Source: Schmidtea polychroa
Lineage: Eukaryota
Length of the DNA stretch: 64,000 bases
Reading direction: 5' to 3'
Assembly (NCBI GenBank): GCA_044892525.1
Contig: CM097885.1
Location: 28,088,001-28,152,000 of the forward strand
The translations under genes and the position numbers were made by a program. Under the pieces are notes generated by a model, which saw only the letters and a list, made by a program, of their open reading frames with translations, was not told the DNA's origin and searched no databases. This document shows positions 1 through 64,000 of this stretch, piece after piece; positions within the stretch are counted from its first letter, which is position 1; each line of letters starts with the position of its first letter.

Positions 1-87
1 GGTCTGATCGAGATTTAAGTGTAACCATGTATAGGCAGAATTTAATTCTCTACAACACGGCGCAATTACAATTTCAGTTTGGTGCTT

Positions 88-480
88 TGTGTGTAATGCA
101 CACATGTTTTTACAATAAATTTGTATTTTTTCGCGCGGTTACGTAATTTTCTTGGATTTTTATTCATTTAATATATAGATAAAATTTAATTTTCTATAAA
201 ATAGCTTGATTAAAAATTATGTCTCGTATGTTGTGTGTAATACACACATGTTTTTACGATAAATTTGTATTTTTCGCGCGGTTAACGTAATTTTCTTAGG
301 ATTTTATTCATATAATATATAGATAAAATTTAATTTTCTATAAAATGGATTGATTAGAAATTATGTATCTTGTTTTGTGTGTAATACACACATGTTTTAT
401 TATACGTTAACGTAATTTCCTTGTATATTTATTCATATATTATAGAGATAAAATTTAATTTTCTATAAAATGGATTGATC
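88..480. repeat. Three ~145-bp degenerate tandem repeats upstream of the Polinton polymerase
   Basis: Unit tgtgtaatacacacatgttttt...gataaaatttaattttctataaaat starts near 89, 233 and 378. Copies 1 and 2 contain TTTCGCGC. Shorter ttattactttgttgcaat repeats follow to ~860. Confidence 0.85.
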
Positions 481-973
481 TAGAGTTTAAAATGTTGTAT
501 TATTTTATTACTTTGTTGCAATATTTTTATAATCTTATAACAATTTGCTTAAATATTTTACATCTGGTGAAATATTTCCGAAATATGTTATTACTTTGTT
601 GTAATTTACTGAAAGACTTCACAATTTATTACAATATTCTTTTTTAATTTGTTGTCCGTCTTCGAAATAATGTATTGATTTGTCCCAATTAACATCATTA
701 TTTTATTACTTTGTTGCAATATTTTTATTATTTTAGTTACAATTTGATAAATATTTTACAACTGTTGAAAATTTATCTGAAATATGTTATTACTTTGTTA
801 CAATTTTATGAAAACGTTATTACTGTTTTGCAATTTGATGAAAAAAAATGATATTACTTTGTGAGTTCAACACATTATTTTTATTAAATTATTATGAAAA
901 TGTTAAATAAGTCAACTTTAGCGTCAAAATGTGTTTTAAAATTTAAGTTTTAAAATACTGCAATGTAATGCAT

Positions 974-1082
974 TTATTTTTCCTACCCCTTCCTTGATTT
1001 TGATTGGTCAGAATATATTTATTTTTCCTACCCCTTCCTTGATTTTGATTGGTCAGAATTTAATCATGTGTAATATATAAGC
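974..1082 (+). promoter_or_regulatory. Putative Pol II promoter of the pPolB gene
   Basis: Duplicated ~40-bp block atttttcctaccccttccttgattttgattggtcagaat (each has an inverted CCAAT box), followed by TATATAA at ~1074-1080, ~50 nt before the first splice donor. Confidence 0.55.
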
Positions 1083-1131
1083 AGTAACTTTTCAAATGTT
1101 TGTCATTTAAACTTTTAATTTAACTTATATA

Positions 1132-2205
1132 AGTGAATAAATTTTTATTCTCTATCTAATATTAATGATTATTTTTTAGTGAACGGATGCAGTTTATATA
1201 AATTTTGTATTGCCGAAAGTCATGAAGATGTGGAGAACTGTAAATCAGTTACATCATCATATTTCAAGATAAATGACTCTACCTTATCGGGTTACATATG
1301 TCCGGAATGTCTCATTATAACACCAGGTAGGTGGTTAATGTTTGTACGACAACACGGACACCATCTTAGAAGATTCGAAGAAACGAAGAGCAGGATGATC
1401 ACTAAAAGTAATACTCTTTCTACTATTAACAATTATTAATTTTTTATAGTACAATCGAAAATGAATACATCATACGATCCTAAGGAGATTAAAGAATATG
1501 TTACAAGTTATGTTATTTAAGTTGTTTAATATTAATTATAAATATAGTTAGACAAAACTCTGGCACCACAAAACGAAAGTCAATATTTTACGGAAATGGA
1601 GACTCTAACATACAATTGTGTCCACGTCGGGAGTCTGACTTAAACGGTTCTCGTGTTGAATTGACAAGCGATGTATCTGCAATTAATTCTCCTGACATTG
1701 TTGTTCCAGATTGTCTCATCAAAGAAATAGAAGATCATATTCAACGAATGGGGACAGTAAAAATCCAATTTGGACTTTGTGCAGAGTTTATCAAAGAGGA
1801 TGGTGAAATTAAAAAATGGTGTTTGTCGAATAAAGCAATTACAATGTCATCTTCATTTATTAATGATGGAATTGAAAAATTAAAAGAAAAGTTGGAGAAA
1901 TACACTCAACAAAGTAGTGGGTGGAGAATTCATAAAATATTAGAAGTTACTATGATTTTAACTAAATTATCAGACATAATACATGTATCTGGTAAGATTA
2001 TTTACATTATTATATATATATAAATCAAGAGATTACTTAGGTTCAAGTTACATTAAAACGCCAAATTACCTGAAAAACTGTCAGGCTTTAGTTAATGTTC
2101 AAAACAATGATCAATTCTGTTTTTTATATAGCATACTAGCTGTGTTACGTTATGATGATATACGTCGGAATAGAGAAAGAACAACAAAATATAACTTAAG
2201 TGGTA

Positions 2206-2236
<31 letters not shown>

Positions 2237-5129
2237 AATGTCATAAATCATTGAATTTTGTTTTTAAGACTTAAAATGGAAATTTGAATGGTTTCCGATG
2301 AAGTTGGTTAACATTTGCCAATTTGAAGCAATTAATCCAAATCTAGCGATCAATGTTCTCAAATATAATAAAGATCCAATTAAACAAAAAACTAATGATA
2401 TTTTCAAGAATCCGTTCATTGACTTGGTATATAGAAGTACTTCGACGGGATCTCAGATATATCTCCTATTGATTGAAGAAGGTAATATTTCCTTTAATCA
2501 TTAAAAATATTAACTAAATTTAGAATTAAATTATCATTTTTTGGCTGTAACTAATCTCGATCGACTGCTGAATTACAGAGATAGAGTAGAAGGAGTCAGA
2601 ATCCAATCACATTGGTGTCATACGTGTCTTCATGGGTTTCAAAAACGTCCTGCTTTTGAAAGACATATAGGTCTTTGTAGGAAGAATGTGGAGCGTACGA
2701 CTCTATACTCAATGCCAGAGAATAAATATATCGAATTTAAAGATTGGAGTAAAACTATAAAACAGCAGTTTGTTGTCTACGCGGACTTTGAATCGATATT
2801 ACCTCTAGATGACAAACACTTCCAAAAACATGAGCCGATTGCATCTGAATTTGTGCTTCTCCATCAAGGTTGTCCGATCCGAAATGAAACATTTGTTGGG
2901 AAAAACTGTATCATTCAGTTCATACAAGCATTGGATGATATAGCTACAGACATAGTTTATCCGTGGTATAAAATTAATGGATCAAAGGAAATGATGGAAC
3001 TCACTTGGGAAGAGCAGGAAGAATTCACGACTCAAACTCATTGCTACCTTTGTAAAAAGATTATCAATATACCCGTTCGAGATCATGATCATTTTACTGG
3101 TCAATATCTCGGAGCAGCGTGTCAAGATTGTAATTTGGCTAGAAGAATCAATCCGTCTTTACCTGTTGTATTTCATAATCTTCGTGGATATGACATTCAT
3201 CATATATTAAAATATGCAATTGGAAAATTCCCAGATTGGAATTTAATTGTTATTCCTCAATCAACAGAAAAGTTTCTCACACTTACAGCGACATCGAAAG
3301 GCAGAAGAATTAGATTCATTGATTCTTTACAATTTTTAAATAGCAGCTTGGCAAATTTATCAAAAAACTTGCCACGTCTTCCACTTACTTCAAAGATTTT
3401 CAATTCGCATCTAATAACTGGTAAAGGCATATTTCCTTATGATATTGCTACGTCAATGGATGTTTTACAGTCAATAACAGAATTACCATCGATTTGGGAG
3501 GGAGTTAGTCAAGAAGATTATATACATGCAAATCAAATCTGGCGACAATATAACTGTGAGACACTGCTAGATTACATGCTAGTATATCTCAAGTTGGATG
3601 TTTTTGTGTTGGCCGATGTTTTTGAAGCTTTCAGAGAAAAAACATTTGACGAAGATGGACTTGAGGCTTTATCGTTTGTTTCCATACCCGGATTAAGTTG
3701 GGCATCAGCTATTAAACAGTTACCTGAACCGGTAGAACTTATTCAAGATCCAGAGCTTTACCGTTTATTTGAAGCTGGTATTCGTGGTGGAATGACATTT
3801 ATCAACAAACATCATGTTGAAGCTGATGAATCAACACAAATGTCATACCTAGATGTTAATAATTTATATGGATGGGCGCTGTCGCAAAAACTTCCTATTG
3901 GTGAATTTAGATGGATAAATGATCATACTGAAATGAATGGTATTGTTGAAAGATGTGCAAATGGGGATGAGTTTGATGGAGATCGTGGATATGTTCTAGA
4001 GGTTGACATCGTCATTCCTGATAGTATACAAGATAAGCTAGATGATTTACCTATAGCTCCTGAGCTTTGTTATCCACCTGGTAGTAAAGTTGAAAAGCTG
4101 TTGTTAACTCATGAGCCTAAGAAAAACTATGTAGTTAATGGTAGAGTTTTGACAGAGTGGTTGAGTTACGGCGCAAAAGTCACAAAAGTTAATCGTGCTG
4201 TAGAATTCAAGCAAGTAGCTATTTTCAAACGCTATATTGATTACAATACTCAAATGAGAGCAGCTAGTACAGATTCATTTCAGCGAGATTATTATAAGTT
4301 AAAGAACAACAGTTTATATGGTAAAACCGTGGAAAACCTTAAGAAACGTATAAATTTGAGATTATGCAGCAAAAGCAAAAGATTGATAACTTATTGTAGT
4401 AATCCTATGTTTCGTCGTAGCATCAAGATTGCGGATGATCTCATTGCTGTTATACTTGATAAGGAAATGGTGTGTTTAGATAGACCAATGTATATTGGAC
4501 AAACCGTACTTGATTTATCTAAACTTCGCATGTACCAGTTTCAATATAAAGAACTACAGAGTTATAGAGAAGAATTCAATTGTCAAATTAATATCGTAGC
4601 CGGTGACACAGATTCCTTCTTTTTAGAGTGTAAAAATGTTGATTTACGCTTACAACTGTATCCAAAAATGATTGCCGATGGGCTCCTAGATACTTCAAAT
4701 TATCCGGTGACTGATCCATTGTTCTCAGATAAAATTTGTTCGGTAATCGGGAAATTCAAGGATGAGAATAAAGGAAATCAATATAAAGAATGGGTGTTTC
4801 TTCGACCCAAGTGCTACTCACTCCAAGGAGATAAAAACACTCTAAAAGCCAAAGGAATAAGTCTTACAAATTCTAATATCACCCATGAAGCCTATAAAAA
4901 AGTGTATACTGATGGTGGAACAGTGAGCATCCAACAAAAGAGAATAGGAAGTGTTAATCATCAGTTGTATACTTTCATTACTGAAAAATGAGCTCTCCAA
5001 TGTTTGGATGAAAAAAGGTATTGGTTCAATTCTAATGAAAGCTATGCCTACGGTCACTATAAGATTCGTCAAATGCATATCGCAACTGCTCCGTCTACAA
5101 ATGAATGCAAATCGAAACAAGAACTTTAA
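1132..5129 (+). CDS. pPolB: Polinton/Maverick (adintovirus-type) protein-primed family B DNA polymerase, 7 exons, one in-frame TGA near the C-terminus
   Basis: Exons 1132, 1180-1407, 1450-1506, 1548-1991, 2041-2202, 2269-2481 and 2524-4991(5129) join in frame via GT-AG introns. Motifs: C2H2-like finger, GSSYI..P..NVQNND..CFLYSILA, exonuclease YADFES / FHNLRGYD / YLKLDV, EndoVII-like RDHDHFTG..C..CN, polymerase YLDVNNLYG, KLKNNSLYGK, GDTDS, RPKCYS. TGA at 4989-4991 precedes the conserved ALQCLDEKR...AYGH tail, which ends at TAA 5127-5129. Confidence 0.9.
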
Positions 5130-6127
5130 CAATTAAATTTATGTGAATAATAAAATATATATTGTGAATTATTTGACTTCGTTAATTAAAATATGTTTTA
5201 TCATTTAATAATTCATTTGTCCAATTAATTTAGATAATTAGTTTTAAGTAAGAATTATTATTTATCATGAAAAACTTTGCTTTGTTTTGAAAAATTAATG
5301 CCCATTTTATTTAAATTAACACAGCTTTATTTTATGATAATTACCAATTAAAATTTTATTCAAATTGAATAATTACTAATTAAAATTTTATTCAAATTGA
5401 AATATTATTGTTATAATTTACGCTCTTGTTAGAATATAATGTAAAATTAAAAAATAAATAAATAATAATTAAATAACGTTGGCAATTAAAATAAAGTATT
5501 AATAAACAAATTAATTAATTAAATGTAATAAATTAAAAATTAACTAAAATAAGTAATTAAAGTATAACATCATAAAATAATTAACTAATAAAATTAAAGA
5601 GAAAAAAAAATAGAAGTAATTAAATAAAATTAAAAATAATAATAATAATAATAATAATTAAAAAGCGTAAGTAATTAAAATAAAATATTAATAAACTAAT
5701 AAATTAATTAAATGTAATAAATTAAAAATTAACTAAAGTAAGTAATTAAAATATAACATCATAAAATAATTAATTAATAAAATTAAAAAGAAGTAATTAA
5801 ATAAAATGTTAATTTAAAAAATAAATGATTCGATTGGTCTATATTTGATCTTGATATTCCATGACCTTGAAAGTGAGTTGGAGTCCTTACTATTCACTAC
5901 TTATCAGGTAAAATTTTTAATCAATAATTGCACATTTAAATCTACAATACTTGAATTTATTTTTAACAAATTTGCATTTTAAAAATAATAATTGCACTTT
6001 TAAATCAATAAAAATAAAATTTTTAAAAAATCAATAATCAGTAATCGTGAAAATTTTGCCTCAATTGAATTTTTCAATTTAATTAGTATTTAACAAATAT
6101 TAATAAATTCAAAAAAAATATTATTAC

Positions 6128-9100
6128 TGAGATATTTCATCTTGTAAATCTTGTCTATTAACATCACATGGACGGACTTCTTTTAAAGTTGCACTGCCAA
6201 AATCACACAGAACGTATCTCATTGGAAAACCAATTAAAATATTTTCTACCTAAATAAACAAATAAATAAATAGATAAAAAAATAGTTGGAAAATTGAATT
6301 TCTACTTTTAAATCTCTGTGAATGATCGGTGTAGATGTAAAATGATGAAGACAAGCAACAGCTTCGGCGATATTGGTCATAATCAAAAGAACATCGGATT
6401 CATTGAAATACCGATTGGATGAGCAGAGGGTTTTCATTTCCGATGATAAATTGTCTAAAAATCCCAAATTAAAATTAACGATTAAATTAGCTAATATTTT
6501 GATTAAGCAATTAGGAGTTTTGATATTATTTGTTAAATACCATATATAGTAGGGAATAACCGGATAGCGACCTCAACTAACTATTTGAAATCGGTGCCAC
6601 CGCAGACTACCGATCCGAATAGTCAAAGTCGGACGAATTGTCCGAGAGGGTTATTTTTAGCTATTTAAATTAATCATCCAATGGCAGATTTGGATTGTAC
6701 CACCAGCTTCGAATAATACACAGATTCTTCTAGACATGATTCTGGTGAGTGATAATATAGAAACAATTGCAACTGTGATATTTATTATTGATTATTTTAG
6801 AAGTGATTTTCAAAAATTAGAAACATATAAGGAAGTAAATTATCTTGATTACTAACCATTCGGACCGTATCCGGAATCTGAAACATCAGAATTTAGAGAG
6901 AGAAAAAAATTGTTGTTGAAATTTTACTGTTGATAAATGAATGAAGAAAATCGAACGGACTTATGCCTCAACCTAACATGTAGAAGTAATCATTTCCAAA
7001 AGTTCATAAAAAATTCTTTATTTCTTAAATTTTCTTATTTTAATTATTTCAATAAATTTCAATTCACTAATTTATATGAAACAGGATTGTGAAATATTTT
7101 AATAATATTTAGGAATGGTAATTTTTGTCTTACAAATGTTCCGGATATGAAAATATTTACGTCAAATTTTGTTTATAATACAATTATCTCACTTGAACAT
7201 TATTTTCATATCTATATTCGAATGTGATTCGAAATATTTAGATATAATTTGTATATGTAAATTCCTAAATTTTGAAAAATGCGAAATAGATATGTATTTT
7301 TACTTTAATATGATCTATATAGGTCGAATATTGCATTAGTTTGGCGAGAAGATTCAATAAAATAACGTAAGGACTACGGAAATTGGAAAATTTATGCAAT
7401 TCATATAATTGACCCATTAATTTATTTTCATTATCGATTAATATTTTGTTTTATACACAAATTTTTGGCACTTTCATTTTCACAAAAAAAAATCAAAATC
7501 CTGCTTTGTAATTTAAAACTAAATGAAGATAATATAAATTTATAACAATACTTGTAGTGCCTGAAACATGTATATTAGGGTTATGATTTTTTTAAAGAGA
7601 AGCTTGTGGCAGCGCATAAGAATTCAAAAACGTCGCGCACCACACTTAAAATATATAGTCACAAATTCAATTATATTCAAACCTTTATTAATTACAATAT
7701 TTATAAGTCTAAATTTGTATTTACAAATCTGAGGATTAGGTGTTTGTCATTTTTGCATTTTCTCGAAAGGTCTTCCATCATTTTCACTTCTCTACATTGT
7801 ATATTTTATTTTATTTAATTTTATTAAGTTTTTTAATTATTTAAATTAAAATTACATGCATTTTTGATGAAATAAACAAAAATTAAGTTGTTAAAATATT
7901 ATCATTATCGGCTACCTATTTTTTCTAAACTAATAAAAAAATGTACTCGAAACTCTTGAATTGTGACATTTTGTGAAACATGGAACCACTTCACCTCTAT
8001 ATCAAACGTATAATCGCATCAGCATCAATCTGTTATTCATATATTTCGGTGCAATCAGTGTTCGAAAATCATCTAATGGAAATGTCAGATCGCATTTAAA
8101 ATTTATAAAAGAAAATAAAATCTATTCAAAACTCTGGAATCATAACAATTTGTGGAGCAATGAACTGATTCACCTCTATATCGAATGTATATTACAAATG
8201 ATAAATTTTGTAAAGCTGCTGCTGATTTGTCTACTTGTCGCACGAAAATTGAAGTCGTATTCAATGAAATGTATTATGGAACAAAATCTCCAAAACCCCA
8301 AATACATTTGGTAGAAAATGTAGAATTCGATCATCCAATAAAAATGTAAACGTCGGTACTCCTCAAATTTACTCGATTTGCTTATGAAGAGATTGATAAA
8401 ACTAATAATGATATATTTTACCTATTAGTCTTATGTTCCTACAATACCAATAGATCAATGATAAAAAGGATAAAGGACTTTACTGATTTTATAAATCCAC
8501 AGGACAGTTAATCAAACATTCATTTTTACAAATGAATTATAATATAATATGTATTAAACAACTGATGTTAGAGATCAGTAAAAAATTCACAATAATGACA
8601 GATTTTAAATCTTCAAGTTCATTAATAGAATTCATCAAAAATTATTTAACTCATTTTAATTAAAAGACATGAAATTGAAATTAATCATTTGAACAAATAA
8701 ATTTTATAAAAATAAGCTTTTGGTATTTATCTTTTGGTGCAATTTAGACTCCAGTACAAAATGACATAATTATACAAATTTATTCATCGAAATACAAATC
8801 ATATTTTATACACTATTCGACAACTGATTTTTGCACATTTCCTTTCTAAACAAATAAATCTTCATTTCTCTTAATATTTCCTCACGATTGAAGTTTTTTT
8901 CAAATAGAAACTTTATTATCAATACTTTATGGTACAACATTTGGGAAATAAGTCGAATGTTGAATTATTTCGATTACATTTTCAACTTGTATTTTCGTTC
9001 TTTATAATTTATGAAGTAAGGCATTGTCTGATTTGGGATAACAACAATTTATAACATCTTCAACCCACCTGAATTGTCGACAGTATAGTTAGTATTGGAC

Positions 9101-12100
9101 TTAAATAAAAAAAAACATTTTTTATCATTTTTTGTTTCTTGCTGTAATTAACCGAAAATAAGTAAATGGTCAACTGAGACGACCCATATAACATGAAAAC
9201 CGCATAGATAATAGTTAAAACCATTGAAAACCATTAAATAAAACACAAATAAAAATATAACAAAAGTAAAAATAGGTAAAACAAAATTAATAAAATTAGA
9301 AAATGCAAGGAGTTGCACATGAAACACATCTTAAAACGCATGTAAAGACAAAATAAATTGAGAAAAAAAGATATACAAAAGCAGAAAATACCTCTTATTC
9401 ATAGGAAAAGAAAGGTATGTAAAGGCGATCGTTCGATCAGTCAGGATTAAAAAGAAAATAAATTAATGTAAAATCAACAGATTAAAACAAAATAAAGAAA
9501 CGGACCAATCAAAATGATTGGAATTTAAAATCAAAAAAATAAAATAAATTAAGATCAAAAGCACACATAATCTATTCTGATTGATCAAACACAAACACCA
9601 AAGACTACACCCGTTTCCACATGTTAAAAGTCTTTATAATACATGTTGGTGTGTTCATCTATCGATGACTCACCATTTATGAGAATGTTTATTTCATTTT
9701 TTCATTCTCAATTCAATTTTATTTATGGTTTTAGAAGTAAGTTTTTTAAATTTAAGTATATTTTAAGGCTTGAATTTTGATTTCATATAATTATGAGATC
9801 ATTATTCAAGCTCTTAAATAATACTTGTAATCAGCATTTATAATATATTTATAATATATTGATAATTAAATTTCAGGTGCTTTTTTAGGTATTTTATGAT
9901 ATGTTATGAATTTGGAATTATTTCAATAAAATGTAAGTTATATATATTTTTAACTAAAAAGAAATAAAATAATCACCAAAAACATTTATTTTTTTAAGAA
10001 ATAATGGTTCCAATCGATTTTTTGGAGATTCCCAGTAATCTTCCAAAATCTTTATAATTTTCTCCATTTTCATATGGATTGATGAGACGGATTTTGTCAT
10101 TTTCTGAAATTCTTTGAAAATATTATTTTTTTTTTAGTTATTAAAATTTACGATTTTCGAATTTTTTTCTTCAATTCCAAAAATGTCGATGGAACTTGTT
10201 GAATATCTTCACACAAAGGCGTTTGACTAGAAATATCTGATATGCTGTAAAATATTTTAATTATTTGTAATTAAATAAAAAAATTCTTACATTGTCAGAT
10301 CTTCACCTTCGCAAAATGGAAATGTCTCCAAAGAAATATCTGAAAATCTAAAGAAATATTAACTTCAAAAATATTTTATAAATAGATCTTACGATGTTTT
10401 GTCGTCCATTTCTCAAAAACTCAAAGTTGAGTTGTCAGATTCAAAATCCAAATTTTTTTCAGCCATGAATTTTAATAATTTTAAATTAATGATATGTTAA
10501 CAGTATGTTAATGACTCTCTACTTTCGGAACAAAAAAAGCTATATTAAATTTGCGTGTATTTTATATTATGTGTCCTGTGTTTGTATGTAAAATTATTTT
10601 TCTGTCACTTTCTCAATTCCTATAATAAAACTTTCTACATTCGGAACATTAAATTTTTGCACACAGGTAAGTTTGTGTGTTGCTATAATATAATTTTATC
10701 GATTTTTTTTTTAGATTATAGAAACTCTTATATTGTGGAAACGGGTGTATAAAAAGGGCCGTCTCAGTGTTAAATTTTGGTTTCGAGCTCTCCAGCACCA
10801 ACAGCCCCATCGTCAAACACGATCATTAACCCGATTGTGGTGGACTTGTGTGTTACCAGTCCTCAAGTCAAAGCAGTGTCATCGCGGCCAAAGCGCAAAG
10901 AGATCTCGCGCTCGGAGATAAATAAACGGAGGCGGGCGAAACAAGCAGTCGCTCAAAGTCTGCTGATGGTAGGAATCAATTCACCTGAAGTCGATCTACA
11001 AACCTCCTGCACGGATTTTCACTGGTCCTTGGATACGGACGACGAGTTAAACCTGGACCAACTGCTGGCCGATGCCGAAGAGGAAATTATTGGGGAATGA
11101 TTCCCCCTCGAACAAATCAACCGTTGTTTATTTCTTTTGTGTATTGCTTGCTTAGTTGGGCTTATTATAAAACAATAGATTTTGTTTATCTTATTTTGTT
11201 TTGGGTTATCAGTATAATTTCCATGCTACCTGTTAATCACGCGCCGATTAGATCTTTTTGGTTACGACATCGCTCCAGGAAATGATCTTATTGAAAGACA
11301 GAGGACCTCGATTTCGGAATGATAAATATCGACGTAAGACCTTCTATCGGCAGTCACGAACCCGCCGAGGTCTATGGGGGAGTAGTCTTAACACAGAGCC
11401 TCGCCTGCTTTGTAGCTTTCGGCAACTTGGTTCAGTTCCAAAATGGCCACAACCATGGGTACTTAGTCGGTTTGAAATAATCATATGGCGGCTTACAGAA
11501 GCTCGTGATAACAACAGATATATGATCATAACTCCAACTTCAATTCTCTTTTCATTTTTTTAATCGTCTTTTTCGTAATTAGAAATTAAAATTTAGTCAT
11601 CCACAAAAATCATGATTTCTTTTTTAAAACGTCTGCGTTTAACCATTAGTGTTCCTTATTAATTTCATTTAATCATCACTTATTTGCAACATTGATTTTG
11701 AAACAGCTTCAGATTTTCACACAATTATTCATTTATGGTTTTTTCAATGTTTTTTTCAATAGTTTACAAATTTCAATTTTTTATATTTATTAAGATAAGT
11801 TAATAATGTCCTTCAATATAATAACAATTCACAAATATCTGATCATGCATTTGAAAGAAATTAGACTTTACACATGAATAAGATTTCGTCAATCAATTTA
11901 TACATGATTGACAACTTTAATTATAAGAAAATTTTGAAAATTCTCCTTAACCATTTCGTTACAGGCTATTTTTGGAACACATGTTTCTCGTAACAAACAT
12001 ACGTGAGTAAGTGAAATATATACGTTTATCGTCAGATAACAAAGTAAAAACTCATAGAAAATATACGCTTTTCGTTCATTGGACTCATATACGAGATGCG

Positions 12101-15100
12101 TGTATACGCTCCTACTAACGAAAGAGTTAATATTTTATTCTATATTATTAATAAATATTATACTTATAAAACGTCAGTTAGGAATAACAAAGAAAATATA
12201 AATACCAAAAAATATCCTAAATGTCCGAAAAATACAATTATAAAAATAAATTTTATTAGTCAAAAATTTAATTACTTTAAATAATAAAGATGACTAATTA
12301 ATGACGTCACAATATTCTAATACAATTTTATGAATAGATGACCAATTTTCAGTAATTTATAATAACAATAATCAAATTTATTTTTAAAAATTCATGCAAA
12401 ATTATTTAATAGAAAAAAATATTTGTGTCAAGCAATTGATTTTCACCCCGGGCCAAATTTATTAGGGCTTCGATTCCCGTTTATAATGAGGTATCTTCGA
12501 GAATTTTAGAGATTCATCGGCATTTTGTGCATTTGATAGATGTCTGTGGTTTCGGTAATTCAGTGTTCAGTTTGATTTCGTTTATTTTGTCTGAATGTTG
12601 CCATAATAACATATATACAACCACATTCGCTTTTCCCTGTATTCAATTGAAAATGTGAATTGATTAAAGTGTTCAATTATTCTCCCATGTCTAGTTCAGT
12701 GTTTCCTAACCTTCTTTATACCAAAGCACACCGGCTCCTTTGAAGTCGCTTCGATATTCAGTATTAACAGTATGCAAAAATAACGGTCAATTAAATTGCT
12801 GTATGTGCATATTATATTAAAAAATATATATGTGGAATAGTTGAGGTGTGATGCCCAACAGTGGGAAACACTGGTCTAGTTGATTGTCCTTTCATTGACA
12901 TTATGCGCAACAGATACTTATTATCCGTTTTATGACTCTGATAAAAAGTAATGCTTGAAATTTTGCAATTGATATCTGACCAAATTTTGTAAAATGACTG
13001 CTTCTGTTAAGGCATTAAGAATGTCTTGAATTCTTGGAAATGAATATTTGTCGGACATTGTGATTTCGATGATAAGTCTGTAAGTTTCCATGAACCATCC
13101 TGTTTTTACCACCACTAACGATGAAACCCAGTTGGTGTTGCTTATATTACCATTTTATAGCTAGTTGAACTCCATCTTGGTGGCATGTAGTTGTTCTCCA
13201 AATACTTCTAGATAGTTTTGAAATATTGATTTTCCTTCTGTAATTATTCTTTGTTGAACGTTGTTTGATTCTGAGGATATATTAGTTAAATCAAAATTGA
13301 ATATCGGATCAGGCTTTACTGTAGGGATGTTGAATTTTATTGATTTCTTGCTATGGCCTTGGATGACTTCTGAGGTTAAAGAAATTACGATGCGTCTATT
13401 TTTGCAGTTAACCAATAACCCTTAATAAAATAGAAAGACCGTCCGACACATTGTCTGTTTATATTTCAAATGCAAATATGCATGTAAAAAGCAATTGAAA
13501 ATATTTCATTTCTAATATTATTTCTTTGTTACCATATCAATTTTATGGTTGATTTGTATGCGCTGACCAGTGTATAGATTCATCTTAATGCATGGTTGGC
13601 TTTATATAACACTGATGAAAGGACCTGAAATCAATTAAAAAATGAAAGCGAGTGTTTATTAATATTCTCGGTATAGTAAATGTCTGGTAATTCAGATTGT
13701 AGGCAGATGTAATTTCGAAGATTCCACTTCCGAACTTAATGAAACTCTTTCTCGTTTACCTGTTCTTTCATTTCTTGTTTCAAATCATACGGGTGTTGAT
13801 ATTTTTCGCTTTTTACCTATTTCGCAAATTCCTTTCGATATGATTATGATCGATATGATTATATAAAAATGATTAGAAATAATAGCAATTGTTAGAGAAT
13901 TTCATCATTTTTTTCCAAAAACTTTAAACCAGGATAAATGAGCATCCCGAAAACCTCTTTCAAGACACCAGGACGTCTGGCAACCATAATTATGCTACAC
14001 ATTTATAATTAGTAAAGAGCATTCTGTATTTTTCCTTAAATTTAGAATTTATTTACTTTTATAATAATTTATATACAAATAACACTATGGAGTTTCCTCA
14101 ATCGTTGTGAATCTTGTAGTTAAATATTTCCACTATTGACTTTAATATATTACTTTATAAATACAAAATCTTAATTTTTATTGTGTACACAAGAGTTTCA
14201 AGGAAGATTTGCGTCTAAGCTCAAAAATCTAAGTAACACCATGGTACATGGCATCTGAGATTTATGTATGAAATTTGCTTATATGACCCAATGGGACATT
14301 GTCCCATGATATAAGCTTATCTCACATGTGATTGATCTGAGCAAAACCAGGTTAATGTCGCAAAGTGCACTACCAGTGAGATAATGAAAATTGTGATAGA
14401 CTCATTTTTTGCAATTTTTAGTTTTCGAATGATTGATATATAAATGTTTTTAACACATTAAAAATCCTATGTGCAAAATTTAAATTTTTTACTCAGAACA
14501 TTAAATTTAGTGTCATTATGGTGGAAAGACTTTGCACTTCAAAATAGAATATGGTACCCGATTGGTCTAAATATTGGGTTAAGACTGTTTTTGTCAGATG
14601 GTAATAAAATTTTGGCAAAACAATTAAATTTAATGATTAAACACAATCAAATAATAAATCGAATAATGACTAATATTAAACCTAAATTTCACTCTTATGT
14701 CCTGACTACTAAAAATATATGTAATTTTAAACAGTTTCAGTGAATCAAATATTACTTTAGAAGCTAATAAATTGATCATTTAGTTATCTATTATTACAGT
14801 ATAATTAATAACGAATGGATCAAGACCCTAGATTGAATATTTCTTGGTTTAATCTTAGATTGCTGAATAGATAAGATATCGTTTAACTCTGAATTGCCTC
14901 AGATATTCAAATTACTGTCTACTTCCTCATTCAAGGTTGTAACTACCAACAGTTTTTATTGCTTTTTTTCTAATGGACTGTTTGATTTAATTTTACTGTC
15001 TTCTTTTTACACTCTATTTTCTTCTTCGACCATTTATGGAAACTTGATTGAGTTGAGAGTTCCTTTGAATTTTTCCCTCACAAGAAGCCGAAATTTTGCC

Positions 15101-16827
15101 GAGAAATTTAATTAAATTGACAAGAATGCATTTCGCCCGTTAAGCTCTCAATTTTATTAAGCTCTCAATTAATTAATTTGTATTCCTTAAATAACCCAAA
15201 ATCAATTTTATATTATTAATTTCGTGTTTGTCTCGTCATTTGCCATCCGCTCAATTCCGTTTCTACCGAAAAATATTAATTTTTCCCAATTTCAATTAAT
15301 TTGCCATTTCAATTATTACTTTTTGAATTTTGTTAAATTGTGCGTTTTATTATTTTGCACAAATTTCTCGCCATTTAAACTTTATTTTACACTAATTTAG
15401 AAAATCGAAACAGCGTAATGTCGTTATTTGAACGAATAGAACTACGGTTACACTCCTTGATTAATTACACAGAAGTAAAAGCATTAAGAAAATAAATTGC
15501 AGTAGTCAATCAGTGAAGTTGAGTCCCTTTTGATTGAATATTTGATTTATTTGAAATGGTAATTTGAAATTTATTCTTATTAATAATAAATTCCTCTGTT
15601 ACACAAAAATTCTTTTCTTCAATATAGTTTAGCAAAATGTCGTTTGACATTTGTTTATAATTTATATATTCCCAATATAAATATATCACTTTGATATCCA
15701 GTGGTGAGCTATGCATGTCCCGCGGGGGCTCGGCAGAGCCCCTTGTTAACTTTTTAAAAATTTTGCGAGCCCCTTGTTGTTTTTTTCACAGCTCACCACT
15801 GCTTATATCTATTTAAATGTAAAACTTAAAACGGCACCCAGTCGGTAAAAAATGGGTCAAATGAAAAATTGAAATAATCTTATTTCATAAACCAAACATG
15901 ATCTACAACTTTTATTTGTAACATTGTTGCCAATTTCACCTCCTTGCTGTATCTACTGTAGTAAATCAAGGTGACCCTGAGTAGGGTTAGGGTACCCTAG
16001 GGGTGGCCATCTGGGTTGAAACATAGCATATGACCAGCCCCGAGTCAAATTAGAGTCACATGCAAAATTTCAGCATCTTAGGTCCAACGGTGGGGATTTC
16101 CATGGGTAACAAACAAACAAACTTTCATCTTGATATATTAAATACTTTTATTAAAATTTTTAATTAATATAATTAATAAATTTTTGCATTCATGTATATT
16201 TTAATTAGTCTTTTAAATTTAAATATTTTATCAACTCCAACGGTGAGATACTTTGAACTTCATTCTTAATTAAGAATATTATTAATTACTATATTAATTT
16301 CATTATTATTAAATAATGATATTGGAATAATAGATGAAAATTACTCTAAACCAAAAATGCTAGTTTTACCTGGATAAAAATCAGTCAAAATGAATACTTC
16401 AAAAATATCCGAGTCAGTCTGATAAATAATTGAATCTACAAAATGTAGAATATATTCACAGTGAACATTTCTCTGAAATAAATTTATTGATTATTTGACA
16501 TCTAGCGGAATAATTAATCATTAACAAGTATAAATATTTCTCGAATGCAATTCAATAGTTTGTCTTCATTGTTGACACACATTTTCTTTAATGCATATTG
16601 CTTATGAAACGAATGTGCCCTATAAACGGTTCCATAACCACCTGAAACAGTGGTGAAATATTATCTTCTATTTCTAATAGAATACCTTGGGCAATTTTGT
16701 CATCAATAACAACTGATTCATATTTTAATGTGACAGATTTACTTTGCTTATTTATACTACAGTTGTAATTACCGACATTCCTATAGATGTCTTCATTTTC
16801 AATCACTCGATAGATTGTTCTATTCAT
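6128..16827 (-). CDS. Host NAK-family Ser/Thr kinase (AAK1/BMP2K-like), first five exons; gene continues left of 6128
   Basis: Exons 16827-16686, 16641-16526, 16472-16370, 6454-6306 and 6249-6128 splice in frame to give AQGGYGTVY, YALKKMCVNN..CIREIFIL, EVFILTDFY, PIIHRDLKVENIL, YVLCDFGSAT. Introns are 44, 53, ~9900 and 56 nt, all GT-AG. Confidence 0.88.
8450..10466 (-). pseudogene. Degenerate intron-containing IS630/Tc1-like transposase remnant
   Basis: Short GT-AG-bounded exons start from ATG 10466. HTH-like SENDKIRLINPYENGENYKDFGRLLGIS at ~10020-10105 and a YFDE segment near 8785. Multiple stops; interrupted by a repeat at 9060-9640. Confidence 0.35.
9060..9640 (-). mobile_element. LTR-like repeat fragment related to the 10714-11605 element
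   Basis: The minus strand shares attata..act.tta..tgtggaaacgggtgta and gggYcgtctcagt with 10714-10768. Purine-rich GGAAACGGG followed by TGTA resembles a PPT/LTR boundary. Confidence 0.4.
10714..11605 (+). mobile_element. GC-elevated dispersed element (possibly LTR-like, TGTA...CACA) with small ORFs
   Basis: Higher GC than flanks. ORF 10777-11100 has a basic NLS-like stretch and acidic tail; a second ORF spans 11258-11563. Homologous to 9060-9640 and 40750-40970. No TSD seen. Confidence 0.45.
11951..12126. mobile_element. TTAA-flanked MITE (piggyBac- or Kolobok-type)
   Basis: TTAA on both sides; imperfect TIR CCATTTCGTTACAGG / CCTACTAACGAAAGAG. Confidence 0.6.
12697..12873. mobile_element. 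hAT MITE
   Basis: TIR CAGTGTTTCC...GGAAACACTG; perfect 8-bp TSD GTCTAGTT. Confidence 0.9.
12900..13420 (-). pseudogene. Gypsy-type reverse transcriptase remnant
   Basis: NWVSSLVVVK...DKYSFPRIQDILNAL matches the Ty3/Gypsy RT N-terminus; frameshifted. Confidence 0.65.
15699..15801. mobile_element. Small hAT-type MITE
   Basis: TIR CAGTGGTGAGCT/AGCTCACCACTG; imperfect 8-bp TSD (TTGATATC/CTTATATC). Confidence 0.75.
15825..16138 (-). mobile_element. Non-autonomous Helitron-like repeat
   Basis: 16062-16135 is an inverted copy of 31936-32004 (aagatgaaagtttg...ccccaccgttggaccta...gaaattttgca) and has an (AAAC)n tract. Confidence 0.6.
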
Positions 16828-17155
16828 TATATTGAGACGAATAAAGTAAATTTTTATTCAATTAAATTCTATTGTAAAATAATTTCAATTATAAATTATC
16901 AAAAAATTTGAAAATAACTGAAAATCATTGATTGAAGGTAAATTTTTCACAATATACAAACAACAAGCATCGATATAAAAATTGATAAAATAATTTCGCT
17001 TAAAATAAAATTACATTATAATGTTTATTAAAAATTGAAACTATTAAACATGCCAAAAAGTGATTTAAGAATAAAAAATTATTAAATAGACAAAATAAGT
17101 ATAATTCATTGGTTTCACCTTTGATTTTTTTTATTTCAATAATTGTCATAATAAT

Positions 17156-17598
17156 TAGGGCCGTAACAAGGGTGGTGCGAGCGGTGCAGTTGCACAGAGC
17201 GCACATCTGAAAGTAGCGCAAAATTCGAATGTATCAATTTTTTAATATCACCAAAAAATTAAAAAATATAAATAAAAAAATAATAAATGGCATGAACGGA
17301 AAAAAAACGACATCCTAGCTACCTATCTTTAACCTTACCGATTGGATTGGTCCATTAGCGTGCCTTCTTAGGTGTGTATTTTGAAAAATGTTAGTCCACA
17401 AAATGGGTTCCTGTCATTTTTTAAATTAGCAGCAGAAATTTAAGAGCATTACAACTTATTATAATACCTGGAGATGAATACAGTCAACAATCTTAACATG
17501 AAATTTTAATGATTATAGTAGACTGTTTTGAATTCGCGTGATGGGGGCGCCAGATATATGAACCGCACAGGGCGCAATAATGCCTTGTTACGGCCTTG
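17156..17598. mobile_element. hAT MITE
   Basis: TIR TAGGGCCGTAACAAGG/CCTTGTTACGGCCTTG; 8-bp TSD ATAATAAT. Confidence 0.88.
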
Positions 17599-17720
17599 AT
17601 AATAATGTTTGTAAATCAAAACAAAATATAAGTTAAACAAATATTATTCAAATGTTAGGCATCCGTAAAATAATTTACATCATTAAAATATATGGTACAC
17701 GATATTTCATCAGTCTATAA

Positions 17721-17969
17721 CAGCCATGGCCAACCGGTAGCCCGCGAAGCGTTTTGATGTGGCCTGGAAACAATTTTAAACATCAAATCAATAATTGTCT
17801 TTTTTAGAATTCATATTCGAATTAAGCATGTTTTTAATTTAAAAAATTGATTCTAAGTTTAATTGAATCGTAAAAACGAGTTATATTTATTTAAATGAAT
17901 TTATTGTGGCCCGTGATAGTATTTTCCCGAAAATTTGGCCCTTCGATTGATTTGGGTAGGCCACCACTA
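17721..17969. mobile_element. hAT (Charlie-like) MITE
   Basis: Imperfect TIR CAGCCATGGCCAACC/GGTAGGCCACCACTA; perfect 8-bp TSD GTCTATAA. Confidence 0.85.
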
Positions 17970-19199
17970 GTCTATAACAATTGTATATTTTCTTATAATG
18001 ATTAATAAGAAAATTATTGAATAAAATTCATTTATTATTTATTTTAATTTAAAAAAAAATCTTAAAACCTTATAAAATATAAATCAAGAATTAATTGCTA
18101 TTTAAATGTTAATGTAAATTTATTTTATCGGAAGAGTTTTATTGCTAACGATACTAATGTGTAGTGAAAAACATAAATTTTAATATCAGAAAGTGGGTCT
18201 TTGTGACAAAAATTCAGACAAAATAACAACTATTAACAGGTAATTGCATCAACTTTACATTAATTTTTGCATGACAAGAATGGCTAGAATGAAAATGAAG
18301 TATTGACATACTTTACAGGAGTATCTATTTTATTTATGAATGTTCACATTGTTATTTTTAACCAAGAATCAGAGAAAAAAATCAACACCCATAATAAATA
18401 TGGCAACTATAATGAATTCACGGCTCACAATAGGTGTTTTCATTATTAAGAAGTGCTTCAAACTTTTGCAATTGTTGATTTACAAAATCGCTTATAAGTT
18501 AGTTTGAATGTGTTTATCATATTCTTTTTATATTGAATTGGCATAAAATGCAAACATATTTGAAATTTTCCATAAACTCATAGTTTGTGGATGATACGGA
18601 GACTTGTTCCGATTTAAAATGTAAAAGAATTTCAGCAGAACAACACAAAATTTTATTCAATTTTAAAACAATTGTTTTGCAATATCGTTAATTACACTTT
18701 AAATTCGATATGTACTTTTCAAAGATTGTATTTTTGATAGATGTCTCAAAGAGCAACCACCTATGTAGTTTTGTTATGTACTTTTTAATTGATCAATAAA
18801 CCATACTTCTCTATCAACTCTTCTGCTTTACGTTTTTCTTTTACCATTTTGTTGGGCAAAATTTGAGAAAACATACAATTTTGTTTGAATTAGACGAAAA
18901 AGTAACATAAAATGGTGGCAAATTCAAAGTTCTAGCAAAGACCTACAAGGAAAGGAAAAAACATAAATTATAATATAATAAGATAAAAAGGGAAAGAAAA
19001 TAAAATGGAAAATATAAATAAAAAATAGGAAATAAATTAACTTTATAACAATAATCGCAAGAAATCAAAAATTAAAAAAGTACCTATTTAAACAAAAATA
19101 TCCAACGGTTAAAAGATTGAAAGAATGATAAAATAGGAAAGTAAAGTAAAAAAATTAAGAGAAACTGAGAAGAATGAATAGGCCGGACAAGCAAAATTT

Positions 19200-19560
19200 T
19201 TGGTAGGAAATTTGTGAAAAAATAATTTCAGAAAAATATCGGAAAATTATAGAAAACGAAACGCCAGAAAGAGAAAAAGACAAAGAATAAGAGGTAAAGT
19301 TATATTCATGCCGAAAATGATTATATCGAATAATGGCATAGGTTTTGCAGCAGTCACGTCACAAATCAATAAAGTAATGATAGCATGAGATTTTGATAAA
19401 AGGAATTTGGAAAATGACTGTTAGGAAAAGTTATAATAGTAATAAGTTGAGAAATGGTAAGATCAGAGTAGCAGTTATTTTGTATGGAGGGAAAAAGATA
19501 TTAAGACCTATTAGTAGAGTTTATCCACTTTCCACAGGAAGGGAAACTGATTTACATCAA
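19200..19560 (+). pseudogene. BEL/Pao retrotransposon pol C-terminal remnant
   Basis: NGKIRVAVI....KILRPISRVYPL matches the BEL/Pao post-integrase DG.VR.A....RP...L.PL motif. Confidence 0.65.
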
Positions 19561-19866
19561 GGTGTCAAAGAAGGAAGAATGATCAATTCTGTTAAAATTC
19601 ATTTTGTGAATTTTTTATGTTACCAGGTGTGTAGTTGTCTGACAGTTTTTGTCAGAAATGAGGTAAAAATCAATATTCCATTTTGTGTTTTAATTAAATT
19701 ATAGTTTTGAAGGTTTTGGCTTTTTAAATGCAAGATTAAAGTAAGTTTTGAGGATATATTGTTTTTTCTTGGCTTTGGATTTATTATTATTTTTCTAACT
19801 GATTTGAGTTATTATTATAGCTACAAAAATGAATAAAGAACCAATGGAATTATTAGAAGAATTTAA

Positions 19867-22392
19867 CACTAGGACGGCCAGAGCGGTCATTTTGACCGTT
19901 AAGCAATTTCATTTTTATTTTGTGAGAAAACGAAAAGGAATTAACGTCTCATATTTTTTGACAATTATTCATTTTTAGTGAACTTGTTGTGTATATCAAA
20001 GCTTCAATTATAGCATTTGTCACGACTGAGATAATGAGGCCATCCCCATGGAAGGCCGAACCGGTCAATTTGACCGGTATCTTGAAACACACAAGAAAGT
20101 CACACATAATCATCTTACATACTAGAAAATATAAAACCAAATATAATTTACACACAACCGAAGCATTTAACAGTCATTTGGGAATGTTTTCCACAGTAAA
20201 CTTTACTACATACATGGCATATAGCTCCGGATTTGTTATCACAATGAGGAGCAGAACAAGTTTTTCGCTTCTTTAATTTTGGTTGTTCAGAACAGAGTTC
20301 ACCAGAGATGGGACTTGCTGTTCGACGGCTTTTGAACTCCTCACAAAGAGATGTAGCTAATTCAAAAATAAAATCCCTTCTTTTTATAGTTGATCCCGTA
20401 GCATCTTTGAAAATAACATGAGCGTTGAGAGCTGCTTTATCAAGCAAATCATAGAAAGTAGCGACTGGCCATCTTGCTGTTGCGGCTTTACTGCTGTATA
20501 AACACAACATGCTATCCATGGTATCTACAGCTGTCTTATTTTTGTTATAAAAGTGTATCATTTCAGGCTTTCTCTTTTCGTCAGATCTCACACTAGCAGT
20601 AGAATGGAATGTTGACATGACAATGACTTTCTTGTCCGATTTGCCTTGATAGGAAACAGTGACAGTGTTTTGACACGATAAATGAGTCGATTCAAAAAGA
20701 GGCTTTTTCTCCAAGTGAGCTGATGATAAAAAGCGTGAATTTAATCTTACAGTACCAACCAATGTTGTTCGATTTACAAGGAGATATTCAGCTAGTGAGA
20801 GACTTGTAAAGAAATTGTCAGTGCAGACATTGTATCCTTTATTGAAAAATGGCTCCATTAGTTTCCTGACTACAAAATCACCCAGCCGTAATCCACAGCG
20901 TTCGTTTCTATCGTGAGCCCCTAAATATGGCATTTGATTGATGACAAATTTGGTTTTGACATCACTGAGAATCCAGTATTTGATACCGAATTTATCAGGC
21001 TTATTTGGCATAAATTGGATGAAGCAACACCTATTTTTTAGCGGCAAAAGTTGCTCGTCGACAGTAAGGAAGGGATTAAGAGTATAAACTTGAAGACAGT
21101 TTGAAACAAACAAGTCAAATATTTCACGAAAATGGGCATATTTATCTTGTTCTACTCTTTGACGTCGAGAACATTGTTCATCAAAACGAAGAAAGCGCAG
21201 TATCTCACGGAAACGGTTCCGAGACATGACTTCTCTGAAGTAAGGAGATCCAAATTGAGATGACCAGATTGAATTGATAGAATGTCGGCGAAAGCCTAAC
21301 ACACCACGGAGATACAGCAATCCAAGAAAAGCATCTAATTCTTGTAGACTGATACACCAGTCTGACGAAGCTTCTTTTCCTTTCATAATTGTGTATTTTT
21401 GAATTAACTTCAGCATTCCCTCAGAGACTATTAAGCGCCAAGCGCTCAGGGGTGAGTCAATTTTGCGCTTTGCAAAAGCTTTCACACCAGGTGTTCCACT
21501 AAAAATATTGTGCGCAGGGAATCTGCCAACACTAATAGCGTGATTGTTTTCTACTCGATTCCAAAGAGTGCCATCCCTGCTAGATAAAAGCTGATTTTCT
21601 AATGAAGAAATTGAGCTATTGACTGACTCATTGTCACTTTCTAACGAACTTCCATTATCATCAGAGTTCCATTCATGTAACTCTTCGTCAGAATCATTTC
21701 TTTCAAGCTCATCATCACTTCCCATAGGCTGATCTTCATCTTCGGAGAGAGCAGCGTGAATATTCCATAGCTTCTGTAAAGCACGTTGAGCAGCAATTCT
21801 TTTAGTTGGCATATTTGATTCTAAAATAATGATAAAAACTCCGTCAGTAAAATAAGAAACGTCAAATTTATTATTGGATTCTAATGAAAACACGGTTTTA
21901 TAATGTTTGTTATCCCAAGAAGTTCAAAGATTTTCTATAACAATTATTAGATATTGTCTTATGACATTTCGTTAAGTTTTTCGTTTGATTCTTTTAATTT
22001 ACCAAATTTCAAAACTTAGAACTCTTAATGCTTGCTTAATTACACTTTTAATAAGCACTATCTCTGAATAAAAGCAAGAGAATATTTATAAACAAGAAAT
22101 GAAGTATACATACATACCAGTCTGAATAAACGCGAAGACAATGTTTAAAATAGTGTAGCTTTGTGTCAGCTAAACAAATATTTTTATTTCATTGATGTAA
22201 GTAGTTTAATAAATTAACTACTGTTAGAATAAAAATAGTTAAATTTTGAAAGCGTGTTAGTAGCACAAAGAAAGTATTGCTAAATGAGTTGCATCATAGA
22301 AATCTCAGCATGAAAATAAGGAGCATATGTGCACCGGTCAAATTGACCGGTTTGGCCTTCCAAGGTATAAAATATTTCCGGCCGTCCTAGTG
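19867..22392 (-). mobile_element. Full-length piggyBac DNA transposon
   Basis: 13-bp TIR CACTAGGACGGCC at both ends; internal palindromes cggtca.tttgaccg at ~19886, 20061 and 22334. Left flank TTAA, right flank TCTT. Confidence 0.95.
20148..21812 (-). CDS. piggyBac transposase (PGBD4-like), intact ~554 aa
   Basis: Acidic N-terminus, DDD triad (TVDEQL, CTDNFF, AVDTMD), NKPDKFGIK and a C-terminal Cys-rich domain. First ATG at 21812. Confidence 0.95.
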   Translation of the reverse strand: MPTKRIAAQRALQKLWNIHAALSEDEDQPMGSDDELERNDSDEELHEWNSDDNGSSLESDNESVNSSISSLENQLLSSRDGTLWNRVENNHAISVGRFPAHNIFSGTPGVKAFAKRKIDSPLSAWRLIVSEGMLKLIQKYTIMKGKEASSDWCISLQELDAFLGLLYLRGVLGFRRHSINSIWSSQFGSPYFREVMSRNRFREILRFLRFDEQCSRRQRVEQDKYAHFREIFDLFVSNCLQVYTLNPFLTVDEQLLPLKNRCCFIQFMPNKPDKFGIKYWILSDVKTKFVINQMPYLGAHDRNERCGLRLGDFVVRKLMEPFFNKGYNVCTDNFFTSLSLAEYLLVNRTTLVGTVRLNSRFLSSAHLEKKPLFESTHLSCQNTVTVSYQGKSDKKVIVMSTFHSTASVRSDEKRKPEMIHFYNKNKTAVDTMDSMLCLYSSKAATARWPVATFYDLLDKAALNAHVIFKDATGSTIKRRDFIFELATSLCEEFKSRRTASPISGELCSEQPKLKKRKTCSAPHCDNKSGAICHVCSKVYCGKHSQMTVKCFGCV

Positions 22393-22957
22393 TCTTTGTC
22401 AAATGAAGCGGTTTATTTTACAATCAAATAAATTCAGATATTTTAAAAATTGACTTCTTATTATGTGAGATTCTGATCCAGAGTCAGTCCTGGATATTTT
22501 GGTGTCCTAGGCAAAAACTAAAATTTGCGCCACTTGTAAATACTTCAATAACGCATTATATAAGCTCAAAAATAAAATTCAAATTAAATAATATATTATA
22601 AAATAAAAGCGACTATAAACAGAAAGAAAAATCCTTTTTATTAAATAAAATTTTGATAGGCAAAGAATCTCACAATTATAAAATAACTACTGAACAGTTT
22701 GCCTGATATTCTCTAGTCGTCCTCACCATTTGTAGATAAGGAGAAAGTTTCTAAATGCATGTTTTTATTGCTTTTTAACGAATCGCTTATGTTGTGTTAT
22801 TGAGCTGGAGACAAAATTAAAATTCTTAATCTGACTCCAAGCGTGTCTTTGACTGACCCACAAATAACACTTGACAACCGAAATCTCTATTGATAATCAC
22901 AAATAAACTTTCACTTTACACTGACAATCAATTCAACACTCTGCTTGGTGACTATAC

Positions 22958-24237
22958 AATCGCCAACCCTGGTGCCCGGCAGCTGTTTTATGTGTGCTAC
23001 CAGAAAAAAAGTAAATAAAGCAAAATAATTGAAATTTGAGCGAATTTTTTAATTAAAAAAAAATTAAAATCGATAGATTTCGAAATTTTAAGATAATAAT
23101 AAGCATATTTTTATTTTTCTTTATATATTTCTTTATATATAATTTGTGTTTATATATTTTCTTTATTTATTATTAATCTTTTGTGATTTTAAATTTGTTA
23201 TTTTGCTGTACACTTGCAAGACCACTAATTGTTTATTGTTTTTAAATTTGATTAAATTTAGGTATCAACTTGTAATTTATTATTTCTCTGATCATTCAGT
23301 TGAAAGGTTATAAAGTCAAAAGTGAAAAAAAAATTTAATTCTAAAATGAGTGCATGTAAAAGACTACGAACGTATAATTTTAACACAGATTGGGATGAAT
23401 CTTATTGTTTTGTCAGTATTAAAGATAAATGTATTTGTTTATTGTGCGGTAGTACAGTTGCAGTGGCAAAAAAAAACATAATGTTGAACGTCACTTCTAT
23501 TCTAACCATATCACTTTTGATACTAATTATCCAGTTAAATCAGAAATTAAAAAGAACAAAATTAGAGACCTTAAATTAAATTTATCTGGCCAACAATCGA
23601 TTTTCACTCGACATTTGGTAAAATCTAAAAATGCCACCATTGCTTCTTTTAAAATTTCCCACATGCTCGCCAAGAAATCGTATGTAACAGATGAACAATT
23701 TTGGAACTTAGTTGACAAAAAAAGTTTCCATTGTTAAAAATTGCGGCATATAAAATAAAATCGTTCTTCGGTTCCACATATTTATGCGAATCGTTGTTTT
23801 TAACAATGAATATAATAAAATCCAAACACAGATCTCGAATTACCGAGGAGTATCTTGATGATTGTCTGCAAACAGGAATATCGCTTACATCCCTAATTAT
23901 GAGACATTAGCCACTGATACTCAATGCCAAAAATCACATTGACTTAATAAAAGTTGTTTGGTATTGTACTTTTAGTTTGTTATAGATAATGATTAATAAA
24001 TATATAATTATATTGAATAAAGGAAATATACTTTAAATTAAATATGTTGTTTTGTACATAATTTGCGTTATTAACGCTTTAATGGCCGATGACTCGAATT
24101 CGCGTCATTTTTGTATGGATTTTCGAAGTGTTAATTTGAAAGTCACTATAAATTTACCTTGAAAAAATAAATAGTGCCCGTTACACAATCGATAATTTGG
24201 AATGTGCTCTTTGGTACTAAAAGGTTGGCGACCACGG
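22958..24237 (+). mobile_element. Internally deleted hAT (Charlie/SPIN, GTF2IRD2-like) element
   Basis: Ends TCGCCAACC.../GGTTGGCGACCAC. Transposase fragments include CICLLCGSTVAVAKK and FGSTYLCES (23340-23940), with frameshifts. Confidence 0.75.
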
Positions 24238-24839
24238 AATTAATGTATACATTTTTTTATTATTAATGAATAATCTTATTATTTTTTGAATTAATAATAT
24301 AGTTGTTTTTCTTCGTTAATTATATATTAATATATATATGTGTGTGTGTGTTACGTTCCCAATAGTGTACCTGGGTATAAATAACCAATTTGAGTACCGG
24401 GTATTATATTCAGAACTTTACGGTACCATTTTTAGTCTTAGAATATCTATGAAAATCTACAATCTAAATTTTTAGTGGTGCTGTTGAAGAAACATTACGA
24501 TACTCAGTTGTCGCCCAAAAATGCATATTGTATACAATTATAACAAAACAAATATTACTTTTTAACTGAAAATTTTTTAGTCCATTAAAAATAATTCGGA
24601 ATATCTATTTTCAAAGAAATTTCACAAAATATCAATTCAATTGTGTATAGAAAATCAATATTTTTTTTAATTTATTTCACTGGGAAATCAAATTATTGAA
24701 ATGTATATCAAAATTGAATGCGATTCAACCAATATGAATAGTATTCATTACATCTACCTGTCATTTCACTGGAACCTATATTCAAAAGTTGTCGGATCTG
24801 AATAATGAAAAATAGTTTTTGTGATATCTAATAATAATG

Positions 24840-24947
<108 letters not shown>

Positions 24948-25175
24948 CGATAGCAATTATCAGCGAAAGAAAGGTGCAAATCTAGTGACAAATTGTAATT
25001 GTGGTAAAGTTTGAATAAAGTTGTCTTGTGTTGAGTTTTATTTAGTTGATTGGAAAAGAACTTGAGGAGTCAGAAACTAACCGACTTGCTAAACAATAAC
25101 CAAAAATTATTATTATTACAGTAAAAGAGCTGTAAAACCTCCGAAAAACTTTTCCAATTTAGAGAGGTTCTACTG

Positions 25176-25207
<32 letters not shown>

Positions 25208-25946
25208 ATAATTTAAACACCAATAATATTTAAATGAACCTTTGCTACCGATAAATCGAACATTTTATTGAGTATTGCACTGCCGGATCAATAATTAGAC
25301 ACTGCCGACAATCGAATTGGTACGAGAAAATCGATTTTCTGTTTTATTGAATTGTTTATTTAGAAAAATTCTATGTGAATATGCACTGTTTATCGATTAA
25401 AATCTAATTATTTCAATGGGAGAATTTTCAATGTCAAATCAAAAATAATTATTTTTGACATTGACGTTGGATTCGTTCAACAGATTAGGCAGCTGAATTA
25501 TGGGATTTTATCTTTTGTTCTTATAATAGGGTTGCAAGAGGTATTTCAAGAAATTTTCCTAATATATTCAAATTTGTTATGAGGATGTACAAGGGAACTT
25601 GATGTAAACCCCAATTTGGAGATAAATTTTATAATCCATTGATGTATTATGACATCTAGTGCTATTCTAAAATCCCGAAACCTAAAATCACGTTTCCTTT
25701 TTATTTCTTTTCTAATCCAATTTTTATCGTTGTTTTGAATATTGTTTTTAGAAAGTTAATTTCGGTAAAATAATTGTTTTATATAAAGTTAAATTGTACT
25801 TTTATAAATTTTTTGCTTGAAGCACTTTCCTAAATAACGACATAATAATCAAGTTTTGTAATTATCTCGATTTTTTTGAAGAGAGGAGTTTGAGTAGATT
25901 ATATTTACTTTAAATGCTTTAACATTTTATGAATATAAAACTTTAG

Positions 25947-26022
25947 TTTGCAACCACAAAAACTTCCAATGAAAATGAAGTCTACAAATGTGCTCGATGA
26001 GTTTGATCCTTTGACAAATTGA
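25947..26022 (+). CDS. Possible terminal exon of an unidentified host gene
   Basis: tttag acceptor followed by LQPQKLPMKMKSTNVLDEFDPLTN*. Upstream exons not resolved. Confidence 0.25.
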
Positions 26023-26199
26023 ATCTAATGGTAAATAATATTTTTCATTTTACAAATTTACTTTTTTAATTAGCTCTATCTCACTTTAACTAATTTGAAT
26101 CGCCTCTTCTACGCGTATTTTCCATAAATGTGTTGTAGGAAAAATAACATTATTTATGTGTATTTTTTTCCTGTCAGTCTTGTCGTTTCTGAAATACTT

Positions 26200-26262
<63 letters not shown>

Positions 26263-26375
26263 AAAGAGTTTAAAGACTATAAATCAGTGATATATCGATG
26301 TTTGTTTTTTAATAAATTCCTTAATAAATTCAATGGGAAAAAACTCAGTGGTGAAATTTGAAGAAATAAAAGTTC

Positions 26376-26451
<76 letters not shown>

Positions 26452-26779
26452 GTTCTAAACTAGTTATGATGAATCATTCAAAGAATAAATTTTCATAATT
26501 GGTTGATAAATACTTTTCATTGTTCCAAGTATGAAAATAACAACACGGTGAAAGCAATTAATGATTGTGTGTTTATCTTAATGAATAAATTATCTTATTT
26601 CATATTACCTTATACACGATATTAAATATAGATTTAACATTTCTAATATAAAAGTAACATTAAAAACTAGGAAGATAAAAAAATATAAATGGAGAGAATC
26701 ATTAGGCCGTGACATGGGATAACTACAAGAAAACTAGGAAAAGACAAACGGGTTCTCAAAATCTTAACGAAAAAGTCTT

Positions 26780-29015
26780 CACATCAGAATTTATTTGACG
26801 GAAAAACTCAAGAAATGATAGACATGCCCAGCTATTAATTTTTATTCGTGGTATAACTGACAATTTTGAAGTTGTTGAAGATGTCCTAAATTGTGTAGTT
26901 TAAAATAACGAGAGGAGCAGACATATTCGAAGCAATGTGCACGACAATCGAAGAAATGTCACTGGTCACCACTCACTGGAATAACTACAGATGGAGCTCC
27001 GTCAATGGTTAGCAAAAAAATTGGACTTGTTTGGTTTGATTAAAAAAGCTGCTGAACGACGAGACATTTTTCATTACCACTGCATAATACATCATGAAGC
27101 ACTTGTAACGAATGTCTTAAAGATAGAACATGTTATGCATGTCGTTATAAAAACTGTAAATTTTATTAAATCACAGGGACTGAATCATTGCAAGTTTAAA
27201 ACATTTCTGGAATAATCTGAAGCAGATTTCTGTGATGTGATTTATTTTACACATGTTTGATGGTTAAGCAAAGATGTAACACAAAGATGCAACGTACTTT
27301 TCGAAATAAATCACAGCGTTGACCTACTTTACAAACTATACGAAAGTATTCATATCCAATTCATCGCCGAAAACGATTAATTAAGGTTCTATTTTTGTCT
27401 TTTTCAATAAAAGTTAGAATTGTAGTTCTTTAGTTACATTTTGTTCATTTATTATTATTAATTTTTTATTGTAACGTGCACTACATACATTCACCCCAGC
27501 TGTCCGAGACAGTTTATTTACTGGTGACTCGGTGGGGCTCTACCGTATTTTTCTTACACATAAAACATTAAACAAACACAAAAATCTTTAACCGAGACCA
27601 CTACAGTTACACTTTTTATTAATTCAACCACACTTGATACAACCCTTTTTTGATCTGCACTTTTCAATACAACTAGAAATCTTACGTAGGGGTAAATCTT
27701 CTTAATGGAGACCTTTCTGGTACGTTCGATTTAAATTATTCAATTGATACTAACTTCAAAGTTTTCTTTGTTACTTTCGCTAAATTTCTCGTTTCCTTTT
27801 CTTCGACTAACTGACAATTCTGTTTACTTGCCGCTCGCTTTTATACCCAACCTATAATTGATTTTAATTTGTTAAATTAGTCTGGATCCAAGTTCCCCTG
27901 GCTTCCTCTTGTAGCTCTAATTGCTTTGATGAATTTGCTCGTCTCCTTTGACGGCTTGGCCCAATTTAATTTTCGTCGGCTGCTTTAATTACCTTTCTTA
28001 ATTTGATTGATAATTCGGGTTCTCTCACATCGCTCGGTTTTCCCATTAGCTAATTAATTTTTCTTTTGTAATTTATTCCTCCTTGGGATCCCCCATTGAT
28101 TTTATTTTATTATAGTTGAACTCATAATTCGGCATCCGCCATACTAGTTTCCCCCCGAAAATATTCGTTTTTGATTTTTTTTAATTAATATTTTGTACTT
28201 TTATTATTATTGTAAATTTAGTTTTTATTGATCTTTCTCCTCATTTTGGTACCTTTCTTGTTGAACCCCAACAGAATAATAAAAACGAAAATCAAAAAGA
28301 ATTGAAAGGAAATGAACAAAATTGTTTAGGTCTGCTAAAAAATGTTGGTTGGCTGATTGATTAAGAATTTTTAGTAGACATCAATTCACTTTTGAACGAA
28401 CTTAATTTGAAACTGCAAGGCTGTGGAAAGTTTATTACTCCTTTAGTGGACAATGTGAAATCGTTTGTAACCTTACTGCAAAAACAACTGAAATCTGGAA
28501 ATTTATCTCATTTCGCGGCTTGCACTGAGATTTCAAACCAAAACGGACAAGCTCTTGGACTTTTGCGTTCTGATAAATATTTCGAGATTATTGGCATCAT
28601 GTTATCTGAATATGCCCGACGTTTCTCTGATTTCAAATTGCATGAACAGTCATTTGCCATTTTCCAAAATTCGTTTACTTGTGAGCCAGAGATTGCGCCA
28701 ACTGATTTGCAATTAGAGCTGATTGACTCACTCGAACATTCAGAGGCGCGAACTTTATTTCATACAGTAGGATTGATGGAATTTTATCAAAGCCTTTCGA
28801 TTTCGGTTTACCCGTCTATTCGACGACATGCTCAGCGTATTGGATCACATAAATTTGTGAAAAAACATTTTCTACAATGAATATCGCAAAATCTAAGATG
28901 AGGTCACGATTAATTAATAATCATCTTCAGGAAATCCTACGCATTTCAACAACAAGCTTTGAACCTCGATTTGGTCATATAATTTCTCAAAAATCTCAAC
29001 TTCACAAATTATCTG
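26780..29015 (+). pseudogene. hAT (GTF2IRD2/SPIN-like) transposase pseudogene split by an LTR-like insertion (~27275-28290)
   Basis: ITTDGAP, YHCIIHHEAL, VIKTVNFIKS, NELNLKLQG, LQLELID. The inserted segment begins TGTAAC and is non-coding. Confidence 0.8.
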
Positions 29016-29389
29016 ATGTTCACCACGAGAAGTGGACTAGAATTTGACGAACTCTAAGCTAAATTATAAAAACAGTTACTTTTAACTTCAATAAAAATTC
29101 TTTGACAAGTAACAACATATTATGTTGGATAAATAAATAAAATAAATATCTCATTTGTTATTACGGAATTCTTATACATTTCTAGTTTTAAATTCAAGCA
29201 CTTCATTACTGTTTATTTAATTTTCTTTAAGTTTATTATATATCAAATAAGTAAAAGCCTTATCCTTATACTTTTAGGCCTTATATTTATAAACTAAGCT
29301 CAGGCTTAGCGATTTTGACGCTTGTATGGTACCATGTGGCCCGCAAGCTCTTACTATATCACTAAAGTGGCTCTCGGTATCCAACACTT

Positions 29390-30090
29390 TGGGGACCTCT
29401 GAAATAAAGGATGAAAGTTTGGTCCAGGATCCAGGATTTGCTGTGGACATTACTGCACATTTAAGTAATCTTAATTTGAAAGTACAAGGCAAAAACAAAC
29501 TCATCACTCAGTTATACGATGATATCAAATACTTCATTACAAAATTAAACTTATGGTAAAAACACAGTTGTCACTTGAAAATTTGGTTCATGTTCCAAAC
29601 TGCAAAGAACTCAAAATTAGTGTCAATACTGAATCCATATTTACACTTCTAATTACGAGTGACTTGGGTTTGTTGTTGAAAGAATTTCAGAATAGATAAT
29701 ATGATTTCTCATCTTTGGGTGAACAATTTTCATTATTCGAGACACTATTCAACTTTTCGTTGTAAAAGCTGTAGAAAACTTGCAGATGGAGCTAAGAGCT
29801 AAGTATCTAGACATCTATCTATACATATTTTTTGTTTTTTCCAACCTCCGCAAAAATGTTATCCGAACTTAAATAAACTGTCCATAAAAATTATGGCAAT
29901 GTTCGATTTCACTTATTTGTGCGAACAGTTATTTGCATTTATGAAATTAACCAAAACATCCAAAGGACAAAGCTTAATGATAAACATTTGTCATCCTTAA
30001 TGAAGGTAGGAACGACAAATACATTTAAGCCGAGTATAAAAACAATTGTTATGAAAAAAAGGTATCAACCCTTAGGGCAAAAATAATTGT
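29390..30090 (+). pseudogene. hAT (GTF2IRD2-like) transposase 3' fragment
   Basis: FAVDITAHLSNLNLKVQG and MF..TYLCEQLF motifs, with stops and frameshifts. Confidence 0.8.
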
Positions 30091-30889
30091 ATTTGTAATA
30101 CATAAATAACAGTCAACTGAGAGAATTAATTAATTTTGAGAAAAAATTATTCAAATGTTGTTCGATTGCAACTTTTGTGAATTTTGAAAGTTTTAAAATT
30201 TTGAAAAAACAAAATTTTATGATTTTTTTAACAAAAGTATATTTAAAAAAGAATAAAAATATATTCGCACACAAATTTAGAAAATGCTTTAACATCGTTA
30301 ATAACAACCTTAAATTTTATAAATTTAATTAAATTGAATTGATATTGAAAACAAGTAAGTTAAGTGAGAAAGGATTGAGTATTTAACATTTGTGCCAGCT
30401 GATTTCGACAGTGAGTTGTTAGAGAACAAGATAAACAAGATCATCTCAAATTTTGACAGATTCAAATCGTTAAAGGAATTTTATGCAGAAAATATTATAC
30501 TAAAAGTCAATTATGGATTTGAAAGTTGGAAAGCTGTTATCCGTTCTTGCTGGCATTTTGTTAAGACCAAAAAATGCGTTCAGGTCTATCTATATCTGAA
30601 AGAGAAAGGAAGGTTGACTTATTTTAATGTGGCCCTGCTTAGTGAATGAAAAAAGCATGGTAAGCTGAAGAAAGTAAAGGCTATACTAGTTTAACTTGTC
30701 TAATAAATGGTTTCTTAAAAATTTTTATTTTTTTGCATTCATTTTTAGTATTATCACTTTTATAAAATTTAAGACTGTAATCAACAATGTTAGAGCGCAA
30801 AATCTTACATAAAACCTTCGGAACGTGTATAGAGATATTTTCTAGATTTAAGTGTCGAAAATAAAATTTGTGTGTGATGAAGTAATTTT

Positions 30890-31468
30890 ATGGATTGCCA
30901 CTACCTGTATCGTAAAAAAACTTATCGTAATATGGGAATTATATCGTGAAAATTCTGTATCGTAAGAAGCAATGTTAATTAAAATCGTAATTTAATTTCT
31001 TCTTTTATATTGTAACAAGAAATATTAATTAATATCGTAAATTAAAAAACAAAATAATATCAAAACAGTATTTTGATATATTAATAAAGACCATATAGTC
31101 TGAGTTTATCCGGCAAAATATTCTGTCCCCTATGGGTATTGCTAGCAAGGGTACTGGTCACATTCAACATGTCGCAAGGGTATATTAATCAGTTAGAAAT
31201 TCAGACAACCCTGTTTGTCCATCTTGTGGTGAAAAAATTTACTTTATCATTAAACCTGTCATTTAAATTATTGAATGTTTGAAAAATAAATTATATTTTT
31301 ATATTTTTCTATCTCTATTTTATAATATACAGATTTAACCTAGATTACGATATAGGTCCATTTTTCAATTTTGCAATATTGTTCTATTTTTAACTTTTAC
31401 GATATTGGTCCATTTCTATCTTTACGATATAGGTAAGAAGTCATATTACGATACAGGTACGGTCCCCC
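30890..31468. mobile_element. MITE with long TIRs and TATCGTAA subterminal repeats
   Basis: TACCTGTATCGTAA at the left and TTACGATACAGGTA at the right, with multiple oriented copies of the motif on each arm. Confidence 0.7.
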
Positions 31469-31558
31469 ATTTTATGTGCAAAAAATAGGTTTGATTTTTA
31501 GATTGATTTAGTTTGAATTTCAATTCTACCTGTTGACGACAGTGAGTCTGTAGAAATA

Positions 31559-31922
31559 CCGCATTTTTCGGACCATAAGCCGCACTTAAAATCCTTTCAT
31601 TTTCTCAAAAATCGTCAGTGCGCCCTATAATGGCCTGAATCATCACTGAACAGCTAAGTAAAAGCAACGAGACTGACTCTGATAATGATGAGAGGGATCC
31701 GGGCATGTTTGCTGTCGAAATCGCAAAACTGTTAAACTCAGGCACTGAAGATGAAGAATTTGATGGATTTTTAGTAGAGGAGTAGAATAAACCAATTGTT
31801 TGGTATTTTATGGGTGTAACCCTGAAAAATGTTGAGAGTTATTGTGAAAGAGTTGAATAAAGTTTGACTTATCGGAGTTTTGTGTCATTTAATATGTGCG
31901 CCTTAAGATCTAAAATATACGG
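31559..31922 (+). mobile_element. pogo/Tigger-type non-autonomous element
   Basis: TA TSD; CCGCATTTTTCGG...AAATATACGG TIRs; retains the acidic transposase tail GTEDEEFDGF. Confidence 0.8.
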
Positions 31923-31929
31923 TATATTA

Positions 31930-32202
31930 TAGCCGTATATAAAGATGAAAGTTTGTTACCCATAGAATTCCCCACCGTTGGACCTAGGGTGTTGAAATTT
32001 TGCACCAAGAAGAAAAACCAAAAATATAGTCTATTGACAAGCTTTATCATAAGTGATATATAAATTACATGTAATTTTTTTAATTAAATATTTATGTATT
32101 TTTTAAATTATTTTTTTTTAAATGAATGAATAGAAATAAATTTCTTCATTTTGAATCTGTTAACTATATTTTAAATTGTGCAACGCCGAGTACCCCAGCT
32201 AG
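31930..32202 (+). mobile_element. Non-autonomous Helitron-like element
   Basis: 5' part shared with 16062-16135. 3' end gccgagtaccccagCTAG followed by T. A related 3' end lies inverted at ~32737-32764. Confidence 0.6.
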
Positions 32203-33601
32203 TATATATATATATATATATATATATCGCCATTCGTACATCTTTTTCACTATATATTTCGATAGCATCACTATTATCATCAAGTTACCTACATTCACTA
32301 GGGATGAATATACTATACAATATTGATAATTTATAAACAAATTATAAAATCTATAAATTTTTAAATTATAAATATCAATTTTAAATAATAATTTTCATAT
32401 ACATATATATATTGGATTTAGCGTTTTTACTTATATTTAAATCGATGCCATTATTTAGTGATTGTTATAATAAATAAATTGTTTTTTTGATAATATAAAT
32501 TGTTAATTTTTCATCCCATCATTGTCGTTATTAAATAACACGTTCGAAATCAGATCAGTGATTGTCAGCTTGATAATCACCAGCCAACTACAATATACCC
32601 AACACTAATCAGCAACATGACAAGCTATTCATTATCTTATTCACTGGGGTTGAAAATATATGGAATATTTAACTAGCTTTGTAACAATTCCTGTCAATAC
32701 TAATATATGCCTTTATATTCATTGCATATAGCTATACTAACTGGGGTACCCAGCGTTACCGGGGCAGTAGCGTAACTATAGGCCCGCAACTGAAGGGGCG
32801 GGGGGGTAGTGAAAAAAAATCCATTTTTAAGCCTGAAAAATGAAATATTTAAATTAATAAATGCACAGCGGGAAAATCAATAAATTATAAAATCAATAAA
32901 TCATGTAGAATATTACTATTGACGAGCGGTCGCGCATATTTTGTACAGTTATAATTATAATCGCCAATTGATGTTGGAATTTGCAATTAATTCACTCAAT
33001 TGGTTTCACTTCCCATATTTGATCGATGCTGCGTCATTAGGCTCATTGGCAAGTTTCCGTCGGCCGTCAGATTGTCATTCGCTGTATTGGATGGGGGGGG
33101 GGGGGCATTTTGAAAATGTCACATGGGGCCCAGAATTTGAAGTTAAGTTATTGATGGGGACATTTTGAAAATTTCGTGGAGGAGGAGGGGGCACAAATTG
33201 AAGTAACGCCAATGTTACCCCCCCCCCCGGCAACATAAGTTGTGTTGTAAAATTGTTTCCTTCCAGTAAAACGGACATTTATTTATTTTCAACATCTATC
33301 AAATGTTATAAACATTTCAAAAATACAAAAAAGAAAACATAATATTAATTCATTTTTAAATGATCCTGTCAACCTGAAATTTTAAAAAAGTGCTTTTTGA
33401 TAGACAATGTATTTTGTTCTGCTATGTTGTGTCAAACTACCAATCAAATAATGAATTAAATTCCGCTCAGACAATAAAATAATTAATCATAAATTCATAA
33501 AAAATGCAAATAACTGAAATAATTATAAATTTATATCATTATCGATCGTATTTTAATATAATATATATTAAATGCTAAATTTCATTTATATATAATAAGA
33601 A

Positions 33602-34056
33602 TTATGCATAACCAATGATATATCCACTCTTTCAATATTATAATTTAATTGCATTCTTTTATACAAAAAATATATAATAATACTTCTTCGATATTCTTTT
33701 GCTCCATAATATCCATTCGATTTTCTATTACTGTTAACCATTCTTTAAATTCGAATAAGTCAAAAGAAAATATTATTTGTTTCACTTTCTCATCTATATT
33801 TTCTTGGATAATAAATTCGCAAAACTTTTTTAATTTATGACAATATGCACCAGTCAAATGATCAGTTAGCTTAATCATTGATAAAATTGTACTCTTTTGT
33901 TCTAGTGTTATTTCAAGTGTCTCCTAGAAATATATTTTATAATCAATAATTATTTACTACTAACATAAATAGCTGCTGGTAAGTCACATTTGTAAATAAG
34001 CAAAAGATTTCTACATTGACCAGTGGTAAACTTTCCACAAATTTCAACTTGATTAG
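33602..34056 (-). CDS. 3' exons of an unidentified host gene
   Basis: Exons 34056-33965, 33923-33684 and 33628-33602 join in frame through 41- and 55-nt GT-AG introns (NQVEICGKF...ETLEITLEQK...SGYIIGYA*). No recognised domain. Confidence 0.55.
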
Positions 34057-34534
34057 CTATTAAACTTTTAATTATTATGTCTTTATACATGACAGACATA
34101 ATTATTCGAATAAGTTAATAATTTTTTTAACAAATTTTAGGAATGTATTTTTAAAAAATTGAATCAGCTGAAGAAATAAATAATTTGAAAACTAATTTAC
34201 AAATTATAAATATAAACAAATATTTTTCTAAAAATTTATTTAAAATTAGGAATTTTAATTTTTAATTTAAACTAATCACAGAATTAATTCTAAAATATAT
34301 TTTTAGTGAGGTTCGTGGTATTTATTATAAATGACTCTCAAATATATTCAATATATTAAATTTTTATTAAGTCTAAATACAGAAACATTGAAATTGGTTT
34401 AGTGAAAGTTAGATATCTGTTTGTTTAAATAATTTGGAATTGGCGGTTTTGCGAATTAATTAAAACTTGTTATTTAGAAATTCTTTGATTAAATATATAT
34501 TGTTAGTTTCGAGATTTTTGCTGCAAATTTAAAG

Positions 34535-35842
34535 ATGGATCTAAAGATGGATTTAACTGGCGACCACGCCGAAAATCAAAATATCAACGCCATTTCAAAA
34601 TCGACAAAATCGCTAATGGAATGCCTACCGAAATCATGCCAAGACATGCTCACATTGAACATCAGACGATATGATGGACGAAGTTTAAAAGAAGCCGAAG
34701 AATGGATCAGGGATATAGAAGAATGGTTGCTGACAAATGGACAGCGATTGACAAGCACTTTCGATGTGTTATTAGTGGCAGAAGCAAAGACATTGTGGGG
34801 AAACGTCAGAGAAGCAGAAACAACAGATGTAAAAGCCAAAGTGTGGTTCTTAAATACGTTCACAATTACAAAATCAATAACTGACAAAATCAGAGAATTG
34901 GCAGCTATGGAACAGGAAGATGATGAAAGGTTTGCAGCTTTTGAAATACGGCTAAGGAAAGCTTTAGCTGAAGTTATAAATTCAGGACGATCAGAAGAAG
35001 ATATTGTTCAAGATCTCATCGCAAATAAAGCACGCGATGCGAGACTGAGAGAGATACTATTGACGAAACCAGAAACAAAAATTGAAGAAACGAGATCATT
35101 GGCGAAAATTTTTGAAAGTAACAAAAATGGAAACCATAAAACAGAATTTATTAAAGCAATCGGTCAAAGAACATACGCTAGCGTGACTGAGGGAGGGAAG
35201 ATGAGAATTCAAAAGAATACCCAAGATCCCATGCATACATCATCACAAAGAAGACTACCAGAGGACCAATTTAGTCACCACAGATCAAGAAGAGACGAAC
35301 ATCCTATACGCGGACCAATACAATACGAAGGAAATAACCATGGTCGTCGAGAACAATCTCCAAGACAACAATTCTTGAGAAATGCGAGAATCCCGAATAG
35401 CTCAGAAAGGAAGCTGCCAACAATATCCATGAAGAATATTGCAAGGAGGCTGTACAATGAAAGTAGGGGACTACCACAAGCATCGGTCCCAAAATTAACG
35501 GTAGATGATTGTTTTTGCTGTGGCGAAAGGGGACATAGAAGGTATGAGTGTCCACTGGGAAATAAATGTCTGATATGTGGCAAGGAAGGACACGGGTTCC
35601 GAGATTGTTTTTCGTTACGGAAAGATGTTCCACAACGATATCAAAGAATAGCGTGCATAGAAGAAGAAGATTCAAAATCTGAAACAAGAGATTACACCGA
35701 GAACAGCCAGGATTTCAGAATGGATCACAGCAATATGGAAGATAGATACAATGTCCCTGAGAAATATACTATATTGAGAGAAGACGGAAAAAACATCAGC
35801 GACTCCATGGGTTTCATTTCGTCGGTGGAGTCAAGACAATAA
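34535..35842 (+). CDS. gag: Gypsy Gag with two CCHC zinc knuckles
   Basis: CFCCGERGHRRYEC and CLICGKEGHGFRDC. Confidence 0.92.
   Translation: MDLKMDLTGDHAENQNINAISKSTKSLMECLPKSCQDMLTLNIRRYDGRSLKEAEEWIRDIEEWLLTNGQRLTSTFDVLLVAEAKTLWGNVREAETTDVKAKVWFLNTFTITKSITDKIRELAAMEQEDDERFAAFEIRLRKALAEVINSGRSEEDIVQDLIANKARDARLREILLTKPETKIEETRSLAKIFESNKNGNHKTEFIKAIGQRTYASVTEGGKMRIQKNTQDPMHTSSQRRLPEDQFSHHRSRRDEHPIRGPIQYEGNNHGRREQSPRQQFLRNARIPNSSERKLPTISMKNIARRLYNESRGLPQASVPKLTVDDCFCCGERGHRRYECPLGNKCLICGKEGHGFRDCFSLRKDVPQRYQRIACIEEEDSKSETRDYTENSQDFRMDHSNMEDRYNVPEKYTILREDGKNISDSMGFISSVESRQ
35788..35832 (+). promoter_or_regulatory. -1 ribosomal frameshift signal (gag-pol)
   Basis: Slippery heptamer A AAA AAC at 35788-35794 in the gag frame, 6-nt spacer, stem GACTCCA(35801)/TGGAGTC(35826). 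pol is in the -1 frame. Confidence 0.8.
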
Positions 35843-38800
35843 ATTGTGAAATAGGAAATGAACAACGAAGAGACGAGGCAGAAGAAGAGATGTACCAGAC
35901 GAAAGATGGAAGAAATTGGAGTAAATTAATGTTGAATAATGCCGAAACAGAGATGTTATGGGATTCTGGAGCATCAGTAACAGTTATGAGCAAGAATTTG
36001 TGGGAGAAAATAGGCAAACCAGAACTTAAACGTTGTATGATATTATTGTGCGGAGTTTTTTCAACTGGAGGTGAAGAAGCAATGGGATACATGACTATAC
36101 CGGCCACGTGGAATCAGAAGACCAAAATGATCACAGTAGTAGTGGTAAAAGAGATCAAACCCGAATTCATAGGAGGCATTGATACAATGAAAGAGTTTGG
36201 AGTAAAGTTAATGAAAATCAATAATATAGAAACGTCATTGATAAACAAAATTTACACTGATGAAGAAAGAATAAATAAAGCACTAGTGGCGATGGCAGGT
36301 GAGAATAATAAAGATATGGAAGGAATGATCAGGGAATTCGGCGGAATTTTTATGGCATCGAAATTCGATCTGGGATTTACAAACTTAGTTCGACATGAGA
36401 TGCGGATAACAGGAGGCCCAATAATGCAACATCCTCGACGTCAACCAATGCACATGGAGAAAAAGATTGAAGAACTGATAAAAGAGTTAATGAAAGCAAA
36501 TGTTATTCGGTGTTGCAAGAGTCCTTGGAATGCCCCGTTAGTGATAGTAGGGAAGAAAGATGGATCTATCAGGATGTGTGTAGATTATCGTGGATTAAAT
36601 TCCATAACAGAAAAAGAGTCATTTCCGATGCCTAACACCAAATTCTTACTAGACTGTCTCGAGAATGCAAAAATATTTTCGTCAATCGATTTAGGTCAGG
36701 CGTATTATCAAGTGGAGTTAGCTCCAGAAATTCAAGAGATGACTGCATTCAGTACAAGAGAAGGACAATTTTGCTTCAATAGACTACCATTTGGCTTAGC
36801 AACAGCTCCTGCGACATTCCAGAGACTGATGCACACAGTGCTAGAAGGAATGCTATTCAAGGGAGTAGTAGTTTATCTAGATGATATCTTGGTATATGTT
36901 AAAAGTCAAAAAGACCACGATGAGCTATTAAGGGAAATATTCAGAAGAATTCAAGTGGCAGGACTGAAGATAAATCCAGAAAAATGCAAATTCAATAAAA
37001 CAGAATTGTGTTTCTTTGGTCACACAATTAACGAGAAGGGTATCCAGACAAACAGGAAGAAAGTGGAAGAGATCGAGAAAGCAGAAGTACCAAAATGTTC
37101 AAAACAATTGAGATCGTTTCTCGGATTAACGAACTACTATAGAAGATTCATCAAAGACTATGCCAAAATCGCCGAACCATTATACGCTGCAACATCTGGA
37201 TGCGATAAAGATATAAATTGGACTAAAGAATGCAATGAGAGCTTCCAAACTCTGAAGAGACGGTTGTGCGAAGCACCTATCCTTGATTTTCCAAGAGAAG
37301 ATAGGACTTTTATCTTAGACACAGACGCTAGTTTTGGAGCCATTGGTGCAGTTTTGAGTCAAATTACAGAAGATGGAGAAGAATCTGTCATAGCTTATGG
37401 CTCGAGACATATGTCATCACATGAAAAGGGATACTGTGTAACCAGGAAAGAACTGCTCGCCGTACATGAATACGTCATGCATTTTAGAGAATATCTGTAC
37501 GGAAAAAAATTCATAATTCGCACCGACCACAAGGCATTGGTTTTCATGAACACTACAAAACGCCAATCAGTCCGCAGTTCCAAACATGGTTAGCTAACCT
37601 GTCGGAATATGATTTTGAACTAAAATATCGGAAAGGAGAAGAACACTCGAATGCAGATGGACTATCAAGATTAAAAAGTATGATTTGCACCCAGTGTCAA
37701 ACAAGACATGAAGAAGCTAAGCAAGGAAAATCAAAGATTAGATATATATATACTATCCAAAGAACAGAAGCTATGGAAAAAGTATGGGAACAACAACAAA
37801 AGGACATTCGGTTTCAAGAGCTGCGAGAGATATTGGAAAATGGATGTACACGGGAGAAAAAGAATTGTTTTCCTTTTAACGTAAAAAATACACGAATTGA
37901 TGGAGGATTAATAACAGTAGAAAAGAACAAAAATATCTTAATGTTAGTCCCAGAAACATTTGCAGGCCTGTTAACAACAACACTACATGAAGAACTATGT
38001 CACATTGGAGTTAAGAAATTATTTCATTATATGGAAAAGATATTTTATTGGCCGAAAATGCAAGAAACAATCCAACTCTGTTTACGATGTTGCGAGATCT
38101 GCGCTAAGAGAAAGATCGATCAGACAAGAACCAAGGAAACATTTATTCCTAGATATAGCTCTGAATTCCTAGAACAGATTGTTTTAGATGTGGCTTACAT
38201 GGAAATAAACGCCATGAAAAAATATATGGTAGTAATGGTGGACCGTTTTAGCAAACTGATTTCTTTAACTGCAATCACAAAGCAAGACGAAGAGACAATT
38301 TTCAAAACAATGCTTAATAGTTGGATCTATCGATTTGGAAAACCAAAGAGCATTTTAACTGATAGAGGCCGAAATTTCGAAGGGAATTTCCTAAGACAGA
38401 AGCTACAGAAACTTGGAATCAAACAGGAATTCAGCTCACCTTATCAGCACCAATCAAATGGTTTAGCCGAAAGAGCCATACGAACGATAAGAGATCTTAT
38501 TACAGCAACATTGGCAGGCGGATGTGAAGAGAGAAACTGGCACGAACTTCTACCCAGAATAGAGTTCACTATAAATAGCAGTCGACAAAGTGCTACAGGT
38601 TTATCACCATTTGAGATAATCTATGGACGGAGTGTTAACCTACACTCTAACCTGAAACAAGCCGAGATATCAAGAAGCGAAAGAATCGAAGACGCGAGAT
38701 TTAATTCGAGTAAAGCCGCAGACACTATGAGAGCCATGGATAAGACAAAGAGGGGCACACGTGTTTTCGAGGTGGGGGAGGAGGTACTCGTACGTAAAGA

Positions 38801-38948
38801 GCCGCAGAACAGGCACAAGGATGGTATGCAATACGATGGCCCATATAAAATCGCCAGATTTCTATCACCTCATCGAGTCGAACTACATTCACAAGAAGGA
38901 ACGAAAGAAAGAAGAATCGAGTGGCTGAAGAAGTGGAAAAATTCTTAA
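35794..38948 (+). CDS. pol: Gypsy Pol (PR-RT-RNase H-IN) with a single frameshift near 37560
   Basis: WDSGA protease, YLDD RT, TDAS RNase H, HHCC + DDE integrase, GPY motif. The reading frame shifts at NTTK|PISPQFQTW. Confidence 0.92.
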
Positions 38949-39934
38949 GAAGGGGAGAGTTAGATATCTGTTTGTTTAAATAATTTGGAATTAGCGGTTT
39001 TGCGAATTAATTAAAACTTGTTATTTAGAAATTCTTTGATTAAATATATATTGTTAGTTTCGAGATTTTTGCTGCAAATTTAAAGATGGATCTAAAGATG
39101 GATTTAACTGTGAAAATTACATTAATACTTAATAATGTTCAATTTAGTTAATTCTCAACAAAAACGACGTAATTGGTGATTATAGGTAATTTGTTTGGAC
39201 CTAAATAGTAACATATATCGTCAAAAAGATGATACTTATCTAAACTTTTTCCATTGTTTGTTGAAAATATTTATCTCCTAATTTTTATTGTATCTTCTAT
39301 CAATTGTTTATAGAAAAAAAATATGTTACCTAAATTATGCTTATTTTACTTATTTTACATCTCAAAAGTTACTAAGGGTTAAGAGATATGGGGTGTCTTT
39401 ATTTAAGATTTTCAACATTTTGGTTTATATCGTTACTGATGATCTTGACTTCTGTTGGGCTGAAAACGAGAACTGAGAGTTTGTTTTAATCGATCGAAAA
39501 TACCTAACACAAAAACCGCAAATTTGAAAATAATCTATGATCAAGATCTAATTTAAAATAAATGAAATAAATTACATCACACATTAAGAACCAATAAACC
39601 CCGTATAATAGAATAAGAGATAAATAAATTTAACAAAAAATTCAACACTTAAAAATTTAAAATGGAAAAATAATAAAATATAAAATAGAATTAGTTGAAA
39701 ATTATTTAAACAATATAAAAATCGTCAAAAATAATAAAATTAGTTAGCATTATATAAATTGTAAAGTTTATAGAATTAAATGGTTATTTAACTTATTAAA
39801 TTTAAAGAATAAAAATGTTTAAATTAATAAAAATTAATATAACGCAAATTATTTAAATTATAAAATTTATAAAATTAAAATTAATAAAAATTAAATAAGA
39901 AATTAATTAAATTTAGTGAATTAAAACAAATAAA

Positions 39935-40975
39935 CAATTGCACACACTCATGCATGTATGCAAGACTAATTCAGAATTTCTCGCACTCTGATTGGATAGA
40001 GTGGCAGCAAATGCATGCATACGCATTCAAAATCAGTATAAATACTGATCAGAAATTCATTTAAAAAAACCTTTTTTTCTCTAACATCAAAATTTAGTTG
40101 TAGACAGTGAAGCTCTCAGTTTTCGATTTTATGCCAACGTGGATTTGGTAATTTATTTTTTATTGTTGTAGTAATTTTACGAGATGATTTAATTTAATAT
40201 GCAATAAAATTTTTAGTTAAATTTTCTTTTGATATTTTCTTTTAATTGTTTAATTTCATTAGGTTGCAGGTATTAAATAATAATTTTTATTGTGTTCAAT
40301 TTTTATACTAACTGATTACGAACGTTAGAACCGCTGAATTGAGATTCAGCATATCATGGTTTGAGGTATCTTCGGGATGCTCAGACTGGTGGGTATGCTG
40401 GTTTTTCAATCGCGCAGCTGGATTGGGCCGGAATGTGGGGGCTTCCTCACGGGTCCTATCGCTGGAAGTACTGTGGTCAAATGTAGGTTAGGACTGAGAA
40501 TACAGGCAGATCCCTGCTCAAATTTTTTGAAGTATAACTTAAATATTATGGGAAGCATGGATTAACTTGAAAATAAGGGCCAATCCCTGCTCAAATTTTT
40601 CAAAGGATAATTTAGATATTGTAGGGAGTGTTGAACAATAATTATTAGCTGGAAAATAAGGGCGGATCCCTGCACAAAATTTTGAAACGAAACAATAGAA
40701 AACATCTGGAAATGAAAACCATAACCGAATGAGATAGAAAAGTAAAAATAGAAAATGATCAATGACGTAAGACCTTCTATCGGCCGTCTAGGACCCGAAG
40801 AGAAAATACAATGGGGAGTAGTTTTAGCAATAGAGCTCACCTGCTCATTGTTTTTTTCGCCTTTGTGTACAGTACCAACATGATCGTCGCCATGGGTACA
40901 CAAATGGTTTAAATTGCAATAGTCATGGAGGTGCTTAGGAAAGAGTCGAACGATTATGATTACCCCTAACGTATT
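39935..40975 (+). mobile_element. Degenerate spliced transcription unit related to the 10714-11605 element
   Basis: ATTGG and TATAAATA (~39991, ~40038), short GT-AG introns and three atccctgc.caaa repeats. 40764-40970 is homologous to 11331-11540. Confidence 0.45.
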
Positions 40976-42159
40976 TTAAATTGTAAAAAGGACACACCCC
41001 TAAGTAACCAACACTTCTTAAACATTAAATTATGGTATTAATTTGACCAGAATTATACTCATAGTTTTCATCTTTTAAAATCAATTTGAAATTACATAAA
41101 TTGAGACAAAATGAGGCACGGGAGTGGGGCAATTTTATCTAAAGTGAACCCCAATGATTTTATGAATATTAATTTTCCTGGTTAAAGTTTGGTAGAAATT
41201 TTTATTTCTTAAACATATTAATATTTTTCGAGTTATTCTTTATCATTTTTTATAAATTTAACTTTGAGTTTTTTCTATATTTTTAATATGATCTTTGCTG
41301 GATTTGAATATTCTCAGCCCCTACATTCATAAATGAACGACACTACCGAGAACCTTTTACTTTTTATGAAATATTCAACTTAAAATTCATATTTCAAGAA
41401 ATTTCTTTTTTAGTCTTTATTCTTACTGGGCCTTTCATATTTTATTGATTCATTAACTTTAGGCTGTCCATTTCAAGAATTTGAAGATTTGATATTGGGA
41501 ATTCGTCCCTGCAATTCGGTTTCAGTATATATTTTCGTGAGAGTTTTATATTGTTTATTAATTATTAAAAGCTTAGAGCGATTCTACATTGTGAACCTAT
41601 TTCTAGCACAGAGTTTCTTAATCTATGAGCTTCATGACCACTATCGGTTATCACGCATATACCCCCTAAAAATAGCACATGGTTGCGATTTCGCTAAATG
41701 AGTTTCCGCGCGCTGTTTGAAAAGGTTTTCGCACATTAGAGTTTTAAGTACAATTATTGATTTTTAAGGGTTAATAAATGCAAACATGTGCAAAGTGCAA
41801 TTGCAAACTATAATCAGAAGTGTCTTTTGGTTTTCAGATTATAAACAGAAGCACTAAAATATTTTGCTGGAGACATGGTCAGATGTTTTATTGTACAATA
41901 ATTGAAATTTGAATTCTACTAAAGTATCGGGTTTTGGAAGAGTATCAAGTTGTATTTACATCAAATGTATTACATAGTAGTATGAATTCAAGACATTTAG
42001 CATCAGTTACCGTTTCAAATAAAAATTGAAATAGTCTTTTCAAACAACGGAAGTATAAATATTTCCATTCAATACAAATTGTTGCACTTGTATCGGTTTG
42101 ATAAACTATTACTTCATATCTATCTTTTACTATTTTTACTTTAATGTGCTATGATATTG

Positions 42160-42270
42160 CTTGCTGTTAAATATATTCAATCTTAGATTTATTATAAAAT
42201 AGAAAGAGATAGTATACAAATGTAAAATCCAGCAATGCTACTTCGTATTTCTTGTTGGAAATCTTTTTAA
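42160..42270 (-). pseudogene. Polinton minor-capsid (PX/penton-like) N-terminal remnant
   Basis: YEVALLDFTFVYYLFLFYNKSKIEY aligns with WEVALQDFTFVYNTFPFYSQCKIDF at ~59520-59595. Confidence 0.6.
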
Positions 42271-43019
42271 CATTGGCTAATTGAGTCTGTATACAAATGT
42301 ACTCGATAACCAATTTTGTGTCGCCTTCTTTGATTTCTTGACTGATTTTATTATTATTAAAATTATTAAATTCATTTTCTTTGTTGAATTCTTGATACAA
42401 ATCATCATTAATGATGATATCTTTCTTTTGTAAACGTTTTGCTCAATCTTTATCAAATCCCTTTATAATTGTCATTTAAACTTTACAAAATTCTGAATTA
42501 GTGCAACCATTTTTAGTTTTCGAACCTCGGTGTCAACATATTTTGTTGAAATTTTCAACAAACAAATTAGATTGCAGCAATTTATATAAAAAAGCGTTTG
42601 ACAATACCACTAGGAACGACAATTGGATAAACATCTTCATTTTGTAAATCAATTTTAATCAATTTTTTACAATCATTGTTTATATAATGGTAATTAAAAT
42701 GAAAATTATAATTAAATAAAAATAATTCATAATTTTTAAATTTCCCGCGCAAATAATTTATTTTTGAACAAATATCCGAAATCTCTGTTTTGAATTACCG
42801 TATATACTCGTTCAACTCAGATTTGAATAGGAAAAATATCTCTAACTTAACTCATTTATTAAGTATTTATTAAAAAAAGTTAGAGGTGAAAATTGAAAAA
42901 AATTATTATTATTGTTAAAAAATATTATTATTATTAAGGACCATCTTATAGTCGAAAATTTTTTCATTAAATACATTATTCGCAGCAAAACGCTTAAATT
43001 ATCATTTTATTGTTTTATA

Positions 43020-43028
43020 TTATTATTA

Positions 43029-43072
<44 letters not shown>

Positions 43073-43073
43073 A

Positions 43074-43155
<82 letters not shown>
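43020..43155. repeat. (TAT)n microsatellite
   Basis: Near-pure trinucleotide run. Confidence 0.95.
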
Positions 43156-44239
43156 TTCTAATATTAAAATAAATTGTAATTTAATATTCTCCAAGAAAGT
43201 TTATACAAATTTGATAAACAAATCTTGATTATATAATTATTGGAAAAACAATAAGGATTTCATTCACAATCTGTTTACTAGACATTTTGTGAGTGTTCAT
43301 GAAATTTACGAACACAAAATTAAAATTTTCCCCATCTTTATGAATAATAAATTTTAAGTTATTTGTAAATTCACTTTCTCAAATTTTGATTTTAAAATTA
43401 CATATATATAAATAATAAACAAATTTATTTACTAATTTTTTATATTTAACACTAAAGATGTATTAAAATATTTGGGGAAAAAATTGATGATAATTTTAAT
43501 TCATTTATATATGGACATATGATGACAGACGGATCCTTTATGCTTGCTCTTATACAGGTCGTGAGACGGGAAAATGATGTACGAACACCAAAAACCTTTG
43601 TTTCGTACAATTTGTTTTGATTAAATAAATGCGATACATGTTATTTTAATGATAAGATATATTTGCACATGTAAAAAATGTTAAAACCCTCGGGCAGTTC
43701 ATTGTTCTTCATCATATTACGTCATCACGTGTCATCGTTATATTCTAACTTGAATTTAGCAACTTTTATGTCATTTCTGACAATTTTTAAACATCCTATC
43801 GCACCAAAATTCAACTGCTGAGGGTTCAACTCACATATTTTAGTTTAAAAAAATCATAATTTTTATCTTGGTATAACAATAAGTTGAAAACACCGTTACG
43901 TTGATTGTTCACTAATTTCACAATATGCTCAATATTTATAAGTTTGCTAAAAAGTATTCGTTCAACCATTTAATAAAATCAGGTAATTATTTCATCCACT
44001 CAATAAAATGAAAACAAACGATAGGTAGAGATCATTAATGAAGATTTAATAGCTATGCATGTAAGATCTCGTTCTTGTTTAGTCTATGTGCATAGGAATT
44101 GGATCGGAATGTCCAGATTATTTGCTCATTTGCTGATTTAAAATAAAATACTTAGTTATTATTCTTTATTTATTATTTGTGGGCTGAAAATCATTAATTA
44201 ATTAATAAATGAAATATAGTGATATACCATGCTCTTTAT

Positions 44240-45668
44240 CCAGAATGTTTGCAAAACGAAAAAGTGGTTAGGATAAGATAAAAATTAAAAAGCAAAATTT
44301 TAGAAAATTGAAGGAGGAAAAAATGTTACAAATTATCAGATATGTTTGGAATTTAAAGTTTTAAATATACTTTGGAAGACTTTCCAAGTACTTCCCAAAG
44401 TCATGATACCGATCAAACAGTTTCAACTCTTGTATTGTCACAATCACATAACATAATAAAATAAATTGATAAGCAGGGAACTGGAGACGACCCAGATATA
44501 CAACAAGAAGATCAAAGAGTGGAAGAAGAAGTTCCTTTTGAAGAAATACAAATCAAACAGATAAATCAAGAAAAAATTAGCAGTGATGAAGAAATGGAAG
44601 AAAAAGGTGTAGAGACAATTGCGTACACCGACAAATGAAAATTTAACTCAGTTTTTGAAATTTCATCCGATTCAACCTTCATTACTTAAATATAACTTAA
44701 ATGGTCAAAAAGTATATTTTCGGAAAGACAGTCTTCGACGTAATTGGATAACTTTAAATTTTAAAAGCGACAAGTTTTATTGTTCGTTTTATTAAGGTTT
44801 TTGTCCAAATTTCGATAACTCTCTATTTATAAATGGTTATGACATTAAAAATGCTAAACATGTTTATCAAAGAATGAAATGTCTTTACTTCATACTACAT
44901 GTACCGATGCATACATTTTCAAAATCAACGATAAAGACATTTATAGTATATTTAATAAACAGAGCCAAGCAAATATCAATAGAAATCGATAAATACTCGA
45001 AAGAATAATTGAAACAATAAAATTAGTTGGTAAACGAAAGCTGAATTAACAGATTTTCATAAAATGTTGAAGATAGCAGAAGATAGGAGTGGATTGTTTT
45101 GTGATTATGAAGAAGATGATGAAGAGATTAATATAGTAAGATCATACAAATCATGCAGAAATTGTATTGTGTGTTGTTATACAGTTTTGCAAAAATTTCA
45201 TCTGGATACACTAGCATACTCAAATTTATTTTTAGCGTACAAAATTATTATTACTTTATCATCAGCACAAGTGTCTTGTGAGAGATCTTTTTCAAAGTTA
45301 AAATATATTATAAATCGACTCAGAAATTGTTTAAGTCAAAAACATTTGGAAGCATTTATGCTCATGGCGTGTGAAAAACGATATTCTAAATAATATTGAC
45401 AATAATAGAGTAATTGATATAATGAGAGAAAAAGGTGAAATAATAAAAAACGTTTTTAATTAATAATATTTATTTAATTATTTTAATTTACTTAATTTTG
45501 ACTTTTGTTGCAATTATTAAAAAAACTCGTTTTTAATTATTTTATTAAATATGTTTATGTACTTTTTTACTAATCTACATTGTTGAAATTTTTTTTTCTT
45601 AAATTTAATATAGTGGGCCTACGTCACCGATATTTACCGGTCCTAAATGTGTTTCTAGTTCAGCCCTG
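44240..45668 (+). mobile_element. Deleted hAT (ZMYM1/Tip100-like) element
   Basis: Dimerisation domain AYSNLFLAYKIIITL..AQVSCERSFSKLKYI.NRLR at 45064-45393; end ...TTCAGCCCTG. Confidence 0.75.
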
Positions 45669-46489
45669 ATCGTATATAACAGGAGTGGCTAACAAGTCGA
45701 TCGCAAAAAATTTCGTCTGTGAAAAATTCCGTTTACTACCGTGACTTTGAAGGGATTTTAGAAGACAAAGCTTTGTGCTAATAGTTGAATGTATTCTGCG
45801 AACTTACCAAGTTCATGAATATCTAGAATTCTTACAACCAGACACTATTATATCCGCTCGCCCAGCACAATACATTTTGACTTATGTGTTACATTGTCAC
45901 CGAACACAAAGTGCGAACGCAACAGTTACAACTCGACTCATCGAAGAACGCATTCAGTTAGCTTGAATATTTGGTGGCCATAAGTAGCTTCAATTCTTTT
46001 GTATTAACTGTGTCATTATTAAGCAATATTACGTTGTATTTCAATTTTTCCTCTGTATAAAATTGATGTTATTTTCTTTGTTTTAAATTAAATTGCTTTC
46101 CTTACCCATTTATTTACTTGATAAGTGTGCATTCTCTGAAACAGATCTATAAACTGCGGTCATTGCACTGGGAAAAAATAAGAGATGGTTTATTGAATTT
46201 TGCATTGTTAATCTAGATTCTAGAAAATCACTTTTTTATAATAACTGTTTGTTTCACTATTATAATTAAATATCAATATTCTTTATTAATTAATTAATTA
46301 ATTACTTTTATTACTTTTGGGGGCGAAATTTTTGTGACTGTTGCCGTTGAGGGGGGGGATTTTTAATTCTGTTAAATTTAATAAAAAAAAATATTAAAAT
46401 ATTAATTAAAAAAAATAGTATATTATTAAACTGAAAAAAAACTAATTATAGTTAAATTTTTATTAAACTGAAAATTTGTTCAAATAAAT

Positions 46490-46730
46490 TTCCACGATTA
46501 TTAAAGAAAAAAAAGAACTCTTTTAAAAATGCGGCTCTCAAATTTGTTTTAACACCCTTTCTTTTTTTGATTTCCACCTTTAAACAGTTGTTAAACTATT
46601 CAACTGCTTGCGTATTCACCCCAGTAATGTTATTAATGAATTCATATTTATGTCAGACTGTGCCATGTACAAAGTTAAACTCTCTTAATCTAGCATAGCT
46701 TTTGTGCTCATCCGTCCAAATTATCGAATT
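46490..46730 (-). pseudogene. Merlin/IS1595 (ISXO2-like) transposase C-terminal remnant
   Basis: IIWTDEHKSY..L....HGTV*HK..F....TGVNTQAVE..N..LK..IK.R.GV...FLKEF. Confidence 0.8.
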
Positions 46731-47149
46731 TTGCATTGTTAATCTAGAAAATCACTTTTTTATAATAACTGTTTGTTTCACTAATATAATTAAATATCAA
46801 TATTCTTTATTAATTAATTAATTCATTACTTTTATTATTTTTTTGGAGAAATTTTTAATTCTGATCCTGAATATCAGTAATTTTATCTAAAGTAAGAGGT
46901 CATTATTGTAAACCATTATAAATAAATTGTAACTTTAATACACTTCTTGTAAATTCGAATATATCTAAATTTGATTTTAAAATACTTGTATTGTTGTCCC
47001 CGATAGTAATACGCAGGATTGTTATTATTTCTTTCAATGTAAAGGAGATAATTGCCGCAGTTCATGAATTTTTGAGTTTTCTATGAAAATATTTAATTCA
47101 ATATTTATTCTTTAATCTGTCATATTTCTTTGCGTTCTAGTATACCCAT

Positions 47150-48510
47150 GAATATGAGTAGTAAACCGAAGAAATCTAAAACTTATCACTTCAATGAAGA
47201 GTGGGACCTCGATTACTTTTTTTACAATGGTGAATGATAAATGCTGTTGTTTAATATGCCTTACCTCGGTAGCCATTGCCAAGAAGGGTAATCTGGAGAG
47301 ACATGTTTTAGCTTTACATAACAAGTATCAAACTGATTATCCACCAAATTCAGAACTGTGAAAACATAAAGTCAAGGATCTTAAAACTCGATTAGCAAAT
47401 CAACAAAGCGTTTTTAAAAAGCCAAGGTTGAGGTCACAAGCAGTAACTACTGCATCATTCAAAGTAAGTTATCTCTTAGCAAAAAAATCCAAACCATTTT
47501 CCGACGGTGAATTTGTAAAGGAAATATTTTTGGAAATGTCGGATTCAGTTTTTAACGATTTTAAGAACAAGAGTAAAATTGTTGCTGCAATTCAAAATCT
47601 ACAATTGTCTCGAAACACATTAGTGCGAAGAATTGAAATGATGAGTGGGAGTGTAAAATGATATTAATAGATGTTCTCGTTTTACCATTCAGTGTGATGA
47701 ATCGACAGATATAAGTGATACAGTGATAAGTGAATTTACTTGTTTTCGTTCGTATACGAACAAGATGAAAACTATGAAAATTTAAAGGATGAAACTTGGC
47801 TTAGTGACTTTGCATTTATTACCGATTTTACTTCAATATTAAGTCATTTAAATTTAGAATTACAAGGTAAAAATAAAACAGTAATTGATATGACCAGCTG
47901 CATAGACGCATATAAAAAAAAATTTATTTTGCTAATAGAAGATCTGCAACAAAATAATCTGAATCATTTTCCAAACATGGAGGATAACCTACAAAAACAT
48001 AAAAATATTAAGTATAAGATCGACAAATATGTCGCGGAAATCCAAAAAGTAATTGATGATTTTGAGGTAAGATTCCAGGATTTTGAAAAAAATAAAGAAA
48101 TAGTAAAATTTATATCTTTTCTTTTTAAAAAGGATTTAAGTGTGAAACGCATTAGCCAAAAAATTTCAGATATATTTCATATGGATCAAAAGGCATTAGA
48201 AAATGAAATTATAATTTTGCAAATTGACTTAAACCTACAAGCCAGAAAATCTGAAGAAGATTTTTGGAAATATGTCAGCCGAGAAAAATATCCAAATGTC
48301 ATCAAATGTAGCGAATATATCTATTCTTTTTTCGGATCTACATACCTTCGCGAATCGGCATTTTTATATTTGAAGCTAACGAAGACTAAACAACATTCTG
48401 TCCTGACTGATTCCATACAGAAGACTCATTATTAATATCTTTGTCGGGAAATACACTTTATTATGATTCTTGGTTAGAGACATGCAAACTCATTCTTCCC
48501 ATTAATGTTA
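47150..48510 (+). pseudogene. hAT (GTF2IRD2/SPIN-like) transposase pseudogene, internally deleted
   Basis: CCCLIC..KGNLERH, KPFSDGEFVKE, LSRNT..RRI, LNLELQG, FGSTYL.ESAF. Confidence 0.85.
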
Positions 48511-49162
48511 AGGGAACAAAGTAAATTCTAAATCTGTATTTAACTGTGGCTACTTTGAATTAATAAACATTGTTAATAATTATCGATGTTCTTTTAATTC
48601 CCCTGGACGTATTTGGCCCTTTAAATAATTATTGTTGATGTTTTTATTACTTAGGTAGATAAGCCGTATATCTATATGTCAGTACGAGATGTACTAACGA
48701 TCTATTGATCAATTAGCAAAAGTAAGTCATATTATTCTCTCGTGAAAAACTTTCTTGGCCAAAAAAACAAGAAAATGAAATATGGTAATCAAATTATCAG
48801 CCATACTGTGCATTTTTATAACAACTTTTTTATATTTAAGATTAAATATTACAATGATATTTTCCATATTATTAGTTACTTTTAATAAAATATACAGTTG
48901 AAAAAATTTATTTTTTCATCACAATAGAGTTTGATATACAATGTTTCGGGTTTTACCATCAGGAGTAAAAACGTACAAATTCTTCCCAGTTCCTACTAAT
49001 AATTTGGGATATGATATTTATACAGTTAATTACATTAATATTTAGATAATTAACTAATAAAAAACGGTAAAAAAATAAATATTTAATAATTGGATATTTA
49101 TTAATGAATTTTTCCAAAAAGTGTTGGGTAGAGCACCCCATTCACTCCCGATGGTCAAACCA

Positions 49163-49219
<57 letters not shown>

Positions 49220-49269
49220 CGATGTAGAAACAAGTCCCACCAGTTCAATCTCTCTATCAATATCATGTT

Positions 49270-51790
49270 CAATTGTCAGAGTAGCTAGTAAATTAAGTCT
49301 TTCTTGTAGAATGAATGTTCACAAATATGTTTTGATCAGTTTGAGCTTTGAGAAGCTTTGTTCACCACTAGCAGTAGAAACTGGATGTGTCAAGGGGATT
49401 CGAAAAGCTATAACAGTATTAGAGGCACTATCTGTTCAATTATTTTTCTGTATAAAGTTTAGCACATCTTCTACACTTTTTAACTCGTCTTATAATAGCT
49501 TTCAATTCACTACTTAAATCAACTAGATCAATATCTTTGTATTCTCCATGTTGCAAAGCTTTCTCAAGATTCAAGTAATGCTCCATAATTTTCCTTCTAG
49601 TTCCACTCTGCAAAATTTAAACATCATAGAAGAAAAAAATCGAACTAATTTTTTGCCTCAGTGTGAATCTTTCTTCAATCGATTGTATTGTACCCAGATA
49701 ATGGATGGAACCATGTATATAAGGGCTATCCAACTGTTCAACATTTTACTATGAATAAATTAATGTTATTAAATTATTATTATTAATTTAAATTATTTTA
49801 CTATGTGAAAATTCAAATCTAATTTTAATTTAAAGTAGGTACTATTTAGTTTGCGTAACTTCACTTAACCTGGCTGAATACAGCAGCAATCCGTTTAACG
49901 TCTGATGATGGTTGGTTCAACGTTTGTGGTTGTAGTTTATCTATGGTTGGCGCATGTGATGCGCACACTACCCTGCGCTATTTGTTTGATTCTTGCAATC
50001 GTGCGAGTGCAGTCTTGTCTAGAATTTGTTGAGGATGACTGTGTTATAATATTATTACTTAGTTTCATATTTATTTATTATTTAAAATAATTATTGAATA
50101 TGAGTGCTACTACTAAAAGAAAAATAGACCTCAAAAATTGAGAATTTTAAGATCGCTAGGAGATGGATTATTTATTTATTCTGAACAAGAATGGTAAACA
50201 AAAAATATTGGGCTCGCCGAAAAAGAAGGAATAACATGTCGTATGTTACACTGTATTATCCATTAGGAGGCATTATGTGGTTTACCCCTACGACTAAAAG
50301 ACGTAATGGACAAGATTAGCAAAATTACTAATTTAATTAGCAACAGAAATCGTTCTCTTACCGAAATTTTAAAACATTTTTGGATAAATTGGAAACAGAG
50401 TATAGAGATCTGCTTATACATAGTAACGTTTGTTGGTTAAGTGCTAGAAAGGGCTTGAGGAGATTCTTTACACTTCGAAAAGAAGTTCACCTTTTTCTCA
50501 CAAAAATTACCGTTGATGAAAATTTGACAGCAAATTTAGTTAATAAAAATTTTATTTATTGACTTGCTTTCCTAATGGACATTACAAATTATTTAAATAT
50601 TTTGAATAAATCCTTGCAAGGAGAAGATCAAAATGTGTGTTGCATTTATAAATATGTTACTGGATTTAGAAACAAATTAAAATTGTTAAGCTTTAATTTG
50701 GAGCAAAAATAATTTATTTCATTTTGAATCTTGCAAAGAGATCTATGAAGAAATGAAAGAAGCGAATTTTAAAATATTTCTGCAAAAATTGATTATGCTA
50801 ATTACAGATTTCAATGAAAGATGTTTTTCAATTTGATGATCTTAAACCGTCTATTGATTTATTTTGTGATCCAATTAATATTGATATCAACTCCATTGAT
50901 CTTAAATATCAAATAGAATTATGGGATCTGCAGGCCGACCCATTTTTTACATTTCATGGAGTAACTGGAATAGAAATATCCAAAATTGTGAGATTTTGGA
51001 CTTCAAATTGTATCAATGTTCGGAAGTCCATATATCTGCGAGCGTGCATACTCCAATATGAAATATAGAAAGTCAAAATATTGAAACAGTTTGAAAGATT
51101 ACAGTCTTGAAGATATAATTAGATTTGCCACAAAAAATATTGATGTGGACATAAAAGATATTGTTGCTAAACAATTACGGCCACAATGTTCTCATTAATA
51201 TATTACGAATATTTCAAAGTTTTTTTTTAGTATAAAAAAAATATTTTTTTAATTAACATAAACTGACTTTTCATTTATCAACCTTCTTGGCCCCCGAAAT
51301 GTTTGGTGAAGAAAATATGGCCCTCGTGCTATGATAAGTTGGACAGTGCTGATGTATATCTAATTCTTTTGGTTGAAGTTTTTTCCTAGTCATATTGATC
51401 TCAAACAACACGTCATACCACACAACCAGAGAAACGACAAACTTAAAACTAATAATGGCTTTTGCAAAACGCCGTATTCGTCATGTATTACCAGATGCTC
51501 CTGTTAAACGTGTGTCATCCGCAATCTCTGCCAGAGCATCGTAGATATCGTCAAGCTGACAACGAAGAGGTTTCAAAGCATCGATCCGACTTTCCCAACT
51601 TGTTTCACTCAGTGGTTTAAAAGTGAGCTTAAAAACATGGCGATTTAAAACCTCCAAACGAAGAGTTGTTGCAGAAAAGAATACATAAACACGTTGCGCT
51701 AGATCAAAGAAGGCTGTACGGCCAACTTTATAGTATGTGCACTCCAATTAACAAACAATGCTTGGGAATTGATATCTAAAATTCTTTTTC
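49270..51790 (-). pseudogene. hAT (ZMYM1-like) transposase fragments flanking a nested hAT
   Basis: LKPLSET.WESRIDA-like segment (51481-51747) and PVSTASGEQSFSKLKLIK segment (~49330-49390) on the minus strand. Confidence 0.65.
50100..51352 (+). pseudogene. Nested hAT (GTF2IRD2-like) remnant
   Basis: HCIIH, DLLIHSNVCWLS, LNKSLQG, QIELWDLQ; end ...GTTGGACAGTGCTG. Confidence 0.75.
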
Positions 51791-53463
51791 TTTTCCTTCA
51801 TTTCTAATTCCTCTTTGTAAATAAATAATTAAAGATTAGACAAAAATTTAAACATCTAAATCAAATGATAAAAATATTTTAAATCAGTTGCCCTTTAACA
51901 CATTTTCCTGTGCTCATTATTATAACTCTCATCTTTCACACGGCTAAGTTCCTTAACCAAATGTATGCCGGACTGCACTGATTACAAAAAATGTATATAA
52001 TAGATGAAACACTAAACCTATTTGAGTTTGAGATTTATTTCTAAACATATTTAATGATTTTAAAGATTTTAACACTATTTAAATATATTAGAATTGCATA
52101 ATAATTTCATGATAGAAAACATAAAACTTTTAAATCCTTCCGAATATAAAATATTATTAGATTTTATAGGTTCACCATCATTACATGAACTATAATTTCT
52201 ATTGTGTAAATCCTTTTTATAATTATACATATCTACTAAATTTCTATCTATAATAGAATGTGAAATATAATTTTATAAGGCAGTTTTTTATTTTTAACAA
52301 TGAACTTCTAGAAATTACATATATTAACTTTTATTATGGAAAACTTTAAAATTAGTTGAAACATAAAAAAATCCAAACCGGAATGTATAATATAATACAA
52401 AGTGATTAAAATTGTTTTAAGCTTATGCATAACTTAGTTTTTATTTCTAAAATCCCAATCCATCATAACAATTATAACAATAGTAATTAATAATAATATA
52501 TTATTAATTGAAATATACTATTTACAATAATAAGTAACAAATAAATATATTACATTTGTATAACTAATATTAGTGAAGTGATAAAACAAGAATTGTAAAA
52601 ATATATATTTCCCATGTGTCATAAAATCTTAATTACTTGTCAAATCAATTTATTTTGTCTTAACCTAACAAATTTTCTTGTATAAATTCTCTGGAAAATC
52701 GATGAATGCTTCCAGCATTTGTAGAGTTGACGACCAAATCTATTTCCAAGTACTTTTTTATGTAAATTTATCATTATAATTGTCAAATTCTGATTAAAAT
52801 GTCTTTGAAAATAATTGATAAAGATCTAATTTGCTTTTTAAACTAATTATGAATTTATATTTATTTATTAATGAATGCGTGACTTTCATCCCAGTTCGAA
52901 ATACGGAGAAAAAGATGAATTAAAATTTAATTTTCAAATCTTTTAATAAAATTATAAGATAACTTTTAAACAACATTTTATTATTCGTGATAAATTTATA
53001 GGGTCCATTGTGCAATAAATAAATATTTAAATAAATAATAATAATTTAATTTTTAAATCGAAAAATGAAGCGGTGGAATATGTTTGAATATTTCTTAATA
53101 ATAAAGTAAAAAAACGTAATTCAAAGTCCGTAATATATTTATCAAATAAGTCTAATTCATTTCGTGGTAATATTAGTTGTGCTCTAAAATATATTTATTT
53201 TGGAACCTAAAAATTCTAGGCTGTGCTCTAAAAAGGATTTAAAAGATCACATGATTATTTTAATAGAGCTGTGGTTTAAAATGAACTATAATTTTAATTA
53301 GATGAGATCCTAAAATAGATAATAGAAAGCTAAAATAAATTAAATGGAATCTTAAAATTATTAATCTTAATCGGAAAATTAATTTTTTAATATATATGTA
53401 TGACTTTTTCTTATATATGTTTATAATTCAATAAATATATATCTATAATAAAATTATACAGAA

Positions 53464-53829
53464 TTATGTAACACCATACCACCCCCTCTAGGGTACCCAT
53501 ACAAATATTACGTAATACTGTATATTTGGCCTGGTTTATACTCCTCACTACTCTAATGAAGTATGATTATTACGTAAGAGTTCAAAGGTCAATTATTATG
53601 CAAGGGGTCAAAGGTTAGTTATGACGTAAGAGGACAAAGGTCAATTATTACACGAGGGGGTCAATTATGACGTAAATTAAAAAAATCAATTGTTACATAA
53701 TCAAAATATAATTATATCATATCATATGTGGTTACGTAATTTTACAAAATTATGTAATACCATACCACCCTAGGGTACCCATAAAAATATTACATAATAC
53801 TGTATATTTGGCTTGGTTTATACTCCTCA
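53464..53829. repeat. Tandem fragments of a probable Polinton terminal inverted repeat
   Basis: ~85-bp block duplicated (53464-53547 / 53750-53829). The first copy ends ...CTCCTCACTACT (AGTAGTGAG on the minus strand). Dense TTACGTAA/TGACGTAA motifs. Confidence 0.5.
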
Positions 53830-54276
53830 ATTTTATTGCTCACTTTTATTTATTTAAGAGCACAGGTAATATTAGATCACGAAAAATATTTATTAGGGCA
53901 TACCTAATAGCCACATATTCATTTCTATTGTTGAATTCTTTATGAAATTGCTAACAGCTCCTATCATAAAATACATCATAATTATTCCCATTCAGAATGA
54001 CATTGAATCCATTGAACCTTTGCTTTAGTTATAATGAATTTTCATCAACTGTAAAGTTTTTAATGCTTAGAATAAAGATTAACGACAACATGTGATCTTA
54101 TACTATCATCAAAATTTGGAGAACTGCAATTTATATGGCTTCCTATGACTATATCAAAAGTTTTTATCTCTCTACAAAAATATTGAATATTATTCTTTTA
54201 TTCAAAAGTAAAATTGGAGCTTTTAAAAAAGTTGAAGATAATGCCCAACATCAAATCATTAATCATATTTCAAATA

Positions 54277-54744
54277 TACACCTAAACCTCAATTTGCGTC
54301 GTTAATAGAGACCGTAGAAAGACGACGCAAATCGAAATCATTTAGCGTATGTGTTTATACCAGTTTTTCATTAATTGGTATTTTGTAGTAAATTTCATTA
54401 AAAACCAAATTTTATTAATAAAAACATGTTTTTTATCATAAGTGTATGAATATCAACATAAACTTTAATTCATTATAAATTAAAACAGTACATTAAATGA
54501 AAAAACTTAAAAAACAATTAAATTAAAACAAAAGTTCGCTAAATTCATAAAAATTATAATTTTAATATTTGATAATTTTTAAATCCTTTAATTCATTTTA
54601 AACTTTTAAAAATTATTTCAAAATAAATTTTATTTGCGGTCCCTGAAAATTTTACATCTTAAAAAAATTATTAAAATTTAACAATGCAAATTGAAATTTT
54701 AACGACGAAACCTCGAAAATCACGCAAATCGAGGTTTAGGTGTA
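54277..54744. mobile_element. MITE with ~23-bp TIRs
   Basis: TACACCTAAACCTCAATTTGCGT / ACGCAAATCGAGGTTTAGGTGTA. Confidence 0.8.
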
Positions 54745-55599
54745 TTTGAAAGCAGAGAGAAATTTACAAACCTTTCTATACTTCCATTTCGGAACCTCAG
54801 ATAATTCTTTCTCATCTACAAATGAAAAAAACGGAAGACTTTTTCTTTTCCCAATGTAAACTTAATATTGAAATGAAACCCATTGATCGCTTTAATAATT
54901 TATTAATTAAACACAGCTATTACGTCATTATCGGTTTGATAATTTTTATGCTTAAGGTGATTTTTTCACGATTTATCCCGAGTCTCGCAACGTTTTTTAA
55001 AACGTCCCGACTTTTAGAATTAAGTTAAATTTTATATTTATGAAAATCATTGTTTTGCATTCTAAGAATCCTACGAACTACTAATACTAACATATTTCTT
55101 TTCTTACCCAGTTACATTGTATTTGTTTCTCAGATGATACACTTCGTGTTCGTACTACGTGCTAGGAAGCTAATTAAACAAATAAATATTACAAATCTGC
55201 TACTTACCATAGAAAATTAAGGTAAGTAATTTATTTATAAATTTCATAAATACATTAATTTTCTTAAACTTAGCTTAAAATACTCGTAGTCCTCAATTTT
55301 ATATTGATAACAAAAAGTATATCATTGACCCTAATTTTAAAAGAAATTTTAGAAAGAAATATAAAAATAAAATTTTGTAAATATTTTAAGTTAATCAAAC
55401 TAATAATATGTCAAGGAATAAAATATTATACAATTTTTTATATTTATAAATTGTACTTATGTTAAAATTCAAAAAATATTACCATATTATTTTTATTCTA
55501 TATGAAAATTTTTGTTGATACCCCTCTCCTTCAAAGTTGTTCCGCTGATGATATCTTACTATATTATTCATCAAATATTATTTTGCAAGATTCTCCTCT

Positions 55600-56750
55600 A
55601 TACCCATTAAAACATAAAAGTAACAAGAACGAAATGCAAATAAACCCAAAACTTTATTGGGCAAAAATATGTAAAACGATTCAAACAAAATTTATTAAAC
55701 TCGGAATTTTTTTATTTGGATATGAAAAGATCAGATTGTAAATTATTTATCAAAGCTGATTGTTCTAAAAATTACATTAAAATATTTTACAAATATCCCA
55801 TAAATCTTTACAAATTCTTCCATAAGTACCAATCTGCGCTGCGAGCGGTCTAATATTTCCTGCTTACTGTTTTTCTCAGATTTACTCTTTTGCAAGTTGT
55901 TTTGATTTTTTTCAACAAAACTTATTTTCTAACTCGATATCATTGAAATTGGTTTCTCGAGACTTTGACATGTTTCTTTCGTTTCTTACCTATTGAAATA
56001 TTATTCGAATAGTTGGAAAACAAATGACTTACCAGATTTTCAAATCTTTCCGATTTGAATTTTTCCCCTTTCAATCGAATGTCCAACTTTATTTAGGAGG
56101 CTTGAAATATCTGATAGGATCTTGGTTTCATTGGTTTGCAATTCAATATTGAGAATGTTTTTGGCAATAAGGTTGTCTTTCAGTCTTTGAATGGTTCGTT
56201 CAGAGTTCCTGAAATTTCTAGGTATTGGAATTCCATCAAATATTATATCGAAACGTCGCTGGAACATAGATTACCTATTCGAAAGCTTGGGTATTATTTT
56301 CCTTGAATTCGTCACTGTCCACCTCGGTATTAGAATCGAGTAAAATGTTGTTATTGAATTTTTTACTCTCTTGGTTTTTAATTTTTTCCCTACATCTTTA
56401 ACAAGATTTTCTAAGTTATTTACGTCAAATCAATTTTTTTGATAATTCTAATTTTATCCTCGAGTTACGAAGACAATATTTGATTCGTATTAGAAAGATC
56501 TTTATTAACATCAGTCAAATTATCAATCTTTGTTTCTGATTCAGAAAGTTAAGAAGTTAAACTCTTTCAAACGTCTTCGTATGAGACCACGTTTTAGGTT
56601 TGGCTCGTTTCTGAAATAAGCCTTTGTGTTTGTTTTACTAGTTGTTTGAAAAGCCTTTCTAATTCTTCATTCTGTTGATGTACCACTTTGATCTCTAATA
56701 TTTGTTCCACATATTTGGCCTCCAAACTTTTGTCATGATCAAAAATTCTT
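55600..56750 (-). pseudogene. Degenerate coiled-coil-rich ORF, possibly a Polinton accessory gene
   Basis: Broken minus-strand reading frames (e.g. 56040-56267) co-oriented with and downstream of the integrase/capsid cluster. Confidence 0.3.
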
Positions 56751-56759
56751 TAATTTAAT

Positions 56760-57312
56760 CAGTGGCGTACGGTGGATGTTAATATTGGGTGTGCTTAAAA
56801 AAACATACATTTTTTCATTTTTTATTTAGGTAAAATAAACATCAAATAAACATATAAATAAACATCAAACCTAATTTAAAATATTATTATATAAAAATAT
56901 CAGATTTCAAATAAACATAAAACTATAATTATTTATATATAAAATTTTACTATATAATTTTTTTATATATAATTTTACTACTGAGCGCTGCCAGCGGACA
57001 GATCGACTTGAGCAGTTAAATCTCGGAACAATTTACATGAGTCACCGTCCGCGCGCACAGTTGAAGAGCCACAAGCGTTGTTATATAGCCGTTGCTCGCG
57101 CGCAAACGTTCCGAGCGACTGACAAATATCAATGCACACTATTCACGCGCTCACAAATACAAGCGCTTACAAATACTACTGTATGGCATATAGTGTATGC
57201 AAAACAATATGGTCGCTTTATGCCCTAAATTTTCTAAATTTCTAAATTTATATTTTAGATGGTTTTGCGGGTGTGCGCCGCACACCTAGCACACCCTGAA
57301 TATACGCCCCTG
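56760..57312. mobile_element. hAT MITE
   Basis: TIR CAGTGGCGTA/TACGCCCCTG; 8-bp TSD AATTTAAT. Confidence 0.88.
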
Positions 57313-58369
57313 AATTTAATTAGTTATCAAACAAATTTTATAAAAAATTTTTGCAAAATAACATTCAATATTTTAAGATTTTTAAAATTAAAAATTTGGT
57401 CAAATAAATATATTTTTAAATTTTAATAAATTTGAAAGAAGATTAAAAATTACATAATTAATTAAATGAATTTATAAAACTATAAATAAAATTTATTTTT
57501 AGTGTTTTAAGGGATTTAAAAATTAATTTATTATTAAAGCCATCCTATAATAAATTCAATTATTTTAATCTAACTGATTAATATTAGCTCTATTTAGCAT
57601 GGAATTAAAATATTATATTAATATTTATAATATTATTATCAAATTTATTTACACGATCTTTTATAATTGTTTAAATACTTTCTGTTGAATTGTTTATACG
57701 TATCCATGACAACCGAGAAGTCTTAGATAATTTAATCAATAAAATAAATTATATATTAATATTATCTTTTTTGACAGTTCATATTTAATGTTTCATTAAT
57801 AGTTTCGAATCAGTGAAAAAAAAGACGGGCCCAAAAATTATCGGGACCCCCAGTAAAAAAAATTATTATTAAACTTTGAAAATAACTTACGACATGTTGA
57901 GTGTGACCAGTACCCTTGTGAGCAATACCCATAGGGGGACAAAATATCTTGTCGGATAAACTCAGAGTATACCTTTTGTTTGATATACATATTATAAGGT
58001 TTGTAAAATTCGAAAGTTTTAACCCTTTGAAGGTTATTGACCCACCATAAACCTTCGAGAGTCTGACTAAAAATGACCTCTAAATGACCTTTTTTCGCTG
58101 ATCCATAGTACCGAGTGACATTTTCAAAATCTTGTCAACCACAACAAATAATTTTAATAAATTAATTGGAATATAAAACTATAAAATATATATTAATGGG
58201 TAAGGTGACAGAATTTAGATAATTTTTAATTTCCCTCACCCAGGGCCGGCTGTGGGTTTTTCAGGGCCTCGGGAAAATATTATATTCGGGCCTCCTTCCC
58301 AAATGATACATGAACTTAATTTTAGCAATTGGCGATGGTCGATCAAATATACACAATTAGGATTTGATA

Positions 58370-58694
58370 CAAATCATTTTGCAAATATAGTTCTATGTAC
58401 TTTCATTCGTTTGAATATACTCCATGTCTTTAATGTTTTGGAGCATGAGCTGAGGCTTGGGGCGCATCTTTTTGAAAAAGCGTTTGATTTTGGGGATGGT
58501 AATAATTTCTGTTCATTCATAATCACATCTTTAGCAGTTTTCATGCCAAAACTACCAATACGTTTAAGAATAGGAAGTGCAAATCTCCCAATTGTTCACA
58601 ACCAACCTGATTCGTACTGTTTACTAACGAAATATGGTAATTCACCGCCAGATTGGCTATCACTATACATATTAATAATATCTGAATTAGCCAT
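58370..58694 (-). pseudogene. Polinton PW-like small virion core protein remnant
   Basis: MANSDIINMYSDSQSGGELPYFVSKQYESGWL*TIGRFALPILKRIG has the Y..Q.GG..P.F....Q.(G).G pattern plus an amphipathic helix. Its start overlaps the stop of the capsid gene. Confidence 0.6.
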
Positions 58695-59702
58695 CTACTT
58701 TACGAAAATGTAATGTCAAATGAGTTTTTGAATCTTTTGGAAAGTTTATAAGTTTTCCACTATCATCATGAAGATTTATTTCTATATTGTTTATATATGA
58801 GCTTGAAATTAGTAAATACGTTGGATTATCGATATTTATATTGACAACTTCATTCTGTTCATATTTTCCAATCCATACCAATTTCAACAAAGAAACACTT
58901 GAATCACCAACAATTATGAGCTCAATAAAGTTAGTATATATGAACATTTGTTGATGATGTTCAAGAATTCTTGGTTTACATATACCAGTTGATTTTTCCC
59001 GATATTTTTGCTTCTCTGATCCAAGTGTATTTGTCAAATTTTTATCAAATGTAACTTCGCAAATGTCATCATTCAAATTGAAGGTAAACAACAAATCTTT
59101 GACAATGTCCAAATTTTTAAATATGTGTGAACAATTGAACTTTAAATATTTAAGTAGCACATCGAGTTTATTAAAATATAATTCATCAGCAAAAGTGAAT
59201 GATTTTTTAACTTCATTATTATACGACAAAGATATTTTTAATTTTTCTTTCATTACACTGTTTGCTTCAAATAGAATAATGCGTAATAAATATTCTGTTT
59301 CCTTAATATCATTTTTCAACTTATTGCAACCCATTCGTTTGGCATCTTCAATATTTTCGAATGTTATTGTAAATGGTTAAAAATCACAACCGATATTTAA
59401 TCCATCCTTGTAAAATATATAGCAATGCAAATCTAATATTTGATTCGGAATATGATGTTTTATCATAATTACTGATAATAAAGATACCGCTACATTTTTT
59501 GTAGAACATTTCTTTTGAAATCAATCTTACATTGACTATAAAATGGGAATGTGTTGTACACAAATGTAAAATCTTGCAGTGCAACTTCCCAGTCATCATT
59601 TAAAGAAATCGGATTCTGGAGATTGACCATGAATTTGCTGGCTTGATTGTCTGGATGAATTAATGGACAACTGTTGCTCTGTAAAATAGTATAAAAATTC
59701 AC
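58687..59702 (-). pseudogene. Polinton minor capsid (PX/penton-like) gene, frameshifted
   Basis: N-term FYTILQSNS...PDN..SKF.V.L..PI.L..DWEVAL; C-term IYTNFIE..IVGD...LL...IEINLHDDSGKLINF....LTLHFR. Confidence 0.8.
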
Positions 59703-60313
59703 TTTACTAGGTCTTTTTCGGATATCCACGATGGGTTTTGAAATCCATGCCATTTGACGTAGTATTGTTTATCCTTGCCGACCATTTTAGTTTTCAATAT
59801 TCTTTGAATTCTAAATACTTTAGGAGGAGAAACGACTTGTAATTCTTGTTTATAAAATTTCCCTTGTACAATATTATTATCATAGTCTTTGATGACATTC
59901 ATTACAAGACTCTGGTTAATATTTATTTTCGAAATTACAAAGACTTCATCACTCCAATTTGTATCAAATTTTTAATAAATGGTGATGCATTAATTTTTTA
60001 TTTTCTAGCATAATCACAAATTTTATATTTGGGGTTTGTATTTTTTACAGGTTTTTTAGAATTCACTGAATTCAATTGGTCTAAATCCATTCAGTCCTCG
60101 ATGTGATTTATGTTTGTAACTGGTTATTATTTTTGGTAAAACATTTATCCATTTTTTATTACCTTGATGTACAAACAATTTCTTTAATCTATCTCTCAAT
60201 GTTCGGTTAAATCTTTCAACATTGGTGGCTTTGTATCGAGAATGTACAGAGTAATGATTTATTTTCAATTTACTGAGGATTGGTTTGACTTTACTGTTGT
60301 AGAATTCTTTACC

Positions 60314-60314
<1 letters not shown>
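59699..60314 (-). pseudogene. Polinton retroviral-like integrase with C-terminal chromodomain, 5'-truncated
   Basis: GKEFYN, KATNVERFNRTL, W...LP.I...Y....H; chromodomain FRIQRILK......YYVKWHGF...SWI. Confidence 0.88.
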
Positions 60315-60395
<81 letters not shown>

Positions 60396-60665
60396 TCTCC
60401 TGCACGCGTTAATATCTTTAAAGCTAATAATGATAATAAGGATATCTATAAATCACATGAAAGGTCTTGCACTGTACCTTAAAATAAGCCATCAATCAAT
60501 AAAGTCCGTTGGTAAGAACACTAAAATGTAGGGTGAAACAAAGTAGGGGCCCTTAGGATCACTTTAAAAAATTTGACCATGAAAAAAATTTTTTTTAGAT
60601 AGCGGGAGGGTCATATGTGATCCAGTGAGCCCCTGATCCAGATGGCCCCAATCCATTTACTAATT
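60315..60665 (-). mobile_element. Helentron/Helitron-like insertion with an (AAT)n tract, truncating the integrase
   Basis: (AAT)n at 60315-60393. The ggccatctgg...catatgacc motif is shared with the 15825-16138 repeat. Confidence 0.45.
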
Positions 60666-61590
60666 AAAAAGTCACAGATGGAAAAATATTGTTAAATCTA
60701 TCATTGATATTGTCTGAACCGGGATCATGGTGTATTCCATACATTTCATTATCAACAAGATTATTAGGGTCTGTCCTAGGTAATATTCCAATATCATCGT
60801 CAACATCAATGACATCAACTCCTATATAATGACCGAATATATAACTTGAATTTTTTCCCACCCAGGCGCGCTTATTGTCGTTATTTGTTACGACAATATT
60901 TGAATTTTTAAACGTGAGAAGCTAATGATTCCGGGTTCCTGTTCTAGACTGCGTTACTGAAAGAATCTGATTGTTATTATAACAATCTAGATATGATTGA
61001 TGGTTAATCTATGTCTAAAGTAATTTTACCATCTTAACCTTCATAGCTAATTTGTTTCCTAAGAGGCTATAAGATTTTTGGTGCAAGAAAACCCACTCCT
61101 GATATTTAATTCCTTCACTCTCATCTTTGAACAAGAAATAGAACAATAAGCAAAGTAAATAGTAAATCTATATTCTTTTTTATTGTTAACCTCCTCTCTT
61201 GGTCCTCAATCAAACTGGATCTCCAAAGATTTATGGAGTGCTCAGTCGTATATTTGCCAAATACTCCTAGTCCTATTTCCATGGAAATTCACAAAACTTA
61301 GTTATGAAATTGAATCACTCTAACTAAGTATTTCTAGCCCCGTAGTCTTTGTGGCAAAAGTAACTGCTGAATATTTACTCAACTAAGTTTTAATAACCAA
61401 TTTCAAGGACACAAGTGCCCAGGGAAAGCTCCCCGCAAAACTTATTGTAAAATAGTAAAAGAATATTCAAAATTATTTATAAAATATTTTAATTAAACTT
61501 TTTATCCAATGAAAATTATAAAAAATGAATAATATAAAATAATTTTTACAATTATAAAATTTAAACCTTATTTATTAAAACAAACAAAAA

Positions 61591-62409
61591 ATGATTTATA
61601 ACGAACAATATAAATTCATTTCCTTACTTCAAAAGAGTTTCAAGAGTATAATTTACGTAGCCGAGAACCATTCAAACAAAAACCGGGCCCATAAAACAGT
61701 TGTTATTAAAAGTGTGGACAAAAGTGTAGGACGTTTGTTCATAAAAGATGAAATGTATCCATTTCCAATACCCAAAGAAATGTATTTTATCAACCTTATT
61801 AATGATGAAAAGCTCTGTCCGAAAATTCTTGATTGTTTTCAGGATGAAAAAAAGTTTTCAATTGTTATGGAAAATCTAAACGGAAATTGGATAAATTTGT
61901 TTGACTTTGTTGTAATGAAAATACAAAAAGAAAATATTGTCAAAATATATATGAGAAATATCGTCAAAGCTTTATCAAAATTTAACAGTAAAGGTATTTA
62001 TCATCTGGATGTCAAACCTGAAAATATCATGATCAATCAAGCTAATTACCAAATAAAATTTATCGATTTCGAATGTGCCCTTAATGATCATATAAACAAA
62101 AATCCAAAATATGACATTTTTGTTGGTACTGTTGGATGTTCAAGCCATAACGCTGTCAAAGGTCTGACATACGATGTGAAGAAAAATATGGTTTTTGAAA
62201 TCGGCAGTTTAATGTATTATTGCATTGAAGGGAAAGATATGTTGAAATTTGAAGATGATAATTATGTCAAATGCAATTCTTATTATAAATGTTCCAAATG
62301 TGCTGAAAATTTAATTGAAAAATGTTTGTCTTACAGAGAAAATGATAGAATAAAATTAACTAAAATCATAAAATGTAGCTGGTTTAATAATAAAAGTTCG
62401 ATAAAATAA
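61591..62409 (+). CDS. Intronless divergent Ser/Thr kinase (PIM/CAMK-like fold), 272 aa
   Basis: VVIK, P.E, IVME, YHLDVKPENIMI, IDFE, VGT, CL....R. Gly loop, DFG and APE motifs are non-canonical. Confidence 0.85.
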   Translation: MIYNEQYKFISLLQKSFKSIIYVAENHSNKNRAHKTVVIKSVDKSVGRLFIKDEMYPFPIPKEMYFINLINDEKLCPKILDCFQDEKKFSIVMENLNGNWINLFDFVVMKIQKENIVKIYMRNIVKALSKFNSKGIYHLDVKPENIMINQANYQIKFIDFECALNDHINKNPKYDIFVGTVGCSSHNAVKGLTYDVKKNMVFEIGSLMYYCIEGKDMLKFEDDNYVKCNSYYKCSKCAENLIEKCLSYRENDRIKLTKIIKCSWFNNKSSIK

Positions 62410-63155
62410 AAATTTTGAAAATATTTGTTTTAATATTATTTTTTTATATTTTTATTTAATTTATTTATATTTTTAAAAGTTCCATAAAATAAAAATTTTG
62501 AAAATACTTGTTTTAATATTATAATCAATATTGCATCATTATTTGTGTGGAATTTTGTTTTTACTGTTATCTGAATATCGACTTTCACTTTCGAATGTAA
62601 TTATCAAATTTAATCAACGATTTCTTTGCAAACTGTTATACTATATTAAATTATTTTTAAACACATTTAATTTAAATACTGTTAATTTAATAGTGAAATA
62701 AACATAACTGTTATAATAATAATATGTAATAATGAAATTTATTATTATTTAATTTCAGGAATTGTTGTGTTTAATAATTGTTATGAATAATATAGAAATC
62801 ACTTTTAAAAATTGTATCGGGACTGCTGGGGTGATTGTGTGAACTAACACTAATAAAAAAGAACAATTGACGTACCAAAATAATAGGCAATCATGAATTG
62901 AATTAAATGAATTTTCATATTTTTCGTAATTTTAATTAACAAGTATATTTTAATTTTTAATTAATTTTTTGTAATTCTATATAATAATAATTTACTATAG
63001 AGAATTAAACTATATAGTGTTTTTATTCCAAGAAGATAGATAACGCTAATAAAAATGACAATAATAATAAAATTAACAACTATTATTGAATTATTAGAAA
63101 GTGACATTCAAACATACGTTTAACGATATATTTGCAACATTTTGCAACGATATAT

Positions 63156-63213
63156 TTTGCAACATTTTTACCCCCCCCACCCCTATTGCTCTTGCGGGCT
63201 ACTAACTACCTAC

Positions 63214-63214
<1 letters not shown>
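63156..63214 (-). mobile_element. Polinton right terminal inverted repeat
   Basis: Minus strand reads AGTAGGTAGTTAGTAGCCCGCAAGAGCAATAGGGG...GTAAAAATGTTGCAAA. Confidence 0.75.

Positions 63215-63277
<63 letters not shown>
63215..63277. repeat. (ATA)21 microsatellite between two Polinton termini
   Basis: Pure 63-nt run. Confidence 0.95.
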
Positions 63278-63278
<1 letters not shown>

Positions 63279-64000
63279 GTAGGTAGTTAGTAGCCGGCGG
63301 GAGCAATAGGGGGGGGGGGGGGGTAAAAATGTTGCAAACTTTTGATTGCATAATTTTTTCCGTAGACATTTTTTGATTACATAATTGTTGCCGTACGCTC
63401 CAATGTTTTTTTTTCTGGGATTTTAAATACAAAAAATTTTTTTTTTCAATAAACAAGCCAAGGATAAATATTATTTGGGTGGGTCTCCTTGGTCCTGAGA
63501 ATTTCAATAGAAAAAAGTAGTCTTCAGTAAAAAAGCATGGATTTTTCAGACTATAGTGAGGGGGTCTTCTTGGTCCTGAGAATTTCAATAGAAAAGGTGG
63601 TTTACAATTAAAAACACAAAAATAGCACTAACTAACAAAGATGACAAAAGGGTTTGGGTAGGGAAAAATACTAGTCTTGCATATGGGCATGTAAGATTAA
63701 GTGAATTAAATATTGGAGAAATTGTTGGAGAAGAAAATGATGAAAATGTTGGAGAAATTGTTGGAGAAGAATTTGATGAAAATGTTGGAGAAGATGAGGA
63801 AGAATTTAATGAAGATGTTGGAGAAGATTTTGGAGAAGATGATATTGATATCGATGACGTTATTTTGTCTGATGAGGACTAATTTTATTAAATAAAAGTT
63901 TATATCTATACATTTGTTATTTGTTTGGTAAATTTTTATGTTTGTTATGTGTATAGTTCATTTTTATGTGTTTAGTTAATGTTTATATGTTTTGTTATGT
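63278..64000 (+). mobile_element. Left end of a second, internally deleted Polinton
   Basis: Starts AGTAGGTAGTTAGTAGCC, followed by a duplicated ggtct..ttggtcctgagaatttcaatagaaaa block (63482, 63563) and then a PolB C-terminus. Confidence 0.75.
63601..63882 (+). pseudogene. C-terminal fragment of a second pPolB with an acidic repeat tail
   Basis: FTIKNTKIALTNKDDKRVWVGKNTSLAYGHVRL matches the pPolB terminal K.AL...DDKR......AYGH motif, followed by VGE(E/D)-type repeats to TAA 63880-63882. This frame is absent from the ORF track. Confidence 0.8.

Follow-up and report, generated by a model that had tools for sequence, protein, structure and literature searches.

Polintons, or Mavericks, encode a protein-primed DNA polymerase (pPolB) whose layout is terminal protein (TP), vOTU, exonuclease, and palm (PMC11161782). 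Their core genes are described as intronless in intact vertebrate Mavericks and in the C. plicata element (PMC8097293; 10.1101/2022.07.12.499685), in keeping with the statement of an initial annotation of this locus that Polinton pPolB is usually annotated as a single long open reading frame, and their terminal inverted repeats measure 100 to 1500 bp (10.1101/2023.08.22.554363). Dinoflagellate eupolintovirus-like elements carry introner insertions (PMC12166617). In adenoviruses, the related polymerase is expressed via splicing from the E2B region (pTP and Ad-pol), and the IVa2 start codon of turkey haemorrhagic enteritis virus lies across a splice junction (PMC11304566).

Here we describe a polymerase gene in a window of 64,000 nucleotides from Schmidtea polychroa, which shares with the Polinton/Maverick pPolB (adintovirus, Eupolintoviridae type) the domain order, the vOTU Cys/His pair, the PF03175 match, AGTAGT ends, and 6-bp duplications. 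In contrast to those elements, it has six introns of the spliceosomal type, unlike the intronless core genes of vertebrate and nematode elements; it lies whole within inverted arms of ~6 kb; and its element is without integrase, ATPase, protease, or capsid. Like the dinoflagellate elements, it has spliceosomal-type introns within a polinton-like element, but introners are copies of mobile families, whereas these introns are mutually unlike, fixed in the family, and all in phase 1, and distant relatives have some of them too. The adenoviral TP is a separate gene and the adenoviral vOTU is inactive, whereas here TP is fused, the vOTU Cys and His are kept, and the introns lie within the coding region. 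A search of papers, one of the checks proposed with the initial annotation, found no description of a spliced Polinton pPolB. The explanation that we consider probable combines a spliced six-intron Polinton pPolB, introns that are old in its clade, upkeep of phase 1, and a palindrome made by arm copying that borrows its integrase.

Gene structure and protein identity

The features of the locus, in window positions, are as follows.

1 to 5901, + strand: right arm of a nearly palindromic element of ~13.5 kb derived from a Polinton (99.1% identical to the inverted left arm)
12 to 479, no strand: tandem repeats of ~144 bp, degenerate, ahead of the predicted promoter (repeat families D10, D12, and D13)
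992 to 1080, + strand: predicted Pol II promoter, with a CCAAT-box word twice (992, 1037) and a TATA box (1074), from sequence
1132 to 1132, + strand: last base of exon 1, the leader exon (seen in 28/29 copies)
1133 to 1179, + strand: intron 1, 47 nt, phase 1, splitting the predicted start codon (sequence and copies)
1180 to 1407, + strand: exon 2, Cys/His-rich zinc-finger-like N-terminal module (motif read by eye)
1408 to 1449, + strand: intron 2, 42 nt, phase 1, in the linker (sequence and copies)
1450 to 1506, + strand: exon 3, 57 nt, linker (length constant in 29/29 copies)
1507 to 1547, + strand: intron 3, 41 nt, phase 1, in the linker (boundaries from frame and copy conservation only)
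1548 to 1991, + strand: exon 4, linker end and predicted terminal-protein (D1) domain (aligns to residues 55-198 of homolog P0001)
1992 to 2040, + strand: intron 4, 49 nt, phase 1, interrupting a conserved Gly codon where the predicted TP meets the vOTU
2041 to 2202, + strand: exon 5, first part of the vOTU with the catalytic Cys motif (Cys conservation, OTU fold)
2203 to 2268, + strand: intron 5, 66 nt, with a (TA)n microsatellite, inside the vOTU (sequence and copies)
2269 to 2481, + strand: exon 6, second part of the vOTU (homolog alignment, OTU fold)
2482 to 2523, + strand: intron 6, 42 nt, phase 1, 4 codons ahead of the catalytic His
2524 to 5129, + strand: exon 7, the His strand of the vOTU and the exonuclease and polymerase domains, without introns (PF03175, homolog model)
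4989 to 4991, + strand: premature TGA, private to the right arm
5442 to 5819, no strand: two ~189-bp AT-rich subterminal repeats (repeat family D9)
5896 to 5901, + strand: end of the element, ...ACTACT (AGTAGT when read on the opposite strand)
5902 to 5907, + strand: 6-bp target-site duplication TATCAG, also present ahead of the left end

The gene model of the initial annotation was reproduced throughout. All six segments begin with GT and end with AG, are in phase 1, and have a GC content of 11 to 17%, compared with 28 to 37% in the exons, and the internal exons (228, 57, 444, 162, and 213 nt) are multiples of 3, each stop-free in the phase-1 frame only. The joined frame runs for 1190 codons up to the TGA and for 45 more to the stop ending at 5129, with exon 7 free of introns. 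The segments have the GT-AG ends, T-rich acceptor, host-like length, and restored frame upon removal that mark spliceosomal U2-type introns, and the description "host-sized" is apt, as 57 host introns of ≤100 nt, from rough automatic calls in host myosin genes, are mostly 41 to 60 nt long. The best matches of the host myosin V are animal proteins, at 65% or less. Retention of any one of introns 2 to 6 brings in a stop within that intron, and, by prediction, there is no start codon until exons 1 and 2 are joined across intron 1. The ends of introns 2 and 3 fall in unconserved linker and were placed by frame and copy conservation; a crude intron caller recovered 3 of the 6 window introns before choosing a frame-breaking 1512-1551 over the intron 3 given here.

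The identification of the gene as a Polinton/adintovirus DNA polymerase holds up in sequence and fold comparisons: the protein matches the Pfam family-B protein-primed polymerase PF03175 above cut-off (E 3.7e-32, 112 bits), aligns with its homologs, and is of the Polinton/adintovirus pPolB type, and the model of a homolog matches phi29 polymerase and adintovirus/bidnavirus PolB. For the vOTU region, the top 23 VIA-align rows for the homolog model were all OTU-family chains, the best with a middling Z of 7.0 (rmsd 3.4, 104 aligned) that is supported by the consistency of the family, and the vOTU profile, run against PDB sequences, had no match below E 0.05. The catalytic Cys and His occur in 99/100 homologs and in window exons 5 and 7, and the Gly at intron 4 in 86/100. 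Exon 2 matches the N termini of homologs P0003, P0011, and P0015 at 23 to 33%. Exon 4 had no Pfam or Atlas match, and a homolog search with it alone found nothing; the P0001 model has a confident alpha/beta domain at 76-190 with a conserved Ser-Gly loop, and topology together with position, compared with PMC11161782, predicts this exon to hold the terminal-protein (D1) domain. Intron 4 marks the boundary between the predicted TP and the vOTU, and introns 5 and 6 fall within the vOTU fold.

Evidence that the introns are spliced

The initial annotation had proposed that further genomic copies be compared. In 29 distinct copies, all from the same genome, intron positions are conserved while intron lengths drift by non-multiples of 3 (intron 1, 47, 50, 51, or 62 nt; intron 2, 42, 44, or 45 nt; intron 4, 46 to 52 and 499 nt; intron 5, 43 to 148 nt; intron 6, 42 or 43 nt), and exon lengths are constant save for 4 of 141 measurements. 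The GT..AG ends of introns 1 to 6 are retained in 27/29, 28/29, 29/29, 27/29, 28/28, and 27/27 copies, respectively, and exon substitution rates of 0.0104, 0.0085, and 0.0187 at codon positions 1, 2, and 3 show a third-position skew. As judged from these sequences, that the six segments look like introns is not due to chance. The codon occupied by the TGA at 4989 is open in 54 of 55 copies among the matches listed, and the region beyond it matches the C terminus of 73 of 81 long homologs; on these alignments, the TGA is a defect of the right arm only.

Homologs that read the introns as in-frame coding sequence would have spoken against splicing, and the opposite was found: uninterrupted homologs, some of them from 4- to 5-kb contigs that might be spliced transcripts, are colinear through junctions 4 and 6. 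Among the 81 long homologs, exactly one residue is left at junction 4 in 39 of 44 that align tightly and at junction 6 in 44 of 50, and a sister family in the same genome has a single open frame through junctions 4 to 6. The proposed search for junctions was carried out on contigs and gave one candidate joint, for intron 6. A contig of run X4 (depth 39.5), from a related element in another organism, lacks a net 42 nt from the exact intron-6 donor; the run type is guessed, this contig could also be an intron-less DNA copy, and low-depth contigs of the same run cover the intron. No joints for introns 1 to 5 were seen in two contig comparisons, and none of the six in 15 of 16 rows listed for run X6 (5,181 contigs), neither being evidence on expression. 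Contigs of X1, X2, and X4 continue through intron 2, 3, or 4, as in DNA or pre-mRNA.

The segments might alternatively be unspliced AT-rich insertions that kill the gene and are copied passively by a nonautonomous element; this view draws on the premature stop of the right arm and on the fact that the one joined contig comes from a related element. This is very improbable given that 6/6 segments have GT..AG ends and their removal restores a single frame, that these ends are kept during length drift while exon substitutions are skewed to third positions, that positions are common to distant relatives, and that the X4 joint exists. On the sequence evidence, the six introns are very likely removed by the host spliceosome, constitutively.

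Age and origin of the introns

Positions 4 and 6 are also occupied by introns in L170 and L179, environmental Polintons of 51 to 57% identity. Intron 4 is identical in position and phase in both; intron 6 has the same or a one-codon-shifted position in L179, L170, and probably P0005, lying one codon farther from the His in L170. Intron 5 was found in no relative examined and is known from its own family only, and genomic DNA of L169 and L171 is without introns 4 and 6. Because positions 4 and 6 are common to relatives of such low identity, the introns are not recent or local. The initial annotation spoke of a lineage with host-style intronized genes; an intron-bearing lineage stands, whereas a recent intronization of this element does not. 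Most likely, judging from these sequences, a single Polinton clade has long carried such introns. Its ancestor probably already had introns 4 and 6, which would later have undergone several exact losses, while introns of the leader and linker may be gained and lost repeatedly.

Monophyly of the elements that bear introns 4 and 6 is rejected on both the polymerase tree (p-AU 1.7e-69) and the TP-plus-vOTU tree (1.8e-7), both quick trees with deep-node support of only 84 to 96. The idea that the patchy introns reflect exchange of N-terminal modules was discarded, as the TP-plus-vOTU tree likewise rejects monophyly. This patchiness on both trees would also fit repeated independent gain of introns 4 and 6 at the same splice-prone sites after settling in intron-rich hosts, as would the enrichment of G before the donor at codon position 1 (share 0.47), the shifted intron 6 of L170, and the confinement of intron 5 to one family among the relatives examined. 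We regard such parallel gain as quite unlikely, since both sites would have to be hit together in 3 to 4 lineages, in a gene of ~1,100 codons whose exon 7, 820 codons long, took up none, and since the six introns have no mutual similarity beyond that of shuffles (best pair p=0.012 of 15 pairs) that would point to one mobile source.

The prevalence of phase 1 extends beyond this gene. In relatives, 16/17 automatic calls made with no phase assumed were in phase 1 and the 17th lay upstream of the ATG, giving 16/16 in coding sequence; because L171 and L183 are near-identical, the 16 calls represent 13 distinct introns, and the tally covers related, not independent, elements. Two sister polymerase families in the same genome each start, by eye, with three phase-1 mini-exons. 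Against a host phase-1 baseline of 13/57 short introns or 41/135 in total (rough calls), six of six has a p of ~1e-4 to 8e-4, and under a base-composition null it is 0.003. In L173, exon-plus-intron units are duplicated in tandem; in L170, a match to the zinc-finger exon is absent and the leader exons are spliced directly to the exon-4 equivalent; in L172, an intron ends 4 nt upstream of the ATG. New linker or leader introns would arise by the exon-plus-intron duplication seen in relatives, and uniform phase 1 is probably kept because such duplication yields new introns and because the frame survives the acquisition, removal, or exchange of an exon only when the phases are the same. Introns 4 to 6, which lie in folded domains, cannot be accounted for by duplication of exon-plus-intron units.

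The suggestion that symmetric exons could allow modular or alternative splicing of the primer domain fares well as evolutionary modularity (L170, L173, and the intron-4 boundary) and less well as alternative splicing, with no alternative junction seen in contigs and introns 5 and 6 lying inside the vOTU. A regulatory role, in which retention of or polyadenylation in intron 4 frees the terminal protein and skipping from intron 4 to 6 drops most of the vOTU, giving separate primer and polymerase products as in adenovirus E2B, can be argued from several observations. The shared introns 4 and 6 bracket the vOTU nearly exactly (OTU match at about model residues 8-141, junctions at 3 and 128), retained intron 4 stops 10 codons past the TP domain, and the start codon is splicing-dependent. 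TP/vOTU splits are of independent origin in polintons and adenovirids (PMC11161782), and the pTP and Ad-pol mRNAs have common 5' exons (PMC11304566). We nonetheless think this role unlikely: besides the want of an alternative junction in contigs, many relatives, L169 and L171 among them, have genomic genes that lack introns 4 and 6, the skipped form would still carry the His strand, and retention of the other introns also stops early, so intron 4 is unexceptional in this respect.

The palindromic element

The whole element spans G000:C1:28080444-28093901, with the left arm and a 1.6-kb spacer immediately before the window; the arms were compared over 5954 columns with the left arm inverted, and the element carries two polymerase genes that face outwards as mirror-image copies. 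The sequence at 992 to 1080 may act as the promoter, and its CCAAT-box word and TATA are also found in L170. A total of 70 matches gave 31 pairs of identical 30-nt termini, 12.5 to 15.7 kb apart, and 6-bp duplications flank 15/16 end pairs plus 2/2 further pairs, so that terminal inverted repeats starting AG(TAGT) and a 6-bp target duplication are present as in Polintons. The palindromic element is a young, multicopy family that has spread recently. An assembly fold-back artifact was rejected on account of the target duplications, differing host flanks, and arm-specific differences.

Sister-family markers for integrase, ATPase, penton, and capsid had no match in either arm or the spacer, and the spacer has no long frame and its region no Rfam match; the rve integrase, packaging ATPase, protease, and capsid of an autonomous Polinton/adintovirus are thus lacking. 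Two other Polinton families in this genome do have integrase, ATPase, protease, and capsid genes, and no autonomous parent with this polymerase was found at loci around unpaired or odd hits among the matches listed. Integrase is likely borrowed from a co-resident Polinton family, the donor being a surmise. The spacer is bordered by sister-family termini, and a one-armed insertion with its own 6-bp duplication was found. The palindrome probably derives from such a one-armed element, consisting of a polymerase arm and the remnant of a sister-family element, in which strand-displacement replication would have placed a second copy of the arm at the opposite end. A bipartite Polinton with polymerase and capsid segments was dropped because complete copies of the sister family have their own polymerase, and an invertible spacer because, with identical arms, spacer orientation is merely that of the element.

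Linear DNA viruses, adenovirus among them, give rise to copy-back or embedded-terminal-repeat defective genomes. Our literature search found no paper supporting the adenovirus precedent. In such genomes, as here, one end is duplicated in inverted form around inner terminal repeats; here, in contrast, the element has inserted at dozens of loci, flanked by target duplications, and has kept two polymerase genes.

Implications

A bolder and unlikely reading is that an animal Polinton clade uses conserved phase-1 introns around the vOTU to give separate TP and polymerase products, a living intermediate between the fused Polinton and the split, spliced adenovirus pTP/Pol; on this reading, the polymerase-only palindromes are satellites that copy themselves, exchange polymerase arms, and depend on borrowed integrase. 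More generally, Polinton core genes are described and sought as one uninterrupted frame, so copies with introns are likely to be taken for decayed ones and overlooked, and the intron-rich polymerase described here belongs to a young, high-copy family with positions shared at only 51 to 57% identity. The locus is a small natural setting in which to study how introns are gained and exactly lost in a virus-like DNA element for which no RNA stage is known, and in which to ask why one intron phase prevails. The intron at the TP/vOTU boundary makes the route from fused Polinton to split adenovirus directly testable by cDNA, and the two-polymerase palindromes and the one-armed form bear on unobserved intermediates of Polinton replication.

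Results

The initial annotation had the pPolB gene of the window (1132 to 5129, + strand) split by six phase 1 spliceosomal introns, and the sequence itself agrees. Each segment runs GT..AG over 41 to 66 nt, the internal exons are multiples of 3 with only the phase 1 frame open in each, and the predicted ~1,190-amino-acid frame has 1,190 codons up to a TGA at 4989 to 4991, followed by 45 codons to a stop ending at 5129. The introns fall as follows.

1133 to 1179 (+): intron 1, within the start codon
1408 to 1449 and 1507 to 1547 (+): introns 2 and 3, linker
1992 to 2040 (+): intron 4, boundary of the predicted terminal protein (TP) and vOTU protease domain, in a Gly conserved in 86/100 homologs
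2203 to 2268 (+): intron 5, loop following the catalytic Cys of vOTU
2482 to 2523 (+): intron 6, hairpin four codons ahead of the catalytic His

GC content is 11 to 17% in introns versus 28 to 37% in exons. By computation, exon 1 contributes a start codon only when joined to exon 2, and keeping any one of introns 2 to 6 stops translation within that intron. The premature TGA is private to the window's arm of the element: it is absent from 54 of the 55 copies listed, including the partner arm, which has no premature stop. The site is open in 44/44 matches within the overlapping own-genome loci examined, and the C-terminal tail beyond it matches 73 of 81 homologs.

The PF03175 polymerase (Pfam profile) corresponds to exon 7. 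A structure model of P0001, a homolog without interruptions (mean pLDDT, 89.6), has a disordered N terminus, an alpha/beta domain (residues 76 to 190), a second domain (~200 to 340), and a phi29-like polymerase, which also matches adintovirus and bidnavirus PolBs. When the second domain was modeled alone from a natural frame, the top 23 structure matches were OTU proteases (best Z, 7.0); an OTU-type domain in such polymerases is described in PMC11161782. Domain limits are respected by introns 1 to 4 only, because introns 5 and 6 map inside vOTU.

Rough intron calls in host myosin genes, which include false calls and shared paralogous positions, served as a baseline. The introns are indeed host-sized, as 57 of the 135 calls are ≤100 nt, mostly 41 to 60 nt. 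Host phases 0/1/2 were 34/13/10 among these short calls and 69/41/25 overall. The probability of six phase 1 introns is low, 1e-4 to 8e-4 under host rates and 0.003 under a base-composition null, and that of six introns sharing any one phase would be ~0.01 to 0.05.

Other genomic copies, the comparison that the initial annotation had proposed, show drifting introns, fixed exons, and preserved splice ends. Among 29 distinct copies from the own-genome loci examined, intron lengths vary freely, including by non-multiples of 3, exon lengths are constant save in 4/141 measurements, and the exon substitution rate is about doubled at third codon positions. Splice dinucleotides are conserved in 27 to 29 copies per intron, the exceptions being two copies whose alignment is upset by insertion or rearrangement and an altered donor 4 in both arms of one element. 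Homologs carrying these segments as in-frame coding sequence would have spoken against introns; instead, uninterrupted homologs are continuous across junctions 4 and 6. Among 81 homologs of ≥900 amino acids, the tightly aligned proteins have exactly one residue left over at junction 4 (39/44) and at junction 6 (44/50). Two residues more are present at junction 5 in 31/32; P0001 and P0003, in looser alignments, have none extra. In a sister Polinton family of the same genome, a single frame spans the region with the equivalents of exons 4 to 7 back to back. Finally, in sequencing run X4, a contig of depth 39.5 departs from the window at 2481 and rejoins it with a net 42 nt missing, and intron 6 itself is covered by contigs of depth 4 to 7; since X4 is from another organism, with an element ~85% alike, and its RNA nature is a guess, this is suggestive of intron 6 splicing rather than proof. 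Judged from these sequence comparisons, the six segments are real introns.

In the host genome, the polymerase genes are found as divergent pairs. Window positions 1 to 5901 match, at 99% identity, an inverted arm lying immediately upstream, and rearranged forms also occur. A further locus examined, e1-7879902, is likewise a palindromic copy.

G000:C1:28080444 to 28093901 (locus L032 plus window 1 to 5901): whole element, a near-palindrome of 13.5 kb that carries the polymerase gene twice
L263:3052 to L264:5758 (G000:C3): one-armed insertion, with a polymerase arm, ~7 kb without marker matches, and a sister-family terminus
L132:1363 to 6539: arm chimera, whose left arm has another polymerase family behind the same promoter-proximal arm DNA

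The outer ends are AGTAGT...ACTACT, with 6-bp target duplications at 15/16 pairs and at 2/2 additional pairs. The exact 30-nt end occurs 70 times (31 pairs spaced 12.5 to 15.7 kb and 8 singles), and identical matches to exon 4 number at least 150 in the genome. No match to integrase, ATPase, penton, or capsid was found in either arm or the spacer. The spacer edges are true termini of a co-resident Polinton family, to whose subterminal DNA the spacer is ≤91% alike. On either side, the six bases beyond the inner termini are the same sequence in inverted orientation; the arms therefore reflect a duplication and not an insertion site. The arm would have been copied through inner repeats during strand-displacement replication, and the element would have been integrated in trans; adenovirus would be a precedent for such embedded terminal repeats. 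The one-armed insertion has mismatched ends yet its own 6-bp target duplication, and the foreign polymerase of the chimera is 54% alike on exon 7 and has three phase 1 leader exons. A comparable switch in L265 is located within the gene. Elsewhere, a two-polymerase palindrome has inserted into a sister-family Polinton, within its penton-like gene (L258:4243 to L259:7516), and in one element the 144-bp repeat found upstream of the promoter has grown to ~25 tandem copies (L147:1779 to 5790).

The co-resident family bounding the spacer encodes its own polymerase along with an rve integrase and an A32-like ATPase; capsid matches, at least 126 in the genome, come from a second family of canonical type. 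Copies of both with one end region duplicated and inverted were seen (L125 to L127, L128 to L130, and L091 to L093), the duplicated end replacing the polymerase side in two cases. A sister family encodes a TBP-like protein (L115:9413 to 9901; PF00352, E = 1.9e-14). The window also contains the following features.

20148 to 21923 (-): piggyBac-type transposase frame, 591 amino acids (PF13843, E = 2e-68)
34404 to 39110: LTR retrotransposon, young, with 99% similarity between its 156-bp direct repeats; three overlapping frames encode gag, pol, and integrase
61579 to 62409 (+): protein kinase frame, 276 amino acids (PF00069, E = 5e-24)

Relatives were surveyed as metagenome loci with exon 4 to 7 matches. 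L170 and L179 have GT..AG introns of 43 to 48 nt at position 4, with codon and phase identical to the window's, and at position 6, at the same codon in L179 and one codon farther from the His in L170; P0005 has 15 additional residues at position 6 that look like a read-through intron. L171/L183, L190, and L173 are without introns 4 and 6 and have three or four linker introns, and L167 to L169 have none, L168 and L169 retaining an intact ATG downstream of a TATA box. L171, an environmental Polinton that is almost complete, carries integrase, ATPase, and capsid-like genes plus a polymerase with three phase 1 linker introns. An automatic caller, which on the window recovered only introns 4 to 6 and then mis-called intron 3, placed 16 of 17 calls (13 distinct introns) in phase 1, the exception preceding the ATG of L172. 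By eye, two sister polymerase families of the host genome each begin with three phase 1 mini-exons, L173 has duplicated exon-plus-intron units, and L170 shares a promoter word with the window and lacks the zinc-finger exon.

Discussion

The proposal of an intron-bearing lineage stands, in that the introns are real and lineage-wide, but the phenomenon is more general and older than first supposed. On quick trees of the polymerase and of TP plus vOTU, the bearers of introns 4 and 6 do not form a clade, a distribution that favors early acquisition followed by several precise losses; the rival account is parallel gain. Contigs of 4 to 5 kb are the source of some uninterrupted homologs, which might be transcripts; L169, L171, and the families of the host genome itself represent genomic sequence. 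In the protease-like gene of a sister family, a candidate 34-nt intron near the start (L115:4378 to 4411, - strand) is phase 2 by eye, so uniform phase 1 may be a peculiarity of the polymerase.

We found no description of a spliced Polinton pPolB or of two-polymerase palindromes in the accessible literature, including PMC6431247; exons of this kind may already be documented in supplements or in Repbase. In the portions available, intact vertebrate Mavericks are without introns (PMC8097293), core genes are intronless with introns in cargo genes (10.1101/2022.07.12.499685), terminal inverted repeats of 100 to 1,500 bp are given and spliceosomal introns go unmentioned (10.1101/2023.08.22.554363), as does PolB splicing in PMC8502044, PMC8363768, and 10.1101/2024.03.25.586562, and only group I introns appear in PMC12220804. 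The corresponding parts of other reports describe introners in dinoflagellate elements (PMC12166617), splicing of adenovirus E2B and IVa2 (PMC11304566), and piRNA control of planarian Polintons (PMC8532177).

Taken together, the intron-split pPolB departs genuinely, and with good support, from the intronless genes described so far, and its setting, a polymerase-only palindrome, is unusual. Constitutive splicing of pPolB is the best reading, and a putative regulated separation of primer and polymerase would be the bold alternative.
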